64,000 bases of DNA, from NCBI GenBank assembly GCA_035581425.1, contig DATJVP010000081.1, positions 6-64,005 on the forward strand, read 5' to 3'. Shown one piece after another: positions 1 to 64,000 of the stretch. Below the pieces are notes generated by a model. The model saw nothing but the letters and a program-made list of their open reading frames with translations. It did no database searches and had not been told where the DNA came from. Source of the stretch: Stellaceae bacterium (GTDB lineage Bacteria; Pseudomonadota; Alphaproteobacteria; ATCC43930; CGMCC-115725). The position numbers and the translations under genes were made by a program. Numbering within the stretch: position 1 is the stretch's first letter; every line of letters begins with the position of its first letter.

Positions 1-425
1 AGCAGGGTCGTGACCAGCCCCTCGGCGCCGGGATAGGGCTTCCATTCGGCTTTGCCGGTGTCGATGACGACGTGCGCGCCGTCATCGGGCGCGATCTGCC
101 GGAGCTTCACGAGGATCGTGCAGCCCTCACGGCTCAGGGGCCGATGGCGCGAGCCCGGGGGATTGCGCACGTAAGTTCCGGCGGGATAGTCGCCGTGCTC
201 GTCTGAGAAGACGCCCTCCAGCACCAGGAACTCCTCGCCGCCGCCGTGCTCGTGGGGGTCGAAGACGCTGCCGGGGGCGTAGCGCACGAGGCTTGTCGCG
301 CGCGCGACCTCGCCGCCGTCACGGTCCAGCATCTTGCGCTCCACTCCGGGAAGCGGCGAGGGCGTCCACGGTATCTCCGCCGTCCGCACCACCGCGCGCA
401 AGCTCAAATCCGCATTGACGAGCAT
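1..425 (-). CDS. cupin domain protein (ChrR-like cupin); its C-terminal end runs off the window
   Basis: Own minus-strand translation in the frame of the ATG at 330-332: [96 protein letters not shown]... It is absent from the ORF track because no stop lies inside the window. Clear paralog of 593..1276. GGAG lies about 8 nt upstream of the ATG at 425; an alternative in-frame ATG is at 530. Confidence 0.6.
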
Positions 426-592
426 GTCCTTCTCCACCCGCGAAAGTGCGTGCAACGACCGAGACTCGCGACACTCGCGTGGGATGTCAATGTTTGCAAA
501 ATCAAATTCACGACAGACGGAGTGAGGCATCGAGCGGTCTGCGGCGAAGCCGCAACTCCATTTCTCACTGCCCCCTCGTCTCTGTGGCGAGC

Positions 593-1276
593 CTATTGCG
601 ACTTCGCCAGATGGCCGGATTTGACGTAGAGGAGACAGCCCCGCTCGCTTCGGGGCTCGTGGCTGCTCATCGCGGGATAGCGCAGCCAGGTGCCGGCGCG
701 ATGCTCGCCGAACTCGTCGCGGAGCGCGCCGGAGATCACGTAGATCTCTTCGCCGCCGAGATGGCGATGCGGCATCTGTCGCGCGCCGCGCGCGAGGCGC
801 AGGAGGAGGACGCTCTCCGATCCCCGGCGATAGAGCGGCAGCGCACTCACGCCCTCGCCGAAGCCCGCGATCCATCGTCCGCGCCGCGGATCCACCACCA
901 CGCGCAGATCGTCCGCCGCCGTCATCTGCCGGCTCTTGACGAGCATGAGACAGCCTGGACGCGTTGTCGGCCGGTGCGAGGAGCCCGGCGGATTGCGTAC
1001 GTAGACGCCGGCGCCGTACTCGCCGTGCTCGTCCGCGAAGCTGCCGTCGAGCACCAGCACTTCCTCGCCGGCCTCGTGCACGTGGTGATCGAGCGGCTGC
1101 CGATCCGGCCAGAGCATCAGGGCGGTGTAGCTTCCGGGCGCGCCACCGCTGTGCTCCAGAAGCTTCCAGACGGCGCCGGGGACCGCGCAGGGCTTCCAGC
1201 TCAATACATCGCTCGCGATCCGCACGCGCTGGCGTGGATCGGCGTTGACGGTGATGACATCGCGGCGCTCGCTCAT
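593..1276 (-). CDS. bicupin protein (two ChrR-like cupin modules)
   Basis: 227-aa ORF with two repeats of the cupin pattern (HxHxxxEExLVLxG ... [12 protein letters not shown] and [14 protein letters not shown] ... SSHEP). Confidence 0.7.
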
Positions 1277-1408
1277 AATCGAGCAAGCGTCGACCGAGAC
1301 GCGCGGCTTGTCAATTACGCGCGGGGTCGACGACGCAATTTGCGCACGATGGAAATCGAAGCTCAGTACGCCGCGGTTTCCTCCATCTCGCCTGCGTCCG
1401 CGAGCGAG

Positions 1409-4276
1409 CTATTGCGCTGCGACCTCGTCGGCGCGGCGGCGGCGCACCGGCGGCTTCGCCTCGGGCTCGCCGCCGGGCTCGGCGAGCACTTCGATCAGGC
1501 GCTCGCGGATGTCCGCGACCTTCTTCTCGTGCTCGACTTTGTGCCCGAAGAGGTCCTTGACGTAGAAGACGTCGACGACCTTCTCGCCATAGGTCGAGAT
1601 CTTCGCGGAGAAGATCTGCAGATTGAGCTGGGTCAGCGCGCGCGTGAGCTCGAAGAGCAAGCCGGGCCGGTCGCGGCCGTTGACCTCGATCACCGTGTGC
1701 GCGGCGCTCGCGCGGTTGTCGATGAGGACGCGCGGCGGCACGCTGAAGGCGCGGGTACGCGCGGGATAGGCCTTGGGCGCGCCGAGCTCCACATGCGGTT
1801 TCCGCTCGCCCGTCAGCACGTGCTCGAAGAACACCGCGAGCTTCGCAAGCTTCTCGGGACGGTCGAAAGCGCCGCCCTCCGCGTCCTGTACCAAGAACGT
1901 ATCGAGCGCCATGCCGTTTGCCAGCGTCAAAATCTTGGCGTCGACGATGTTGGCGCCCGCGAGCGCGAGCGCGCCTGCCATCCGTGAGAAGAGGCCGGGA
2001 TGGTCGGCCGTGTAGAGCGTCACCTCCGTCACGGAAATCTTGGGATCGACCCGCGTCTCGACCGAGAGTGGCTGGCGGCGCCGCTCCGCCTCGCGCATGA
2101 GCCGCGCATGCCGCGCGAGCGTCTCCGGCTCGAAGGAGACCCAATAGGTGGGGTAAGCGCGCGCAACGAACTCAGCGAATTCCGCCTCCGAGAAATCCGG
2201 GAGCAGCGCGCGCACGGCCTCTTGCGCAGCCGAGACGCGCGCCGCGCCCTCATCTGCGAGAAGCCCGCCCGACATCACCTCGACGGTGCGGTGATAAAGC
2301 TCGCGCAGAAGGCTCGCCTTCCAGCCATTCCAGACCTTGGGCCCAACCGCACGGATGTCCGCCGCGGTCAGGATGAGAAGGAGCTTCAGCCGCTCCGGCG
2401 ATTGCACCTTCTCCGCGAAATCCCTGATGGTCTGGGGATCGTCGATGTCGCGCTTGAAGGCGGTGTTGCTCATGAGGAGGTGCCAGCGCACGAGCCAGGC
2501 CACCGTCTCCGTCTCCTCTTCGCTGAGGCCGACGCGCGGGCCCAGCCTCTGCGCGACTTCCGCCCCTAGCACGGAATGGTCGCCGCCGCGGCCCTTGGCT
2601 ATGTCATGAAGGAGAACCGCGAGATAGAGCGCGCGCCGGGAATCGATCGTCGGGAAGAGCGACGTCGCCAAGGGCAGTTCGTCCTTGAGCGCCCCCGCTT
2701 CCACGTCGTGCAGGATGCCGATCGCGAAGATCGTGTGCTCGTCGACGGTGTAGTGATGGTACATGTCGTACTGCATCTGCGCGACGACGCGCCCGAAATC
2801 CGGAACGAAGCGCCCGAAGACGCCGGCCTCGTTCATGCGCCGGAGCGCGATCGCCGGTGACTTCCGCGAGGTCAGGATCTCCATGAAGATCCGATTCGCC
2901 TCGGGATCGGCACGGAGCTTCTGGTCGATGAGCTTCAGCGACTGTGTGACGAGGCGCAGCGCGTGCGGATGGATGTCGACCTCGTGCTCGTCCGCGACCT
3001 GGAAGAGACGGACCAGGTTCGCGGGATCAACGGCGAAGGCGGTCTCGGAGGCGACGTCGAGCCGGCCGCGGTCCATGACAAAGGCGCCGATCTGCTTCCG
3101 GAAGAAACTCCAGCGCCGGAGCAGGAAGGGCCGGCGCTGCTGCTCCGCCTCGAGCTGGGCGCAGAAGATGCGCGTCAAGTCGCCGACGTCCTTCGCGACC
3201 AGGAAGTAGTGCTTCATGAAGCGCTCGACCCCGCGCGTCCCCGCGTGGTCGGTGTAGCCCATGCGCCGTCCGATCTCGTTCTGCAGGTCGAAGGTGAGGC
3301 GGTCCTCGGCGCGGCCGGCGATCCAGTGCATATGGCAGCGCACGGTCCAGAGGAAATTCTGCGCGCGCTGGAAACGCCGGGACTCCTTGGCCGTGAGCAC
3401 GCCGAGCTCCACGAGCTTCTCGACGTCGTCGATGCGGTAGATGAACTTCGCGATCCAGAAGAGCGTGTGCAGGTCGCGTAGCCCGCCCTTCCCTTCCTTG
3501 ATATTGGGCTCGACCTGATAGCGGCTGTCGCCGAGACGGGTGTGGCGCTCGTCGCGCTCCGCGAGCTTCGCCTCCACGAACTCCGCGGCCGAGCCCTTGA
3601 GGACCGCGCTCTCGAAGCGCTGCCGGAGCTCCGCATGCAGCCGCTGGTCGCCCCAGAGGTAGCGCGATTCCAGCAGCGCCGTGCGGATCGTGAGGTCGCC
3701 CTTGGCTAGGCGAATGCACTCCTCGACTGTGCGTGTGGAGTGCCCGACCTTTAGGCTCATGTCCCAGAGCGTATAGAGCAGGTATTCCACGACCTGCTCG
3801 ATATGGGGCGTGCGCTTATAGGGCAGCAGGAAGAGGAGGTCGATGTCCGAGAATGGCGCGAGCTCGCCGCGCCCGTAGCCGCCGACCGCCACCACCGCCA
3901 TGTGCTCGCCCGCGGTCGGGTTCGCGAGCGGATAGACCTTGGTCGTGACGAAGTCGTAGAGCGCGCGGACGATCTGATCCGTGAGGAAGCTCAGCGCGCG
4001 CACGGTCTCCGCGCCCGTGGCGGCGCCGCTCTCGAAGCGCTCGCGCACGGTGAGGCGTCCTGCCTGAAGCGCCTGCCGGATCGTCTCCACGACCTTGCGC
4101 CGGTCGGGCTCGCCCTCCTCGGCAAGAGCAGCCAAGCGCTCAAAAAGCGCGAGGCGGTCCAGGATTTCGCGCTGGCGTACAGGCTTTTGCGCGATTGCGG
4201 TCTCGTTCACCGGCGATCGGTCCTCATCCTTGGCGGAGATCTCCCGAGTAATGCCCCCTTTACGAGGTCGAGACAA
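1409..4276 (-). CDS. glnD: [protein-PII] uridylyltransferase / uridylyl-removing enzyme
   Basis: 955-aa ORF. It has a nucleotidyltransferase region (GGYGRGELAPFSDIDLLFL), an HD domain (LLHDIAKGRGGDHS) and two C-terminal ACT-like regions. An in-frame GTG at 4210 would give a 4-nt GTGA overlap with the upstream gene stop and may be the real start. Confidence 0.93.
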   Translation of the reverse strand: MSRPRKGGITREISAKDEDRSPVNETAIAQKPVRQREILDRLALFERLAALAEEGEPDRRKVVETIRQALQAGRLTVRERFESGAATGAETVRALSFLTDQIVRALYDFVTTKVYPLANPTAGEHMAVVAVGGYGRGELAPFSDIDLLFLLPYKRTPHIEQVVEYLLYTLWDMSLKVGHSTRTVEECIRLAKGDLTIRTALLESRYLWGDQRLHAELRQRFESAVLKGSAAEFVEAKLAERDERHTRLGDSRYQVEPNIKEGKGGLRDLHTLFWIAKFIYRIDDVEKLVELGVLTAKESRRFQRAQNFLWTVRCHMHWIAGRAEDRLTFDLQNEIGRRMGYTDHAGTRGVERFMKHYFLVAKDVGDLTRIFCAQLEAEQQRRPFLLRRWSFFRKQIGAFVMDRGRLDVASETAFAVDPANLVRLFQVADEHEVDIHPHALRLVTQSLKLIDQKLRADPEANRIFMEILTSRKSPAIALRRMNEAGVFGRFVPDFGRVVAQMQYDMYHHYTVDEHTIFAIGILHDVEAGALKDELPLATSLFPTIDSRRALYLAVLLHDIAKGRGGDHSVLGAEVAQRLGPRVGLSEEETETVAWLVRWHLLMSNTAFKRDIDDPQTIRDFAEKVQSPERLKLLLILTAADIRAVGPKVWNGWKASLLRELYHRTVEVMSGGLLADEGAARVSAAQEAVRALLPDFSEAEFAEFVARAYPTYWVSFEPETLARHARLMREAERRRQPLSVETRVDPKISVTEVTLYTADHPGLFSRMAGALALAGANIVDAKILTLANGMALDTFLVQDAEGGAFDRPEKLAKLAVFFEHVLTGERKPHVELGAPKAYPARTRAFSVPPRVLIDNRASAAHTVIEVNGRDRPGLLFELTRALTQLNLQIFSAKISTYGEKVVDVFYVKDLFGHKVEHEKKVADIRERLIEVLAEPGGEPEAKPPVRRRRADEVAAQ

Positions 4277-4815
4277 GCCTCGAACCCCCGAAGGTCGCGG
4301 AAGCGCTCCTCGGCCGGAACGGCGATGCGAATCAAGGGGTAGCCGCCCTCGCGGAGGCCGGCGTCGAGCATGAGATTATCGGCATTGCCGAAGTCCTCGA
4401 CCGCCATGCCCGCGGCATCGACCCACGCCCCGCCCTTCTGTTCAGGCAACACCATCCCAGCGGCCCGGGCGCGCGTGAGGTAATCCTCGGCGACGTTGCT
4501 ATAGGCGAAGGCAGGCTTGCCGAGGCCGACGAGCATGCCGAGCTCGAATACCGTCCCGACATCGGCACTGATCCCGCGGAACGGGGTCAGGTCGAAGATC
4601 CCGGCATCGGCCTCCGCGATCATCGCGATGCAGCCGCGATAGATCAACCGATCCCGCTGTCCCGCGCCCTCAACCTCGGGGGCTCCAGCGTCGAGGGGAT
4701 AAAGCCCCTCGACTCCATGCTGCTGGCAAAGCGCCTGCTTCCGTCGACCGATCTCAATCGCATCCGGCAGAAACACACCCGGTCCTGCCAAATAGATCTT
4801 GGGCCGGCCGGTCAA
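4207..4815 (-). CDS. nucleoside 2-deoxyribosyltransferase family protein
   Basis: 202-aa ORF. KIYLAGPGVF ... DLTPFRGISADVGTVFELG matches the remembered NDT-family signature (YLAGP ... D.GT.FE.G). Confidence 0.7.
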   Translation of the reverse strand: MTGRPKIYLAGPGVFLPDAIEIGRRKQALCQQHGVEGLYPLDAGAPEVEGAGQRDRLIYRGCIAMIAEADAGIFDLTPFRGISADVGTVFELGMLVGLGKPAFAYSNVAEDYLTRARAAGMVLPEQKGGAWVDAAGMAVEDFGNADNLMLDAGLREGGYPLIRIAVPAEERFRDLRGFEACLDLVKGALLGRSPPRMRTDRR

Positions 4816-4977
4816 CGGAGCCTCGGAAATCGTGGCATATCGGCAGCGCAGTCTACCACCGTGGAACCGGCTCCGTCGCGACGCGATGTCACTAGCGGCA
4901 TTCCCCGGAGAGCGCTAGCATCCAAAAAAATGCCATATGAAACAAGAACAAAACGACTCCAGGAAGGGGACCCCGAG

Positions 4978-6303
4978 ATGGCCATGACAAGCGCGACACC
5001 CTCCGGCCTTTCCGATACCGAGCATCGCAGCCAGCTCCGCCGCGCAGTAGTCGCCAGCACGGTCGGGACGGCGATCGAGTGGTACGACTTTTTCCTCTAT
5101 GGAACGGTCGCGGCGCTCGTCTTTCCGAAGCTCTATTTCCCGAACGACGATCCGCTCGTCGGTACTTTGAACGCGTTCGGCATCTACGCCGTGGGCTTCG
5201 TCGCGCGTCCCGTCGGCGCCGCCATCTTCGGCCACTTCGGCGATCGCATTGGACGCAAGGCGACGCTGATCGCGACACTCATGCTGATGGGCATCGCGAC
5301 CTTCCTCGTCGCCTTCGTGCCGGGCTATGCCAGCATCGGCATCTGGGGCGCGGTCATCCTCACGCTCCTGCGACTCATCCAGGGGATCGGCGTAGGCGGA
5401 GAATGGGGCGGCTCGGTGCTGCTCTCGATGGAATGGGCGCGAAACAACGGATCGCGTGGCCTCGTCGCCTCTTGGCCGCAATTCGGCGTGCCCTGCGGTT
5501 TGTTCCTCTCGAACCTCGCCTTCCTCGCCTTCAGCGCCTATGCCGGCGACCAGTTCGTCGTCTGGGGCTGGCGCATTCCGTTCTTCCTCAGCATCATCCT
5601 CGTGGGCATCGGACTTTGGATCAGGCTGGGCATCCTGGAGACGCCGGTCTTCAGCAAACTCATCGCGGAGAAGAAGGTCGAGCGCCAGCCGACGCTCGAG
5701 GTGATCCGCCGGAACTGGCGCGAGATCATTCTCTCTGCCTTCGTGCGACTTGCGGAGCAGGCGCCTTTCTACATTTTCACCGCCTACGTCTTCTCTTACG
5801 GCACCGGCGTGCTCAAGGTGTCGCGCGACTTCCTGCTGATGGCGGTGATGGCAGCGTCGGTGCTCTCCTTCGTCTCGATTCCGCTCTCGGGCCACATCTC
5901 CGACCTGATCGGGCGGAAGAGGATGTACATGCTGGGAGCCGTATGCGTCGGCATCTTCGGCTTCATCTACTTCGGGATGCTCAATACGGGCTCGTTGACG
6001 CTGGTCTTCATCGCAATCTTCCTGTCCCTCGTCCCCCACGACATGATGTATGGGCCGCAGGCGGCGCTCATCGCGGAGTCCTTCACGGGACGCCTGCGCT
6101 ACAGCGGCGCCTCGCTGGGATATCAGCTCGCCTCCATTATTGCCGGCGGGCCCGCTCCCTTCATCGCGACGTGGCTCTTCCAGAAATATCAGTCGGGCTA
6201 CGCGATTGCCGGCTACATCCTCGTCTGCGCCGTCATCACGCTCATCGCGACCGCGATGATGACGGACTACACCGGCAAGGACATCGAGGGGGAATACGAG
6301 TAA
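4978..6303 (+). CDS. MFS transporter, metabolite:H+ symporter (MHS, ProP/KgtP-like) family
   Basis: GTAIEWYDFFLYG and GHFGDRIGRK motifs and about 12 predicted hydrophobic helices. Start placed at ATG 4978, preceded by AGGAAGGGGA. The ORF-track start at 4717 would overlap the divergent gene. Confidence 0.85.
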   Translation: MAMTSATPSGLSDTEHRSQLRRAVVASTVGTAIEWYDFFLYGTVAALVFPKLYFPNDDPLVGTLNAFGIYAVGFVARPVGAAIFGHFGDRIGRKATLIATLMLMGIATFLVAFVPGYASIGIWGAVILTLLRLIQGIGVGGEWGGSVLLSMEWARNNGSRGLVASWPQFGVPCGLFLSNLAFLAFSAYAGDQFVVWGWRIPFFLSIILVGIGLWIRLGILETPVFSKLIAEKKVERQPTLEVIRRNWREIILSAFVRLAEQAPFYIFTAYVFSYGTGVLKVSRDFLLMAVMAASVLSFVSIPLSGHISDLIGRKRMYMLGAVCVGIFGFIYFGMLNTGSLTLVFIAIFLSLVPHDMMYGPQAALIAESFTGRLRYSGASLGYQLASIIAGGPAPFIATWLFQKYQSGYAIAGYILVCAVITLIATAMMTDYTGKDIEGEYE

Positions 6304-6364
6304 GACTCCGGGACCGGGGAGCGCGCACCGCTCCCCGGCGCCCTTCAGCACGGAGAGATCGCAC

Positions 6365-7000
6365 GTGTCCTACAAGCTCTATTATTATCCCGGCAACGCG
6401 AACCTCACGCCGCACATGGTGCTGGAGGAGATCGGCGCGCCCTACGAGCTCGTCCTGCTCGATCGCAGCAAGAACGCGCACAAGGCGTCGGAATACCTGA
6501 AGCTCAATCCCCACGGTCGCATTCCGACTCTGGTGGATGGCGACCTCGTGCTCTACGAGACCGCTGCGATCTGCCTCCACCTTATCGACCGCCACCCCAA
6601 AGCGGGACTCGCCCCCGAGCTAGGCAGCGCCGAGCGGGCGCAGTTCTACAAGTGGATGATCTATCTCACCAACACCGTCCAAGCCGAGATGATCGTCTAT
6701 TTTTATCCCGAGCGCTGGTCCGAGACCGCCTCGGCCGACGTGAAGCGTCACGCCGAGGCGCATCTCGATGGGATGTTCGATCAGATCGAGAAGGATCTCG
6801 CGGCAGCGGGCCCCTATCTCCTGGGCAACCGTTTCTCCGCTGCGGATCTGTTTCTTACGATGCTCTCGCGCTGGAGCCGCGGCTTCACTCGGCCCGCCCG
6901 CACCCGCCCGGCGCTCGCGCGGCTCCTCGAGCGGGTGGCGGCGCGCCCGGCGGTGCAGCGGGCTTTCGCGGGAGAGGGGATCACGGCGCCGTTCTATTGA
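6365..7000 (+). CDS. glutathione S-transferase
   Basis: 211-aa ORF with a GTG start. The N-terminal thioredoxin-like GST fold pattern is present (KLYYYPGNANLTPHMVLEE ... NPHGRIPTLVDGDLVLYETAAI), followed by a C-terminal helical domain. Confidence 0.85.
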   Translation: MSYKLYYYPGNANLTPHMVLEEIGAPYELVLLDRSKNAHKASEYLKLNPHGRIPTLVDGDLVLYETAAICLHLIDRHPKAGLAPELGSAERAQFYKWMIYLTNTVQAEMIVYFYPERWSETASADVKRHAEAHLDGMFDQIEKDLAAAGPYLLGNRFSAADLFLTMLSRWSRGFTRPARTRPALARLLERVAARPAVQRAFAGEGITAPFY

Positions 7001-7010
7001 GTGGCAACGC

Positions 7011-7319
7011 TCAGCCCGCCCGCTTCCACGACACTTTCATTTCTTCGCGGAAGGCGAAGCGCTCGAGGTGGCGGCCGACCACTTCCTCGAGGCGCGCGAG
7101 CCCCTCTTCCTCGCCGGCGCTGACGCGCAGGACGAGCAAGCCCGCTGCCGCCGCATCGAGCTCGCAGACGCCGGCCGGGAACTCGATGCGGCCATAGGAT
7201 TCCTCGATCTCGACCGGGAGCTTGTGCCGGAAATGCTTGCAGAGCTGGCCGAGGTAGCGCCGCGCCGCGGCCGTCGGCACGCGTGCCTCGGCGGCGAGGA
7301 GTGTCTCAGTCCCGCTCAT
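7011..7319 (-). CDS. DUF2218 domain protein
   Basis: 102 aa. RYLGQLCKHFRHK ... GRIEFPAGVCEL ... RHLERFAFRE matches the remembered DUF2218 pattern. ATGA overlap with the padR-like gene upstream. Confidence 0.75.
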   Translation of the reverse strand: MSGTETLLAAEARVPTAAARRYLGQLCKHFRHKLPVEIEESYGRIEFPAGVCELDAAAAGLLVLRVSAGEEEGLARLEEVVGRHLERFAFREEMKVSWKRAG

Positions 7320-7918
7320 CAGATTTTCTCCACTTTGGCCGCCGCCGCATCCAGCACCGCCGCCAATTCATCGACCTGCTCCGCGCTCAGCGGACCTCGT
7401 GCAAGCCGCATCCGCAGCGCGAGCTTCAGGTTTTCGACGGCGCGCGCGACTTGCGGCGCCCGCCCGCCACCGTGTCTCCGGCTCGCTTCTGCCATGCGGG
7501 ATAGAAGGCCATCGAGTGCCGGGCGGTTCGCCTCGAGATAGGCACGGCCCTGCGGGGTGACTTCGTGCAGCTTCTTCGTGCTCTCGGACTCGGCGCTGAC
7601 GGTCACGTAGCCGAGCTCTTCCAGCAGCGTCAGCGTTGGATAGATCACGCCCGGACTGGGGCTATAGGCGCCGCCGACCCGCTCCTCGATCGCCTTGATG
7701 ATCTCGTAGCCGTGGCACGGCTTCTCCGCGATGAGATTGAGGATGACCAGGCGTAAATCGCCATGGGCGAAGAACCGGCGAAGGCCGAACCCGCCACCGC
7801 CGTCGTGGCGCCATCGGCCGCCGAAGTGCCGGCCTCCCTCATGATCCCGCTCCCCTCGGACGAAGCGCCGCCAGCGGTCGCGTAGCGTGTGTTCGTCATG
7901 TGAATGTCTATGTTTCAT
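7319..7918 (-). CDS. PadR family transcriptional regulator
   Basis: LRLVILNLIAEKPCHGYEIIKAIEERVGGAYSPSPGVIYPTLTLLEELGYV is the typical PadR winged-helix signature. Confidence 0.88.
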   Translation of the reverse strand: MKHRHSHDEHTLRDRWRRFVRGERDHEGGRHFGGRWRHDGGGGFGLRRFFAHGDLRLVILNLIAEKPCHGYEIIKAIEERVGGAYSPSPGVIYPTLTLLEELGYVTVSAESESTKKLHEVTPQGRAYLEANRPALDGLLSRMAEASRRHGGGRAPQVARAVENLKLALRMRLARGPLSAEQVDELAAVLDAAAAKVEKI

Positions 7919-7934
7919 GGTGTCTCCGATTGTG

Positions 7935-7967
7935 TTTCGATATAACGAAGATACAGATATATCGAAA
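7935..7967. promoter_or_regulatory. perfect 10-bp inverted repeat TTTCGATATA-N13-TATATCGAAA, candidate PadR operator
   Basis: Read directly: 7935-7944 TTTCGATATA and 7958-7967 TATATCGAAA. It lies 17 nt upstream of the padR-like start codon, in an AT-rich patch. Confidence 0.45.
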
Positions 7968-8138
7968 TCGCGGCCTGCGCAAGGGCCTTTTCACCGGCCT
8001 CAATGCCGCAATGGCTCGCTCACAGGCGAACTGAAGCGCAGCAAGTGATCTCGCTAGTGACGGGGCAACGCGCCGTGCGTCGAAGGACGCACGAAGCGAT
8101 TTTCCTCGCCCCCGCGGTACCCGAATCAAAATTTTGAA

Positions 8139-8888
8139 CTATTTCGGCGCGGTCTCGGCCGCCAGTTTCTCGTAGCGGGTGCGGCTGTGGTTGAGGTGCC
8201 GCTGCATCGCGGAGCGCGCTTGCGCGGGTGAGTGTCCGCGGATCGCGCTCAGGATCTGCTCGTGCTCCTGCTGAAAGAGCTCGAGCTGGCGGCGCTTCGT
8301 CGGGGGCGCCGACCGGCGCCAGGCGGTCCGCCGCGGGATGATGAAGCGACCGAGATATTCCAGAAACCGTCGGAATTGCGGGTTCCCGGTTGCCTCCGCG
8401 ATCTCACAATGGAAGGCGAAATCCTGATCGACCGCGGTTCCGCCCTTGGCTATATCGGCGTTGATCGCGGTAAAGCAGTCCGCGATTTTCTTGACCTGTG
8501 CGGGTGAAGCGCGCTCGGCGGCGAGGCCGGCGGCCTCGACCTCGACCCCCGTGCGCAGCTCCATCACATTGAGCACGTCGCGCAGCGGCGAGCGCTCGTC
8601 GAATTCCACCCGGAACGGCCGCCGGACGTAGTCCGCGACGAATGCGCCCACGCCTTGCCGCGTCATCACGAGGCCGTCCGCGCGCAGCGCCGCCACCGCC
8701 TCGCGCACGACCGTCCGGCTCACGCCGGTTGCGGCGATGATTTCGTGCTCCGTCGGCAGTTGCGAGCCCGGGGCAAGCTTGCCGCTGACGATGTCCGCGC
8801 TGAGCCGCGCGACGAGCTCGCTCGTGAGGGACCGCGCCGCCGGAATCGGCCTCAGGAGGTCGAGCTTGCTTTCCGAAGACTTGCCCAC
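8139..8888 (-). CDS. GntR/FadR family transcriptional regulator
   Basis: N-terminal GntR HTH (LPTEHEIIAATGVSRTVVREAVAALRADGLV) plus an FCD-type C-terminal domain. Last gene of the ABC operon. Confidence 0.88.
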   Translation of the reverse strand: MGKSSESKLDLLRPIPAARSLTSELVARLSADIVSGKLAPGSQLPTEHEIIAATGVSRTVVREAVAALRADGLVMTRQGVGAFVADYVRRPFRVEFDERSPLRDVLNVMELRTGVEVEAAGLAAERASPAQVKKIADCFTAINADIAKGGTAVDQDFAFHCEIAEATGNPQFRRFLEYLGRFIIPRRTAWRRSAPPTKRRQLELFQQEHEQILSAIRGHSPAQARSAMQRHLNHSRTRYEKLAAETAPK

Positions 8889-8907
8889 GGGCGCCCCTGA
8901 ACCTCGA

Positions 8908-9771
8908 TCAGCCCTTCACCGCGCCCGCGGTGAGACCGTGGATCAGGTGCCGTTGCAGGAAAGTGAAGAGGACGGCAACCGGCAATGTGCTCATGATGAC
9001 CCCCGCGGAGAGCGGCCCCCACTGTACCTCGTATTGCCCAACCATGTAGAGAAGACCCGCGGAGAGCGTGCGCATGCTGGTCTGGGTCGTGAAGGAGATC
9101 GCGAAGAGCAACTCGCTCCAGGAGACGACGAAGGCGAAGATCGCGGTTGCTGCAATGCCCGGCGCCGCCAAGGGGAGCACCACTCGGCAGAGCGAGCCGA
9201 AATGGCTGCAGCCGTCGATCATGGCGCTCTCCTCTAGCTCGCGCGGGATCGAGCTGAAATATCCCACCATCATCCAGACCGTGAACGGCACGGTGAAGGA
9301 GAAATTCGAGTAGATCAGCGCCTGATAGGTGTCGATGAGCCCGAGCGCGCGCCACTGCGTGAGCAGCGGCGCTATGAGAAGGACGCTCGGGAACATCTGC
9401 GTCGCCAGGAAGACCAGTAGCAGCGCGTCGCGCCCGGCGAAGCGGAAGCGCGCGATCGCGTAGCCCGCGAGGACGGAGATCACGGTGGTCGCGACCATCG
9501 TCGCCGAGCAGACCCAGAGGCTGTTGAGGAAGAAGCGGCTGAAGGGCGTGATCGGCGAGGTCCAGGCCTCAACGTAGTTCTCGAAGGTCGGGTGCTCCGG
9601 CAGATAGCGGAGCGGGGTCGCGTAGAGCTCCTGCCGGTTCTTGAGCGAGGTCAGCAGCATCCAGATGAAGGGGCCGAGCGCGAAGGCCGTGAGCCCCGCG
9701 AGCCCCGTCCAGAGCACGGGCCCGCCGAGCAGCCGCTCGGCCGCGCTCGAAGGAATGCCGCGGGCCTTCAT
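8908..9771 (-). CDS. carbohydrate-type ABC transporter permease (MalG-like)
   Basis: 287 aa, 6 predicted TM helices, EAA-loop-like IPRELEESAMIDGCSHFGSLCRVVLPLA. ATGA overlap with the upstream permease. Confidence 0.88.
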   Translation of the reverse strand: MKARGIPSSAAERLLGGPVLWTGLAGLTAFALGPFIWMLLTSLKNRQELYATPLRYLPEHPTFENYVEAWTSPITPFSRFFLNSLWVCSATMVATTVISVLAGYAIARFRFAGRDALLLVFLATQMFPSVLLIAPLLTQWRALGLIDTYQALIYSNFSFTVPFTVWMMVGYFSSIPRELEESAMIDGCSHFGSLCRVVLPLAAPGIAATAIFAFVVSWSELLFAISFTTQTSMRTLSAGLLYMVGQYEVQWGPLSAGVIMSTLPVAVLFTFLQRHLIHGLTAGAVKG

Positions 9772-10703
9772 CCCGTTTCCTCAACACCCTTGGTGATACG
9801 CAGATAGGCCGCGGTGAAGGCGAGCATGATCAGCAGCAGCACCACCGAGAGCGCCGCCGCGTAACCGAAATCGAGATTCGCGTAAGCCTGCAGCAGCGTA
9901 TAGGTCGAGGTGATCTGCGTCGCGTTCGCGGGCCCGCCGCTCGTCATCACGAAGATCAGATCCGCGTAGTTGAAGGTCCAGATGATGCGCGTCGCCGTGG
10001 CGACGACGATGATCGGCCGCATGAGCGGCAGCGTGACGTGCCAGAATCGCGCGACCACGCCCGCGCCGTCGATGCGCGCAGCCTCATAGAGCTCGTCAGG
10101 TACGGCCTGCAAGCCCGCGAGCAGCATGATCGCGAAGAAGGGGATGCCGCGCCAGACGTTGGTGAAAACGACCGCTCCCATGGCGAGGTCGGGATTGGAG
10201 AGCCAGGCGACGCGCTCGTGCAGCAGATCGGCCTTCATCAGGAGGTCGTTGATGACGCCGTAATTCGGCTGGTAGAGCCATTGCCAGATAAGCCCCACCA
10301 CGACCCCCGGGATGACCCAGGGGAGCAGCATCACCGTTCGGATTACGGTCCGGCCACGGAAGGCCTGATGCAGCAGCAGCGCCGCCGCGAAGCCCACGAG
10401 GAATTGCAAGATCACCGAGCCGAAGACCCAGACGAAGGAGTTCCAAAGCGTCAGCCAGAAAACCGGGTCCTCGACCAGGCGGATGTAGTTATCGAACCAT
10501 ATGAAGCGGTAGTCCTGCGGCTTGAAGAGAACGTCGTAATAGAGGCTGAGCTGGATCGCCTTGCCGATGGGAATGGCGACGGTCGCGAGGAGGCAGAGCG
10601 CAGCCGGCGTCAGATAAAGGTATCCCGTCAGCAGCGACCGCGCCCGCAAGCTGAGGAGCGGGCGGGCGCGGCGGCTAGCGAGGGCGGCCTGGGCCGTGGA
10701 CAT
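9768..10703 (-). CDS. carbohydrate-type ABC transporter permease (MalF-like)
   Basis: 311 aa, with the EAA loop VPDELYEAARIDGAGVVARFWHVTLPLM. Confidence 0.88.
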   Translation of the reverse strand: MSTAQAALASRRARPLLSLRARSLLTGYLYLTPAALCLLATVAIPIGKAIQLSLYYDVLFKPQDYRFIWFDNYIRLVEDPVFWLTLWNSFVWVFGSVILQFLVGFAAALLLHQAFRGRTVIRTVMLLPWVIPGVVVGLIWQWLYQPNYGVINDLLMKADLLHERVAWLSNPDLAMGAVVFTNVWRGIPFFAIMLLAGLQAVPDELYEAARIDGAGVVARFWHVTLPLMRPIIVVATATRIIWTFNYADLIFVMTSGGPANATQITSTYTLLQAYANLDFGYAAALSVVLLLIMLAFTAAYLRITKGVEETG

Positions 10704-10718
10704 CGCGACGCGTGGAGA

Positions 10719-12023
10719 TCAGGCCATGTTCTTCGTGAGAATGTCCGCGAACTTGTCGAGACACTCCTTGGGCGAGATCTTACCGACAATGGCCTGCTGT
10801 ATCAGCGGCACGCCATCGGAGTCGAGCTTCCCGCCCCAGCCGGGATAGGCGAGATAGGGGCTGACGATCGCGAAACTGAAGGAATTGAGGAACCCCGAGA
10901 GCGCGGGATCGCCTTTGAAATCCGGCTGCTCCACGATCGATTTCCGCGCGGGCAGCAGGCCGAGCGTCTTGCAATACATGAGGCTCGGCTCGTCCTCGAG
11001 CAGGAAGCTCATGAAGCGCCAGGCGCCTTCCTTGTTGCGCGCGCCCTTGAATGCCGTGACCGTCTCGGAGAAGTAGAAGGAGGCGCGCGTCTTCGCGGGA
11101 CCGATCGGCACCGGGAGGGTGGCGAAATTCTCGGCGCCCACGTTCTTCTTCTGCTGTCCGACCGAGCCGGAGTTGTGCTGGTACATGCTCGTGACGCCGC
11201 GGCCGAAGGTCTCGACGATCTCCACGAAGCCGTCGGTCGGCGCGCTGGGCGGCGTCACCTTGTGCTTGAGCGCGAGGTCCATGTACCAGGCGAGCGCGTC
11301 GACGCCCTCCTTCGAGTTGATGACGACCTTGCCGTCCTTGAGCACCTGCGCCCCGTTCGCGTAGGCGAATTCGCTGGGGTAGAGGACGGCCCAGGTTCCA
11401 GCGCCGCGCATGCCGTAGCCGTACTGGTTCTTGTCCGGCTTGGTGAAGGCTTGCGCGATCTTGAGGAAATCGTCCCAGGTCCAATCCGGCGTCGGTTCCT
11501 TGATGCCGACTTCCTTGAGCCGGTCCCGGCGATAGTAGATTCCGTCGAGCGTGATCGAGAGCGGCAGCGAGAGGATCTGCTTGCCGATTGTCACGGTCTG
11601 CCAGGCGGTCGGCAGGACATCCGGCTGTAGCTTCCACGATTGCACGCGCGCGGTGAGATCCTCGAGTGCGCCCATGCCCTGGAACTGACCGAGCCAATTG
11701 TCCCAGACCTGGCAGCAATCGGGCGGGCTTCCGGCGCTGATGGCGCTGATCAGCTTTTGGCGCGCCTGCGCTTGCGGGACGAACTCGACCTCGACCGCGA
11801 AATCCTTTTGCGATTGATTGAAGCGCTCGACGAGCGACGTCACGAGCGTGATGCGAGTCGGTTCCGGCACGCTGAACTGGAAGCGTACGGGCTCCGCGGC
11901 CCAGGCCCTCCGCGGCGAAATCAGCGGCGCGTCCCACCACGGGAGATCCGCAGCGGCGATCACCCCAGTCCCGACGAGCGTCCGCAGGAACCTGCGACGC
12001 GACAGCAGCCAGCGCTCGTTCAT
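10719..12023 (-). CDS. ABC transporter extracellular solute-binding protein (family 1), Tat-type signal
   Basis: SRRRFLRTLVGTGV twin-arginine leader followed by an SBP_bac_1-like sequence. The ORF-track TTG start is at 12029. ATG 12023 has GGGAGG about 7 nt upstream and is preferred. Confidence 0.85.
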   Translation of the reverse strand: MNERWLLSRRRFLRTLVGTGVIAAADLPWWDAPLISPRRAWAAEPVRFQFSVPEPTRITLVTSLVERFNQSQKDFAVEVEFVPQAQARQKLISAISAGSPPDCCQVWDNWLGQFQGMGALEDLTARVQSWKLQPDVLPTAWQTVTIGKQILSLPLSITLDGIYYRRDRLKEVGIKEPTPDWTWDDFLKIAQAFTKPDKNQYGYGMRGAGTWAVLYPSEFAYANGAQVLKDGKVVINSKEGVDALAWYMDLALKHKVTPPSAPTDGFVEIVETFGRGVTSMYQHNSGSVGQQKKNVGAENFATLPVPIGPAKTRASFYFSETVTAFKGARNKEGAWRFMSFLLEDEPSLMYCKTLGLLPARKSIVEQPDFKGDPALSGFLNSFSFAIVSPYLAYPGWGGKLDSDGVPLIQQAIVGKISPKECLDKFADILTKNMA

Positions 12024-12076
12024 CGTCAAACCTCCCTGGTTTATGATTGTGGTTCTTCTGAAATGGCAATTATACG

Positions 12077-12086
12077 GTCATATGAC
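12077..12086. promoter_or_regulatory. perfect palindrome GTCATATGAC (GT-N6-AC, GntR-type operator shape) in a divergent promoter region
   Basis: Read directly in the 198-bp AT-rich spacer between the SBP gene and the AMP-ligase gene. An imperfect second copy, GTCAATATGA, follows at about 12091-12100. Confidence 0.4.
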
Positions 12087-12221
12087 ATCTGTCAATATGA
12101 GAGGTGGATTGTGCCGTGCGTCCTTCTATGCAGGGCATGTCTGCAGAACACGGCGTCGGCGCGCGTGCAATCGTCGCGCGAGATGCGTAGGCTCTCTGAC
12201 CAGGGAGGACGAGAGGGGGCA

Positions 12222-13709
12222 ATGAACTCGTACTTGCGGGGCGCCGCCGCGACCGCGGACTATATCGGCTTTCACGCGGCAGAGCGGCCCGACGCGATCG
12301 CGATCGCCGATCCCGGACGCGAGATAACCTATGCGCAATTCGACCGCGACCTCGGCCGATTCGTGCGCGCCGTGGGCGACCTCGGCCTCGCGCGCGGCCG
12401 CTCCGTCGCGATCGCATGGGGCGAGCTCTATTCGCATTGGCTGCTGCTCCTCGCCTGCGAGCAGCTCGGCATCGTCACCGCGACCTTCCTCTTCAACGAC
12501 GGCACAGAGGATTCGCGCCTCCTCGAGACCGTCGATCTCGTGCTCTCGGAGGCAAGGCCGCGCGGCGTCGCGCCCGAGCGGCACCGCCCGCTGACGCAGG
12601 ATTGGCTTGCCGGCGTCTTCGCGCGCCCTGATGCCGGCATGCCCCCGCTCGCGGCCTTGCATCCCGACGATCCCCTGCGGATCGTCCGAACCTCCGGGAC
12701 GACCGCCGAGCCGAAGCGCCTGCTGTGGACACGGCGGATGTTCGAAGCCTGGGTCGAGCGGCGGATCTGGTCGCTGGGGCTTACCCGCTCCTCGCGCGCA
12801 GCCCTCAACATGGCCTTCGCGGCCGCGGGTGGCTACACGCTCTCGACCGCCGTCCTTCGCGCGGGTGGCACGGTCAGCAACGCTTGGATCGGCGTCGAGA
12901 CGGCGGCGGCGCTTGCGCAGGCGGCGCACGGGTTGACGCATCTGCGTCTGACGCCCCTGGAGCTCCGATTCGTGCTCGACACGCTGCCGCCGGACTTCGT
13001 GAAACCGCCGAGCCTGGTGGTCTGCACCGTCGGCGCGGCGGTTGCGGCATCGCTGCGCGAGCGGGCGCTGGCGCGCCTCGCCAGCGAGGTCGTCGTCTCC
13101 TACGGCACCAACGAGGTGCTCTTCGCCGCGGAGACCCGCGAGGCCGGCAGCGAGGGGATCAGCACCATCTATCCCTGGGTGGAGATCGAGGTGGTTGACG
13201 AGCAGGGAACGCCGTTGCCACCGGGGACGCCCGGGATAATCCGCATGCGTGACGAGGAGGGGATGGCGACGGGCTATCTCGACGACCCCGAGACCACAGC
13301 GCGGAAATTCCGCGGCGGCTGGTTCTATCCCGGCGACGTCGGGATCTTACACGACCGGCGGCGGGTTCAGATCGTCGGACGCGAGGACGAGCTCATGAAC
13401 ATCGGCGGCATCAAGATGGCGCCGAGCTCGATCGAGGGCTGGGTGATGCAGCACGCGACGGTCGGCGATCTCGGCGTCTGCTCGCTGCGCAATGCCGATG
13501 GGATCGAGGAGATTTGCGTCGCCGTCGCCAGACCCGGTCACAGCGAAACCGAGCTGATGGAGCGCATCACCCGCGCCTTCAGCGACCATCACATCGGCCG
13601 TAACTTCTACGTCGTCGGGCTCGCGCGGATTCCCCGCAATGCCAACGGCAAGATCCAGCGCGGTCTGCTGAAGCAAGCCGCCCTGGCGGTCCTGGGAAGA
13701 AAGCAGTGA
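12222..13709 (+). CDS. AMP-dependent synthetase/ligase (acyl/aryl-CoA ligase family)
   Basis: 495 aa from ATG 12222 (GAGAGGGGG RBS). It shows an AMP-binding motif-like TSGTTAEPK, a YGTNE-type motif, a GDVG... region and a C-terminal NGKIQR. Confidence 0.85.
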   Translation: MNSYLRGAAATADYIGFHAAERPDAIAIADPGREITYAQFDRDLGRFVRAVGDLGLARGRSVAIAWGELYSHWLLLLACEQLGIVTATFLFNDGTEDSRLLETVDLVLSEARPRGVAPERHRPLTQDWLAGVFARPDAGMPPLAALHPDDPLRIVRTSGTTAEPKRLLWTRRMFEAWVERRIWSLGLTRSSRAALNMAFAAAGGYTLSTAVLRAGGTVSNAWIGVETAAALAQAAHGLTHLRLTPLELRFVLDTLPPDFVKPPSLVVCTVGAAVAASLRERALARLASEVVVSYGTNEVLFAAETREAGSEGISTIYPWVEIEVVDEQGTPLPPGTPGIIRMRDEEGMATGYLDDPETTARKFRGGWFYPGDVGILHDRRRVQIVGREDELMNIGGIKMAPSSIEGWVMQHATVGDLGVCSLRNADGIEEICVAVARPGHSETELMERITRAFSDHHIGRNFYVVGLARIPRNANGKIQRGLLKQAALAVLGRKQ

Positions 13710-13746
13710 GCGCCCCTGGGCGGTGCGCCGCAGGGGCTCTCCTTCC

Positions 13747-16380
13747 TCACGCGCCCGAGAGCAGGAGCTTCAATCGGTAAAGGAGCTCAAGGGCCTCCCT
13801 CGGCGTGAGAGAGTCCGGCTGTATCTCCGCGAGCGCCTTCTCCACCGCCGATTCCTTCGTGGCCGAGCCGCCCTTCGGTCTCGCCGCGTTGAAGAGCGGC
13901 AAATCCTCTGCCAGGCGCGCGAGGTCGCCGGACTGCTCGCTCTTCTCGAGGAGTGCCAGCACCTCCTCCGCGCGCTCCACCACCTCCCTGGGCAGGCCCG
14001 CGAGCTTCGCCACGTGGATGCCGTAGGAGCGGTCCGCCGCGCCCGGCGCCACTTCGTGCAGGAAGATGACCTGGTCCTGCCACTCCTTGACGCGCATGGT
14101 GTGGCAGGAGAGCGCGGGAAGCCGAGCGGCAAGCGCGGTCAGCTCGTGGTAATGCGTCGCGAAGAGCGCTCGGCATTTGTTCCGATCGTGGAGATGCTCG
14201 ACCGTCGCCCAGGCGATCGAGAGTCCGTCGAAGGTCGCTGTGCCGCGGCCGATCTCGTCGAGGATGACGAGCGAGTGTTCCGTCGCCTGATTGAGGATTG
14301 CCGCCGTCTCCACCATCTCCACCATGAAGGTGGAGCGGCCGCGCGCGAGATCGTCGGCGGCGCCGACGCGGCTGAAGAGACGGTCGACCGCGCCGAGTGC
14401 CGCGCTCTCGGCGGGTACGAAGGACCCCATCTGCGCCAAGATCGCGATGAGCGCATTCTGGCGAAGGAAGGTGCTCTTGCCGGCCATGTTGGGTCCGGTG
14501 ACGAGCCAGAGTCGCCGATCGGCTCCGAGATCGCAGTCGTTCCCGACGAAGCTTGCCTGCTGACTCTGCCGGAGCGCGGCCTCGACCACGGGATGCCGCC
14601 CGCCCATGATCGCAAAGCCGCGGCCGGCATCGACCTGGGGCCTGCACCAGCGCTCGACCGCTGCCAGCTCCGCGAGCCCTGCCGAGGTGTCGAGGACGGC
14701 CAAGGCGAGCGCCGCGCGCGCGATCTCCTCGCCGCGCGCGAGCGCCTCGGCGACGAGATCGTCGAAAAGCTGCAGCTCCAGCGCGAGCGCCTTGTCGGCG
14801 GCGGTCAGGATCTTGCTTTCGAGCTCGCCCAACTCCGTCGTAGTGAAGCGCATGGCGCTCGCCATGGTCTGGCGGTGGATGAAGCTCTGCCCGAGCTTCG
14901 GCGCCTGCGCGGCCGTCACCTCGATGTAGTAGCCGAGCACGTTGTTGTGCCGAATCTTGAGGTTCGCGATGCCCGATTCCGCGGCATAGCGGCCCTGGAG
15001 GCCCGCGATGAGCCGCCGGCTCTCGTCGCGGAGGCTCTTGAGCTCGTCGAGGGCGGGCGCGTAGCCCGCGGCGATGAAGCCGCCGTCGCGCGCGAGGAGC
15101 GGCAGGTCGGCCGCAAGCGCGCGGGCGAGGCGCTCGACCAGGACGCCGTGCTCGCCGAGATCGCGCGCGGCTCCTGCGATGAGCGTGGGCGTCAAGGACG
15201 CGGAGGCGAGGCGCCGGCGGAGCTCAGCCGCGACGCCGAGCGTGTCGCGGAGCGCCGCCAAGTCCCGGGGCCCACCGCGTCCGAGCGCAAGCCGTGCCAT
15301 CGCGCGCTCGATATCGGCCGCGCGCCTGAGCGTGCCGCGCAGCTCCTCGCGGAGCCGCTCGTCCTCGAGAAGCGCCGCCACCGCATCATGCCGCGCCGCG
15401 ATCTCCGCGGGGTCGGTGAGGGGGGCCGCGAGCCACTCCGCGAGCATCCGTGCGCCCGCCCCGGTGACGGTGCGATCGATGGTCGCGAGCAGGCTTCCCT
15501 TGCGCTCGCCCCCGAGCGTCTCCATGAGCTCGAGGTTGCGCCGCGTTGCCGCATCGATCGCCATCGCCGAGCCCGCGCTGAGGCGCCGCGGCGGCGTGAG
15601 CCGCGGGAGCTTCCCCTGCTGCGTCAACGTCGCGTAGTCGACGAGCGCGCCTGCCGCCGCGAGCTCCGCACGCCCGAAGGCGCCGAAGCCCTCGAGCGTT
15701 CCCACCGCAAAGGTCGTTTCCAGGCGTTTCCGCCCGCTCTCGCTGTCGAAGCGCTGCGTGGGAAGCGGCGTCAGCCGCTCCTTCCATTGTCCCAGGAGCT
15801 CGAAGAGCTCGGGACGCTGCAGCAGGCGGTCCGCAATCAGCAACTCGCCGGGCGCAAGGCGCGCGAGCGCCGCGTCGAGCCCGCCGAGAGCGACGGGCTC
15901 GACCGCGAAATCTCCCGTGGAGAGATCGAGCCAGGCAAGCGCGAAGCCGCCAGCGGCTTCCGCGAAAGCCGCGAGGTAGTTGTGCCGCCGCGCATCGAGG
16001 AGCGTGTCCTCCGTGAGTGTCCCCGGCGTCACCACACGCACGACCGCGCGCCGCAGCGGCGCCTTGGCGCTCTTGCGCTTGGCGGCTTCCTCCGTCTGCT
16101 CGCAGACGGCGACGCGGATGCCCTGACGGATCAAACGCGAGAGATAGGCCTCGGCGGCGTGGACGGGAACGCCGCACATCGGGATCTCCTCGCCCTCATG
16201 CTTCCCGCGTTTCGTGAGAGTGATGTCGAGCGCGGCGGCCGCGCGCGCCGCATCCTCGAAAAACATCTCGTAGAAATCGCCCATCCGGTAGAACAGCAGG
16301 CAATCCGGGTATTGCCGCTTGATCTCCAGATACTGCGCCATCGCCGGCGTCGCCGCCTCCGCGGCGGGTGCATCGTTCAT
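13747..16380 (-). CDS. mutS: DNA mismatch repair protein MutS
   Basis: 877 aa. [35 protein letters not shown]-terminus, Walker [14 protein letters not shown], and FATHYHELT. Confidence 0.97.
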
Positions 16381-16542
16381 GCCCGAGCGTAGAACGGCAC
16401 CGAGCCGAAGGGAATCCCAGTGTTTGCGGGCGGGGAAGGGTTGGCGCTCGCATGCGCTTCCACACCCGCGGAACCGCCATGGCCGGGCTCGTCCCGGCCA
16501 TGACGCCAGAAGGGGAATCCGAACGAGCGGCCAGCCGCCGCA

Positions 16543-18456
16543 TCAGTGATGCCGCATGCTCCCCGCCGGCGGGGGCTCCGGCTCGGTGGCGAGGGTGTGG
16601 AGCATCGCCGTGAGCTCACCGGGCGCTGCGCCCGTGCCGATCCAGCGTGCACGGAGGAAGCCCCAGCGGTCGATCAGGAATTCGAGATGGCGCGGCGCGG
16701 GCTCGGCGTCGGTTTGGGGCCGCGCGAAGAGCGAATAGATCGAGGCGAGATCGGGATCGGCGGGCGCGAAGATCGGGCCATTGCGCCCGGAATCCGCGAG
16801 CTGGACGGCAGCGACGTCGATACCCGCGACGTCGAGTGCGCTCGCGGCCGAGACCAAGGCGTCGAGACGCTCGGTCGAGTCCGGAAGCGTATAGAGGACG
16901 AGGAGCACGGCCTTCCGGCCCCGGAGCGACGCGAGCGTCTCCTGCGCGCCGCCACCGCGTTCCATCGCAAATTCGGGCGCGGCAATGCGGAGCGCGGGAT
17001 CAGGCGCGGGACCGAGCGCGCGCGCGGCCTCGGCGTCGGATTGGAGGCGGAGGAATCCCACGGCGGCCCAGCGCTGCTGGTCGTCGAGCACGTCCGCGAA
17101 GGCGGGCATCGCGCCCTCGCCGCGGCCATGTGTCACCCACCACCAGAGCGTGCCGTCGCTGTGATGCGCGGCGTGCTGGCGCGCGAGATCGGCGGGCGGC
17201 TTCGCCAGGCCCGCGGCGGCGGGACCATCGCCATAGCCATGCGCGCCATGACAGGAGGCGCAAGCGTCGAAATAGACCTGTTGCCCGACGGCGAGCGTCT
17301 CGACGGAATACGGAAGCGGCGAGGGAACATAGACCGTTGGCACCGCCGCGGCCGAGCAGGCGAACCCGCCGCCGATAAGCGCCGCGACGAGCATTCCCGT
17401 CCCGGCCCAGCGCAGCCGATTGTGGCCGCCGATGAGTCCGCGCCCGATCGCCACGAGCCCCGCCGTTCCCAGCGCTAGCGCGCTGAGCGCCAGCACCTCG
17501 CGCCAGAGAGAGGCGCCCGCGGCCGCGCGGCTCCAGGTGACGGCGAAAGGCCAGAGCGGCTCGTCATGCGCGGCGGGGACCGAGATCCCGAGCACTGCCA
17601 CGTCCGCGAGAATGAGGAGCCCTAGAAAAGCCTCGAGCGCGGCGTTGCGTGCAAGATGCCGCGCCGCTCGGGTTTCTCCGAGCGCAGGGACGAGACGCTG
17701 CTGATTGGTGACGGCGAGCGCGACCATCAGCAGGAAGAGACCGATCTTGAGGAGGAGCAATCGGCCATAGCTCGTGCCCAAAAGTCCGGGGATTGAGCCC
17801 ACCAGCGACCATGCGTTGAGAACGCCCGTCAGGGCGAGCCCGCCGACGCAGAGGATGCCGAGCGCGGAAAAGCGCCGACAAACGGCCCTGCCTTGATCTG
17901 CCGCCGCGGCCGCGTCCTGCGCGAGTCCGCGCAGCACCAACGCCAAGGGCAGCAGGCCTCCGAGCCACAAAGCAGATAGCAGGAGGTGTAAGACGTCGCC
18001 CGCGGCCGTCGTCCTATCCGCCGCCGCCGCGTGACCCGCGAGCGCGAGGCTTGCGACGGCGCCGAGAGCGAGACCGGCGGAGATTGGCGCGCTCGCTCGC
18101 GTGGCCGGCAGTCTCAGCACCAGCAGCAGTGCCGAAACGAGCGCCACCCGCAGGAGCAGGCCGGTGCCGAACCCGGTCTCGGTCACGAGTTGCAGGAGGA
18201 GGCTTGGCTCGGGCCAGGTCGAGCCCCCGATCGTCTGCGCCTCCGCGAAGAGCCGCAGCAGCGACGCCAGGAGCGCCACGGCCGCGGCCCAGCGCGAGAG
18301 CGTGCGGGTACGCGCGAGTGTCGGCTCGAAAAGCCAGGGACTCCTGCGGCGAAGGCTCGCCGGCGCCACCGCGATCCAGAAGGAAAGAGCGCCCGCAGTG
18401 AAAAGCAGTGTCGCGTACTCGCCGAAGCGGGCGATCGCCGCGGGCTCGACGGTCAC
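16543..18456 (-). CDS. copD: CopD-family copper resistance membrane protein fused to a cytochrome c domain and a Cys-less thioredoxin-like domain
   Basis: 637 aa. About 8 predicted TM helices of CopD type, then CASCH (codons 17248-17262), then a redoxin-like tail (GRKAVLLVLYTLPDSTERL ... EFLIDRWGFLRARW). The GTG start overlaps the copC stop (GTGA). Confidence 0.75.
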   Translation of the reverse strand: MTVEPAAIARFGEYATLLFTAGALSFWIAVAPASLRRRSPWLFEPTLARTRTLSRWAAAVALLASLLRLFAEAQTIGGSTWPEPSLLLQLVTETGFGTGLLLRVALVSALLLVLRLPATRASAPISAGLALGAVASLALAGHAAAADRTTAAGDVLHLLLSALWLGGLLPLALVLRGLAQDAAAAADQGRAVCRRFSALGILCVGGLALTGVLNAWSLVGSIPGLLGTSYGRLLLLKIGLFLLMVALAVTNQQRLVPALGETRAARHLARNAALEAFLGLLILADVAVLGISVPAAHDEPLWPFAVTWSRAAAGASLWREVLALSALALGTAGLVAIGRGLIGGHNRLRWAGTGMLVAALIGGGFACSAAAVPTVYVPSPLPYSVETLAVGQQVYFDACASCHGAHGYGDGPAAAGLAKPPADLARQHAAHHSDGTLWWWVTHGRGEGAMPAFADVLDDQQRWAAVGFLRLQSDAEAARALGPAPDPALRIAAPEFAMERGGGAQETLASLRGRKAVLLVLYTLPDSTERLDALVSAASALDVAGIDVAAVQLADSGRNGPIFAPADPDLASIYSLFARPQTDAEPAPRHLEFLIDRWGFLRARWIGTGAAPGELTAMLHTLATEPEPPPAGSMRHH

Positions 18457-18815
18457 GGTGCGACCGTGAAGCGGAAATTGCCGGTGGTCACGTGCGTGTC
18501 GACGGAGAGCACGCGCCAGAAGACCTTGTAGCTTCCCGCCGGCAGCGCGCTCACGGGGACCACCAGCACCTGCCGGTCGCCCGCATCTGCCTTCGCCGGG
18601 CCCGTACTGACGGTATGACCCGCGGCGTCCTCGACCCTGGCGGTGCTGAGCGCCGCCTCGATCGCCTCGGTGAAGCGCAACCGAACCTCCGCGGGCGATT
18701 GATGGACCGTGCTTCCGACGGCCGGCACCGCATGGTCGAGGAAGGCGTGGGCGAGCGCCGCCGACGCTCCCAGAAGGAGCGCCGGCAACGCCAAGATGAG
18801 TGTGGGGCGCCGCAT
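18453..18815 (-). CDS. copC: CopC-family periplasmic copper-binding protein
   Basis: MRRPTLILALPALLLGASAALAHAFLDHAVPAVGSTV...: signal peptide followed by the mature N-terminal His (HAxL) typical of CopC/YobA. Start chosen at the internal ATG 18815 of the 228-aa ORF. Confidence 0.85.
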   Translation of the reverse strand: MRRPTLILALPALLLGASAALAHAFLDHAVPAVGSTVHQSPAEVRLRFTEAIEAALSTARVEDAAGHTVSTGPAKADAGDRQVLVVPVSALPAGSYKVFWRVLSVDTHVTTGNFRFTVAP

Positions 18816-18817
18816 GA

Positions 18818-19747
18818 TTAAGGTCCGAAGATCGGCTTCCCGATGCTCTGCGGGAAGATGTCGTCGAGATAGAAATGAAGTTGCAGGATGCCGCCGATGC
18901 CGTGTCCGGTCGCCCGGTTCACGGGGACGATCATCTCCGCGCCCACTTGATAATACTGCCCCGCCCAGATCAAGCCAGGGCTGATCGTGCCGGTGGTCTG
19001 GCCGTTTCCTCCGCGATTGAGCGCGGTCTCCATGTTGAACTCGACCACGGCAATGAGGCGATTGAAGGGCGCACCGATCCCGAGGTCGCGCACATAACCC
19101 TGGAGATAGGGGATGCTGTATTGGAGCGTGAATCCCCACCCGAGCGTGTTCGGGCGCGTGGTGGGCTCGCCGTCGGTCGTGTTCGTGGCGCCCCAGGGAA
19201 TGCCATATCCGATGACGCCCGTCACCGCGAAGGGCCGGGCCCAGTCCCAGCTATCCGGCAAATCGCCGAGGCCTTTTCCGAAATAGATCGTCGGCGTGAC
19301 CGTGCTGACGCGATCGGCGCCGATACTCTTGGAGCCGGTGCCGCCGAGCTCGGTCTCGACGCCGACCGAGAGCATGAATTCGTGCGGCTCGTTGACGTAG
19401 ACCTTGTATTTCGGCGTGAGCTCCAGGTTCTGCCAGCCCGAGACGGTGGGACTTCCCTTGGCGCTGAAGCGACTCCAGGTCGGCGAGATTGAGAAGCCGA
19501 AATTCTCGGTGATGCGCTTCGAGAACTCGGCGGAGATGTCGAATTCCTCGACAGAGGGCTGATCGCTGCTGGGTGGATTGAGTGTGAGGGTCGGCAGCGA
19601 GAGCTCGTCGGCGACGTTGGGGTCGTCGATCTGCAGGGTGGCGGGAAAGAAGCGGTTGCCGGCGAATCCGTGCGCGCTCGCATCGGCGGCCGGAAGCATG
19701 AGGAGAGCCACGGCAAAGCCAGCGGCGCTCCAATGAGTGCGTCTCAT
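18818..19747 (-). CDS. signal-peptide protein, probable outer-membrane beta-barrel (transporter/MetA-pathway-like)
   Basis: 309 aa with signal peptide ...AADASA-HG, alternating amphipathic strand-like segments, and an aromatic residue near the C-terminus (KPIFGP). GGAG lies 8 nt upstream of the ATG. The family call is from memory only. Confidence 0.5.
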   Translation of the reverse strand: MRRTHWSAAGFAVALLMLPAADASAHGFAGNRFFPATLQIDDPNVADELSLPTLTLNPPSSDQPSVEEFDISAEFSKRITENFGFSISPTWSRFSAKGSPTVSGWQNLELTPKYKVYVNEPHEFMLSVGVETELGGTGSKSIGADRVSTVTPTIYFGKGLGDLPDSWDWARPFAVTGVIGYGIPWGATNTTDGEPTTRPNTLGWGFTLQYSIPYLQGYVRDLGIGAPFNRLIAVVEFNMETALNRGGNGQTTGTISPGLIWAGQYYQVGAEMIVPVNRATGHGIGGILQLHFYLDDIFPQSIGKPIFGP

Positions 19748-19831
19748 GGTGCGACTCCGAGATCAAAATGCTGGCGACAACCTCCGCGCGTCCCCTGGGG
19801 GACAGCGGACCGCTGTCGCGTTCGGTAGGAT

Positions 19832-20221
19832 CTAGGACGGGATGGGAGGTGCCCGAGGCGCGTAGGGCATATGCGTGTTGTATCGTGACGCCGTCGTTGC
19901 GGCCGCGAGCGAGAGGTGCGTGACCGCCTCGCCGCAGGGCGGCGTGACATCGATGGGCGAGGGCAGCGTCGCCGCCGCGAGCCCCGCCGAGAAGGCGACG
20001 CAGATCGCGCAGCCGTCGTGATGATGATGCTGGCCATGACCGTGGCGGTGCGCGTGGCCTGGGTCATCCCCGTGCTCGTGCGCCGCGAGCGAGGCATCCT
20101 CTGAGCGCAGATGGCCCAGCGCATGGAGGATGTCGGTCGTGAAGTGATACGGCAGATAGCAACTCGCCGCGATCGCAATCGCGCCGAGCCACGCTCCGAG
20201 TTTCATCCACCGCCGCCGCAT
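19832..20221 (-). CDS. His-rich membrane-anchored protein, DUF2946-like (putative metal binding)
   Basis: MRRRWMKLGAWLGAIAIAASCYL anchor, then HEHGDDPGHAHRHGHGQHHHHDGCAICVAFSAGLAAATLP. The ORF-track start at 20290 is possible; the internal ATGs at 20221 or 20206 are more likely. Confidence 0.5.
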   Translation of the reverse strand: MRRRWMKLGAWLGAIAIAASCYLPYHFTTDILHALGHLRSEDASLAAHEHGDDPGHAHRHGHGQHHHHDGCAICVAFSAGLAAATLPSPIDVTPPCGEAVTHLSLAAATTASRYNTHMPYAPRAPPIPS

Positions 20222-20341
20222 CGCCCGCTTTCCCCCATCATCGCTGTCGCCAGCAGGCCCCGACACCCTAGACTCCATCGCACCGCGCATACAGAGGCCT
20301 TCACCGGCATGTGATGGTAGCGCGTCGCGCGCCTCCGGCCT

Positions 20342-20371
20342 TTGACGCTCGCTCCCCGCGCCCGCTAGACT
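20342..20371 (+). promoter_or_regulatory. candidate sigma70-type promoter TTGACG-N18-TAGACT upstream of maeB
   Basis: Read directly: TTGACG at 20342-20347 and TAGACT at 20366-20371, about 40-70 nt upstream of the candidate maeB starts. Confidence 0.3.
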
Positions 20372-20408
20372 GGCCCCTTAACCATGCGAGGCCGCGCCAA
20401 ATCGGCGT

Positions 20409-22715
20409 TTGCGCCTTGAATCAAAACGGGGAAACGCCTTGTCTTCGACCGAAACCGCTGCCGTCCGCGTGACCGAGGAGGAGGCGCTCCGCTTCCATTC
20501 CGAGGGCCAGCCGGGAAAACTCGCGATCTCACCCACGAAGGCGCTCACCACGCAGCTCGATCTCTCGCTCGCCTATTCGCCGGGGGTGGCGTTTCCCTGC
20601 CTCCACATCCAGAAAAATCCGTCTTCCGCCTACGACTACACCGCCAAGGGCAATCTCGTGGCGGTGATCTCGAACGGGACGGCGGTGTTGGGGTTGGGCG
20701 ATCTCGGTGCGCTCGCGGCGAAGCCTGTTATGGAGGGCAAGGCCGTCCTCTTCAAACGCTTCGCGGGGATCGACGCCGTCGATCTCGAGATCGACACCAA
20801 GGAGGTCGACGCCTTCGTCAATTGCGTGCGCTACCTCCATCCGGCCTTCGGCGGGATCAATCTCGAGGACATCAAGGCGCCGGAGTGCTTCATCATCGAG
20901 CAGCGCCTGCGCGAGCTCCTGGACATTCCGGTCTTCCACGACGACCAGCACGGCACGGCGATCATTGCGACCGCCGCGCTCATCAACGCGCTTCATCTCA
21001 CGGGGCGCAGCCTCAAGGAGATCAAGCTCGTGGTGAATGGCGCGGGCGCCGCTTCGATCGCCTGCGTCGAGCTTCTGAAATCGATGGGAATGCCGCACGA
21101 GCACGCGATCCTCTGCGACACCAAGGGCGTGCTCTATGCCGGCCGCACCGAGGGCATGAACCAGTGGAAGTCCGCGCATGCCGTCGAGACCAAGCGCCGC
21201 ACGCTCGCGGACGCGCTGGAGGGCGCGGACGTCTTCTTCGGTCTTTCCGCAAAAGGCGCGGTGACGCAGGCCATGGTGAAGTCGATGGCGGCGAAGCCCA
21301 TGATCGCGGCGATGGCGAATCCCGATCCCGAGATCATGCCGGAGGACGTGAAGGCCGTACGCTCCGACGCGATCATTTGCACCGGGCGCTCGGACTACCC
21401 AAACCAGATCAACAACGTCCTCGGATTCCCCTACATCTTCCGCGGCGCGCTCGACGTGCGCGCCTCCACCATCAACGACGCCATGAAGATCGCCGCCGCC
21501 GAAGCGCTTGCGGCCTTGGCGCGTGAGGACGTGCCGGACGAGGTTGCGGCGGCTTATTCGGGACAGCGCCTCCAATATGGGCCCGACTACATCGTGCCGA
21601 CGCCCTTCGATCCCCGCCTCATCTGGGCGGTGCCTTCGGCGGTCGCGAAGGCCGCCATGGCGAGCGGCGTCGCGCGGCGGCCGATCAAGGATATGGATGG
21701 GTATCGCTCGAGCCTCCGCGGCCGGCTCGATCCGACCGCGGCGACGCTCCAGCGCATCTTCGACGAGGTCCGCGCGCACCCCAAGCGCGTGGTCTTCGCG
21801 GAAGGTGAGGAGGAATCGGTGATCCGCGCAGCCCTCGCCTTCCGCGCCAACGGCTACGGCACGCCCGTGCTGATCGGCCGCGAGGACCGCATCCGCGAGA
21901 CACTCAAGACGAGCGGACTTCAGGCGCCCGCCGATCTCGAGATGCACAACGCGCGGCTCTCGAAGCACAACCGCGCCTATGCCCAGCACCTCTACAAGCG
22001 CCTGCAGAGGAGGGGGATGCTCGAGCGCGACTGCCAACGGCTCGTCAACCAGGACCGCAACGTCTTCGCGGCCTGCATGGTCGCCTGCGGCGACGCCGAC
22101 GCGCTCGTCACGGGTGCCACGCGCAACTACTTCGATGCCTTCGACCAGGTCAAGCGCGTGCTCGGTCCGAAGCCGGGCCAGCGCGTCTTCGGCCTCGCGA
22201 TGCTGATCTCGCGCGGCAAGGTCGTCTTCATCGCGGATACCACCGCGCACGCCTATCCCACGGGCGAGGAGATCGCGGACATCGCGGTGCAGTCGGCGGC
22301 GAAGGCGCGGCAAATGGGGCAGGAGCCGCGCGTCGCGCTGCTCTCCTTCTCGAATTTCGGCAATCCCACGCGGCCCGAGAACCAGCGCGTGCGGGATGGG
22401 GTGGCGCTCCTCGATGCACGCAAGCTCGATTTCGAATATGACGGCGAGATGAGCGCGGACGTGGCACTCGATTTCCGGCTGATGCGCGATCGCTACCCGT
22501 TCTGCCGCCTCACCGGACCCGCGAACGTCCTCATCATGCCGGGCCTTCACTCCGCCAATCTGGGCTCGCAGCTCCTGGAGCAGCTCGGCGGCGGGATCCA
22601 TGTGGGCCCGCTCATCATCGGCCTCTCGAAGCCTGCTCAGGTGCTGGAGATGGGCTCGACGGTCTCCGACCTCGTCAACCTCGCGGCGCTCGCAGCGCAC
22701 GAGGCGATCCGCTGA
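20409..22715 (+). CDS. maeB: NADP-dependent malic enzyme (malic enzyme domain plus phosphate-acetyltransferase-like domain)
   Basis: 768 aa. [11 protein letters not shown], the [12 protein letters not shown] motif, VVNGAGAA, and a PTA-like C-terminal half. TTG start at 20409; the alternative TTG at 20439 has a better-placed GGGGA. Confidence 0.95.
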
Positions 22716-22731
22716 GCCCGGGCGTCCCGCG

Positions 22732-24114
22732 ATGACGAGGCGGGGCCCGCCTATATTGCGGATCATGGCGGGCTCGCTGCTGCTGGCCTCTCCGGCGCTT
22801 GTCGCTTTGGCGGTGTTGACGGCGGCGGGTACGGTTGCACCGGCGACGGCGGCGCTTGCGGGTGTCGCGATCTATGCTGCGACGGCGCTGCTCTCCGGTC
22901 CGCTCTTCTCGGGGCTCGCGCAGGTCAGGGCGGCGCTTCAGTCGCTGAGCGGCGGCGCCACCCAGCTCCCGGAAATCGTGACGCTGAGCCCCACTGCCCG
23001 CGAGCTCGGCCGCGAGGTCGGCCGTTTCTCGCGTGCGCTCCGCGACAGCATCCAGCGGAGCGAGGAGGCGCGCGCGAGTGCGGAGCGCGTGCTGGCGGCG
23101 CTCCCGGAGCCGCTGCTGCTCATAGACCGCGAGCGCCGGATCGTGAGCGCAAACCCCTCGGCCTCGGAGCTCCTGGGGCCGCGCCTTGCGGGCCGCGATC
23201 TCGGCGCGGCGCTCCGCGTCCCTACCGTGCTGGAGGCGGCGGATGCCGTGCTGCGAGGTGGCGACGGCCGCACCGTCGAGGTCGATTTGCCGGGGCCGGT
23301 CGAGCGGCACTTGAGCGCGCAGGTGGCGCCGCTCCGCCCACCCACCGCCGACGGCGCAGCGGTGGTGCTCACGCTCACGGACATCACGGCCTCCAAGCGC
23401 AGCGAGCGTATGCGGCAAGACTTCGTCGCCAATGCGAGCCACGAGCTCCGGACGCCGCTCGCGACCCTCGTGGGCTTCATCGAGACGCTGCGCGGCCCCG
23501 CGCGCGAGGACGCAGCGGCGCAGGACCGCTTCCTCTCGATCATGGCCGAGCAGGCGACGCGCATGGCGCGCCTCGTCGACGACCTGCTCTCGCTCTCCCG
23601 CATCGAGCTCAACGAGCACTTGCCGCCCAAGGAGCGCGTCGATCTCCGCCGCGTCCTCGCGGCGGTCGCGGACGGGCTCGAGCAGCGCGCGGAAAAGCGG
23701 CAGATGCGGATCGCGCTCTCGCTTCCGGAGGCGCTACCGGAGGTTATGGGCGATCCCGACGAGCTTGCGCAGGTGTTTCAGAACTTATTGGATAACGCGA
23801 TCAAGTACGGCAGGCCCGGGACCGAGGTCGAGGTCGGTGCCGACGCCTCACCGCGACGGCTCGGTGTCGCTGGGGTACAGGTGACCGTCCGTGACCATGG
23901 CGACGGCATCCTCAAGGAGCACATCCCACGGCTTACCGAGCGCTTTTACCGCGTCGACCCCGCGCGCTCGCGCGAGCTCGGCGGCACCGGGCTCGGACTT
24001 GCGATCGTGAAGCACATCGTCAATCACCACCGCGGCGTCCTCGACATTACCAGCGACATGGGTCAGGGGTCAGCCTTCACGGTCCATCTCAGGGTCGCCG
24101 ACCCATTCGATTGA
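22732..24114 (+). CDS. phoR: phosphate regulon sensor histidine kinase PhoR
   Basis: Two N-terminal TM segments, a PAS-like region, the H-box FVANASHELRTPL, an N-box and G-boxes (GGTGLGLAIVKH). It lies directly upstream of pstSCAB-phoU-phoB. Start at ATG 22732. Confidence 0.9.
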   Translation: MTRRGPPILRIMAGSLLLASPALVALAVLTAAGTVAPATAALAGVAIYAATALLSGPLFSGLAQVRAALQSLSGGATQLPEIVTLSPTARELGREVGRFSRALRDSIQRSEEARASAERVLAALPEPLLLIDRERRIVSANPSASELLGPRLAGRDLGAALRVPTVLEAADAVLRGGDGRTVEVDLPGPVERHLSAQVAPLRPPTADGAAVVLTLTDITASKRSERMRQDFVANASHELRTPLATLVGFIETLRGPAREDAAAQDRFLSIMAEQATRMARLVDDLLSLSRIELNEHLPPKERVDLRRVLAAVADGLEQRAEKRQMRIALSLPEALPEVMGDPDELAQVFQNLLDNAIKYGRPGTEVEVGADASPRRLGVAGVQVTVRDHGDGILKEHIPRLTERFYRVDPARSRELGGTGLGLAIVKHIVNHHRGVLDITSDMGQGSAFTVHLRVADPFD

Positions 24115-24158
24115 GATGTTCTTTCAATGACTTGGTTCGGTTAAATATTCGTAATCGA

Positions 24159-24187
24159 CTGTAACATTACTGCAATCCCGCTGTCAT
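24159..24187 (+). promoter_or_regulatory. Pho box: three 7-bp direct repeats at 11-bp phasing (CTGTAAC / CTGCAAT / CTGTCAT)
   Basis: Read directly: repeats start at 24159, 24170 and 24181, about 100 nt upstream of the pstS GTG. They match the PhoB-box logic CTGTCAT-N4-CTGTCAT. Confidence 0.7.
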
Positions 24188-24283
24188 ATCCTCGTCGCCG
24201 CCGCCGCGCTATCGACGGGCTGCGACAGGGCGGCAAGTCTGCCGGCTCAAGCGGACCAATTCCAAATCGGGGAGATCTGGCAC

Positions 24284-25336
24284 GTGAAGGCAAAAACCAT
24301 CCTTCTGCTGGGCGCGCTCACGGCGTCGCTCGGCTTCATCGGCGCGGGCGCGCAGGCCCAAAACCTCTCGGGAGCCGGCGGCACGGCGATCTATCCCGTG
24401 CTCTCGAAATGGGCGGAGGAGTACAAGAAGGCAACCGGCGTTGCCGTCAACTACCAGGCGATTGGCTCTGGCGGCGGCATTGCGCAGATAAAGGCGAAGA
24501 CCGTCGACTTCGCGAACAGCGACAAGCCGCTGACGCCTGACGAACTCGCGGCCGCGGGCCTCGTGCAGTTCCCGCAGGTCGTCATCTCGATCACCCCCGT
24601 GGTGAACGTCGAAGGCGTGAAGCCGGGTGAGCTCGTCCTCGACGGGCCGACGCTCGCGGACATCTTCCTCGGCAAGATCACCGACTGGGACGATGAGGCG
24701 ATCAAGAAGCTCAATCCGAAGGTGAAGCTGCCCAAGGCGAAGATCACGACCGTCCATCGCTCGGACGGCTCGGGCACGACCTTCAACTTCACGGACTACC
24801 TCGGCAAGGTGAGTCCGGAATGGAAGCAGAAGGTTGGCTCCGACACCTCCGTCTCCTGGCCGACGGGCGTGGGCGGCAAGGGCAATGCCGGCGTCGCGCA
24901 ATACGTCAATCAGGTCAAGGGCGCGATCGGCTATGTCGAGTACGCCTACGTGATTGAGAACAAGATGGTCTACACCAAGATGGTGAATCAGGCCGGCAAC
25001 ACCATCGAACCGACCATGGCGGCGTTCCAAGCGGCGGCCTCCAATGCCGACTTCACGAAGGTGAAGGACTTCTACCTGATCCTCACCAACCAGCCCGGCG
25101 ACAAGAGCTGGCCCATCACGGCCGCGACTTACATGCTCATGCGCAAGGACTATCCCGCGGACAAGAACCAGGCCGTGCTGAAGTTCTTGGACTGGGCGTT
25201 GAAGAAGGGCCAGAAGCAGGCCGAGGCGCTCGCCTACGTCCCGATGCCTGACGCCGTCGTCAAGCAGATCGAGGACGCCTGGGCCGTGAACTTCGTCACT
25301 GACGGCAAGCCGATCTGGCCCGTCGCGATGAAATAA
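24284..25336 (+). CDS. pstS: phosphate ABC transporter substrate-binding protein PstS
   Basis: 350 aa. Signal peptide, SGAGGTAIYP, SDGSGTTFNFT. Confidence 0.95.
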   Translation: MKAKTILLLGALTASLGFIGAGAQAQNLSGAGGTAIYPVLSKWAEEYKKATGVAVNYQAIGSGGGIAQIKAKTVDFANSDKPLTPDELAAAGLVQFPQVVISITPVVNVEGVKPGELVLDGPTLADIFLGKITDWDDEAIKKLNPKVKLPKAKITTVHRSDGSGTTFNFTDYLGKVSPEWKQKVGSDTSVSWPTGVGGKGNAGVAQYVNQVKGAIGYVEYAYVIENKMVYTKMVNQAGNTIEPTMAAFQAAASNADFTKVKDFYLILTNQPGDKSWPITAATYMLMRKDYPADKNQAVLKFLDWALKKGQKQAEALAYVPMPDAVVKQIEDAWAVNFVTDGKPIWPVAMK

Positions 25337-25416
25337 GGGTCTGGGAACGACGTCCGTAACCAAACGCGGGGCGAGTCGCTAGCGGCTCGCCCCGCCCTTC
25401 TCGAAAGCGCCCTGCC

Positions 25417-26379
25417 GTGGTCGACGCTGTCATCAGGGAAAGCGGCATCGGAACGCGCGGGCGTGCGCTCGACGTCGTCTTCCGCGCCGCCACATTCTTT
25501 TTCGCTATCCTCGTCCTGGTCATCCTCTTCGGCATCGTGGCGGCGCTCATCGACGGCGCGCTTCCCGCGCTGAAGCAGTTCGGCTTTGCTTTCATCGTCG
25601 ACAGCAGTTGGGATCCGGTGAAGCAGATCTTCGGGGCCTTTCCCGCGATCTACGGCACCCTCATCACCTCTTTCATCGCCATGCTGATCGGCATTCCGCT
25701 CGCCTTCGGCATCGCGATCTTCATCACCGAGCTTTGCCCGCCGTGGCTCAAGCGCCCGATCGGCACGCTGATCGAGCTGCTCGCGGCCATTCCCAGCATC
25801 ATCTACGGCATCTGGGGCCTCTTCGTCTTGGCGCCGATGCTGCAGTCGCATGTGCAGCCCTTCCTGGTCGAGACGCTCGGCGCGATTCCCCTGATCGGGT
25901 TCCTATTCGAGGGCGCGCCGCTGGGTGTCGGCATGCTCACCGCCGGGATTATCCTCTCGATCATGGTGCTGCCCTTCATCACCTCGGTGATGCGCGACGT
26001 CTTCGAGACAGTGCCGACGGTGCTCAAGGAATCCGCCTACGGCATCGGCGCCACCACCTTCGAGGTGGTCTGGAACATCGTGCTGCCCTATACGAGAACC
26101 GGCGTCATCGGCGGCGTCATGCTGGGCCTCGGGCGCGCGCTCGGCGAGACCATGGCCGTCACCTTCGTGATCGGCAACTCGCACCAGTTCATGACTTCGC
26201 TGCTGGCACCGGGAACGACGATCTCCGCGACGCTCGCCAACGAATTCAGCGAGGCGGACACGCCAATCTACCTCTCGGTGATGTTTGCGCTCGGCCTCAT
26301 CCTCTCGGTGATCACGCTGCTGGTGCTGGCCGCCGCGAAGTTCATGCTGTCCCGCATGGAACGGCAGGGCGGGAGCTGA
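25417..26379 (+). CDS. pstC: phosphate ABC transporter permease PstC
   Basis: 320 aa, polytopic, with a PstC-type EAA region ([20 protein letters not shown]). Confidence 0.93.
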
Positions 26380-26384
26380 ACCCC

Positions 26385-27233
26385 ATGAACCCATACGCCC
26401 GCCGCCGCCTCGTCAACATGACCGTCCTCAGCCTCTCGCTCGCGGCGACGGCGATTGGCATCATCTGGCTCGCGGCGATCCTCTGGACCTTGCTGGAGAA
26501 CGGCATCGCCGCCCTCGACGTCGATTTCTTCACGCTGGACACGCCGGGCTCCGGCAGCGACGGCGGCGGGCTCCGCAACGCAATCTTCGGCAGCCTCATC
26601 ATGACCGCGCTCGGCACCTTCGTCGGCGCTCCCATCGGCATCCTCGCGGGCACTTTCCTTGCGGAGTTCGGGCGCGGCAATCCGCTGGCGCCGGCGGTGC
26701 GATTCATCAACGACATCCTCCTGAGCGCACCCTCGATCATCGTCGGCGTCTTCGTCTACGAGGCGATGGTGCTCCGCATGGGCCACTACTCGGCCTGGGC
26801 GGGCGCCGTGGCGCTCGGGATCATCGTCATACCCGTGGTGATCCGCACCACCGAGAACATGCTGAACCTCGTGCCCGGAAGCCTCCGCGAGGCGGCTTTC
26901 GCGCTGGGCACGCCGAAGTGGAAGGTGATCGTCTTCATCACCTACCGCGCGGCGATGCAAGGCATGCTGACGGGCGTGCTCCTCGCGGTCGCGCGCGTCT
27001 CCGGCGAGACCGCGCCGCTCCTCTTCACCGTCGTCAACAACCAGTTCTGGCAGGGTGTCGCCATGGACGCCCAGATGGCCAACCTCCCGGTGGTGATCTT
27101 CCAATTCGCGATGAGTCCCGACCACAATTGGCAGCGCCTCGCCTGGGGCGGCGCGCTCGTCATCACCTTCGCGATCCTGATCTTGAATATCTCCGCTCGC
27201 CTACTCGCCAATCTCAGGGGCTTCAGCAAATGA
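26385..27233 (+). CDS. pstA: phosphate ABC transporter permease PstA
   Basis: Internal ATG 26385 of the 541-aa ORF ([17 protein letters not shown]...), with [15 protein letters not shown]. It starts 6 nt after the pstC stop. Confidence 0.92.
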
Positions 27234-28135
27234 GCACCGACGCCTCCCTCACGCCGCCCGAACAGCGCCGGCCGCCGGCCGTCACTGCTTTCCGTGCCGA
27301 TGGCGGCAGCGCTACTCCGACCCATGCCGCGACCTTCCCGCAGCAGCCGCTGCGGCCCACGGAAGCCGCCAAGCCCGTGACGCCGGACAAGGTGGTCGTG
27401 CGGAACCTCTATTTCTTCTACAAGAAATACGAGGCGCTTCACGGCATCAACCTGGCGCTCCGCGACAAGCGTGTGACGGCCTTCATCGGCCCCTCCGGCT
27501 GCGGCAAGTCGACCTTGCTGCGCATCCTCAACCGCATCTACCAGCTCTATCCCGAGCAGCGCGCGACCGGCGAGGTTATGGTCGATGGCCAGAACATCCT
27601 CGACCCCAAGGTCGATCTCAATCTGCTGCGCGCGAAGATCGGCATGGTATTCCAGAAACCCACGCCCTTCCCGATGTCGATCTACGACAACATCGCCTTC
27701 GGCATCCGCCTCTACGAGAAGCTGCCGCCTTCCGAGCTCGACGAGCGCGTGGAATCGGCGATCCGACGCGCCGCGCTTTGGGACGAGGTCAAGGACAAGC
27801 TGAAGCAGAGCGGCTTGAGCCTCTCCGGCGGCCAGCAGCAGCGACTCTGCATTGCGCGCGCAATCGCGGTGAAGCCGGAGATCCTGCTCCTCGACGAGCC
27901 CGCCTCCGCGCTCGATCCGATCTCGACCCAGCGCATCGAGGAGCTCATCGGCGAGCTCAAGACCGACTACTGCATCGCGATCGTCACACACAACATGCAG
28001 CAGGCGGCGCGCGCCTCGGACTACACGGCCTTCATGTATCTGGGTGAGCTCGTGGAGTTCGACGAGACCGAGGCGATCTTCACGCATCCCAAGAACAAGC
28101 GTACTGAGGACTACATCACCGGCCGCTTCGGCTGA
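27230..28135 (+). CDS. pstB: phosphate ABC transporter ATP-binding protein PstB, with a long N-terminal extension
   Basis: Walker [10 protein letters not shown], signature LSGGQQQR, Walker B LLLDEP. ATG 27230 overlaps the pstA stop (ATGA). About 54 aa precede the first ABC beta-strand. Confidence 0.93.
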
Positions 28136-28151
28136 CCGACGAGAGGGGCGC

Positions 28152-28916
28152 ATGGTATCCGAACACATCGTCAAGAGTTACGACGAGGAGCTGCGGCGTC
28201 TCGACAACGCCCTCACCCAGATGGGAGGGCTCGCGGAGACGCAGATCGCGACGGCGATAGATGCGGTCATGAAGCGCGACAGCCACCTCGCGACCGAGGT
28301 GGTCGAGGCCGATCCGCGCGTCGACCAGCTCGAGAGCGAGATCGAGCAGCTCGCAATCCGCCTCCTCGCACTGCGTCAGCCGATGGCGGTGGATCTCCGG
28401 CAGATCCTCTCCGCGCTCAAGACCGCGAGCGACCTGGAGCGCGTCGCCGATTACGCCGCCAACGTCGCCAAGCGCTCGATCGTGCTGAACCAGACGCCGC
28501 CGGTCCGTCCTGCCTTCTCCGTCCCACGCATGGGCCGGCTCGCACAAGCGATGATCAAGGACATCCTCGACGCCTATGTCGAGCGCGACGCCGACAAGGC
28601 GCTTCTCGTCTGGGCGCGCGACGAGGAGCTCGACGAGATGTACAACAGCCTCTTCCGTGAGCTCTTGACCTACATGATCGAGGACGCGCGGAACATCACG
28701 CCCTGCACGCATCTGCTCTTCATCGCAAAGAACATCGAGCGCATCGGCGACCACGCGACGAACATCGCCGAGACGCTCTACTTCATGGTGCATGGCTATC
28801 CGCTGCAGCAGGCGCGGCCGAAGCGCGACCAGACGAGTCTCTCCTCGGGGCCGGAGCCGGTGCCCGCGGAGGCCAGCAAGAACGGCTCCGGAGGCGCGGA
28901 GGGTAGCAAGCAGTGA
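28152..28916 (+). CDS. phoU: phosphate signalling complex protein PhoU
   Basis: Two PhoU repeats (DLERVADYAANVAKR and NIERIGDHATNIAE). Start at ATG 28152 after GAGAGGGG. Confidence 0.93.
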   Translation: MVSEHIVKSYDEELRRLDNALTQMGGLAETQIATAIDAVMKRDSHLATEVVEADPRVDQLESEIEQLAIRLLALRQPMAVDLRQILSALKTASDLERVADYAANVAKRSIVLNQTPPVRPAFSVPRMGRLAQAMIKDILDAYVERDADKALLVWARDEELDEMYNSLFRELLTYMIEDARNITPCTHLLFIAKNIERIGDHATNIAETLYFMVHGYPLQQARPKRDQTSLSSGPEPVPAEASKNGSGGAEGSKQ

Positions 28917-29605
28917 AGCCGCTGATCCTCGTCGTCGAGGACGAGCCCGCCCTCGCGACCCTGCTGCGCTACAACCTCGAGAAGGAGGGCTTCTCGGTCG
29001 CGGAGGCGCATGACGGCGAGGAGGCACTGCTGCAGCTTTCCGAACGCACGCCCGACGCGGTGCTTTTGGACTGGATGCTGCCGCAGGTCTCGGGCCTCGA
29101 GATCTGCCGCCGCATCCGCCGCACGCCGCAGTGGCGCGGCCTCCCCGTGATCATGTTGACCGCCAAGGGCGAGGAGGCGGATCGGGTCCGTGGGCTCGAG
29201 GGCGGCGCCGACGATTACGTCGTGAAGCCCTTTGGCGTCACCGAGCTGATGGCGCGCCTCAAGGCGGTGCTGCGCCGGGCCAAGCCCGCGGCCGGAGCCG
29301 AGACGCTCCGCTACGCCGATCTCGCCATGGATTTGGCAAGCCACCGCGTCACCCGGAACAGCACCCCCGTTCATTTGGGCCCGACCGAGTTCCGTCTCCT
29401 CCGCGTCCTGCTGGAGCGCCCCGGCCGCGTCTTCTCGCGCGAGCAGCTCCTGGATGCCGTCTGGGGCCGCGAGTCCGAGATCGAGCCGCGCACGGTCGAC
29501 GTCCACATCCGCCGCCTGCGCAAGGCCCTCAACGAGGGCGGTCGCCGCGATCTCATCCGCACCGTCCGCGCCGCCGGCTACGCCGTGGACCAGGCTGGGC
29601 GGTAG
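28913..29605 (+). CDS. phoB: phosphate regulon response regulator PhoB (OmpR family)
   Basis: 230 aa. REC domain (ILVVEDE ... LLDWMLP) plus a winged-helix output domain (VDVHIRRLRKAL). GTGA overlap with the phoU stop. Confidence 0.93.
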   Translation: MKPLILVVEDEPALATLLRYNLEKEGFSVAEAHDGEEALLQLSERTPDAVLLDWMLPQVSGLEICRRIRRTPQWRGLPVIMLTAKGEEADRVRGLEGGADDYVVKPFGVTELMARLKAVLRRAKPAAGAETLRYADLAMDLASHRVTRNSTPVHLGPTEFRLLRVLLERPGRVFSREQLLDAVWGRESEIEPRTVDVHIRRLRKALNEGGRRDLIRTVRAAGYAVDQAGR

Positions 29606-29663
29606 GCGTCCGCGACCCGCAATTCTCCGTCGCTGCGCAACGGGCGGATCGGGCTGGCGGGGG

Positions 29664-32318
29664 CTAGAGTTCCCGCACCACCCGCACGATATCGGGATCC
29701 TCCGGGTAGGCGGCGACGGAGAAGCCGAGCGCGCGGCATAGCCCGAGCATGGGTGCGTTCTCTCGGAGCACGCAGCCGAAAATCTCGGAAATGCCGCGGG
29801 CCTTGGCAACATCGAGCATCCGGCGCATCAGAAGCGAGCCAAGGCCGCGGCCCTTGAGGTCGCTGCGCACGGTGACGGCGTATTCGGCGCTCCGGTGGTC
29901 GGGGTCCGCGGCATAGCGCACGACGCCCCAGATCTCGCGGCTGCCCGCGGGCTCCGCCACGATCGCGACCTCGCGGTCGTAGTCGATCTGGGTGAGGCGC
30001 GCCGCCAGCTCATGGCTCATCCCCTTCATCGGCGTGAAGAAGCGGAACCGCGCGTCTTCCGGCGCCATATGGCTCACGAACTCCAGGAGTGCGGGCTCGT
30101 CTTCGGGGCGGATCGGCCGCAGGCGGAGCGCGGTTCCGTCCCGAAGCGTCGCCTCGCTCTCGAGCTCCTTGGGATAGGGGCGGATCGCGAGACGCCGGGT
30201 ACCCGGCAGCGCCGCGGCACGGACCCGAAGGCGTGCGTCGAGCGCGATCACCCCTCCGGCATCTGCGAGCAGGGGATCGACATCGAGCTCTGCGAGCTCC
30301 GGCAGGTCCGCGACCATCTGCGAGACGCGAACCAGCACCTCGGCGACCGCGTCCAGGTCCGCCGCCGGCGTGTTTCGGTATCCCTGCAGAAGCTTCGAGA
30401 CGCGCGTTCGCGCGATCTGTGCGCGCGCGAGCGCGAGGTTGAGCGGCGGCAGCTCGAGCGTGGTGTCGTCGAGCACCTCGGCCGCGGTCCCGCCTTGGCC
30501 GAAGAGGATCACCGGACCGAAAAGCGCGTCGTCGACGACGCCGACGATAAGCTCGATCGCGCCCGGCCGCCGTACCATCTCCTGCAGGACGAAGCCCTCG
30601 ATCCGCGCCTGGGGCTGCGCCTTGCCGATGCGCTGCTGCATCGCCAGCGCCTCGCGCTCGACGCGCTCCGGCGCGTTCAGATTGAGCGCCACGCCGCCGA
30701 TGTCGCTCTTGTACCGGATGTCGCGCGAGCGGATCTTGAGTGCGACCGGCCGCCCGATCTCACGCGCAGCCGCGGCTGCCGCCGCCGCGTCCCCGACGAG
30801 CCGGGTCTCGATGAGCGGGACCCCATAGGCCTCGAGCACTGCCGCCGTCTCCCGCGGATCGAGCCACTCCCGTCCCTCCGCGAGCGCTACCCGAAGCACG
30901 CGCGATGCCGACTCTGCATCGGGCTCCATCCCCTCCGCGCGCGAGGGCGGCGTCTCCCGCAGCAGCTCCTGGTTCCGCCGATAGTGTACGCCGTGCATGA
31001 AGCCGCGGATCGCGCGATCGGGGGTCTCGTAGCTTGCGATCTGCGCCTCCGAGAAGATGCGCCGGGCCGCCGCCGCCGTGTGCTCGCCCAGCCAGGTCGC
31101 GAGCAGATTGCGCCCGAAGAGTCGCGCTCCGCCCTGCCGCACCGTCCAGACCACCGCGCGCGCCGCTTCCACCGAAGGCTCCATCGCCGTCGGGCAGTTG
31201 ATTGCGAGCACCGCGTCGACGCCGGGATCGTCGAGCAGGATCTCGAGCGCGCGCTTGTAGCGCTCGGCGTCGGCATCGTCCTCGAGATCGACGGGATTGC
31301 CGCGGCTCCACGACGGCGGCAGCGCCGCGTCGAGCCGGGCGATGCTCTGAGGCGCGAGCGCCGCGAGCGTGCCGCCTTTCTCCAACAGCGCATCGGTCGC
31401 GAGCAGGCCGGGCCCGCCGCCATTGGTGAGGATCGCGAGCCGTTCGCCGCGCTGCGGCCCCGTTGCCGAGAGCGTCTCGAGCGCATCGAAAAGCTCGGCC
31501 ATGTCGCCGACCCGCAGCATGCCTGCGCGGCGGAAGGCCGCGTCGTGGATCTTGTCCGAGCTCCCCAAGGCTCCGGTGCGCGGGAGCGCCGCGCGGGCGG
31601 CCTCGGCATGTCGGCCGATCTTCACCACGAGGACGGGCTTCCGCCGCGCCGCCGCCCGCGCTGCCGACATGAACTTCCGCGCGGCAGTCAGCCTCTCGAC
31701 GTAGAGCAGGATCGCCCGCGTCGCGGTGTCGTCGCCGAGATAGTCGAGCATGTCGCCGAAGTCGACGTCGGCCATGTCGCCCATGGAGACGACGTGCGAG
31801 AAGCCTATGCCGCGCGGCTCCGCCCAATCGAGCATCGCCGTGACGATGGTGCCGGACTGGCTCACGAAGGCGACACCGCCGCGGGCGGGCTGCAAGTGGG
31901 CGAAGCTCGCATTGAGACCGGCGCCCGGTACCATGAGCCCGAGGCAATTGGGGCCGACGAGGCGGAGAAGATACGGCTTGGCAGCCTCGAGGATCCGCTG
32001 CTGAAGCGTGCGGCCTCCCGCGCCGGGCTCCCCGGAGCCCGTCCCGATCACGACGGCGCCCCGCGTTCCCTTGCGGCCTAGCGCCGCGACGATGCCCGGC
32101 ACCGAGGCCGGCGGCGCGGCGATCACCGCGAGATCCGGCATCTCCGGCAAGCTCGCGATCTCGCGGTCCTGCGGGCCCACCACGGAGATCACTCCCCTAA
32201 ATCCACCGCCGCGGAGGTTCTCGAGCACGATACCGCCCACGCTGCGCGGCTCCGAGACGGCCCCGACGAAAACAAGCGAGCGCGGTTTGAAGACGGCGTC
32301 GAGATTGCGGATGGACAT
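29664..32318 (-). CDS. Pat-type protein acetyltransferase (ADP-forming acetyl-CoA synthetase-like domains plus C-terminal GNAT)
   Basis: CoA-binding and succinyl-CoA-synthetase-like N-terminus (VGPNCLGL), ATP-grasp region, and a C-terminal GNAT (RSDLKGRGLGSLLMRRMLD). Start placed at ATG 32318 (MSIRNLDAVFKPRSLVFVGA); the ORF-track start is 32360. Confidence 0.85.
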   Translation of the reverse strand: MSIRNLDAVFKPRSLVFVGAVSEPRSVGGIVLENLRGGGFRGVISVVGPQDREIASLPEMPDLAVIAAPPASVPGIVAALGRKGTRGAVVIGTGSGEPGAGGRTLQQRILEAAKPYLLRLVGPNCLGLMVPGAGLNASFAHLQPARGGVAFVSQSGTIVTAMLDWAEPRGIGFSHVVSMGDMADVDFGDMLDYLGDDTATRAILLYVERLTAARKFMSAARAAARRKPVLVVKIGRHAEAARAALPRTGALGSSDKIHDAAFRRAGMLRVGDMAELFDALETLSATGPQRGERLAILTNGGGPGLLATDALLEKGGTLAALAPQSIARLDAALPPSWSRGNPVDLEDDADAERYKRALEILLDDPGVDAVLAINCPTAMEPSVEAARAVVWTVRQGGARLFGRNLLATWLGEHTAAAARRIFSEAQIASYETPDRAIRGFMHGVHYRRNQELLRETPPSRAEGMEPDAESASRVLRVALAEGREWLDPRETAAVLEAYGVPLIETRLVGDAAAAAAAAREIGRPVALKIRSRDIRYKSDIGGVALNLNAPERVEREALAMQQRIGKAQPQARIEGFVLQEMVRRPGAIELIVGVVDDALFGPVILFGQGGTAAEVLDDTTLELPPLNLALARAQIARTRVSKLLQGYRNTPAADLDAVAEVLVRVSQMVADLPELAELDVDPLLADAGGVIALDARLRVRAAALPGTRRLAIRPYPKELESEATLRDGTALRLRPIRPEDEPALLEFVSHMAPEDARFRFFTPMKGMSHELAARLTQIDYDREVAIVAEPAGSREIWGVVRYAADPDHRSAEYAVTVRSDLKGRGLGSLLMRRMLDVAKARGISEIFGCVLRENAPMLGLCRALGFSVAAYPEDPDIVRVVREL

Positions 32319-32366
32319 GGCGATCCCCTCACCCTCCCGTCGCAGATGGGAGAAGGACATTATGAT

Positions 32367-32391
32367 CCCTCTCCCGACAAGCGGGAGAGGG
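32367..32391 (-). terminator. GC-rich hairpin CCCTCTCCCG-acaag-CGGGAGAGGG downstream of the PBP gene (terminator or REP-like element)
   Basis: Read directly: perfect 10-bp stem with a 5-nt loop, 45 nt after the PBP stop. There is no clear U-tract on the minus strand. Confidence 0.35.
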
Positions 32392-32435
32392 TTGGGGCTC
32401 GGGTCTAGCGCGGGAGGGTGAGGGTTTGCCGGACG

Positions 32436-34511
32436 TCAGTGCCCGGTATCGCCGTAAAGAGGTTCCTGGCGCGGCGGGGAGGGGCGGGAGGAGGACCCAC
32501 CGCCGAAGATGCGCTCGATCCAGCCCGGGCGCGAGGCCGGGCGCTGCGGGGCATTCTGCGTTTCGCGCGGGGCGTTGGGCGCGTTGACGGCGAGGGCGGC
32601 GGGCGCCGAATAGAGCGGTCGCACCGGTTGTCCCTTCGTCGCCTCCACCATGAAATCGTGCCAGGTGCGCGCGGGCAGCGTGCCGCCGGTCACGTTGTTC
32701 ATGGGCGTGTTGTCGTCGTTGCCGAACCAGACGCCCGTCACGAGATCGGCAGTGAAGCCCTCGAACCAGGCATCGCGATAGTCCTGCGTCGTGCCGGTCT
32801 TGCCGGCGACGGGCCGGCCGATCTGCGCGGCCTTGCCGGTTCCGTGGTCGATGACGCCTGCGAGCATCTGGTTCATGGCGCCGGCGATTGCCGGCTGGAT
32901 CACCTCGCCTGGCCCCGAGCCCTGGCGACGGTAGAGCACGGTTCCCGCCTTGTCGCGGACCTCGACGATCGCATAGGGCCAGGTGCCCTCGCCGCCGCTC
33001 GCGAAGGCCGCATAGGCCGCGGTGAGCTCCATCAGCGAGAGATTGGCGGTGCCGAGCGCGAGGCTCAAATCGCGGTTGAGCTCGCTCGAGATGCCGAGGC
33101 GATGCGCATCCGCGATCACGGCATCGACACCCACGCGCTGCTCGAGCTGCACCGCGACGCTATTCATGGACTGCGCGAGCGCCTCCGCCACCGTGACGTC
33201 GCCGTAGTATTTGTTGCCGTAATTGTGGGGCTGATAGGTCCCGAAGCGGACGGGCTCGTCGACGAAATGATCCTGCGGCCGAACGCCGTGCTCGAGCGCC
33301 GCCAGATAGACGAAGGGCTTGAAGGAAGAGCCGGGCTGGCGGTAGGCCTGGGTTGCGCGGTTGAACTGGCTCTCGCCGTAGTCGCGTCCGCCGACCAATG
33401 CGCGGACGGCGCCGTCGGGGCTCATCGCGACGAGCGCACCCTGGGTCACCTGAGACTTCTCGCCTTCCTTGGCGAGCGTCTCCGCGATCGCGCGCTCGCC
33501 CGCCTCCTGGAGACGCGGGTCGAGGGTAGTGACGACGGTGAGATCGCGGCTCCCAAGCCCCGTGAAGCCCGAGACCTGATCCGCAGCCCAATCCGCGAAG
33601 TAGCGGCTCCCCGAGCGCGTCGCCGTCACCTGCGCGAGCTGCGTGCGCTGGCTCTCCGCGCGCGTTTCCTGCGCGGCGTTGAGGAAGCCTGCGGCGACCA
33701 TGTTCTCCAGCACCTGATGCGCGCGGCTTGCGGCGAGGTCGCGGTCGTTCGCCGGGCTGAAGCGCGAGGGCGCGCGCAGCAGGCCCGCGATCACCGCAGC
33801 CTCGTAGAGGGTCACCTCGCGCGCGGACTTGTTGAAATAGCGCCGCGCGGCGGCATCGACGCCATAGGCGCCGGCCCCGAGATAGACGCGGTTGAGGTAG
33901 ATCTCGAGGATCTGGTCCTTGGTGAACCGGTGCTCGAGCCAGAGTGCCAGGAGCATCTCCTGTATCTTGCGCTTGAAGGTTCGGTCCGGCGTCAGGAACA
34001 GGTTCTTGGCGAGCTGCTGGGTGATGGTGCTGCCGCCTTGGACGACGTGGCCCGCGCGGATGTTGACGTAGGTCGCACGGGCGAGACCGATGGGATCGAT
34101 GCCGAAATGGCTGTAGAAGCGCCGGTCCTCGGTTGCGATGACGGCCTGCGGCAGGTATATCGGCATCTCCGAGAGTTTCAGCGGCTCGCCGAAGAGGTCC
34201 CCGTAGGTCGCGATGAGCGAGCCGTCGGAAGCGAGGAGCGTGATGCTCGGACGCCGCGCCGCTAGGGTCAGATCGCCCGTGTCGGGCAAGGTGAGCGCGA
34301 AATAGCCGAGCATCACCACGCCCGCGATCACGCCCCAGAGACCCGCTAGTAGGCTCCAGCGCACGAGCGTGCGGAACACGGTGCGCCGCCGGCGCTTCCG
34401 GCGCGGCGCCCGCTCCTTGCGCCCCTGCGAACGCTGCTGCCGTCTCTCCGCCCGCGGGGAGGGTCGGTCCGCAGGATCGGCGCGCAGCTCGTCTGAGGAA
34501 TGCCTGGCCAT
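32436..34511 (-). CDS. class A penicillin-binding protein (glycosyltransferase plus transpeptidase, PBP1A family)
   Basis: 691 aa. GT51 motifs (EDRRFYSHFGIDP, GGSTITQQLAKN, RKIQEM) and transpeptidase motifs (SSFKP, KTGTT). Confidence 0.92.
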   Translation of the reverse strand: MARHSSDELRADPADRPSPRAERRQQRSQGRKERAPRRKRRRRTVFRTLVRWSLLAGLWGVIAGVVMLGYFALTLPDTGDLTLAARRPSITLLASDGSLIATYGDLFGEPLKLSEMPIYLPQAVIATEDRRFYSHFGIDPIGLARATYVNIRAGHVVQGGSTITQQLAKNLFLTPDRTFKRKIQEMLLALWLEHRFTKDQILEIYLNRVYLGAGAYGVDAAARRYFNKSAREVTLYEAAVIAGLLRAPSRFSPANDRDLAASRAHQVLENMVAAGFLNAAQETRAESQRTQLAQVTATRSGSRYFADWAADQVSGFTGLGSRDLTVVTTLDPRLQEAGERAIAETLAKEGEKSQVTQGALVAMSPDGAVRALVGGRDYGESQFNRATQAYRQPGSSFKPFVYLAALEHGVRPQDHFVDEPVRFGTYQPHNYGNKYYGDVTVAEALAQSMNSVAVQLEQRVGVDAVIADAHRLGISSELNRDLSLALGTANLSLMELTAAYAAFASGGEGTWPYAIVEVRDKAGTVLYRRQGSGPGEVIQPAIAGAMNQMLAGVIDHGTGKAAQIGRPVAGKTGTTQDYRDAWFEGFTADLVTGVWFGNDDNTPMNNVTGGTLPARTWHDFMVEATKGQPVRPLYSAPAALAVNAPNAPRETQNAPQRPASRPGWIERIFGGGSSSRPSPPRQEPLYGDTGH

Positions 34512-34728
34512 GTTCGATGCGCCGCGCTTTTAGCACAAAGCCCGCGGCCGCGGCAGAGCCTCCGCGACTCCGCCAGCGCCCTAGAAAAGCCACAGTCGCG
34601 GACGGCGGCGATAGTGTTGGGACAACGCGCCCTGCGTCCTGCATCGTGTCTCGAGGCGGGTGTGGCTTAGCTGAACGCGCCGGCCGCCAAATCGGATACA
34701 GTCATCGGACGCATCGACGCCCATCCGC

Positions 34729-35937
34729 ATGATCCCCGCCCTCCTGATCTTCCTCGCGACCTATACCGTCGTGGCCATCGGCCGGTTGCCGGGGCTGCGG
34801 CTCGACCGCGCGGGCGCCGCGATCATCGGGGCGAGCCTGATGGTGGGGGTGGGTGGGCTCGGCCTCGACGAGGCCTATCGCGCCGTCGATCTCAACACGC
34901 TGGTTCTGCTGCTGGGGATGATGATCCTGGTCGCGAACCTCAAGCTCGCGGGCTTTTTCGAGCTCGCGGCCGACGCCGCGGCGCGAGCGGCGCACGGTCC
35001 GCTCGGCCTCCTCGCGGGCATTGTCGTTGTCTCGGGCGCGCTCTCGGCCTTTCTCGTCAACGACACCGTCTGCCTCATGCTGACCCCGCTGGTGGCGCAG
35101 CTCGCACGCACGCTGCGGCGGAACCCCGTGCCCTATCTCCTGGCGGTCGCGATGTCCTCGAACATCGGCAGCACCGCGACCATCACCGGCAATCCCCAGA
35201 ACATCATGATCGGCAGCTTCTCCGGAATTTCCTATGCGCGCTTTGCGGCGGCGCTGTCACCGGTCGCGGCCATTGGTCTCGCAATCGTCTTTGCACTGAT
35301 CGTGCTCGCCTTCCGGCGGGAGTTTTTCGGCGGCGGGCGCTTCGAGACGCCGGCGCTCGGCGTGCGCGTCCATCGCGCGCTTCTGCTGAAGTCGCTCGCG
35401 GCCGCCGCGGCGATGGTGGCGTGTTTCTTTGCAGGCGTCGCGCCCGCCAAGGTCGCGATCATCGGCGGCGCGCTGTTGCTCCTGACGCGCCGCCTCAAGC
35501 CCGAGCGCGTCTACCGCGAGATCGACTGGGCGCTGCTACTCCTCTTCGCGGGGCTCTTCGTGGTCGTCGCGGGTGTGGAGAAGGCGCTGCTGACGCCGGA
35601 GGCGCTAAAGCTCGCGGACCGCCTCGCGCTCGACGATCCCGCGGTGCTGGCGCCGGTGACGGCGCTCCTCTCGAACCTCGTCAGCAATGTCCCGACGGTG
35701 CTGGTGCTAAAGCCCTTCGTCGCGGTGCTCGCGCATCCCGAGCGCGCCTGGCTCGTCCTCGCGATGGCCTCGACGCTCGCCGGAAATCTCACGATCCTTG
35801 GCTCGGTCGCGAACCTCATCGTGGTCGAGCGTGCACGCCGCAGCCGCATCGAGATCGGATTCTGGACCTACCTCAAGGTGGGCCTGCCGGTGACGCTGCT
35901 GACGCTCGCTCTCGGCGTCTGGTGGCTCGACGGCTAG
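34729..35937 (+). CDS. anion permease of the ArsB/NhaD/SLC13 superfamily
   Basis: 402 aa, about 10-12 predicted TM helices, repeated SNxGSxxTxxGNPQN-like motif (SSNIGSTATITGNPQNIMIG). Confidence 0.75.
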   Translation: MIPALLIFLATYTVVAIGRLPGLRLDRAGAAIIGASLMVGVGGLGLDEAYRAVDLNTLVLLLGMMILVANLKLAGFFELAADAAARAAHGPLGLLAGIVVVSGALSAFLVNDTVCLMLTPLVAQLARTLRRNPVPYLLAVAMSSNIGSTATITGNPQNIMIGSFSGISYARFAAALSPVAAIGLAIVFALIVLAFRREFFGGGRFETPALGVRVHRALLLKSLAAAAAMVACFFAGVAPAKVAIIGGALLLLTRRLKPERVYREIDWALLLLFAGLFVVVAGVEKALLTPEALKLADRLALDDPAVLAPVTALLSNLVSNVPTVLVLKPFVAVLAHPERAWLVLAMASTLAGNLTILGSVANLIVVERARRSRIEIGFWTYLKVGLPVTLLTLALGVWWLDG

Positions 35938-36146
35938 CCGCCGCTCGCACGAGACTCGAGGCTGCTGGTCGCGGGCGGGCAGCGGTGCCAGACCTCGACC
36001 GGCGCCTGGGCTGCCGCCGTCGCGTCGGCGCCGGTGATAATGTTGACGGTGTTCTCGTTCTGGAGGGCCATGTAGACGGATTGCCCGGCCTTGGGATCGG
36101 AGGCTGGGCAACCCCAAGCGTTTGCCTGGCCACGATCCGTCGCCCT

Positions 36147-36674
36147 TCAGCCGCCGCAGATTTCAGCGCGGAGCTGCTCGAGCTCCCGGAGATGCTCACG
36201 ATCGTGCGTGGCGATGATGGCGACGAGCTCCTCGATGGTCATGGGGCCGACGCCTTCGAGGATGCCTGCGCGGCGGCGCTCCGCAGGGCCGAGGGCGGCA
36301 AGCCGCGTCACGAGCTCGCGCCGCACGGTCGCAAACGCGACACGTGCCGCGCGCGCGTCCTGCGAGAGGTAGCGGCGCTCCGCGGCGAGCTGGTCTCCCG
36401 CGATGTCCGCAAGCTCCGGCATCGCCTCCGTTAGGATGCGCTCGACCCGCGTGCGATAGCCCTCGAGGTCGATGTTGTGGAGATGGAGCACGTGCTCGAC
36501 GAGCGCGAAGCCTCCCGCCGCCGGACGCCGCCGCCACTCCGATTCCGGAATCGTCTCGGCGATCGCGTCGAGCCGCGCCGGCATTTCCGCCAATTCGGCA
36601 ACCGCGCGCAGATAGCTCCTTGAAGGCTCGTCCGCGGCGTTCATCGCCGCAAGCATCGCGATGGTCGTGCACAT
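36147..36674 (-). CDS. DinB-family (DinB_2-like) protein
   Basis: FALVEHVLHLHNIDLEGY ... IIATHDREHLREL: the His-containing four-helix-bundle pattern of the DinB superfamily. Start chosen at the internal ATG 36674. Confidence 0.65.
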   Translation of the reverse strand: MCTTIAMLAAMNAADEPSRSYLRAVAELAEMPARLDAIAETIPESEWRRRPAAGGFALVEHVLHLHNIDLEGYRTRVERILTEAMPELADIAGDQLAAERRYLSQDARAARVAFATVRRELVTRLAALGPAERRRAGILEGVGPMTIEELVAIIATHDREHLRELEQLRAEICGG

Positions 36675-36743
36675 GGCGTTCCCCAATTCGTCGGAGCCGC
36701 CGGCTCTAGCATATCTCCGGCGGCCTCGCAAAGCGGGGAAGGC

Positions 36744-37256
36744 TCAGGCGCCTTGCTCGGGAGCGCGGTAGATCTGGGGCGGCGGCTCGCCGTGCTTTTC
36801 CGGGAGCTTCGGCTGCGGCGCCGGATGGAAGACCGGGTCGCGCCAATCCCAGGAACGCTCGTAGGGGAGATGCATCACCACGCCGCCGCCGTGGTTGCGC
36901 GAGTTCTCCTCGACCGCCTTCTGGAGGTCGCTCGCGAGCTTCTCGTCCCAGGGCAGCACGTAGTACCGCGGCTCGCGCACCCCGGGGATCTTGAGCCAGA
37001 GATAGATCCCCGAGCCCTCGACGATGTAGGAGCCAAGCACCGGCAATTCGCCATCGGGATGGCGCAGCACCTCGAGCCGGCTCGATTTCGGGCGGCCCAG
37101 CATATCGGAATAACCGAAGAAAAGACCCGCAAGCAGCAGCGCGAAGAATCCGCTCACGATCGCGCGGCGGGTGCGGGTTCCCATGGGGAGGCCCACGAAG
37201 GCGAAAATTCCGAGCGCCAGCGCCAACGTGAGGAAAGCGATGAGGAAGGTCGTCAT
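36744..37256 (-). CDS. hypothetical 2-TM membrane protein with soluble domain and Pro-rich C-terminal tail (third gene of the MotA/ExbB-like operon)
   Basis: 170 aa. Two N-terminal hydrophobic helices, a tail ending PAPQPKLPEKHGEPPPQIYRAPEQGA, and an ATGA overlap with the upstream gene. No family recognised. Confidence 0.6.
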   Translation of the reverse strand: MTTFLIAFLTLALALGIFAFVGLPMGTRTRRAIVSGFFALLLAGLFFGYSDMLGRPKSSRLEVLRHPDGELPVLGSYIVEGSGIYLWLKIPGVREPRYYVLPWDEKLASDLQKAVEENSRNHGGGVVMHLPYERSWDWRDPVFHPAPQPKLPEKHGEPPPQIYRAPEQGA

Positions 37257-37858
37257 TTCTTCTTCGTCTCCTCCTCGCCCATGAAGGCGGCGCGGAGCGG
37301 TTTGTGGATGCGATTGAGGCTGCCCTCGACCATCGCGCCCTTCTTGTCGAGCTTGAAGCGGAAGATCGTGCTCTCCTGCCCGACGTAGCTCAGCTCCATC
37401 TTCGATTGCAGCAGCCGACGGCTCATGCCGTCGGCGCCGGTCACTGTCACCGTCGCCGTCACCTCGATCGGAAAGCGATTGTCCATGGAGCGATAGAGAT
37501 GCGCATTGACGACGTACTCGCCCTGCCAGAAGCCGCGGGCGTAGGCGACCTCATAGTTCATGGGGATGGGCTCGGCGGAATGGCCGAGATCGTCGCGCAC
37601 GAGGTTGAAGATGACGCCGCTCTTGTTGGAATAGCCCACGGGCACGTCGCCCGGGGCCTGCACCCAGAGATCGACGTCGGCGTCGATCTTGTCGTCCCAG
37701 TGGATCTCGACGGTGATGTTGCCGGGCGGCTGCTTACCGGCGGTATCCTCCTGCGCCTCCTTCCGGACATGTGCGAGCGCCACCGCGCCGATCACGAGAT
37801 AGGCGAAGACCAGCAGGAAGAGCATGTCCCGGAAGGAGACATTCATCCCCCGCCACAT
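37253..37858 (-). CDS. hypothetical single-pass protein with an ExbD/TolR-like Asp-containing TM anchor and a non-canonical periplasmic domain
   Basis: 201 aa. N-terminus MWRGMNVSFRDMLFLLVFAYLVIGAV resembles the ExbD/TolR N(I/V)xPxxDV(M/L)LVLLxIF segment. GGAGG lies 9 nt upstream of the ATG. The rest resembles no ExbD, TolR or MotB periplasmic domain that I know. Confidence 0.55.
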   Translation of the reverse strand: MWRGMNVSFRDMLFLLVFAYLVIGAVALAHVRKEAQEDTAGKQPPGNITVEIHWDDKIDADVDLWVQAPGDVPVGYSNKSGVIFNLVRDDLGHSAEPIPMNYEVAYARGFWQGEYVVNAHLYRSMDNRFPIEVTATVTVTGADGMSRRLLQSKMELSYVGQESTIFRFKLDKKGAMVEGSLNRIHKPLRAAFMGEEETKKK

Positions 37859-37861
37859 GGC

Positions 37862-38413
37862 CTAGACCTCCTGGCGCGCGAGGAGATGGGCGTTGGTGCC
37901 GAGCCAGAGATATCCGACGCAGGCCAGCAGGTTCGTGTAGAGCGCCGTGCCCGAGCCGACATAGATCGCGGTCACGACCGTCTTGAAACTCTCGAAGCTC
38001 TGCGCCTTGTCGGCGGAGAGATCGCTCACGGTCATGATGAGGCCGAGCACGGTGCCGACCATGCCGAGATAGACGAGCGCATTGCCGGCCCAGCGCACGC
38101 TTTGCCAATCGCCGCGGAGGCAGCAGACGAGGCCCCAGCCGAAGAGCGCGGTGATGAGGTAGCACATGCCGGTGCTGTCGGCCTCGTAGGGCTTGAGGAG
38201 TACGCCCTCGGCCCAGGCGGCGGCCAGAAGGGCGACACCCACGAGGTTCAGCACCGCGAAGCGCGCGAAGAAGGCCCTTTCCCCCGCGGGAGCGAACGCC
38301 GCGCTGAGGCGCTCCTGCTGCTGGCGGGCGTCGAAGGGGCTCGCAACGGGTGTCGGCTCCACCTCGGCTTGGGGAGTCCGCGACCACGGAAGTCTCGCGA
38401 GGGTGGCACGCAT
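37862..38413 (-). CDS. short MotA/TolQ/ExbB-like proton-channel family protein (putative)
   Basis: 183 aa, 4 predicted TM helices. The last two carry YLGMVGTVLGLI and GTALYTNLLACVGYL about 30 aa apart, resembling the GLLGTVxGM ... ALxxTAxGL signature. AGGAGG lies 7 nt upstream of the ATG. Confidence 0.5.
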   Translation of the reverse strand: MRATLARLPWSRTPQAEVEPTPVASPFDARQQQERLSAAFAPAGERAFFARFAVLNLVGVALLAAAWAEGVLLKPYEADSTGMCYLITALFGWGLVCCLRGDWQSVRWAGNALVYLGMVGTVLGLIMTVSDLSADKAQSFESFKTVVTAIYVGSGTALYTNLLACVGYLWLGTNAHLLARQEV

Positions 38414-38537
38414 CGGTGCCTCCTATGAGATTTTCACGGCCTACCAGCCTGCGGCCGATTTGGTTAATTGAGCCCTAATGTCCCCGGGTATTTTGCACAA
38501 ACACCTGCATTTCCGCGGGACATCGGTGCCTAGACGC

Positions 38538-38987
38538 CTATTTGGCCGCGTCCTCGCAATGACCGAAGTAGGAAGCGACCTCCGTGGGCGCCGGAAGGGT
38601 CACGCTGACGCGCCGCGAGGGCAGGCCCAGGCTCACCACAAACTCGAGCGACCCCACGCGCTGGTCGTGCGGCGGCTCTCCGCGCACCAAGGCGTGGAGC
38701 CGCCGCTCGTCGAGGTCGCCGATCGGGGCGGATCGCGCGCTAATCGTCGTGAAGCGCTCGGTGCCGCGGTAGCAGGTCTCGCCGAGGCAGAACTCCGCGA
38801 TGCCGCGGGCAAAGTCGAGATCGAACTCCTGGAAATGATCCTGGGTATCTCGCTCGCAGCTCGTATCCGTGCACCGCACGGTGTTCTCAAAGGTGCAGCG
38901 GAGCGGGGGCGGGGTGGCCGCAGCGCAGAGCTGCGCTGCGGCGATACTCAGAAACAGGGAGATGATAATGCAAAGGTGCGTGCGCAT
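38538..38987 (-). CDS. secreted Cys-rich hypothetical protein
   Basis: Internal ATG 38987: MRTHLCIIISLFLSIAAAQLCAAATPPP signal peptide. The mature part has 6 Cys (RCTFENTVRCTDTSCERD ... FCLGETCY ... HCED). No family recognised. Confidence 0.5.
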   Translation of the reverse strand: MRTHLCIIISLFLSIAAAQLCAAATPPPLRCTFENTVRCTDTSCERDTQDHFQEFDLDFARGIAEFCLGETCYRGTERFTTISARSAPIGDLDERRLHALVRGEPPHDQRVGSLEFVVSLGLPSRRVSVTLPAPTEVASYFGHCEDAAK

Positions 38988-39120
38988 CGAAATTCTCCGG
39001 CTCGACTCTGAACGACCCTGGGTTGAAGCACCAAAGCCCACCAAGGCCAAGCCCAAAAGACCTTGCCGCCCTGACGCCCCCACGGTTCATAATCGAGCCC
39101 CGGAAGCATCGGAGGACCCC

Positions 39121-39519
39121 ATGACGACCGAAGCCGAATGGCGGGCGAAGCTGACGCCGGAGCAGTTCCAGGTGCTGCGCAAGCACGGAACCGAGCGTGC
39201 GGGGTCGAGCCCGCTCAACGAGGAGCACCGCGCGGGCGTCTTCAAGTGCGCGGGCTGCGGCACGCCCGTCTATCGCTCGGAGGCGAAGTTCGACAGCGGC
39301 ACGGGCTGGCCGAGCTTCTTCGCTCCCATCGAGGGCGCGATCGAGACCTCTACCGACTTCAAGCTGATCTATCCGCGCACCGAGGTGCATTGCCACGTCT
39401 GCGGCGGGCATCTGGGCCACGTCTTCAAGGACGGCCCGAAGCCCACGGGGCTCCGCTACTGCATGAACGGCGTCGCCATGAAATTCGAGCCCGATCCCCC
39501 GAAAAAGGATGGAACCTGA
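39121..39519 (+). CDS. msrB: peptide-methionine (R)-S-oxide reductase MsrB
   Basis: 132 aa. Two CxxC pairs (CAGCGTP, CHVCGGHLGHVF) and the catalytic RYCMNG. GGAGGA RBS. Confidence 0.95.
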   Translation: MTTEAEWRAKLTPEQFQVLRKHGTERAGSSPLNEEHRAGVFKCAGCGTPVYRSEAKFDSGTGWPSFFAPIEGAIETSTDFKLIYPRTEVHCHVCGGHLGHVFKDGPKPTGLRYCMNGVAMKFEPDPPKKDGT

Positions 39520-40664
39520 TGCGCCCCTTCGAGGGCATAAGGGTGCTCGACGCAACGCACGTGCTCGCGGGCCCTTTCGCGACGTATCAGCTCGCCGTTC
39601 TCGGCGCCGACGTGATCAAGATCGAGCATCCCGAGGAGCCCGACCAGAGCCGAAGCAATGGGACCGATCCCGCGCTCAACGACGCGGGCATGGGGACGGG
39701 CTTCCTGACGCAGGCCTCGAACAAGCGCTCGATCGTGCTCGACCTCAAGACGAAGGCGGGGCAAGAGGCGCTCAAATCCCTCGCGAAGACCGCCGACATC
39801 CTCGTTGAGAATTACCGTCCCGGCGCCTTCGAGGCGCTGGGTCTCGGCTACGAGGCGCTCGCGGCGCTCAACCCGCGTCTGATCTACGCCTCCTTCTCGG
39901 CCTTCGGCCAGAAAGGGCCGCGAGGGACGCAGACCGCCTACGATCACGTGATCCAGGCGACGTCGGGGATCATGGCGATGACGGGGACAGAGGAGGTGCA
40001 TCCCGTCAAGTTCGGCTCGCCCGCGGTCGACTACGCGACCGGCATGTCCGGTGCCTTTGCGCTCGCCTCGGCGCTCTTCCAGCGCGAGCGCACGGGCAAG
40101 GGCCAGCGCATCGACATGGCGATGCTCGACGTCGCGATGATCCTCATGAGTTCGCATCTGACGGGCTATCTCCGGAATGGCGTCCATCCGGCGCCCGTCG
40201 GGAACAAGCACTCGCACGCCACCAACAGCGCCTATCCGACCAAGAGCGGGCTCCTGATGCTGGGTGCGAGCAACCTCCGCCAGCAACGGCGTCTCTGGCA
40301 GGCGCTCGAGCTTCCGGAGATGGCGAAGCGCACGAACCGCGAGCGCGACGCCGACCGCGCGCGAGAGGCTGCCGTCCTCTCGGAGATCCTGGCGCGGCGG
40401 ACCGCCGACGAATGGGAGGTGTTCTTCCAGTCGCGCCACGTCCCCGCCGCGCGCGTGCGCAGCATGGGCGAGGCCCTCGCCGATCCTCAGCTCGCGACCC
40501 GCGGCGTCCTCCACCGCTTCGCGAGCGCACCGGGAGTCCCCGGCGCGTTCAGCGTGCCGATCTCGCCCTTCCTCTTCGCCCACGGCGGCCCTCGCGTGGA
40601 CTCACCCCCGCCGCGGCTCGGCGAGCACACGGAGGCGGTGCTGGAGGAGGCGAAGGGAAAGTGA
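39519..40664 (+). CDS. CaiB/BaiF family III CoA-transferase
   Basis: MRPFEGIRVLDATHVLAGPFATYQLAVLGADVIKIE... is the typical family III N-terminus. The start overlaps the msrB stop by 1 nt (TGATG). Confidence 0.9.
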   Translation: MRPFEGIRVLDATHVLAGPFATYQLAVLGADVIKIEHPEEPDQSRSNGTDPALNDAGMGTGFLTQASNKRSIVLDLKTKAGQEALKSLAKTADILVENYRPGAFEALGLGYEALAALNPRLIYASFSAFGQKGPRGTQTAYDHVIQATSGIMAMTGTEEVHPVKFGSPAVDYATGMSGAFALASALFQRERTGKGQRIDMAMLDVAMILMSSHLTGYLRNGVHPAPVGNKHSHATNSAYPTKSGLLMLGASNLRQQRRLWQALELPEMAKRTNRERDADRAREAAVLSEILARRTADEWEVFFQSRHVPAARVRSMGEALADPQLATRGVLHRFASAPGVPGAFSVPISPFLFAHGGPRVDSPPPRLGEHTEAVLEEAKGK

Positions 40665-40715
40665 CGGCCGCCGCCTCGCCGACTCCTTTTTCGTCATGGT
40701 GCGATGAGGCGGCCC

Positions 40716-41141
40716 TTACCGCGCCGCGCTCGTCTCGGGGAGCCTCGCACGCCGGCTCTCGCGCATCGCCGGCACTCGGCGGAAGACGATGACCGTGAAG
40801 AGGAGCATCGCGAGAAGGGTGAGGAGCGAGCCCACGATGGCCACGCCCTCGAAGCTCTCGGGGTAGCCGGCGTAGATGCCGCTGACGCCAGTGACGAGCG
40901 CGAGGGCACCGATGTTCGCGAGCCAGAAATGCATCCAGGCGGCGCCGCCTTCCGCCGCCTCGGGCCAGGCGCGGTAAACGAGGGCGTAAAGCGCCATCGT
41001 GGCCCAGCCCAGGAGATTGATGTGGGCGTGGGCCGGCATCAGGGAGTGGTCCTGCGCCATCGCCATGGCGATGCCGAGCCCCAGGCCCGCAAGGGCATAG
41101 AGCACGGCAACGCGCAGGAAGAGACCGTCGAGCCGAACCAT
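40716..41141 (-). CDS. hypothetical 4-TM membrane protein with an HAH motif
   Basis: 141 aa from the internal ATG 41141. Four hydrophobic helices, with PAHAHINLLGW in helix 2. No family confidently recognised. Confidence 0.55.
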   Translation of the reverse strand: MVRLDGLFLRVAVLYALAGLGLGIAMAMAQDHSLMPAHAHINLLGWATMALYALVYRAWPEAAEGGAAWMHFWLANIGALALVTGVSGIYAGYPESFEGVAIVGSLLTLLAMLLFTVIVFRRVPAMRESRRARLPETSAAR

Positions 41142-41142
41142 G

Positions 41143-41352
41143 TCATACGCCTTCGTAGTGATGACGGCAGGGGTGTCCGCCGCCGCCGCTCGCTTGGAGC
41201 GTCCGCGCGCGGCGGGCAATCAATGCCGCGAGATCGCGGGGATCGACGTGGTCGGCCACCATCAACGCATAGACGATGGGATCGGCGAGCATCTCCGCGA
41301 GTGTCGGCTCCGGGCGGAGATCGCGCGCCCTGCAGATCCAATGGCTATCCAT
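41143..41352 (-). CDS. small hypothetical protein (69 aa)
   Basis: MDSHWICRARDLRPEPTLAEMLADPIVYALMVADHVDPRDLAALIARRA... Its start overlaps the upstream stop by 8 nt, and its stop lies 1 nt from the downstream start. Coding status rests on operon packing and codon bias only. Confidence 0.4.
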   Translation of the reverse strand: MDSHWICRARDLRPEPTLAEMLADPIVYALMVADHVDPRDLAALIARRARTLQASGGGGHPCRHHYEGV

Positions 41353-41860
41353 GGGCGGCCTCCATTTGCGAAAGGACGGGGCGCCGCTCGCTGCGCGGGC
41401 GCATCGCCGCCGCGAAGGAGGCTCTGAGCCGAGCGGGCTCGGCGGCGGCACGATACTCGTCCTGCATCTCCGGCGTCAGGAGCTCGAGCTCGACGCGGTT
41501 CTCGACCCAGAGCTCGATGACGTGGAAGAGGCCGCCGCGCGAGCAGACGCGGCAGAGCCAGCCCTCGCGCGCGGCGATGCGCTCGACTTCCGAGATACTG
41601 CGGCAGATGCCGATCGCCAGATGGGTCGCGGTCGCCCGCGGCGTCTCGAATGCCTCGATGCTCTCGACCTCGATGTCGCCGGGGATCAGGACGTGTCCCG
41701 CCGGGATGACTTCAATCGCGGAGCCGTGCTCGTCGCCCGCGAGCACGATGTAGGCGCCGCGGACCGGCGGGAAGGGAAGCGCGGTTCCGCGCCAAATCTC
41801 CGCGAGGACGGAGGCGACGTGACGGGGGTCTTGGGCGTCGATCGATGCATGGAACAACAT
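41345..41860 (-). CDS. conserved hypothetical protein (possibly VOC/glyoxalase-like fold)
   Basis: 171 aa. MLFHASIDAQDPRHVASVLAEIW...PFPP... and HVIELWVENRVELELLTPEM resemble a conserved hypothetical family recalled from memory. The fold assignment is tentative. Confidence 0.5.
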   Translation of the reverse strand: MLFHASIDAQDPRHVASVLAEIWRGTALPFPPVRGAYIVLAGDEHGSAIEVIPAGHVLIPGDIEVESIEAFETPRATATHLAIGICRSISEVERIAAREGWLCRVCSRGGLFHVIELWVENRVELELLTPEMQDEYRAAAEPARLRASFAAAMRPRSERRPVLSQMEAAHG

Positions 41861-41986
41861 GACACTCGCTCCAATCGAATGAACTGAGCGCGATCGGCCT
41901 CCTCGCCGACGCCTCGATGTTCGGAAAGTAGCGGGTCCGCTAGGGCTAGACTTCGCCCGGACGAGCCATGAATAGTAAATTATGTT

Positions 41987-42006
41987 AATGGCCCGATCGG
42001 GCCATT
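41987..42006 (-). terminator. perfect 20-nt palindrome AATGGCCCGATCGGGCCATT downstream of the LuxR-type gene
   Basis: Read directly. It lies 11 nt after the stop at 42017 and is followed on the minus strand by the A/T-rich AACATAATTTACTATT. Confidence 0.5.
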
Positions 42007-42016
42007 GGGGTCTCGC

Positions 42017-43534
42017 TCAGAGCAGGCCCTCGCGCGCCGCGAGCGCCGCCGCCGCCGCGCGCGTCGGCAGGTCGAGCTTGGTGAGGATATTGGCGACGTG
42101 CCGCTTCACCGTATGCTCGCTGAGGTCGAGCTTTCGCGCGATGCTCGCATTGCTCAACCCCTGCGCGATGAGGCGCAGCACCTCGCGCTCGCGGCCGCTG
42201 AGCCCGGCGAAGGACTTTGCTGTCGGCGAGGGCGCGGGAGCGCGGGCGGGGGCGCCCGGCTCGCCCGCTGCGCGGCGGAGAGCGCCGATATAGCGCTCGT
42301 GAAGCCCAGTCTCCGTGAAATGCGTGCGTCCCTCGAGCCGGCTCTCGATGAGGCCGGGCGCGAGCCGCCTTATCGCCGCCACCGCCTCTCCTGCCTCCCC
42401 GTCCCGCCCCATTTCCGCGAGGCAGGCCGCGAGCAGGATGTAGTGCCCCGCGTAATCGCGATTGATCGTGACGGCGCGCCGCGCGTTCTCGAGGCAGCGC
42501 TGGAGATCGCCGCCCACCCAGGCCGCGAGGCCCAGCGCCCAGTAGCCGATATCGGTCGTGCGATCACTCGGGCTGAGGCGCAGCGAGAGCTCAGCGTGCC
42601 GTGCGGCATCCTCGGCCATGCCGAAGTTCGATTCCTCCCACGAGAGCCAGCGCAGCGTCGTCACGTCGTTTGGATTGAGCTCATGCGCCTGGCGGAGATT
42701 GGCGAGCGACTCCTCGTGCCGCATGCGGCGCATCGCGACGTGGCCGAGGATCGCATAGGCCCAGTGATTGCGCGCGTCGAGCTCGCGCAGGCGCTGGGCC
42801 GCCGCATCGGCGGCAGCCAGGTCCTCCTGCGCTTCGGCATTGAAGTGCCCCATCACGCCGCGCCGGCAATGACCGAAGGCGAGCGCGTAATGCGCGCGCA
42901 GGCAGTGCGGATCGAGCGCCACGGCGCGGCGTGCGAACTCGATCCCCTCGCTGACCGCAGCCCTGTCCTCGGCGGCGATCCCGCGGGAGATCGCGGCGGC
43001 GGCGCGGAGCGCGAGGTCGTAGGCTGCTGGATCGGTATGCGTCGTGCGCTCCGCGCGCTGCTGCTCCGCGAAATGGATCTCGGGCGCGATGCTGCCGACG
43101 ATGCGGCGCGCGATTTCTGCCTGGAGGTCGAGCACGTCGCCGAGCTCGCCGTCGTGGCGGTCGGCCCAAATGCGCTCGCCGCTGGCGCCGTCGACGAGGC
43201 CGACGGAGATGCGGAGGCGCTCGCCGCCGCGGCGGACGCTTCCTTCGAGCACGTACTGCACGCCGAGCTCGCGCGCGACCCGCTTCACGTCGCCCGCAAA
43301 GGGCTCGCAGGCGAAGCTCGAATTGCGCCCGATCACGAAGATGTCGCGGAAGCTCGAGAGCTCCGTGATGATGTCGTCGGTGATGCCGTCGCTGAGGTAG
43401 CGCTGCTCGGGATCGCCGCTGAGATTGGTGAAGGGAAGGACGGCGATCGAAGGGCCGCTGCGCTTGGCGGAGTCGTCCTTGCTGCCGCGCGCCGCGGCGA
43501 GCTCGAAAATCTTCCTCTCCGGCGGCGGCGTCAT
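42017..43534 (-). CDS. LuxR-family transcriptional regulator with N-terminal TolB-N-like segment and TPR repeats
   Basis: [32 protein letters not shown], a TPR-like middle region, and a C-terminal LuxR HTH ([40 protein letters not shown]). Start at the internal ATG 43534. Confidence 0.8.
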
Positions 43535-43590
43535 TTCAAACCCAGATAGCTCCTGCCGCCTCGAGGGGAAGGGTGGGGAGGGGCGCGCTC

Positions 43591-46056
<2,466 letters not shown>

Positions 46057-46079
46057 TCAGCAATCCCTTTAAAAGCTGT

Positions 46080-47285
46080 TCAAGCCGCCGCCAGCATTGC
46101 CTCGGCGACGGCGAAAAATTGCGCGCGCCCGCGCAGCCCCTCGAAAAGCTCGGCATCGGTGCCGGTGAGCCAAGCCTGCGCGCCGAGTGCCGCGAGCTCC
46201 GCAAAGAGCGCCGCCCGCCGCGCGGGGTCGAGATGCGCCGCGACTTCGTCGAGGAGCAGGAGCGGCGCACGTCCGCGGAGCGTCGCCTGCAGCCGCGCAT
46301 GCGCGAGGACGATCGCGATCAGCAGCGCCTTCTGCTCGCCGGTCGAGCCTTCGGCGGCCGGCATGCCCGTCCCCGCATGCCGCACGCGAAGGTCGCTCCG
46401 ATGCGGGCCGAGCGCCGTGGTGCCGCTTTCGGCGTCCTGGCGGCGCAGTGCCTCGAGCCGCGCGCGCAGCCGATCCTCGACCGCGAGCGCGGGGTCGCTT
46501 TCGAGCATCTGATCGACCTCACCGACGAGCGCGAGCCGCGCCGCCGGAAAGGGGCCCACGGCCTCGGCGCAAGCGCGATCGAGCCGCAGCACCGCCTCGC
46601 GCCGCGCCGCCGCGACAGCGACGCCCGTCGCCGCCATAGTCTCCTCGAGCGCCGCAAGCCAGCTCCGGTCGATCGGCCCGTCGCGCAGGAGCCGCGCCCG
46701 CTCGCGCATTGCCTGCTCGTAGGCACCGAGGCGCTGGGCGTGCTCGGCGTCGAAGCCGTAGACGAGCCGGTCGAGGAAGCGTCGCCGTGGCGAGCCGCCC
46801 TCGACGAAGAGCCGGTCCATCGCCGGCACCAGCCAGACGAGACCCAGGTGGAGCGCGAGCGCCGCTTGGCTCCGCTGCGCCTCGCCGTCGAGGGTGAGGA
46901 GGCGTCGCTCGCTGCCCTCGGCGGAATCGCGGCCGGTGCCGATCTCGAGGGTCCCCTCCGGCGTCTCGAGGCTCGCATGCACCGCCCAGGCGCCGCCGAG
47001 GGGGCCTTCGAGCGCTCCATCAGGGCCCCGCCGCCGACGGTCGATCTCCCCAAGCCGCGCCCGCCGCAAGCCGCGCCCGGGCGCCAGGAACGAGAGCGCC
47101 TCCAGCAGGTTCGTCTTGCCCGCGCCATTCGGTCCGTGCAGCACCACCGGCGCCGCCGCAAGCGCCAGCCGCGCCGCGCCATAGCCGCGGAAATCCGTCA
47201 GCATCAGCCGCCGAACGGCCACCGTGCGCGCGGGCGCGGCGCACACCCCTCGGTCCTCGGCAAGGGCAGTGAGATTGGCGGTCAT
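46080..47285 (-). CDS. recF: DNA replication and repair protein RecF
   Basis: LTDFRGY, Walker A GPNGAGKTNLLEA, LLLLDEVAAHLD. The true start may be an internal GTG near 47216. Confidence 0.93.
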   Translation of the reverse strand: MTANLTALAEDRGVCAAPARTVAVRRLMLTDFRGYGAARLALAAAPVVLHGPNGAGKTNLLEALSFLAPGRGLRRARLGEIDRRRRGPDGALEGPLGGAWAVHASLETPEGTLEIGTGRDSAEGSERRLLTLDGEAQRSQAALALHLGLVWLVPAMDRLFVEGGSPRRRFLDRLVYGFDAEHAQRLGAYEQAMRERARLLRDGPIDRSWLAALEETMAATGVAVAAARREAVLRLDRACAEAVGPFPAARLALVGEVDQMLESDPALAVEDRLRARLEALRRQDAESGTTALGPHRSDLRVRHAGTGMPAAEGSTGEQKALLIAIVLAHARLQATLRGRAPLLLLDEVAAHLDPARRAALFAELAALGAQAWLTGTDAELFEGLRGRAQFFAVAEAMLAAA

Positions 47286-47449
47286 GCCGACACGGTCGCA
47301 GTGATTCGGTTAGCCGCTGCGCGAGCAGCCCGCGTCCTTCGAGACGCGCGCTCCCGCGCGCTCCTCAAGATGAGGAATACTGAGGATGGCATTATGAAAA
47401 GTCCGGCCCCCCAGCCAATGTCGACACCGCGGGATGCTCTCATCGCTGC

Positions 47450-48568
47450 TCAGACCCGCATCGGCATCAGCACGTAGAGGGCGCTGCCGTCGGCGCTGTC
47501 GCGCACGAGGGTCGGCGAGGCCGCATCCGCGATCGCAAAGCGCGCGCCCTCGCCTTCGATCTGCTCGGCGATGTCGAGGAGATAGCGCGCGTTGAATCCG
47601 ATCTCGATGGGCGAGGCGCCATAGCGCACCTCGAGCTCCTCGCTGGCGGTCCCGTTCTCCGGGCTCGTCGCCGAAAGCGTGAGATTGCCGCGCTCGACCG
47701 AGAGCTTCACCGCGCGGCTCTTCTCGGTGGAGATCGTGGAGACGCGGTCGACCGCCTCCGCGAACTCCTTGCGGTTCACCTCCAGCACCTTGTCGTTCCC
47801 CGTGGGGATCACGCGGTCGTAGTCCGGGAAAGTGCCGTCGATGAGCTTCGAGGTGAGCAGGGTCTCTCCCAGCACGAAGCGGATTTTGGTGTCCGAGAGA
47901 GAGAGCGTCGCGTCCTCCGCGGTCTCGTCGAGGAGCTTGCGCAGCTCCGTCACGGTCTTGCGCGGGACGATGACGCCGGGCATGCCGGAGGCGCCTTCGG
48001 GAAGCGGAATTTCCATCCGCGCGAGACGGTGCCCGTCCGTCGCAACCGCCCGCAGCATTGCGACCCCATCGCTCTTCGCCGCGTGCAGGTAGATGCCGTT
48101 CAGGTAGTAGCGGGTCTCCTCGGTCGAGATCGCAAAGCGCGTGCGGTCGATGAGGCGCTTCAGGTCGCCCGCTCCGAGCGTGAAGGCGTAGGGGAGATCG
48201 CCGCTCGCCATCAGCGGATAATCCTCGGGGGGGAGGCAGGCGAGCGAGAAGACCGAGCGCCCCGCGCGCACGCTCATCTGTCCCTTGTCTCCGGTCGCCG
48301 CAAGCTCGACCTGCGCGCCTTCCGGAAGCTTGCGCACGATGTCGTAGAGCGTATGTGCGGGCGCCGTGGTGGTGCCGCCCGCCGCCACCTGCGCCGGCAC
48401 CGACTCCACGATCTCGAGGTCCATGTCCGTGGCGCTAAGGGCGAGCTTGCCGTCGCCCGCGCGCAGCAGGACGTTGGAGAGGATCGCGATGGTGTTGCGC
48501 CGCTCGACCACGCTCTGCACGTGGCCCAAGGCGCGAAGCAGCTGGGCGCGCTCTATGGTCAGTTTCAT
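47450..48568 (-). CDS. dnaN: DNA polymerase III beta sliding clamp
   Basis: 372 aa from ATG 48568. MKLTIERAQLLRALGHVQSVVERRNTIAILSNVLL and the C-terminal YVLMPMRV. Confidence 0.97.
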   Translation of the reverse strand: MKLTIERAQLLRALGHVQSVVERRNTIAILSNVLLRAGDGKLALSATDMDLEIVESVPAQVAAGGTTTAPAHTLYDIVRKLPEGAQVELAATGDKGQMSVRAGRSVFSLACLPPEDYPLMASGDLPYAFTLGAGDLKRLIDRTRFAISTEETRYYLNGIYLHAAKSDGVAMLRAVATDGHRLARMEIPLPEGASGMPGVIVPRKTVTELRKLLDETAEDATLSLSDTKIRFVLGETLLTSKLIDGTFPDYDRVIPTGNDKVLEVNRKEFAEAVDRVSTISTEKSRAVKLSVERGNLTLSATSPENGTASEELEVRYGASPIEIGFNARYLLDIAEQIEGEGARFAIADAASPTLVRDSADGSALYVLMPMRV

Positions 48569-48941
48569 GGTTGGTGGCGTTGCCTTGTTTTTCGGATTTT
48601 GGGCTCTTCCCTGGGCATCGATTCCAGCCCCGCGCAGCCGCCGGTCCGGGCCCGCGCGGGGAGTCGTAAAGTATAGCACAAACCCATGAATCGCCTAACC
48701 TTTTCGGGTCAGGTGGGGGTTTCAAACCCGCTTGGATTTCAAGGGCTTGGAGCGGCGCGTAGAGCGCGCGTTTCGGCGCTGCGCAAAAAGCGCGAAGGGC
48801 CCCGCCGGAGGGGATGGCGAGGCCCTTCTCCTCGATACGGAGACTTGGACCGACGTCGGGGGGAGCTTGACTCCGGCGGTCTCCGCATCTCGGCTCGCGC
48901 GGCGCCCTTGGGCGCCGCGTTGGTTCATCGGCGGATGGCGC

Positions 48942-49316
48942 TCAGGCGCCGGTGCCGATCGCCTCGCGAAGCGCCGTCAGGAAGGCCGAGGCGTCGATCG
49001 GCTTGCTCAACACCGCCTTGGCGCCGAGCACGGTCATCGCCTTGCGGCAGGGATCGTTCTCCTGCTCGACCTCGCCCGTGACCCCGATCACCGGGAGCGT
49101 CGGCACGCGCTTGCGCACCGCGCGAATGGTCTCGATCCCGTCCGCCATCGGCATGAAGAGATCGGTGACGACGGCGTCGAAGGGCTCCGACTGCACCGCG
49201 GTCTCGACCATGCTTCCGTTCGTCAGCGTGCGGACTTGGTAGCCCGCCCGCATCAGGAGCGCTGCGAGATAGTCCCGAAAGATTTCGTCGTCGTCGATAA
49301 GGAGAATTTTCTGCAT
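48942..49316 (-). CDS. single-domain (CheY-like) response regulator
   Basis: 124 aa. KILLIDDD ... DAVVTDLFMPMADG ... SKP. It starts 28 nt downstream of the ctrA stop. Confidence 0.88.
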   Translation of the reverse strand: MQKILLIDDDEIFRDYLAALLMRAGYQVRTLTNGSMVETAVQSEPFDAVVTDLFMPMADGIETIRAVRKRVPTLPVIGVTGEVEQENDPCRKAMTVLGAKAVLSKPIDASAFLTALREAIGTGA

Positions 49317-49344
49317 AAACTCGCTCGAAGACGATGGGTTCGAA

Positions 49345-50079
49345 TCAGGCCTCGGCGGCGGCGGCCCCCGCGTTGACGGGTTGCACCGGCGCCTCGGCCT
49401 CTGGCGCGGGATCGCGCAGCACATAGCCCCGGCCCCAAACGGTCAGGATGTAGCTGTCTTGGCCGAGCGCCTGAGCGAGCTTCTTGCGCAGCTTGCAGAT
49501 GAAGACGTCGATGATCTTGAGCTCGGGCTCGTCGCGCCCGCCATAGAGATGGTTGAGGAACATCTCCTTGGTAAGCGTCGTCCCCTTGCGCAGCGCCAGA
49601 AGCTCGAGGATGCCGTATTCCTTGCCGGTGATGTTGACGCGCTTGCCGTCGACCTCGACCGTGCGGCTGTCGAAATTGACGGTCATGCGCCCCGTGCGGA
49701 TCGCGGACTCCGAATGGCCCTTGGAGCGGCGGACGATCGCATGCATGCGTGCGATGAGCTCGCGCCGGTCGAAAGGCTTCGTGATGAAGTCGTCGGCGCC
49801 GATACCCAGCGCCTTCAGCTTGTGGTCGAGCTGGCTCAGGCCGGAGAGGATCATGATGGGCGTGCGGACCCTGGCTGCGCGCAGCCGCCGCAGCACCTCG
49901 TAGCCGTCCATGTCCGGCAGCATCAGGTCGAGGATGATGAGGTCGTAGTCATAGAGCTTGCCGATCTCGAGTCCGTCCTCACCGAGATCGGTGATGTCGA
50001 CAACGACATTCTCGGCCCGAAGGATCATTTCGATCCCGGCAGCGGTTGCGGAATGATCCTCGACGAGTAGTACACGCAT
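49345..50079 (-). CDS. ctrA: cell-cycle response regulator CtrA (OmpR family)
   Basis: [21 protein letters not shown]...[27 protein letters not shown]...[52 protein letters not shown]...[10 protein letters not shown] is nearly collinear with the remembered Caulobacter/Sinorhizobium CtrA sequence. Confidence 0.9.
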
Positions 50080-50198
50080 TTCGACACCTGATGATTGCCC
50101 TAATAGAGACGGGCAAAAATTAGGCCGTGCGGGCGCCGCGTCCGGGGAGGCGTCGGTATGGGGCGCAGTCGCGTCGGTATTGGACCCCATACTTTAGG

Positions 50199-53100
50199 TT
50201 AGGTACGCGAGCGGCTCCGCTGCAACGTGGGCTTGCGCTCGGGGTCGAAGAGCTTGCGGATCGCCGCCGCGATTTCCTCCGGTGCTGTGGGCTTGGCGAG
50301 GAAGAGGTCGACGCCCGCGGCCTTGGCCCCCTCCTCGGTGGCGCCGTCGCTGAAGCCCGTGCAGAGGATGCAGCGCAGTGTGGGGCGGACCGCCTTGAGG
50401 CGCTGCACGAGAGTCAGCCCCTTCATGCCCGGCATCACCTGGTCGCTCACCACCACATCCCAGGCCGCGGGATCGCCGGAGAAGATCTCGAGCGCCTCCT
50501 GCGGATCGTTTATGGCGGCGGTCTCGTAGCCGAGCCGGTCAAGCGCCATGGTGATGACATCGGTCATGACGACCTCATCGTCGACGACGAGGACGCGCTC
50601 ATGGCCCTCGAGCGTTCGCGCGCTCCGCTCGGGGCCTGCGCCTTCCGGGAGCCGATCTGCAAGCGGCAGGTAGACGTGGAAGGTCGAGCCTGCGCTGGGG
50701 CGGCTCGTGACGAGGATCGCGCCCTCATAGGCCATGACGATGCCGTGCACGACCGAGAGGCCGAGGCCGGTGCCGCGCCCGCGGCCCTTGGTGGTGAAGA
50801 AGGGATCGAAAATGCGCTTCAGCACGTCCGAGGCCATTCCGGTGCCGGTGTCGCTGACGCCGATCCGGGCATAGGCGCGGCCGAGCTTGAGCGAGCCGAA
50901 GACGATGCGGCCGGCTTCCGCGTCGGCCGCGCCGCCCGGTGCGGAATTGCCCAGGAGCGCGCGGTCCGCACGTGCGGCCTCGATGCGCTGGAGCTCGACC
51001 GCAATGCGTCCGGGCTCGCCTTGGAGGGCGTCGTTGGCGTTGAGGCAGAGATTGAAGAGTATCTGGCTGATCTGCGCGGCGTTGACCTCGGCGACGAGCC
51101 GCGTCTTCGGGAGTGCGACCTCGAGCCCGGCCGAGGACGGCAGCGACGCCCGCAGGAGCTCGCGCGTCTCCTCCAGGAGATGGGCGAGGTCGGTCGGCTT
51201 GCGCTCGACGGTACTCCGCCGCGAGAAGGCGAGGATCTGCCGCACCAGCTCCTTGCCACGCTCGCTCGCAGCGACGATGCGCTCGGCAAAGCCGAATTCC
51301 GGTGTCTCCTTCGGCAGGTCCTGCAGCAGGAATCCAGCGAAGCCCAGGATCGCGCCGAGGATGTTGTTGAAATCGTGCGCGATGCCGCCCGCGAGCTGGC
51401 CCACCGCCTCCATCTTCTGCGACTCCCGGAGCTGCTCCTCGAGCAGCTGCGACTCCGTCACATCGCGCGAGTTCACGATGATGCCCTCAATGCCGGGCAC
51501 CGTGCTCGCATCGCGCGCCGACCAAGCCAGCGTGCGCCAGGCTCCGTCCTGGTGCCGGACGCGCGAGCGTCCCTCAGCGCGGAGCTCGGGCTTGCCCACC
51601 AGCGAGGCGAAGGAGGTTCTCAGCGTCCCGATATCCTCAGGGTGGACGCGCTCGAAGATCGACTGCCCGACCATCTGGCTGTCGTCGTAGCCCATGACCT
51701 CGCGCGATGAGGGGCTGCGGTAGGTGATGGTCCCATGCCGATCCGCGACCGTCACGATGTCGTTCGAGTGCTCGATGAGCGCGCGGAAGCGCTCCTCGTT
51801 GTGGCGGATCGCCTCCTCCGTGCGCTTGCGCTCGGTCACGTCCTGCACGAGCGCCAGCGAGCTCAGGCAATTGCCGGCCTCGTCGAATCGGAAATGCACG
51901 ATCGAGTGCTCCCAGCCCCAGGACCCGTCGCCGTGCCGCACGCGCACATCGGCCTCGAAGTCCCGGCGCTCGGCGATCGCGGCGGCGCGCCGGGCGAGAT
52001 AGTCCTCAAGATCGTCGGGATGGAGGAAGTCCCTCGCCTCGACGAAGGTGAAAGCTTCCCGCCGGGGCACTTTGCGCAGCTCGAAGAGCGAATCCGACCA
52101 GACGACGCGATCCTTGGCGACGTCGGAGACGATGTAGGCGAGCTTGCCGATCCGCTGCGATTCCAGGAGAAGCCGGCGGCTCTCCTCGAGCGCGATTTCC
52201 GTGCGCTTGCGTCCCGTGATATCGGCGACGATGCCGGCGAAGCCCACGGTCGTCCCCCCGGCGTCGCGGACCGGAAACTTGGTGGTGAGGACGTACTCGA
52301 TCCCTGATTTGGCCTTCTGCACCTGCCTTTCCTGCGTGGCGACGCGACCGGTGCGCATGATCTCGCGGTCGACCGCCTCCCACGTCTCCACCTGCTCCCG
52401 CGGGTAGACCTCGGCCGCGGTGCGACCGATGAGATCCTCGGCGCGATCGCCGAACCACTCGGTATAGGCACGGTTGATGAGCCGGTAGCGCCCCTCGACG
52501 TCCTTAAGGAAGACCGCGAAGGGCGCGTTGTCCATGATCGCCTGGAGCCGCATCTGGGTCTCGCGCAGCGCGCGCTCGGCCCGCTCGCGCGCGGAGATGT
52601 CCGCGATGAAGCCCGCGACCCCGACGATCTCGCCGCGCTCGTCGCGGACCGGAAATTTCGTCTCGCGCAGGTACTCGAGCGTCGATTTGTGTATTACGGG
52701 ACGGCGCTCTTCCTCGACGATCGACCCTGTCTCCATGACCTTGCGGTCGGCGGCCTCCCATTTCGTCGCGGTCGCGGCCGGGTAAAGGTCCCGCGCCGTG
52801 CGGCCGACCACATCTTCCAGCCGCTCCCCGAACCATTCGGTATAGGCGCGGTTGACGAGCTGGTGACGGCCTTCACGATCCTTGAGAAAAATGGCGAAGG
52901 GCGCGTTTTCCATGATCGCTTGCAGGCGAAGCCGCACCTCGCTCAGCGCCAGCTCCGCGCGCTTCCTTGCGGTCACGTCCGCGATGAAGCCCGCCATACC
53001 GACGATTGTTCCGTCCTCGTCCCGGATCGGGAATTTCGTCGCGTGCACGTACTCGATACCGGGTTTGGCTTTGTAGACGGGCCGCTCCTCCTCGGCGATG

Positions 53101-56100
53101 CGGCCGGTCGCCATCAGCTCTCGGTCGCTCGCCTCCCAGCGCGCCGACTGCTCGGCTGGGTAGTGCTCGGTGGCGGTGCGGCCGGCCAGGTCCTCGAGCC
53201 GGTCGCCGAACCAGTCCGTGAAGGTGCTATTGACGAGACGGTAGCGTCGGCCGCGGTCCTTGAGGAAGATCGCGAAGGGCGCATTGTCCATGATCGCGCG
53301 GAGCTCCGCCTCCTTGCGCTTCAATGCCTCGGCGGCGAGCCTAGCCTCCGTCACGTCCTGGATCACGAAGAGAATGCTGACGCAATTGCCCGCGGCGTCG
53401 TAGCGGAGATGGCCGATGCCATGCTCCCAGGCGATGGTCCCGTCGCCGAGCCGGATTCTCGCATCGTATTCGAAATCTCGGCGCGCGCTTACCGCGGCGT
53501 TCCTGATGCGGATATAGGCGGCGCGGTCCTCCGGCAGAATGAAGGCGCGAGCCTCCTCCGCGGTGAAGGAGTCGCGCGGCGGGAGACGTCGCATCTCGAA
53601 GAGCGTATCGGACCAGCGGACGCGGTTCTCGGCCACGTCGGAAATGGCGTAGCCGATCTTCCCGATGCGCTGCGATTCCAGGAGCAGCTCGCGGCTCTCC
53701 CGACGCTCGAGCTCCGCGCGCTTGCGATCCGTGATGTCCATGGCGAAGCCCGCGATGCCCACGATCGCGCCGACGTCGTCGCGCACCGGGAACTTCGTGA
53801 CGAGCGCGTGCTCGATGCCGTATTTGGGGTCGAAATAGCCGGCCGAGATCTCCGCGGTCGAGACCGTGCCCCGCTCGAGCACCTCGCGGTCGCGGGCGGT
53901 CATCTCCTGCGCGACCTCGCTCGGGAAGATCTCGTCGCTGGTGCGGCCGTCGACCCGCCGCCGACCTCCCAGCATCCACTGGCGATAGCAGCGGTTCACG
54001 AGCCGGTAACGCCCCTCGCGATCCTTGAGGAATATCGCGAGCGGCGCGTTGTCCATGATGGCGCGAAGCTCGGCCTCCTTGCGCCGCAGCGCCTCGTCCG
54101 CCTCCTTGCGCTCGGTGATGTCCTGTAGGACGTAGAGCACGCTCTCGAGCGTCCCATCTTGAGCGAAGCGCGGGCGGCCGCGCACGGATTCCCAGGCATA
54201 GGCGCCGCCGGGACGCTGGACCCTGATGTCGACCGCGAAGTCCCGGCGCCCGGCCACTCCGGCATCGCGCTCGGCGAGGAACCGCGCGCCGTCCTCGGGA
54301 TGGATGTGGGGCGTCTTGTCGGTCTCCTCGAGCGTGAAGTAGTCGCGCTTGGGAATGCCGCGCAGCTCGAAAAGCGTGTCCGACCAGTGGACGCGGTTCG
54401 TCCGCCGATCGGAAACGAGATGACCGATCTTGCCAAGGCGCTGCGACTGGATCAGCAGCTCGCGGCTCTCGCGCAATTCCTGCTCCGCCTGCCGCTCCTC
54501 GGAGATGTCGCGCAGCACCACCAGGATGCCCGTGCATTGGCCCGTCGCATCGTAACGGGGATGGCCGATGCTGTGCTCCCAGCAGATCGAGCCGTCGCTG
54601 CGCAGCGCGCGCATATCGAGCTCGAAGTTCCGCCGCTCGGCAATCGCGGCATCGCGCGCCGCTTCGTAGGTCGCGCGGTCGTCGGGGTGCAGGAAAGTGA
54701 TTGCCTCCTCGAAGCTGAAGGACTCCCGCCACGGGACTCCCCTCATCTCGAAGACGGAATCGGACCAGCGCACGCGCTTTGCGACGCGGTCGATGAGGAT
54801 ATGACCGACGCGACCGAGTTTCTGCGCCTCGACCAGCAGCTCCTGGCTCTCGCGCAACGCCGTTTCCGCTCGGTTGCGCTCGGTGATGTCCGCACAGAAC
54901 CCTGCGCTGCCGGCGATCTCGCCGGCCTCGTCGCGGATCGGGAATTGCGTGATCTGAAGATGACCGATCGAGGTCCTGGCCGAAGCCCGCGCACGCTCCT
55001 GCACGACCACGCGTCCGACATGCACCTCGGCATCCGCGCGTGCGTTCATGGCGGCGATCGGCGCCGAATAAAGCTCGGCGCTGGTGCGCCCCTCCATGTC
55101 CTGCTGATTGCGTCCAAACCATTCCGTGTAGCAGCGATTCACCATGCGGTAGCGCCCGCCGCGGTCCTTGAGGAAGATCGCGAAGGGCGCGTTGTCCATG
55201 ATCGCGCGGAGGTCGCGCTCACGCTCCGCTAGCGCTGTCTCCGCTCGCTTCCGCTCGGAAATGTCTATCGTGAAGCCGGCGATGCCTGTGATGGAACCAT
55301 CGGCACCGCGGATCGGGAACTTCGTCACGAGCAGGTACTGGTCCGGCGTCTCCGGCAGGACCGGCTGCCGCTCGGTCTGATAAACGATACCCTCCTCGAG
55401 CACCTTCAGGTCGGCGGCGCGGATCGCACGTCCTTCCTCCGCCGGGAGGAAGTCGGAATCGGCCCGCCCGATCACGTCGGAGACGGCGCCCCTGGTCCAT
55501 TTCTCGAAGCGGCTATTGACGAGGCGATACCGGCTCTCGCGATCCTTGAGGAAAATACCGACGGGGGCGTTGTCGACGATCGCGCGGAGCTGGCTCTCGC
55601 GCTCCGCGAGCGCGCGCTCAACCTCGCGGCGCGCCGTCTCGTCGATCGAGAAATTGAGGATCTCTTCGCCGCCCGTGACGGGGTCCCGGCGCACCACCGA
55701 GGTCGTGGAGGCGTGAACGAGAAGGCCGTCCTTGCGCTTGAGCTGCACCTCGACCGCACCGAGCTTGCGACCCTGGCGCAGCGCGGGCAGCACGCGCTCG
55801 CGCAACTGCACGCTGGATCCGGACGCCAAGAAGTCGTATCGGCTCCTGCCGATGACCTCCTCGCGCCGATAGCCCATGACTTCGAGCCAGCGGTCGGACG
55901 CCGCGACGATCCGCTCCTCGCGATCGATCGCGGTCAGCATCACCGGCGATTCGTTATAGAAGCTGCGGAAGCGCCGCTCGTTCTCGTCGACGGCCCTCGC
56001 GAGCGCCTCGCTGCGCGCGACGTGGCGAATGATCAAGCCGAGGACGACGACCGTGGACACCGATAGGACGACCCAGGCGGGCCCGATCGCCTCGAAGCCG

Positions 56101-56600
56101 ACCTCGAACCGCGCGAGGCCCCAGATCCAAGCGGCTGCCGCCAGCATCGCGAGGACGCTGCCGACCGCCACGATCGCGAGGTCGCGCACGCGCGGGCCTT
56201 CCTCGCCGGCAAGCAGCAGCAGCCTATATGCCGCGCCGACCGCGAAGGAGGCGACAGCGAGGTAGGGGATGCCGAGCGTTGGGTCGTCGTGCAGAAGGAA
56301 GATCGTGGAGACGATCAGAAGGAGCGAGGCCACGCCTCCCGCCGTCACGCCGCAAAAGAGCGTGGCGATCACCAGGGGAACGAAACGCAGGGAGACGGGA
56401 GGCCCGTTCGTGAGCGGCGCGAGGCTGGTGAGATCGCTCAGCAGGCCGAACACGATCCCGTAGACGAGGGATTGCGCCCAGTACGGCATGCGGCCTTCGA
56501 TGCGCCGCCGGAGGGCGCAGTAACCGAGGGTACCGACGGCGAGCAGCGCTGCGTTGTTGAGGAGCTGGAAGGCAACGGAGGGTTGCAATATCCAATTCAT
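50199..56600 (-). CDS. giant hybrid sensor histidine kinase: polytopic N-terminal membrane domain, about 12-13 tandem PAS domains, HisKA, HATPase and C-terminal receiver
   Basis: 2133 aa. H-box QLAGGIAHDFNNIL (His codon 51375-51377), G-boxes (DTGTGM, GTGLGLSVV), and a receiver with VVVSDQVMPGM (Asp codon 50442-50444). PAS units recur about every 380 nt between roughly 51.5 and 56.0 kb. Confidence 0.92.
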   Translation of the reverse strand: MNWILQPSVAFQLLNNAALLAVGTLGYCALRRRIEGRMPYWAQSLVYGIVFGLLSDLTSLAPLTNGPPVSLRFVPLVIATLFCGVTAGGVASLLLIVSTIFLLHDDPTLGIPYLAVASFAVGAAYRLLLLAGEEGPRVRDLAIVAVGSVLAMLAAAAWIWGLARFEVGFEAIGPAWVVLSVSTVVVLGLIIRHVARSEALARAVDENERRFRSFYNESPVMLTAIDREERIVAASDRWLEVMGYRREEVIGRSRYDFLASGSSVQLRERVLPALRQGRKLGAVEVQLKRKDGLLVHASTTSVVRRDPVTGGEEILNFSIDETARREVERALAERESQLRAIVDNAPVGIFLKDRESRYRLVNSRFEKWTRGAVSDVIGRADSDFLPAEEGRAIRAADLKVLEEGIVYQTERQPVLPETPDQYLLVTKFPIRGADGSITGIAGFTIDISERKRAETALAERERDLRAIMDNAPFAIFLKDRGGRYRMVNRCYTEWFGRNQQDMEGRTSAELYSAPIAAMNARADAEVHVGRVVVQERARASARTSIGHLQITQFPIRDEAGEIAGSAGFCADITERNRAETALRESQELLVEAQKLGRVGHILIDRVAKRVRWSDSVFEMRGVPWRESFSFEEAITFLHPDDRATYEAARDAAIAERRNFELDMRALRSDGSICWEHSIGHPRYDATGQCTGILVVLRDISEERQAEQELRESRELLIQSQRLGKIGHLVSDRRTNRVHWSDTLFELRGIPKRDYFTLEETDKTPHIHPEDGARFLAERDAGVAGRRDFAVDIRVQRPGGAYAWESVRGRPRFAQDGTLESVLYVLQDITERKEADEALRRKEAELRAIMDNAPLAIFLKDREGRYRLVNRCYRQWMLGGRRRVDGRTSDEIFPSEVAQEMTARDREVLERGTVSTAEISAGYFDPKYGIEHALVTKFPVRDDVGAIVGIAGFAMDITDRKRAELERRESRELLLESQRIGKIGYAISDVAENRVRWSDTLFEMRRLPPRDSFTAEEARAFILPEDRAAYIRIRNAAVSARRDFEYDARIRLGDGTIAWEHGIGHLRYDAAGNCVSILFVIQDVTEARLAAEALKRKEAELRAIMDNAPFAIFLKDRGRRYRLVNSTFTDWFGDRLEDLAGRTATEHYPAEQSARWEASDRELMATGRIAEEERPVYKAKPGIEYVHATKFPIRDEDGTIVGMAGFIADVTARKRAELALSEVRLRLQAIMENAPFAIFLKDREGRHQLVNRAYTEWFGERLEDVVGRTARDLYPAATATKWEAADRKVMETGSIVEEERRPVIHKSTLEYLRETKFPVRDERGEIVGVAGFIADISARERAERALRETQMRLQAIMDNAPFAVFLKDVEGRYRLINRAYTEWFGDRAEDLIGRTAAEVYPREQVETWEAVDREIMRTGRVATQERQVQKAKSGIEYVLTTKFPVRDAGGTTVGFAGIVADITGRKRTEIALEESRRLLLESQRIGKLAYIVSDVAKDRVVWSDSLFELRKVPRREAFTFVEARDFLHPDDLEDYLARRAAAIAERRDFEADVRVRHGDGSWGWEHSIVHFRFDEAGNCLSSLALVQDVTERKRTEEAIRHNEERFRALIEHSNDIVTVADRHGTITYRSPSSREVMGYDDSQMVGQSIFERVHPEDIGTLRTSFASLVGKPELRAEGRSRVRHQDGAWRTLAWSARDASTVPGIEGIIVNSRDVTESQLLEEQLRESQKMEAVGQLAGGIAHDFNNILGAILGFAGFLLQDLPKETPEFGFAERIVAASERGKELVRQILAFSRRSTVERKPTDLAHLLEETRELLRASLPSSAGLEVALPKTRLVAEVNAAQISQILFNLCLNANDALQGEPGRIAVELQRIEAARADRALLGNSAPGGAADAEAGRIVFGSLKLGRAYARIGVSDTGTGMASDVLKRIFDPFFTTKGRGRGTGLGLSVVHGIVMAYEGAILVTSRPSAGSTFHVYLPLADRLPEGAGPERSARTLEGHERVLVVDDEVVMTDVITMALDRLGYETAAINDPQEALEIFSGDPAAWDVVVSDQVMPGMKGLTLVQRLKAVRPTLRCILCTGFSDGATEEGAKAAGVDLFLAKPTAPEEIAAAIRKLFDPERKPTLQRSRSRT

Positions 56601-56939
56601 CGGCGGCTATCTCCCGGATCGGCCTGTACGTGGCGGCGGCTTCTCTTGACGATGCTGAGCCTTCTGCTCATGCGGACGATCCCTTCATTGACACGACGAT
56701 CCCGGGCGCTGCGCGAGCGCGCGCGGGTGCAAGGCCGGCGAAATGGCTGATCCGCCTTCGATTGCAAAGGTTCTTGCGTGGGCTGAGCCCAGGGGGCGAG
56801 CACCGCGCTGGCTCTCGATGCGCGCGTCGCCGGGGCCGGATTATAGAATGCCGCGCACTTGCCGGAGCGTTAACGCAGCCTAGCACTTAAGGGGAGGGGT
56901 TGAAGCCGGCAATTAGACTTTGTTGGCAGCCCTCGCGTT

Positions 56940-57566
56940 TCAGGCGCGCGCCGTCCGATCGAGGCCAAGGCTCGACGCGGCGTTCGCGGCCTCGACCCGG
57001 TTTCGTACCTTGAGCTTGCGGAAGATATTGCGGACGTGAAGCTTGACCGTGATCTCCTGCAGCTGCAGCGCGCGTCCGATCTCCTTGTTGGATTTGCCCG
57101 TCGCGAGAAGCGCCAGCACTTCGGTTTCGCGCGGCGTCAGCCCCGCCACCGTCGGTAGTTTAGGGGTCGTGTGCCGCGCGTAGTCCGTCGGTACGTAGGT
57201 GCCGCCCGATGCGATGACCTGCAGGGCGGCTGCGATCACCTTGGGCGGCAGGGTCTTGGGCAGGAAGCCGCGCGCCCCCAATTCGACCGCGCGGCGCACC
57301 TCTGCCGCGCTTGCGCCGCCGGAAATGACCGCGAGAGGCGTCTCCGGAAATCGCGCGAGCGTGCGCTCGACACCCTCGAAGCCCTTGGTCCCGGGCATGT
57401 GCAGATCGATGATCGCGAGATCGAAGCGCTTCACGCCCGCGAGCGCGCGGTGCGCCGCGTCGAGATCCGACACCACCGTGAGGGAACTGGAAGGGATGCT
57501 CCGCTGGATCAGGATCTGTAGCGCTTCTGCGAAGAGCGGGTGGTCGTCTGCGAGCAGTATTCGCAT
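56940..57566 (-). CDS. LuxR/FixJ/NarL-family response regulator
   Basis: 208 aa. REC domain (ILLADDH ... LAIIDLHMPG) plus a LuxR HTH (LTPRETEVLALLATGKSNKEIGRALQLQEITVKLHVRNIFRKL). Confidence 0.9.
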   Translation of the reverse strand: MRILLADDHPLFAEALQILIQRSIPSSSLTVVSDLDAAHRALAGVKRFDLAIIDLHMPGTKGFEGVERTLARFPETPLAVISGGASAAEVRRAVELGARGFLPKTLPPKVIAAALQVIASGGTYVPTDYARHTTPKLPTVAGLTPRETEVLALLATGKSNKEIGRALQLQEITVKLHVRNIFRKLKVRNRVEAANAASSLGLDRTARA

Positions 57567-57674
57567 GGCCTTCTGCCGACGGTGCGCGAGCGCACCTGCA
57601 ACAGAATCCTAGCACAGCGTACTCCCTAACCCTTCAACCCCTTAGGGATGTGGGGGCGTGCTGCGCTCCGGTAG

Positions 57675-57923
57675 TCAAATCGCTTTCGTGCAACCCTGGG
57701 GCTTCACCTTGCGCTCGGTTGAGGCCGGGTATTTCGCAAGCTTCGCTGCGGGCCGGATCGGTCGGCGCAGGAGCTCGCCGCCGCAATTGGGACAGCGTCC
57801 CGTCAGCACGCCCTCGGCGCAGCTTCGGCAAAAGGTGCACTCGAAGGAGCAGATCATCGCTTCGGTTGAGGCCGGCGGCAGGTCGCGCCCGCAGCACTCG
57901 CAGCTGGGCCGAAGCTCCAGCAT
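57675..57923 (-). CDS. DUF1272 domain protein (Cys-rich zinc-ribbon-like)
   Basis: 82 aa from the internal ATG 57923. MLELRPSCECCGRDLPPASTEAMICSFECTFCRSCAEGVLTGRCPNCGGELLRRP matches the remembered DUF1272 pattern. It starts 5 nt after the dnaA stop. Confidence 0.75.
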   Translation of the reverse strand: MLELRPSCECCGRDLPPASTEAMICSFECTFCRSCAEGVLTGRCPNCGGELLRRPIRPAAKLAKYPASTERKVKPQGCTKAI

Positions 57924-57927
57924 GGGT

Positions 57928-59331
57928 TCAGGTCTCGAGCTTACGGCGGAGCATCTCGATGTCCTCCGCGAGCAACCGGTCGCTGATGCGCAGCTCGTCG
58001 ATCTTGCGGATCGCGTGCATGACGGTGGTGTGGTCGCGATCCCCGAACTTGCGACCGATCTCCGGCAGCGAACGCGGCGTGAGCTGCTTGCAGAACCACA
58101 TCGCGACCTGGCGCGGCCGTGCAACTGCCCGCGCACGGCGTGCCGAGAACATGTCCGCGAGGCGGATGTTGAAATGCTCGGCCACGCGCTTCTGTATCTC
58201 GTCGATGGTGTAGCGCCGGTCGTTGGCGCGCAACAGGTCGTGGAGCACTTCCTGTGCCATCTCCTGGGAGATGCCGCGCCCGACGAGCTGCGCATGCGCG
58301 GCGAGCCGGTTGAGCGCACCCTCGAGCTCGCGGACGTTCGAGGTGATCTTGTGCGCGAGAAACTCCAGCACCTTCGGGGGGATGTCGCCGCCGATCTTCT
58401 CGGCCTTCGCGGAGAGAATGCCGAGGCGGAGCTCGTAAGTCGTGGGGTGGAGGTCCGCGACGAGCCCCCAGCCCAGGCGCGAGCGCACGCGCTCCTCGAG
58501 TCCTTGCAGGTCCGAGGGCGACTTGTCCGCGGAGATCACTATCTGCCGGTTCTGATCGACGAGGGCATTGAAGGTGTGGAAGAATTCCTCCTGAGTCGAG
58601 TCCTTGCCGCCGATGAACTGCACATCGTCGATCATCAGCGTGTCGACGGAGCGGAACTGGTCCTTGAAGGCGACGGTGTCGCGGTAACGGACCGCGCGCA
58701 CGAAGGTGTACATGAACTTCTCGGCGGACATATAGATCACCTTGCGCCGCGGGCACTGCGTGCGGATGTGCCAGGCGATCGCGTGCATGAGGTGCGTCTT
58801 GCCGAGGCCGACGCCGCCATAGAGGTAGAGCGGGTTGAAGGGCACGGTGTGCGTCTCGCTGACGCAGCATTCCGCAACCCGCCGGGCCGCCGCGTGCGCG
58901 AACTCGTTGGGCTTGCCGACGATGAAGTTGTCGAAGGTGAAGCGCGGGTCGAGCGGAGCGCCGTTCTCGGTGCGCTCCTCCGCGGCCTCGGCGGCGGCGC
59001 CGCTCCGCGCGGCCGCCTGCACGCGCTCGACGAGAGGCTCGGCCTCCGGCTGCTCGCCTGCGCGTCCGTCGACCACGATCTCCACGACGTTGACCTCGCC
59101 GTTCTCGCCCATCCAGAGCGCGCGGATGCTGTCGAGGTAGTTGGAAGCAATCCAATTACGCAGGAAGCTTACGGGCACGCCGAGACGCACGCGGGTGGCG
59201 TCGATCTCCAGCAGGGTAAGCGGCTTCAGCCAGCTTCGATAGACGGCGTCCCCGAACTCATCCCGTAACCGCCCGCGGATACGCGCCCATTGGGCTTGAA
59301 TCTCGGCGCTCAGGGCATTCCTATCCGCCAT
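57928..59331 (-). CDS. dnaA: chromosomal replication initiator protein DnaA
   Basis: 467 aa. AAA+ Walker A GGVGLGKTHLMHA, LMIDDVQF, and the C-terminal DNA-binding signature (RPRQVAMWFCKQLT ... GDRDHTTVMHA). Confidence 0.98.
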   Translation of the reverse strand: MADRNALSAEIQAQWARIRGRLRDEFGDAVYRSWLKPLTLLEIDATRVRLGVPVSFLRNWIASNYLDSIRALWMGENGEVNVVEIVVDGRAGEQPEAEPLVERVQAAARSGAAAEAAEERTENGAPLDPRFTFDNFIVGKPNEFAHAAARRVAECCVSETHTVPFNPLYLYGGVGLGKTHLMHAIAWHIRTQCPRRKVIYMSAEKFMYTFVRAVRYRDTVAFKDQFRSVDTLMIDDVQFIGGKDSTQEEFFHTFNALVDQNRQIVISADKSPSDLQGLEERVRSRLGWGLVADLHPTTYELRLGILSAKAEKIGGDIPPKVLEFLAHKITSNVRELEGALNRLAAHAQLVGRGISQEMAQEVLHDLLRANDRRYTIDEIQKRVAEHFNIRLADMFSARRARAVARPRQVAMWFCKQLTPRSLPEIGRKFGDRDHTTVMHAIRKIDELRISDRLLAEDIEMLRRKLET

Positions 59332-59772
59332 CGCCTAGTGCTCCCCCGAAGCTCAGGCGCGGGCTCGATGTTGCTCGACGGTTGGGCGCACGTGCGTGCG
59401 CCTTCCGTCTTCGCCCATCTCCGCGCTCGACTCTGTAGTCCCAACGCCGTCCGCGCCACCGAGGCGACGCACCTCTCCTGCGTCGGGAACCCCGTTCCCG
59501 GCCCGCTGGACAAAACCTAACGTGCCTAGATGCTCGGTTCCCGCGACTACTTCAGGCGTTGGTTATTCTGATGCCAGTAAACGGTTGTCAGCGCATGCGT
59601 GCCCGGGGCGGTCATATCGTGTCGGAATTTTTCCGCTGCCGCGCTCGCAGACCGAGGACTTTAGCGAAGCATCGTCGCTAAAGGCAAGATCGACGTGAGA
59701 GGATTCGCGAAGGATTTTGCGGAGCGTTGCGTTCGCGCATCGCTCGCGCGCGAATTTTTTTTGCGCGCGCAG

Positions 59773-59801
59773 AAAAAAACCGCGCTCGCAACCGAGCGCG
59801 G
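59773..59801 (-). terminator. rho-independent terminator of rpsT
   Basis: Read directly: 9-bp stem CCGCGCTCG/CGAGCGCGG with a 4-nt loop (59780-59801). It is followed on the minus strand by U7 (the A-run at 59773-59779), 25 nt after the rpsT stop. Confidence 0.8.
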
Positions 59802-59825
59802 CTTCCTCCGAAGATGAGTAACGGC

Positions 59826-60086
59826 TCAGAGCGCCTTGATGCGCGCGGAAAGACGCGACAATTTCCTCGCGACGGTGTTCCGATGCAGCACACCCTTATT
59901 GACGCCGCTCTGAAGTTGCGGTTGCGCCTCGGCAAAGGCGGCACGCGCCGCCTCTTTGTCGCCGCTCGCGATCGCGGTCTCCACCTTCTTGACGACGGTG
60001 CGGATGCGCGAGAGCCGTACGCGGTTGACGAGGGTGCGGCGCTGGGTCTGACGCGCGCGCTTCTCGGCGGATTTGATGTTTGCCAT
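59826..60086 (-). CDS. rpsT: 30S ribosomal protein S20
   Basis: 86 aa. [30 protein letters not shown]... Confidence 0.97.
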
Positions 60087-60196
60087 TCTCTGCTTGCCTC
60101 GGTGAGCGCGCGAGCGATCGCGCGGAAAGGGGCCTGTCTATAACGAGGCGCCGGGAGCCCGTCAAGGGCGCGGACCTGGCCCGATATGCCCGGATT

Positions 60197-60973
60197 TCAG
60201 CGGTTCTTGAAGCGCGGCTTGCGCTTCTCGACGAAGGCCGCCATGCCCTCCTTCTGGTCCTCGGTCGCGAAGAGCGAGTGGAAGACGCGGCGCTCGAAGC
60301 GCACGCCTTCGGCGAGCGTGGTCTCGTATGCGCGGTTAACCGCCTCTTTCGCCATCAGCACCGCGGGCCGCGACATCTCCGCGATCTTGGTTGCAACCGC
60401 GAGCGCCTCCTCGAGGAGCCGGTCGGCGGGCACGAGGCGCGAGACGAGGCCGCTGCGCTCGGCCTCCGCCGCGTCCATCATCCGGCCCGTCAGCACCATG
60501 TCCATCGCCTTCGCCTTGCCGACGAAGCGCGTGAGCCGCTGGGTTCCGCCGGCACCGGGAATGACCCCCAGGTTGATCTCGGGCTGGCCGAACTTCGCGG
60601 TCTCCGCGGCGATGATCGTGTCGCACATCATCGCGACCTCGCAGCCGCCGCCGAGCGCAAAGCCCGCAACCGCCGCAACGATGGGCTTGCGGCAGGTGGT
60701 GATGCGCTCCCATCCGTCGGTGATGAAGTTCTTGAGATAGACGTCCATGTAGTCGCGGCTCGCCATCTCCTTGATGTCGGCGCCGGCGGCGAAGGCCTTG
60801 GCGCTTCCCGTCAGCACGACGGCGCCGATCGCCTCGTCGGCCTCGAAGGCATCGAGCGCGCGGCCGAGCTCGCGCACGAGCGCGTCGCAGAGCGCGTTGA
60901 GCGCCTGCGGACGGTTCAGCGTGACGAGACCTACTGGCCCGCGCGTCTCAACGAGGATGTTGCTGTACGACAT
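60197..60973 (-). CDS. enoyl-CoA hydratase (crotonase family)
   Basis: 258 aa. [39 protein letters not shown], and [12 protein letters not shown]. Confidence 0.93.
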
Positions 60974-60993
60974 GACTCAAATCTCCGCGCTAA

Positions 60994-61350
60994 CTATTTC
61001 GGCAGCAAGGTGAAGGTGACCCAGAGGTCGCCGTCGCGTCCGCTGATGTCGAGATGGAGCACCTCGGTCTCGCGCGTCCAAGCGCCCGCCGAGGCGCCGG
61101 GCTTCCAGCCGAGTTGCGGCAATGTTGCGGCATAAAAGGTCTCGACGGCCTTGCGCGTCACCTTACCGCGCGCCGACGCCTCGACGATCCGCCCCTCCGG
61201 CTTGTCGAAGACGATGTCCGTGCCCTTGACCGGCGAGAGCTCCTTCATCAACGGCAGATCCTCCGTCCCCGGCACGAACTCCTCCGCCGATACCGGGAGG
61301 GCACCGAGAAAGAGCATCGCGATCGCCAGGAAGAGAAGCCGGATCATCAC
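60994..61350 (-). CDS. secreted hypothetical protein
   Basis: 118 aa. Signal peptide MMIRLLFLAIAMLFLGALPVSA-EE. No family recognised. Coding status is supported by codon bias and position between conserved genes. Confidence 0.55.
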   Translation of the reverse strand: MMIRLLFLAIAMLFLGALPVSAEEFVPGTEDLPLMKELSPVKGTDIVFDKPEGRIVEASARGKVTRKAVETFYAATLPQLGWKPGASAGAWTRETEVLHLDISGRDGDLWVTFTLLPK

Positions 61351-61445
61351 GGGAGCCTACTGTCGCACGCGCTCGGGTGCAATCTCGGGTCCGCCCGTGC
61401 CACGTTTTCGTTTTCTTGGGGAAGCCGCGTTGCGTCGCTACGTCA

Positions 61446-62273
61446 TCACCGCTGACACTTCGAACAATAGAAGGTCGAGCGGCCGCTTTGGACGATGCGC
61501 TTGATGACGCCGCGGCAGCGGGGACAAGGCTCGCCTTCGTGGTCGTAGACCGCCCAATGATGCTGAAAATAGCCGAGTTCGCCCGTCGCCTGGACGTAGT
61601 CGCGGATCGAGGAGCCGCCGGCGGCGACCGCGCGCCCCAGCACGTCTTTGATCGCCGCGACGAGGCGCTCCGCGCGTTCCGCGTTAACCGTGCGCGCGAG
61701 GCGTTTCGGCGAGAGTTCCGCCTGGAAGAGCGCCTCGCAGACGTAAATGTTGCCAAGCCCTGCAACCACGCGCTGGTCGGAGAGCGCCGCCTTGAGGGGC
61801 GTCCTCTTTCCCCTGAGTGCCGCCGCAAGCACCGCGCCGGTGAAGCCGGGGTCGAGCGGCTCGGGGCCGAGGCCCTTCAGGAGCTTGTGCTTCGGCAGCG
61901 CCTCCGCGCGGACGTAATCAAGGACGCCGAAGCGCCGGACATCGTTGAAGCGGATGCGCGTGCCGTCGTCGAGCGTCATGAGGACGTGATCGTGCCGGTC
62001 GAGCGGCGTTTCGTCCCCGCGCTCCATCAACAAGAGCCGGCCGGACATGCCGAGATGCAGCAGCAGGACACCGCCGTCTCCAAGGCGAATCAAAATGTAT
62101 TTCGCTCGCCGATCGACGGCAGAGATCGCCTGCCCCTGCGCCTTCTGCGGCAGCGTCTTCGGAATCCGCCAGCGGAGGTCACCGCGCTTGAGCTCGACCC
62201 CCGTGAGCCGGTGTCCGACCATGCGGCGAGCGAGGCCGCGCACGACGGTCTCGACTTCGGGAAGCTCGGGCAT
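61446..62273 (-). CDS. mutM: formamidopyrimidine-DNA glycosylase
   Basis: 275 aa. MPELPEVETVVRGL N-terminus and a C-terminal zinc finger (CPRCRGVIKRIVQSGRSTFYCSKCQ). Confidence 0.97.
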   Translation of the reverse strand: MPELPEVETVVRGLARRMVGHRLTGVELKRGDLRWRIPKTLPQKAQGQAISAVDRRAKYILIRLGDGGVLLLHLGMSGRLLLMERGDETPLDRHDHVLMTLDDGTRIRFNDVRRFGVLDYVRAEALPKHKLLKGLGPEPLDPGFTGAVLAAALRGKRTPLKAALSDQRVVAGLGNIYVCEALFQAELSPKRLARTVNAERAERLVAAIKDVLGRAVAAGGSSIRDYVQATGELGYFQHHWAVYDHEGEPCPRCRGVIKRIVQSGRSTFYCSKCQR

Positions 62274-62318
62274 GGGGCGGTGGACCTCCTCGGAAGGGAA
62301 GCGGGCCGCGCCACCATA

Positions 62319-62813
62319 TCAAGGGCGCGCGTCCGAGTAACGCAGGCGATACTCGCGCCAGATCAGCCACATGACCACGAGATCGAAGAGTGTGAGCGCA
62401 ACGAGCCCGAGCGAGTGCGTGTAGCTGAAGCGGTAGAGTTGATAGAGGATGAAGGCGCCGAACACCGCGAGCGCCGCCGGATAGGCCCAGCGCCGGTTGC
62501 GCAGGAGCCCCGCGACCAGGAAGAGCTTAATCACGCCGTGGCTCAGCAGGTAATAAGCCGCGAATTGCTTGCTGCTCACGGAGATGCCTTCGGCGGCGCG
62601 CAGCAGGGTGTTTGCCACGAAATCATCGGGGTCGTTCGCGAGCTTGTCCTGCGTCAGCATCGCGACGGTGCGCAGGATGAACTCCGGGCTCGTGAAAAAG
62701 AGCGCCACGCCGCCGAGGATCTCGAGCGTGGCGTGGAGGCCCTTGAGCCAGATCGTGAGATAGAAGAAGCGGTCCAGCGTCTTGTGGCCGCTCGCTCGGC
62801 TCGAAGTCGGCAT
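62319..62813 (-). CDS. DUF2127 domain membrane protein
   Basis: 164 aa, 4 predicted TM helices. LKGLHATLEILGGVALFF and HGVIKLFLVAGLLRNRRWAYP match the remembered DUF2127 pattern. Confidence 0.7.
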   Translation of the reverse strand: MPTSSRASGHKTLDRFFYLTIWLKGLHATLEILGGVALFFTSPEFILRTVAMLTQDKLANDPDDFVANTLLRAAEGISVSSKQFAAYYLLSHGVIKLFLVAGLLRNRRWAYPAALAVFGAFILYQLYRFSYTHSLGLVALTLFDLVVMWLIWREYRLRYSDARP

Positions 62814-62861
62814 TGGGGAGGGTCAGTGGCGCTCGCTAAGGCGGGGCGCTATGGTGCGACC

Positions 62862-63626
62862 ATGTCGGGTGCCGAATCAATCGGAGAGAGCGGCGGCGAA
62901 GCCGATTTCGGTTTCGAGCGCGTTCCCCAAGGTGAAAAAGCGGGGCTGGTGCGCCGCGTTTTCGAGGCGGTGGCGCCGCGCTACGACCTCATGAACGATC
63001 TCATGAGCGGCGGCATCCATCGTCTCTGGAAGGCGGAAATGGTGCGCTGGCTCCATCCGCGGCGGGGGCAGCTTCTCCTCGACGTCGCCGGCGGTACCGG
63101 CGACATTGCCGAGCGCTTTCTCGCGGTCGAGGGCACTGCGGCGATGGTCTGCGACATCAACGAGGCGATGCTCGCCGCAGGCCGCGACCGGGCGCTCGAC
63201 CGGGGGCGGGTCGGCGGCATCCGCTGGATCGGTGGCGATGCCGAGGCGCTTCCCGTCGCCGACCGCGCAGCCGATGCCGTCAGCATCGCCTTTGGGCTTC
63301 GCAACGTCACCCGCATCGATGAGGCGCTGCGAGAGATGCGCCGCGTGTTGCGCCCCGGCGGCCGCTTTGCCTGTCTGGAGTTCAGCCATGTGAGCGTGCC
63401 CGTGCTGGCACGGCTTTACGACCTCTATTCTTTCGAGGTGCTCCCGCGCCTGGGCGCCGTCGTCACGGGCGACCGTGCGGCCTATCAATATTTGGTCGAG
63501 AGCATCCGTCGCTTTCCGAAGCCCGACGAGCTCGCGGAGCGCATGACCGAGGCGGGCTTCGAGCGCGTCAGCGTGCGCCTTTTCTCCGGGGGGATCGCGG
63601 CGCTGCACACGGGCTGGCGGCTTTGA
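62862..63626 (+). CDS. ubiE: ubiquinone/menaquinone biosynthesis C-methyltransferase UbiE
   Basis: 254 aa from ATG 62862. FERVPQGEKAGLVRRVFEAVAPRYDLMNDLMSGGIHRLWK, the SAM motif LLDVAGGTGD, and FGLRNVT. Confidence 0.95.
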   Translation: MSGAESIGESGGEADFGFERVPQGEKAGLVRRVFEAVAPRYDLMNDLMSGGIHRLWKAEMVRWLHPRRGQLLLDVAGGTGDIAERFLAVEGTAAMVCDINEAMLAAGRDRALDRGRVGGIRWIGGDAEALPVADRAADAVSIAFGLRNVTRIDEALREMRRVLRPGGRFACLEFSHVSVPVLARLYDLYSFEVLPRLGAVVTGDRAAYQYLVESIRRFPKPDELAERMTEAGFERVSVRLFSGGIAALHTGWRL

Positions 63627-63675
63627 GGCGGGTTGGCGTTCATGGCGAAGCCGCGGGAGGGTGAGTTCCTCGCCG

Positions 63676-64000
63676 ATGCTGCGCAGCGCCCGCAACCTCT
63701 TTCGCCTCTGCCAGATCGCGATCACGCTGGCGCGCTACGACGCGCTATTCCCATTGGAGGGTGTGCCGGGCGCGTCGCCGGTGCTCGCCTTCGCAGAGCT
63801 CTTCCGGCGCAATTCACACTCGACCCAAAGGCCTGGCGAGCGCCTCGCCGCTGCATTGCACGAGCTGGGGCCGAGCTTCATCAAGCTGGGTCAAGCGCTC
63901 TCGACCCGCGCCGATCTCGTGGGTGAGGAGATTGCGGCCGATCTCTCGGCGCTCCAGGACCGGCTGCCGCCCTTCCCCGGCAGCGAGGCGCGCGCGATCG
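63676..64000 (+). CDS. ubiB: UbiB (ABC1-family ubiquinone biosynthesis kinase-like protein), N-terminal part only
   Basis: Own translation from ATG 63676: MLRSARNLFRLCQIAITLARYD...LHELGPSFIKLGQALSTRADLVGEEIAADLSALQDRLPPFPG, the typical UbiB N-terminus. It runs off the window, so it is absent from the ORF track. An in-frame GTG at 63661 is also possible. Confidence 0.85.
   Translation, partial: MLRSARNLFRLCQIAITLARYDALFPLEGVPGASPVLAFAELFRRNSHSTQRPGERLAAALHELGPSFIKLGQALSTRADLVGEEIAADLSALQDRLPPFPGSEARAI

Follow-up and report, generated by a model that had tools for sequence, protein, structure and literature searches.

To our knowledge, motors of the MotA/ExbB type are the only route by which inner-membrane energy reaches the periplasm or the outer membrane in Gram-negative bacteria. 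Each new output module on such a motor has revealed new biology, as in flagella, the Ton and Tol systems, gliding/T9SS and Zorya. We know of no characterised superfamily member paired with an Asp-bearing single-TM partner that is not an ion-driven transducer. GldL-GldM (PorL-PorM) is a 5:2 motor that works wholly on the periplasmic side, and its axle carries beta-rich periplasmic domains; in this gliding and type IX secretion motor GldL crosses the membrane twice, an Arg on GldM and a Glu on GldL form the key charged pair, and GldM spans the whole periplasm. Williams-Jones et al. (2025, PMC12204202) propose TolQ-like rings that work with Asp-bearing 'trans-pore helix' (TPH) vWA proteins other than ExbD. 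Here we describe a three-gene operon in a Stellaceae MAG, identified within a 64,000-nt stretch of DNA that was analysed as a whole (the window). We favour, with a probability of about 0.6, the reading that this triad encodes a self-contained membrane complex of a stripped-down MotA/ExbB ('5:2 motor') kind with a periplasmic output.

The three ORFs were found on the minus strand (Table 1). The initial annotation had described their spacing as coupled, and this was exactly so: the TAG stop of gene 1 is followed by 'gcc' (3 nt) and the ATG of gene 2, and genes 2 and 3 share an ATGA overlap at the 37253-37256 boundary. The strong AGGAGG reported before gene 1 was also located, and the peptides quoted for the operon (YLGMVGTVLGLI, GTALYTNLLACVGYL and MWRGMNVSFRDMLFLLVFAYLVIGAV) were all present in the translations. 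The hairpin 3' of gene 3 (-35.4 kcal/mol, z = -4.0, none of 200 shuffles equally stable) lacks a U-tract and probably marks the operon end; nothing meaningful was found when the surroundings of the operon were scanned for Rfam families and promoters. The proteins were identical to HTS92478.1 (gene 1, annotated 'hypothetical protein' in a Stellaceae MAG), HTS92477.1 (gene 2) and HTS92476.1 (gene 3). The GC content of the triad region was slightly lower than that of its flanks (0.63-0.66 vs 0.68-0.71). The operon sits between MsrB/CoA-transferase and DinB/PBP1A in a core region near dnaN-recF-gyrB, and DinB_2 and the Pho regulon are further neighbours in the window. A prophage origin of the locus was ruled out by these neighbours (dnaN, recF, gyrB, MsrB, DinB_2, PBP1A and the Pho regulon). 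A fourth conserved gene was rejected, as the upstream ORFs, a secreted one of 149 aa in the window and one of 60 aa in sister Stellaceae loci, were both lineage-specific.

Table 1. Positions of the operon's features in the window
Feature	Position	Strand	Description	Basis
Gene 1 RBS, AGGAGG	38419..38424	-	5 nt before the gene 1 ATG	read from sequence
Gene 1, 183 aa	37862..38413	-	4-TM MotA/ExbB/TolQ/ZorA-superfamily subunit; minimal, cytoplasmic loop almost absent	ORF
Gene 1 TM3 motif YLGMVGTVLGLI, residues 115-126	38036..38071	-	GxxGT(V/I)xG pore-lining motif	alignments A1, A3
Gene 1 TM4 motif GTALYTNLLACVGYL, residues 155-169	37907..37951	-	second pore-lining motif, family consensus ALYTTLVG	
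Gene 2, 201 aa	37253..37858	-	candidate B-subunit ('axle'); N-terminal TM helix and periplasmic beta-sandwich	ORF
Gene 2 Asp11 codon	37826..37828	-	putative membrane-embedded acidic residue, Arg10 before it; invariant	alignments A2, A4
Gene 2 beta-sandwich, residues ~46-185	37304..37723	-	periplasmic; conserved acidic loop block	
Gene 3, 170 aa	36744..37256	-	TM hairpin, small domain and Pro-rich tail	ORF
GC-rich hairpin	36679..36740	-	directly 3' of the gene 3 stop codon	RNA fold

Four long helices were present in the AlphaFold2 model of gene 1 (residues 44-68, 83-100, 103-133 and 140-182), matching the four hydrophobic helices first noted in the protein. The cytoplasmic loop comprised only about 8 residues and the chain ended 11 residues past TM4. 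Kinship with MotA/ExbB/TolQ had been proposed at the outset. When the window protein was compared with Pfam PF01618, only residues 111-138 were matched (E 0.0012) and the score stayed below the gathering threshold (19.1 vs 22.9 bits). However, five checked relatives exceeded this cut-off with 26.8-39.7 bits (P0308 34.1, P0272 35.9, P0282 39.7, P0261 31.2 and gp122 of phage RHph_I1_18 26.8), and PF01618 was matched by 57 of 60 sampled family members, the best at 2.6e-11. Because homologues linked to gene 1 by significant profile matches pass PF01618, gene 1 can be assigned to that family by transitive homology. The profile of the gene 1 family alignment A1 reached 579 cluster representatives. 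When profiles of close homologues only (A1 for gene 1, A2 for gene 2) were compared with PDB sequences, chance matches alone were obtained; the wider gene 1 alignment A3 was needed, and its profile matched ZorA (8vvn, 8.8e-7), MotA (4e-5), PomA (5.8e-4) and also TolQ. The top 50 Foldseek matches of the gene 1 model were dominated by TolQ, ExbB, MotA, PomA and ZorA, with weak scores (E 0.03-1, low global TM-scores); the TM hairpin of ZorA was matched over 72 columns with an rmsd of 2.2 and a probability of 0.99. Matches of the window protein in NCBIfam and PADLOC were restricted to ZorA and were partial and far under the cut-offs (E 0.016-0.06), and the Azospirillum orthologue carries the RefSeq name 'MotA/TolQ/ExbB proton channel family protein'. 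The paired pore motifs pointed out in TM3 and TM4 were recovered by hhalign, in which T121 fell on TolQ T145 and T160/N161 on TolQ A177/T178. Within the family, G120 was invariant and T121 nearly so (A1, A3), positions T160/T(N)161 were conserved, and the polar pore-lining positions were retained even between bacterial and phage versions that have diverged widely. Judged from these sequence comparisons, the homology observed places gene 1 in the MotA/ExbB/TolQ/ZorA superfamily, as a divergent member with four TM helices.

Gene 2, for which 2268 homologues were found, was modelled by AlphaFold2 as a helix (residues 9-39) and seven strands. It met the criteria for the anchor of a stator B-subunit, with a single N-terminal TM helix, a conserved Asp near the cytoplasmic end of this helix and a gene adjoining that of the A-subunit. 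R10, like D11, was invariant in alignments A2 and A4, the Arg-Asp pair was near-invariant overall, and a set of 115 distinct sequences from bacteria and phages showed the Asp in at least 95% of cases. The anchor had originally been called ExbD/TolR-like. This held for the conserved Asp, which fell on TolR D23 and ExbD D25 in the best local profile alignments, although their probabilities of only 3-4% are not significant alone. Family membership did not hold: no Pfam match to PF02472 (ExbD/TolR) was obtained for the window protein or 31 diverse homologues, and no ExbD/TolR appeared in the Foldseek results. Gene 2 lies outside the ExbD/TolR family. The TolR/ExbD register is weakened by the ease with which any short hydrophobic helix containing one Asp can be matched.

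The periplasmic domain of gene 2 had been described as foreign, and it indeed proved to be neither ExbD-, OmpA- nor vWA-like. The fold class observed in the model was a beta-sandwich; no family match to an OmpA-like peptidoglycan-binding domain (window protein and 31 homologues) or to VWA (window protein and homologues) was detected, and gene 2 belongs to no Pfam, NCBIfam or PADLOC family. Its acidic loop block (DADVDLWVxxPGDVPVGYSNK...FNLxRDDLG) was extremely conserved and was the most conserved part of the triad, above the membrane part; gene 2 retained 45-53% identity where gene 1 retained only 22-39%. DUF2135 (PF09906) was matched at E <=1 by 7 of 31 gene 2 homologues (best 0.014), none of them near the cut-off, and hhalign against E. 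coli YfaP gave a weak E of 0.18 with the motifs D-x-D-L-(W/H)-V...P...Y-x-N and G-x-Y aligned; a similarity to DUF2135/YfaP may exist and is weak and unproven. Only weak, generic beta-sandwich, adhesin and Ig-like matches were returned when the model was searched with Foldseek against the PDB and viral predicted structures, and no function could be inferred from them. With its short linker, gene 2 could not reach the peptidoglycan or the outer membrane, unlike known force transducers.

Gene 3 was built from a TM hairpin (residues ~3-50), a small domain of ~90 aa and a conserved C-terminal Pro-rich tail of ~30 residues (alignment A5). Its motifs included RPK, GIYLWL and EPRxYxLPW, followed by PQPxLPxK... 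in the tail and a conserved C-terminal end. The hairpin and Pro-rich tail had been likened loosely to TonB/TolA; both elements were seen, but the likeness went no further, as no match to TonB_C or TolA_C was found and the protein has two TM helices, no Ser-His-Leu-Ser motif and no His in TM1. Searches of the PDB and PHROGs and hhalign comparison with ExbD/TolR/TolA returned nothing, and no convincing Pfam family was found; weak matches to DUF4131 covered the TM hairpin only and were set aside. Positive charges lie on both flanks of TM2, leaving the topology ambiguous and a matter of inference. No relatives of gene 3 outside the triad are known in the sources searched.

Homologues of all three proteins were numerous, and their co-occurrence across bacterial loci, proposed as a check by the initial annotation, was observed directly. 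The order g1-g2-g3 was kept in essentially all of 87 bacterial loci where the flanks permitted, the spacing between genes 1 and 2 ranged from -17 to +30 nt in all 74 distinct loci, and the 4-nt overlap of genes 2 and 3 was kept in 54 of 78. Each triad gene was common to at least 80 of the 87 loci; the next-best neighbour was present in at most 19. The triad is the sole conserved unit among these loci, and its arrangement is far beyond chance. Species genomes with a gene 2 relative numbered at least 525. In Azospirillum, nearly every sampled species held the triad, with two old paralogues, and identity tracked taxonomy. The neighbours there were an amidase, a BON protein, PurU and PhyR, and those of other bacterial triads were housekeeping genes; no conserved neighbour giving a functional hint was found across the loci, which were not in prophages or recognisable defence islands. 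Nearby TonB, TolA, Pal, flagellar or TonB-dependent receptor genes had been reported missing from the window, with which the neighbourhood check agreed, and no TonB-dependent receptor, Pal or TolB was linked in the 87 loci. The triad was not a named system in Pfam, NCBIfam, PADLOC, PHROGs or the literature searched. Lack of similarity, lack of co-occurrence or an existing name would each have refuted the original proposal, and none of these was encountered.

The triad was also observed in phages, an occurrence absent from the initial annotation. Rhizobium phage 16-3 holds it as p038/p040/p042, of which p040 is the gene 2 homologue and p042 the gene 3 homologue; the small extra ORFs p039 and p041 were not conserved. 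It was further present in phages NV1.1.1 and RHph_I1_18 and in large rhizobiophages. Relatives were found in 23 cultured phage records and in at least 106 viral contigs (a first scan gave 29 contigs, and a second, which overlapped it in part, gave 106 matches), and 73 of 79 newly fetched viral loci held all three genes. The GC content of viral contigs carrying the triad ranged from 0.30 to 0.72, and the phage copies usually lay in early/replication regions, as seen in both temperate and virulent rhizobiophages. In a gene 2 tree (neighbour-joining, midpoint root, bacterial sampling biased toward the query), the viral sequences branched deepest and were the most diverse. When compared with PHROGs, the window proteins matched no family. 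A metagenomic phage contig (L095) was dropped as a T4-like candidate; its RecA-like protein matched Vibrio/Edwardsiella phages of 71-79 kb. A phage-encoded MotA-family motor was not described in the papers searched.

In the proposed machine, gene 1 would form the outer ring, with four TM helices per subunit and no cytoplasmic domain, and the N-terminal helix of gene 2 would insert into this ring; the stoichiometry (a pentamer and a dimer) is inferred by analogy. Protons would bind to Asp11 and leave it again opposite the conserved Thr/Asn positions in TM3 and TM4 of gene 1, and their flow would rotate or displace gene 2 with respect to gene 1; both proton coupling and movement are inferences. 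The view of the operon as a minimal stator pair with novel outputs stands as regards homology, the Asp and co-occurrence; ion-driven rotation does not go beyond inference. Because gene 1 has nothing cytoplasmic to push against, the output would be the conserved beta-sandwich of gene 2, placed ~15 residues above the membrane in the periplasm. By means of its TM hairpin, its small domain and the Pro-rich tail, gene 3 may serve as an accessory or as the load. No experimental data on the triad were found. Its occurrence in alphaproteobacterial chromosomes and in phage early/replication regions leads us to infer that the role is most likely an envelope-level process relevant to phage infection and to uninfected cells, possibly at the phage-envelope interface. 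The triad probably constitutes a small envelope machine of a new type. We put forward only tentatively that it represents an unrecognised class of minimal 5:2 rotary motor which was primarily a phage tool and was later domesticated by alphaproteobacterial families as a core envelope function. A ring without a cytoplasmic face and an axle with a possibly Ca- or glycan-binding beta-sandwich would then be expressed early and work at the periplasmic face of the inner membrane, e.g., by excluding other phages, by countering envelope-sensing defences such as Zorya or by preserving envelope integrity during replication.

Several of these observations could be read differently. The early/replication position of the triad in temperate and virulent rhizobiophages, its spread through viral contigs over that wide GC range, the deep viral branches of the gene 2 tree, the lowered GC content of the window copy and the fact that, among solved structures, ZorA of the Zorya defence system is closest to the gene 1 family would all suit a phage-derived superinfection-exclusion or defence device. 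Expressed early by phages, it would change the envelope and block injection by further phages, and chromosomal copies would be domesticated and protective. Such a device might nonetheless work as a motor; alternatively, a gated proton leak might open when the periplasmic domains sense an incoming tail, and the proton-motive force would collapse locally. We regard this as unlikely. The bacterial copies lie among housekeeping genes outside prophages and recognisable defence islands, PADLOC calls no system and there is no effector gene. The near-universal presence in sampled Azospirillum, the two old paralogues and the identity that tracks taxonomy look like vertical inheritance rather than the turnover of defence systems. 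Further, the tree is limited by its method, its rooting and its query-biased bacterial sampling.

An operon layout resembling exbB-exbD-tonB and tolQ-tolR-tolA raises the question of a divergent Ton/Tol-type energiser, with genes 1 and 2 as ExbB/ExbD and gene 3 as the TonB/TolA, whose Pro-rich tail would transmit force to a partner in the outer membrane or peptidoglycan with its gene at another locus. The alignment of gene 1 with the TolQ pore helices is compatible with this, as are the membrane anchor, the conserved PQPxLPxK and the conserved C-terminal end of gene 3. However, gene 3 lacks TonB_C/TolA_C and any TolA/ExbD/TolR similarity, its anchor is a hairpin without Ser-His-Leu-Ser or a His in TM1, and its Pro-rich part is short and C-terminal. 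Gene 1 has the 4-TM topology of MotA/ZorA and not the 3-TM topology of ExbB/TolQ, and none of the 87 loci has a linked TonB-dependent receptor, Pal or TolB, so that we consider such an energiser decidedly improbable. Little credence can be given to a static membrane complex or plain channel without energy transduction, in which Asp and Thr would matter only for assembly or ion selectivity, with ligand binding by the gene 2 beta-sandwich as the actual function: no characterised MotA/ExbB member with an Asp-bearing single-TM partner is known to be anything but an ion-driven transducer, and the Asp and polar pore-lining positions persist in very divergent bacterial and phage versions. What speaks for it is that the periplasmic acidic loop block and not the membrane part is most conserved, that gene 2 exceeds gene 1 in identity, that its domain weakly resembles DUF2135 and that gene 1 has no cytoplasmic domain.

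The triad proteins are annotated 'hypothetical' except for longer gene 1 orthologues (RefSeq MotA/TolQ/ExbB family), and gene 2 relatives occasionally bear improvised names (P040, 'Phage protein'); the literature searched did not describe the triad. It is unusually small, with ~550 residues in total, and combines a new B-subunit domain with a new third partner. Hundreds of species keep it, including culturable and genetically tractable Azospirillum, and it is carried by classic tractable phages, e.g., Sinorhizobium phage 16-3. It makes testable what a minimal functional 5:2 motor is and why a phage brings its own.

When compared with the described systems, the motor-like complex that we favour shares some features with each of them. 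Like GldL/GldM, it would have a periplasm-side output through a beta-rich axle protein. However, gene 1 has four TM helices, neither the charged residue pairing nor a periplasm-spanning GldM is matched, and no GldL/GldM (PorL/PorM) Pfam match appeared in any scan of the triad proteins. With the TPH-vWA systems (PMC12204202), the triad shares a MotA/ExbB-family ring, the absence of ExbD/TolR beside it and a partner combining an Asp helix with a foreign periplasmic domain; it differs in having a beta-sandwich instead of vWA, a single B-type gene instead of heterologous pairs, an extra third gene and a presence in phages. ExbB-ExbD-TonB and TolQ-TolR-TolA are likewise three small inner-membrane proteins from a tightly coupled operon with periplasmic output, and the GxxGTVxG and ALxxT pore motifs of gene 1 and the Asp register of gene 2 recall them. 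By contrast, gene 1 spans the membrane four times and lacks a large cytoplasmic domain, a beta-sandwich without a PF02472 match replaces the alpha/beta domain of ExbD/TolR, and gene 3 is unrelated to TonB/TolA, with no outer-membrane partners linked. MotA-MotB and PomA-PomB resemble the triad in the 4-TM A-subunit, the Asp-bearing B helix and the PDB profile matches to MotA and PomA; however, gene 1 lacks the cytoplasmic torque-generating loop, gene 2 has neither an OmpA-like domain nor a plug/linker, and flagellar genes are not nearby. From Zorya the triad is set apart by the length of gene 1 (183 aa vs about 700 in ZorA, whose long cytoplasmic tail is missing), by a gene 2 without a peptidoglycan-binding domain, by the absence of ZorC, ZorD and ZorE effector genes from every locus and of a PADLOC call, and by its carriage on phages themselves. 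ZorA-ZorB nevertheless shares with it the MotA-type superfamily, a 4-TM A-subunit and an N-terminal Asp-bearing B-subunit helix; among solved structures, the profile of the gene 1 family matched ZorA best, and both systems are linked to phage biology.

The three minus-strand genes of the triad formed a tightly packed operon in the window, as the initial annotation had described. Direct reading of the sequence placed an AGGAGG 5 nt upstream of the gene 1 ATG; three nucleotides, 'gcc', separated the gene 1 stop codon TAG from the gene 2 ATG, and an ATGA overlap joined genes 2 and 3. The peptide motifs quoted in that annotation were all found in the three ORFs. The encoded proteins had exact counterparts in a Stellaceae metagenome-assembled genome (HTS92478.1, HTS92477.1 and HTS92476.1), each labelled 'hypothetical protein'. 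A very stable hairpin without a U-tract took up most of the 69-nt gap between gene 3 and the DinB_2 gene, which starts at 36674. GC content decreased across the triad, the upstream secreted ORF and msrB, a mild compositional anomaly. The upstream ORF of the window (149 aa) had a clear signal peptide (MRTHLCIIISLFLSIAAAQLCAAA) and several cysteines; it matched no Pfam family and was not kept with the triad in other lineages. A conserved 60-aa ORF (MYVRNSEPSVEELLSDDITRMVMARDGLSDQVVRALVRDVQRRL...) preceded gene 1 in one Stellaceae sub-clade (loci L001, L002, L004-L006, L008-L014, L018 and L021) and was missing from the window.

Coordinates of the triad and associated features in the window and in compared loci
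Feature	Sequence	Position	Strand	Remarks
Gene 1	window	38413..37862	minus	ORF, 183 aa
Gene 2	window	37858..37253	minus	ORF, 201 aa
Gene 3	window	37256..36744	minus	ORF, 170 aa
GC-rich hairpin	window	36679-36740	minus	directly after gene 3 stop; -35.4 kcal/mol, z = -4.0
GC dip	window	36800-39800		GC 0.63-0.66; flanks 0.68-0.71
149-aa ORF	window	38538-38987	minus	~125 nt upstream of gene 1, same strand
dnaN, recF, gyrB	window	about 43591-47450	minus	6-10 kb from triad; converted from locus L129
60-aa ORF	L004 (Stellaceae)	7183-7365		~90 nt upstream of gene 1
Triad	L136 (Azospirillum brasilense)	6835-8382
Trypsin-like serine peptidase	L097 (phage 16-3)	3229-4128		p036
Trypsin-like serine peptidase	L134 (rhizobiophage)	7528-8220
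Trypsin-like serine peptidase	L135 (phage RHph_X2_25)	3628-4275
HNH endonuclease	L135 (phage RHph_X2_25)	5586-6128		between genes 2 and 3
Small ORFs p039, p041	L097 (phage 16-3)	4690-4980, 5510-5695		interrupt triad
245-aa ORF	L098 (phage NV1.1.1)	4270-5007		between genes 1 and 2

The gene 1 product belongs to the MotA/ExbB/TolQ/ZorA superfamily, in a divergent and minimal form; this link was solid for the family but thin for the window protein alone. The window protein matched Pfam PF01618 with an E-value of 0.0012 and 19.1 bits, below the 22.9-bit cut-off, and gave weak ZorA matches in NCBIfam and PADLOC; no PDB match was obtained with a profile of its close relatives. A profile search of 1.84 billion cluster representatives retrieved 579 relatives. 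PF01618 was matched by 57 of 60 sampled family members (best 2.6e-11), and those checked individually exceeded the curated cut-off (26.8-39.7 bits). The wider family profile matched the solved structures of ZorA (8.8e-7), MotA (4e-5), PomA (5.8e-4) and, weakly, TolQ, so the MotA/ExbB-type channel assigned initially was supported at the family level. The AlphaFold2 model (pLDDT 74) contained four long helices, and its top 50 Foldseek hits were mostly TolQ, ExbB, MotA, PomA and ZorA chains; global scores were weak, and the ZorA TM hairpin was a good local match. Both pore-lining motifs were conserved, with T121 aligned on TolQ T145 and T160/N161 on TolQ A177/T178. The topology is MotA-like, with four TM helices and the N-terminus inside. 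The cytoplasmic TM2-TM3 loop was shrunk to about 8 residues in the window protein; an insert of about 70 residues was retained there in more distant orthologues, e.g., that of Azospirillum (247 aa), and RefSeq gives these longer forms the name 'MotA/TolQ/ExbB proton channel family protein'.

Gene 2 resembles a stator B-subunit yet lies outside every known B-subunit family. Its model had an N-terminal helix at residues 9-39 and, about 15 residues further on, a seven-stranded beta-sandwich. Arg10 and Asp11 were invariant in all bacterial homologues examined, and among 115 distinct sequences from bacteria and phages at least 95% had the Asp. In the best local profile alignments Asp11 fell exactly over TolR D23 and ExbD D25; the statistics were weak, as expected for a helix only 20 residues long. 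The proposed ExbD/TolR-like anchor was thus upheld in the conserved Asp and its register, not in family membership, as gene 2 belonged to no family in Pfam, NCBIfam, PADLOC or PHROG. The periplasmic domain was, as anticipated, foreign to ExbD/TolR, and no specific structural neighbour of the model was found. Nothing else in the system was as conserved as this domain, which includes an acidic block of striking conservation (DADVDLWV..PGDVPVGYSNK...FNL.RDDLG). When Stellaceae and Azospirillum versions were compared, gene 2 was 45-53% identical and gene 1 only 22-39%. A similarity of the domain to DUF2135/YfaP was reflected only weakly in profile comparisons and is unproven.

Gene 3 is an orphan. 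It consisted of a TM hairpin, a domain of about 90 residues (RPK, GIYLWL and EPRxYxLPW motifs) and a conserved Pro-rich tail, PQPxLPxK. Hairpin and tail were as first described; the suggested likeness to TonB/TolA was not, since no relationship to TonB, TolA, ExbD or TolR was detected. The charge distribution did not fix the membrane side of the domain.

A pattern-limited scan, in which each species was represented by a single genome, found a gene 2 relative in at least 525 genomes, covering Stellaceae, Xanthobacteraceae and other Hyphomicrobiales, Azospirillum, Skermanella, Roseomonas, Geminicoccaceae and Kiloniellaceae. Relatives also occurred in metagenome-assembled genomes labelled Candidatus Saccharibacteria and Gemmatimonadaceae (L056, L060); these clustered with Geminicoccaceae and other alphaproteobacterial versions, making mis-binning likely. 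The gene order g1-g2-g3 was found in 87 bacterial loci wherever flanks were available, confirming the expected co-occurrence, and no more than 19 of these loci had any further gene in common; the triad is the unit of inheritance. In all 74 loci compared, genes 1 and 2 were spaced by -17 to +30 nt, and 54 of 78 loci kept the 4-nt overlap of genes 2 and 3. The flanks were ordinary chromosome, running in the window through dnaN-recF-gyrB, a LuxR regulator, a CoA-transferase, MsrB, the triad, DinB_2, an ArsB/CitMHS permease, PBP1A and the Pho regulon. With dnaN, recF and gyrB nearby, the window probably lies near the origin of chromosome replication. In Azospirillum brasilense the triad was divergently flanked by Amidase_3 (cell-wall amidase) and BON-domain genes, then purU and phyR, an envelope/stress context that is not conserved elsewhere. 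The gene 2 orthologue of A. brasilense strain Sp245 is CCD01206.1. Azospirillum genomes carried the triad twice (chromid entries H1-H7; for A. oleiclasticum, loci L064 and L065), and the two copies belonged to separate clades in the gene 2 tree, indicating an old duplication.

Unexpectedly, phages also carry the same triad as a cassette. One distant relative of gene 1 lay on a phage-like metagenomic contig, with the triad between RecA-like and SbcCD-like genes. When the window protein served as query, tblastn detected gene 2 relatives in 12 cultured phage records; a search with a low-GC viral homologue detected them in 23, and all of these phages infect Rhizobium or Sinorhizobium. HMMs built from the gene 1-3 alignments recognised all three genes in the cultured phages 16-3, NV1.1.1 and RHph_I1_18 (171 kb); the matches in temperate phage 16-3 were p038 (1.7e-19), p040 (9.5e-44) and p042 (3.4e-12), and the p040 homology explains why one Azospirillum record names the gene 2 protein 'P040'. 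At least 106 matching viral contigs were present in IMG/VR, and 73 of 79 newly fetched viral loci (GC 0.30-0.72) held all three genes. Extra genes interrupted several phage triads, showing that tight coupling is not obligatory. The phage neighbours were early and replication genes (gyrase, late sigma factor, SbcCD-like nuclease, DNA polymerase I, ThyX), and in three rhizobiophage lineages a trypsin-like serine peptidase gene, its product probably periplasmic, lay 0.3-2 kb from the triad. Viral gene 2 sequences formed deep, diverse branches around two bacterial clades in a rough neighbour-joining tree. This tree was not robust and bacterial sampling was biased, so no direction of transfer was decided.

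The triad most likely encodes a minimal proton-driven complex of the 5:2 type, a reading drawn from homology and protein architecture in which stoichiometry, proton coupling and movement are inferred. Gene 1 would build a ring enclosing the gene 2 helices, whose Asp11 would bind and release protons in turn at the ring of conserved Thr/Asn residues. Because gene 1 lacks a cytoplasmic face, the movement would show only on the periplasmic side, via the beta-sandwich of gene 2; gene 3 may be an accessory or the load. The evidence on the biological role points two ways. A physiological function in the envelope is suggested by the stable inheritance of the triad on the chromosomes of whole families. 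However, temperate as well as virulent phages have the triad in their early regions, and gene 1 is close to ZorA, so that a role in phage-host conflict stays possible, whether in superinfection exclusion, counter-defence or envelope maintenance during infection.

No description of the triad was found in the family libraries or literature searched, in agreement with the initial view that it is not an already named system. It is of interest as a minimal, widespread, phage-borne and experimentally tractable complex. The triad is not of the Ton, Tol, Mot, Zorya, Gld or TPH-vWA type, failing a tested defining feature of each. With the Ton/Tol/Mot/Zorya superfamily it shares membership through gene 1, together with the B-subunit logic. 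A pairing of TolQ-like rings with Asp-bearing 'trans-pore helix' vWA proteins was recently put forward in PMC12204202 (section 8); the mechanism inferred for the triad has the same logic, with different domains and a different gene set.

Follow-up and report, generated by a model that had tools for sequence, protein, structure and literature searches.

Flagella, gliding, type IX secretion and Zorya defence, as well as Ton/Tol transport and envelope maintenance, are known to be powered by motors of the MotA/ExbB type, and each time the conserved membrane core was found paired with another periplasmic or cytoplasmic module, the proton gradient proved to be put to a different use. In the ExbB-ExbD-TonB and TolQ-TolR-TolA systems, a MotA/ExbB-family gene is combined with a gene for a bitopic protein with a transmembrane Asp and a third gene, whose product is a membrane protein that extends into the periplasm. 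The locus described here shares this gene order, the tight coupling of the genes and an expected periplasmic output. It lies in a 64,000-nucleotide stretch of DNA from a Stellaceae bacterium (the window) and consists of three genes, here called A, B and C:

37862..38413, minus strand: gene A, a minimal MotA/ExbB/TolQ-family membrane protein of 183 aa (Pfam, profile search, hydropathy)
37253..37858, minus strand: gene B, a 201-aa bitopic protein at the MotB/ExbD position with a DUF2135-related periplasmic beta-sandwich
36744..37256, minus strand: gene C, 170 aa (hydropathy, conservation)

A Shine-Dalgarno sequence (AGGAGG) precedes the ATG of A, the stop codon of A is separated from the ATG of B by a 3-nt gap, and the stop of B and the start of C overlap by 4 nt (ATGA). 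A scan for promoters and terminators was uninformative. Of 83 alphaproteobacterial loci with B, 77 also have a recognisable A and 81 a recognisable C, and some of the contigs end near B. The original prediction, which included neither gene C nor the phage copies described below, concerned the open reading frame of B; this frame is present at 37253-37858 on the minus strand with the translation as quoted, including the MGEEETKKK tail. B is a real gene: 2268 homologues were found at E<=1e-3, and a search of cluster representatives yielded 1622 at the same threshold. The best 120 homologues are 68–90% identical to B and 193–205 aa long. A 447-aa homologue (P0268) appears to be a frameshift artefact and not a fusion.

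The sequence of A identifies it as a genuine but minimal member of the MotA/ExbB/TolQ family. Hydropathy analysis gave four transmembrane helices (about 47-72, 81-99, 112-130 and 147-172), as in MotA. The motifs LGMVGTVLGL and ALYTNLL are present, and TM3 and TM4 retain the conserved GT...G and AL.TT motifs, family motifs that are also a point of similarity with the Ton and Tol systems. PF01618 matched all 18 A homologues, with a best E-value of 1e-11; for the window A alone the E-value was 0.0012, below the cutoff, which counts against assignment of the locus as a motor. In a profile search of the PDB, the best match of A was MotA (8gqy, E 2.7e-5), followed by 8vvn (a 696-aa protein with a MotA/TolQ/ExbB domain), PomA, ZorA and TolQ. 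The best matches in NCBIfam and PADLOC were to ZorA and were weak (E 0.016–0.06). The cytoplasmic loop between TM2 and TM3 is only about 9 residues long and the C-terminus 11 residues; A is thus far smaller than its Ton/Tol counterparts and almost devoid of a cytoplasmic domain. Unlike the flagellar stators and ZorA, it has no cytoplasmic torque interface and no long ZorA tail. The homologues of Azospirillum and Geminicoccaceae contain an additional cytoplasmic loop of about 65 aa, and since this loop is missing from the window A, a cytoplasmic output is ruled out. The unusually small size makes A a convenient minimal model of the motor core. Membership of Zorya was considered and rejected: A lacks the long tail, its matches to ZorA are weak only, and the ZorC/D-type effectors, like flagellar genes, are absent near the trio.

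Within B, the following features were delineated:

37766..37834, minus strand: residues 9-31, transmembrane anchor (hydropathy, conservation)
37826-37828, minus strand: GAC codon of Asp11, at the cytoplasmic end of the anchor
37301..37723, minus strand: residues 46-186, predicted all-beta sandwich related to DUF2135/YfaP (hhalign, Pfam tally, AF2)
37256..37297, minus strand: residues 188-201, C-terminal helix and Lys/Glu-rich tail (AF2 helix 188-200)

B has the arrangement typical of ExbD and TolR: its one transmembrane helix is N-terminal, and a conserved Asp lies close to the cytoplasmic end of that helix. Its sole hydrophobic segment comprises residues 13-31 by hydropathy. Residues M5-F18 (MNVSFRDMLFLLVF) are invariant across 22 relatives; at least 90% of 88 diverse relatives, and most phage copies too, keep D11. 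The invariance of the anchor and the near-universal Asp mark it as a functional element rather than a passive tether. In one subgroup (P0225, P0184 and L085) Asn replaces Asp11, which counts against a motor. The stator-type character that had been proposed for the anchor is strengthened by gene A, a MotA/ExbB/TolQ-family neighbour (PF01618 in every homologue, MotA as best PDB match) that is adjacent in nearly all loci. The similarity to MotB and ZorB is weak at the level of the anchor itself, where FRDMLF in B corresponds to YADLMT in the transmembrane segment of ZorB (E 1.2 in a PDB profile search). MotB_plug matched 1 of the 88 B members (E 0.0087), and in the AF2 model the helix of B runs on to residue 39; unlike MotB, PomB and ZorB, B has neither a clear plug nor an OmpA-like peptidoglycan-binding domain. 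The Lys/Glu-rich tail to which the original prediction drew attention is present in the window B, but the tail sequences differ among the relatives and it is not conserved.

The periplasmic part of B was modelled with AF2 from an alignment of 88 sequences (pLDDT 93.3); in the model, residues 2-39 form a transmembrane helix, the beta strands lie between residues 48 and 170, and residues 188-200 make up a C-terminal helix. An earlier model from 22 close sequences had a pLDDT of 69 and a disordered conserved loop, and its Foldseek search was uninformative. According to the better model the domain is an all-beta sandwich, with neither the alpha/beta fold of ExbD/TolR nor the OmpA-like fold of MotB, as had been predicted from the sequence. 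PF02472 and OmpA are absent among the Pfam families listed for the 88 members, and the B profile matched no ExbD/TolR chain in the PDB. In its place B shares with DUF2135 and YfaP a domain that is homologous over its whole length. A Pfam scan of the 88 relatives returned DUF2135 (PF09906) as the commonest family (8/88, best E 1.3e-4). When the B-family domain was aligned by hhalign to a 21-sequence YfaP/DUF2135 alignment, the probability was 95.8%, the E-value 7.2e-9 and the score 54.2, over 115 aligned columns (positions 4-118 of the 123-residue domain); the 30 column-shuffled controls scored <=22.6 and the reversed control 16.5. Reciprocal HMM searches matched 21/21 DUF2135 sequences and 88/88 B-family members. 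The shared pattern reads WD..D.DL.V, P.G, Y.N, LD.D/RDDLG, E and G.Y.V...Y. The profile-profile comparison thus bore out the proposed relation to DUF2135. When the better model was submitted to Foldseek, no PDB match was significant, and a DUF2135 structure did not turn up in that search.

The relation between the two families is one of remote homology that is visible with profiles only. It emerged only when diverse profiles were used on both sides, and single sequences gave no signal: searches of Pfam, NCBIfam, PADLOC, PHROGs and PDB sequences with B alone returned nothing, E. coli YfaP was not a significant match in pairwise BLASTP (E 0.15), and a narrow 22-sequence B profile aligned to the single YfaP sequence with a probability of 1.6%. 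The window B had no Pfam match even at E<=10, so that the curated threshold of PF09906 is not reached, and the B-family proteins as a group fall below the Pfam threshold for DUF2135. YfaP further differs from B in its N-terminus, which reads as a hydrophobic, signal-like start where B has a stator-type anchor, and in its genetic context, the operon of yfaS, which we take to be the alpha-2-macroglobulin gene. This context and the soluble or exported nature of E. coli YfaP lend some weight to the alternative that B is no motor subunit. It would instead be a DUF2135-type protein of the periplasm, tethered to the membrane and perhaps associated with or regulating a protease, whose gene happens to lie in one operon with A and whose Asp would have no part in ion coupling. 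In 4 of 15 phage loci a gene for a trypsin-like peptidase lies no more than 3.5 kb from the trio: in Rhizobium phage 16-3 it is p036, upstream of the trio with one small ORF before A, and in RHph_X2_25 it lies immediately upstream of A. Protease genes are not conserved beside the chromosomal copies, however, and A and B, in phages as in nearly all loci, are adjacent and translationally coupled. No other part of B is as conserved as the anchor, with its near-universal Asp, which would also be unexpected for a passive tether, and we regard this alternative as highly improbable.

The conserved residues of the sandwich cluster in loop motifs: W54-D-D, D61-x-D63-L-W-V, P69-G-D and G75-Y-S-N-K, and further along N85-L-x-R-D-D-L-G92, N101-x-E103 and G113-E-Y-x-V-N. 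The invariant ones are mostly acidic or polar (D61, D63, D89 and E103, and also D90, D96, N101 and N118). The most probable Foldseek match, although not significant, was the Ca-bound beta-sandwich 2lge (probability 0.98). These two observations make it probable that the acid-rich loop face binds a metal (Ca2+) or a ligand. The pointers to metal binding are residue types and weak structural analogies. Other weak Foldseek matches include collagen-binding and C2-like sandwiches, and the C-terminal domain of Tk-SP subtilisin (3afg) gave a weak sequence echo of the B domain (E 0.49).

The conservation of the loop face speaks for a defined ligand, and the domain sits where MotB and ZorB carry their peptidoglycan-binding domains. 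In a classical stator arrangement the sandwich would be a PPC- or CBM-like module that binds a carbohydrate or another envelope polymer as an anchor, while A rotates around B and drags C along. The 3afg echo and the collagen-binding and C2-like matches, which would place the domain among the Ca-dependent beta-jelly-roll and sandwich appendages, fit such a role. All structural matches are non-significant, however, and no peptidoglycan- or carbohydrate-binding family occurs among the Pfam families listed for the 88 members. In addition, the gap between the transmembrane helix and the sandwich is about 15 residues in the AF2 model. Given the dimensions of the Gram-negative envelope, a linker of this length seems insufficient to span the distance from the membrane to the peptidoglycan, and B by itself probably falls short of both wall and outer membrane, which also counts against a motor. 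An anchor role of the sandwich is quite unlikely.

Gene C encodes two N-terminal transmembrane helices (residues 5-23 and 32-50) with a basic loop (RTRR) between them, followed by some 120 aa in the periplasm that end in a conserved Pro-rich stretch, F-[HY]-x-x-P-Q-P-x-L-P-x-K. No relatives of C were found in Pfam or PDB searches. Whereas TonB and TolA have a His-containing (S-H-L-S) transmembrane motif, TM1 of C lacks it on inspection of the sequence, and C carries no TonB_C or TolA domain: TonB/TolA families were matched by 0 of 18 C homologues in Pfam and there was no PDB match, which counts against a motor. With two transmembrane helices in C and a DUF2135-type beta-sandwich instead of the ExbD/TolR fold in B, the locus departs from the Ton and Tol systems in these two subunits.

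We favour, with moderate confidence, a reading of the locus as a '5:2' motor of the MotA/ExbB kind in the inner membrane, built from A, B and C and driven by ions, probably protons, with a periplasmic output. A would be the ring and channel subunit and B the central subunit, whose transmembrane Asp11 would bind the ion in the manner of MotB D32, ExbD D25 and TolR D23. Having neither a peptidoglycan-binding nor an ExbD-type domain, B would hold the DUF2135-related sandwich some 15 residues above the membrane. Because the window A has essentially no cytoplasmic domain, work would be delivered at the periplasmic or membrane side, and the likely routes are the sandwich of B and the co-translated C, in the operon position of TonB/TolA. 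The sandwich would then be a new output for an ion-driven motor, as the original prediction had suggested. In GldM and PorM, periplasmic beta-sandwich domains transmit work instead of binding the wall, which sets a precedent for a sandwich on a B-type subunit; GldL-GldM and PorL-PorM are likewise 5:2-type motors with a central bitopic subunit. This resemblance is one of architecture only, as no sequence relation was found: A matches MotA_ExbB, and neither a GldL nor a GldM family occurs among the Pfam matches listed for the homologues of A or B. Unlike the GldLM system, B has a single membrane-near sandwich and no long shaft, and the charged transmembrane residue is an Asp on B, compared with an Arg on the GldM-like subunit.

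No family for B or C was found in Pfam, NCBIfam, PHROG or PADLOC, and all members are named "hypothetical". A published description of an A-B-C module was not found in the literature on DUF2135, YfaP, the stator families or phage 16-3, and no paper was found that mentions DUF2135. The combination of anchor and domain thus appears not to have been annotated before, in line with the original prediction. Of interest are the replacement of the wall-binding or ExbD domain by a domain of unknown function, and the addition of a third subunit without detectable relatives. The B family is large (>=1,600 clusters at 50% identity) and wholly unannotated.

In the window the trio lies among the housekeeping genes gyrB, PBP1A and msrB, in synteny with a related Stellaceae MAG (L005). 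The identities between the window and L005 are 85% for A, 90% for B and 93% for C, compared with 77–92% for the syntenic housekeeping genes; selection on A-B-C, judged by these values, looks like that on core genes. The window copy was also considered as prophage or defence-island cargo, which was rejected on account of the housekeeping neighbours and their synteny with the related MAG. Across the chromosomal loci no conserved neighbours were found beyond A, B and C, and the neighbourhood offered no lead to a function.

The three genes also occur together in phages. In Rhizobium phage 16-3 they are p038, p040 and p042, in an accessory region between immX and attP-int, and other rhizobiophages and T4-like marine viral contigs carry them as well, so that both virulent and temperate phages are represented. 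The sandwich motifs of B are preserved into the phage copies, and the C HMM matches the phage counterparts (16-3 p042 and others). A scan of viral contigs seeded with P0179 found nothing. As the module is self-contained and common to alphaproteobacterial chromosomes and phages, its target is most likely a general feature of the envelope and not a lineage-specific pathway.

The phage neighbourhoods bear on a further alternative, in which A and B form a gated ion leak instead of a mechanical motor. The channel, without a clear MotB-type plug or a wall anchor, would be opened when the sandwich or C senses a periplasmic signal, and the depolarisation would serve lysis timing or superinfection exclusion in phages and an abortive-infection-type protection in host chromosomes. 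The minimal A offers no cytoplasmic interface to push on, its best, albeit weak, NCBIfam and PADLOC matches are to ZorA, the module is found in temperate and virulent phages, and its accessory position in phage 16-3 would suit such a function. Lysis genes adjoin the trio in some contigs: in L087 its neighbours are a 72-aa ORF on one side and a GH108 endolysin on the other, in L103 putative lysis-type ORFs precede it, and Hydrolase_2 or Phage_lysozyme is encoded within 3.5 kb in 3 of 15 phage loci. This association is confined to a minority of the phage loci, however, and in others the trio is found amid DNA-metabolism genes; the heterogeneous neighbours indicate no single process. L103 moreover has candidate holin- and spanin-like ORFs of its own (from sequence reading). 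PADLOC models match neither B nor C, and the chromosomal copies, amid housekeeping genes in synteny with L005 and conserved like them, are unlike typical defence loci. We consider an ion leak unlikely. That the trio is itself a phage holin/spanin set is unsupported, as few loci lie beside lysis genes and L103 encodes its own candidates.

If the motor reading holds, one more specific version of it is conceivable but doubtful: a minimal 5:2 motor exchanged between phage and host, whose proton-driven, Ca-binding-like DUF2135-type head and C would reshape or protect the envelope on its periplasmic side in the course of an infection, by superinfection exclusion, lysis control or a block of DNA entry. 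It would be the first phage-encoded stator-type motor and would provide the first functional context for DUF2135. Both virulent and temperate phages carry the module, the classical Sinorhizobium phage 16-3 among them, so that genetics is feasible in that phage with S. meliloti, or in Azospirillum; such work could give DUF2135 its first function and show whether phages deploy ion-driven motors of their own. In a Foldseek search of the viral library, the B model matched uncharacterised phage proteins only, and in L103 the ORFs that the trio follows resemble, by sequence reading only, a GH19-type lysin, small transmembrane proteins and a lipoprotein.

The gene under study (B) lies between two partners, A and C. 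The three open reading frames are closely packed on the minus strand of the window:

A, 37862-38413, minus strand, ORF of 183 aa
B, 37253-37858, minus strand, ORF of 201 aa
C, 36744-37256, minus strand, ORF of 170 aa

An AGGAGG Shine-Dalgarno sequence is present 5' of A, the stop codon of A is followed after 3 nt by the ATG of B, and the stop of B overlaps the ATG of C (ATGA). The translation of the window ORF for B was identical to the protein quoted in the original prediction. The trio is surrounded by housekeeping genes (gyrB, PBP1A and msrB) and the locus is syntenic with that of a related Stellaceae MAG (L005), with identities of 85% (A), 90% (B) and 93% (C), similar to those of the flanking core genes (77–92%). 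Homologues of B numbered 2268 (E≤1e-3); the best 120 of these showed 68–90% identity over proteins of 193–205 aa, with a Pfam domain in none and 'hypothetical protein' as the only name given. When 50%-identity representatives were searched exhaustively, 1622 clusters passed E≤1e-3, of which 291 also passed E≤1e-30. Nearly all matches listed are 170–230 aa long, indicating essentially one architecture. B is a real, widespread gene. Of 83 loci with B, drawn from metagenome contigs and GTDB genomes, 81 also contain C and 77 contain A, and clustering of all ORFs around the trio revealed no further conserved neighbour. The hosts are Alphaproteobacteria (Stellaceae, Azospirillum, Skermanella, Geminicoccaceae, Xanthobacteraceae and Kiloniellaceae).

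The window A alone matched the Pfam family MotA_ExbB (PF01618) slightly short of threshold (E 0.0012); all 18 A homologues tested matched it, the best at 1e-11. A profile of A homologues retrieved MotA (8gqy, 2.7e-5), followed by 8vvn (a 696-aa MotA/TolQ/ExbB-domain protein) and PomA, ZorA and TolQ chains. The motifs LGxxGTVxG and ALYTT are conserved, and the window A is a minimal form with four TM helices and a TM2-TM3 loop of ~9 residues. This short form (~140 aa core, 9-residue loop) was seen in the window, Stellaceae, Xanthobacteraceae and phage 16-3; a long form with ~65 extra residues in the cytoplasmic loop occurs in Azospirillum, Geminicoccaceae and marine phage contigs.

The only hydrophobic segment of B spans residues 13-31, with Asp11 (GAC) at its cytoplasmic end. 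Residues M5-F18 (MNVSFRDMLFLLVF) are identical across 22 relatives. Of 88 diverse relatives, at least 90% retain D11, as do most of the phage copies. MotB, ExbD and TolR show this pattern at their ion-binding Asp. We consider it improbable that B is a tethered periplasmic protein without relation to ion coupling. Sequence support for assigning the anchor to one specific B-type family is weak: MotB_plug was matched by 1 of the 88 members (E 0.0087), and the B-family profile touched the ZorB TM segment at E 1.2. A subgroup (P0225, P0184 and L085:3074-3856) has Asn at the position of the TM Asp and an N-terminal acidic cluster (DDDD) instead; A-like and C-like genes still adjoin it.

Single-sequence searches with B gave no match in Pfam, NCBIfam, PADLOC, PHROGs or the PDB, and BLASTP against E. 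coli YfaP was not significant. When the 88 relatives were scanned individually, the Pfam family most often matched was DUF2135 (PF09906; 8 of 88, best E 1.3e-4). The B-family domain alignment was then compared by hhalign with a cleaned 21-sequence alignment of collected YfaP/DUF2135 domains, which yielded a probability of 95.8%, an E-value of 7.2e-9 and a score of 54 over 115 columns, that is, the whole DUF2135 domain; none of 30 column-shuffled controls scored above 22.6, and reversing the alignment gave 16.5. Reciprocal HMMs each matched every member of the other set. The link is thus visible once both sides are diverse and not from single sequences, and since the window B is not itself a Pfam DUF2135 member, the relation is one of remote homology. 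These data confirm the predicted DUF2135-type resemblance, and the aligned motifs are the ones given there (W-D..D-x-D-L-x-V, P-x-G, Y-x-N, the L-D-x-D/RDDLG acidic loop, E, and G-x-Y-x-V...Y). The claim that the domain is not of the ExbD/TolR/MotB kind also held: no ExbD, TolR or OmpA family appeared in any scan, and the AF2 model (pLDDT 93.3), for which the alignment of 88 sequences served as input, is all-beta, with a TM helix (2-39), a sandwich (48 to ~186) and a C-terminal helix (188-200). No significant structural neighbour was found in the PDB, the most probable (non-significant) match being a Ca-bound sandwich (2lge); in a viral structure library only uncharacterised phage proteins were matched. 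In the sandwich, the invariant positions are for the most part acidic or polar loop residues and are conserved from Stellaceae to phages, which suggests a putative metal or ligand site. That the sandwich is a static anchor seems to us quite unlikely.

C has two TM helices with a basic loop between them and a periplasmic part of ~120 residues with conserved motifs (LPWD, PFE and FYxLPQPxLPxK); no relatives were found in Pfam or the PDB. The gene occupies the position of TonB/TolA in Ton/Tol operons. On balance, we somewhat favour A-B-C as an ion-driven MotA/ExbB-type motor with a DUF2135-type sandwich on its Asp-bearing central subunit and a periplasmic output. B would hold the sandwich near the membrane, and C would sit in the TonB/TolA position. 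Since the short A offers nothing on the cytoplasmic face, the work of the motor would be delivered on the periplasmic side. The assembly, ion coupling and target of this motor are inferences, as is the metal or ligand site.

The occurrence of the trio in phages was unexpected and was first seen via P0179, a distant B member whose gene sits between tail genes and a GH108 endolysin. By tblastn, B was found in 12 GenBank phage records, including Rhizobium phage 16-3 (two records, p040), Sinorhizobium phages NV1.1.1 and AP-16-3, six RHph_* rhizobiophages and RL2RES (two records). In phage 16-3 the A, B and C HMMs match p038, p040 and p042, and elsewhere they match the equivalent genes. Features of the phage loci are:

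L089 (phage 16-3, NC_011103 22651-24512), trio p038/p040/p042 with small ORFs p039 and p041 interleaved
L089:5229-6128 (16-3 p036), trypsin-like peptidase, probably periplasmic
L107:3598-4245, trypsin-like peptidase, probably periplasmic
L106:7552-8244, trypsin-like peptidase, probably periplasmic

Complete trios were observed in L086-L088, L089, L090 and L094-L107, comprising rhizobiophages, T4-like marine viral contigs (GC 0.35) and soil phage contigs. In each of the 11 IMG/VR contigs with B (GC 0.35-0.70), C adjoins B; A does so in 8. Neighbours such as gp32, UvsX/RecA, phage endonuclease I and the T4 late-transcription coactivator identify the contigs as genuine phages, of which some are virulent. 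Of 15 phage loci, 4 encode a trypsin-like peptidase and 3 encode cell-wall hydrolases within 3.5 kb of the trio, the remaining neighbours being DNA-metabolism genes. An alternative, to which we give a minor but real chance, is that A/B form a gated depolarising channel serving phage-host conflict.

In phage 16-3 one small ORF separates the peptidase from A, and in RHph_X2_25 the peptidase is directly upstream of A. E. coli YfaP, the DUF2135 representative, is encoded in the yfaS operon, the alpha-2-macroglobulin (protease-trap) operon, and a link to proteases is therefore conceivable. The W-D..D-L-D-L..P-x-G..Y-S motif of the B domain (37301-37723) weakly matched PDB 3afg residues 433-477 (E 0.49), a C-terminal segment of Thermococcus subtilisin Tk-SP and presumably a Ca-binding beta-jelly-roll domain; this match hints at a grouping of DUF2135 and B with PPC-like protease appendage domains. 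P0179 weakly matched phrog_1735 (673 positions, function unassigned) at 425-549 (E 0.0028), and the best BFVD structural matches of B were large uncharacterised phage proteins, e.g. of Cellulophaga phage phi4:1 (713 aa). DUF2135-like sandwiches may also be present inside large phage proteins.

No family in Pfam, NCBIfam, PHROG or PADLOC covers B or C, and 'DUF2135' is named in no paper of the literature searched. A recent survey of the relatives of MotAB reports a variety of 'generic ion transporters' that bear DUF appendages; in the section devoted to them, the only DUF appendages named are others (DUF3450 and DUF2341). The trio genes are not mentioned in the paper on phage AP-16-3. We know of no earlier description of a phage-encoded MotA/ExbB-type module, and the phage dimension makes this machine experimentally attractive.

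Directly upstream of A lies an ORF (38538-39083, minus strand) in which an internal Met precedes a stretch resembling a signal peptide (MRTHLCIIISLFLSIAAAQLCAAA) and which has several Cys; it had no match in Pfam, NCBIfam or PADLOC and is missing from all 83 related loci, the syntenic L005 included. The ORF 3' of C (36147-36731), read as DinB-like, is present as one copy in the window versus two tandem copies in L005 (7173-8301).
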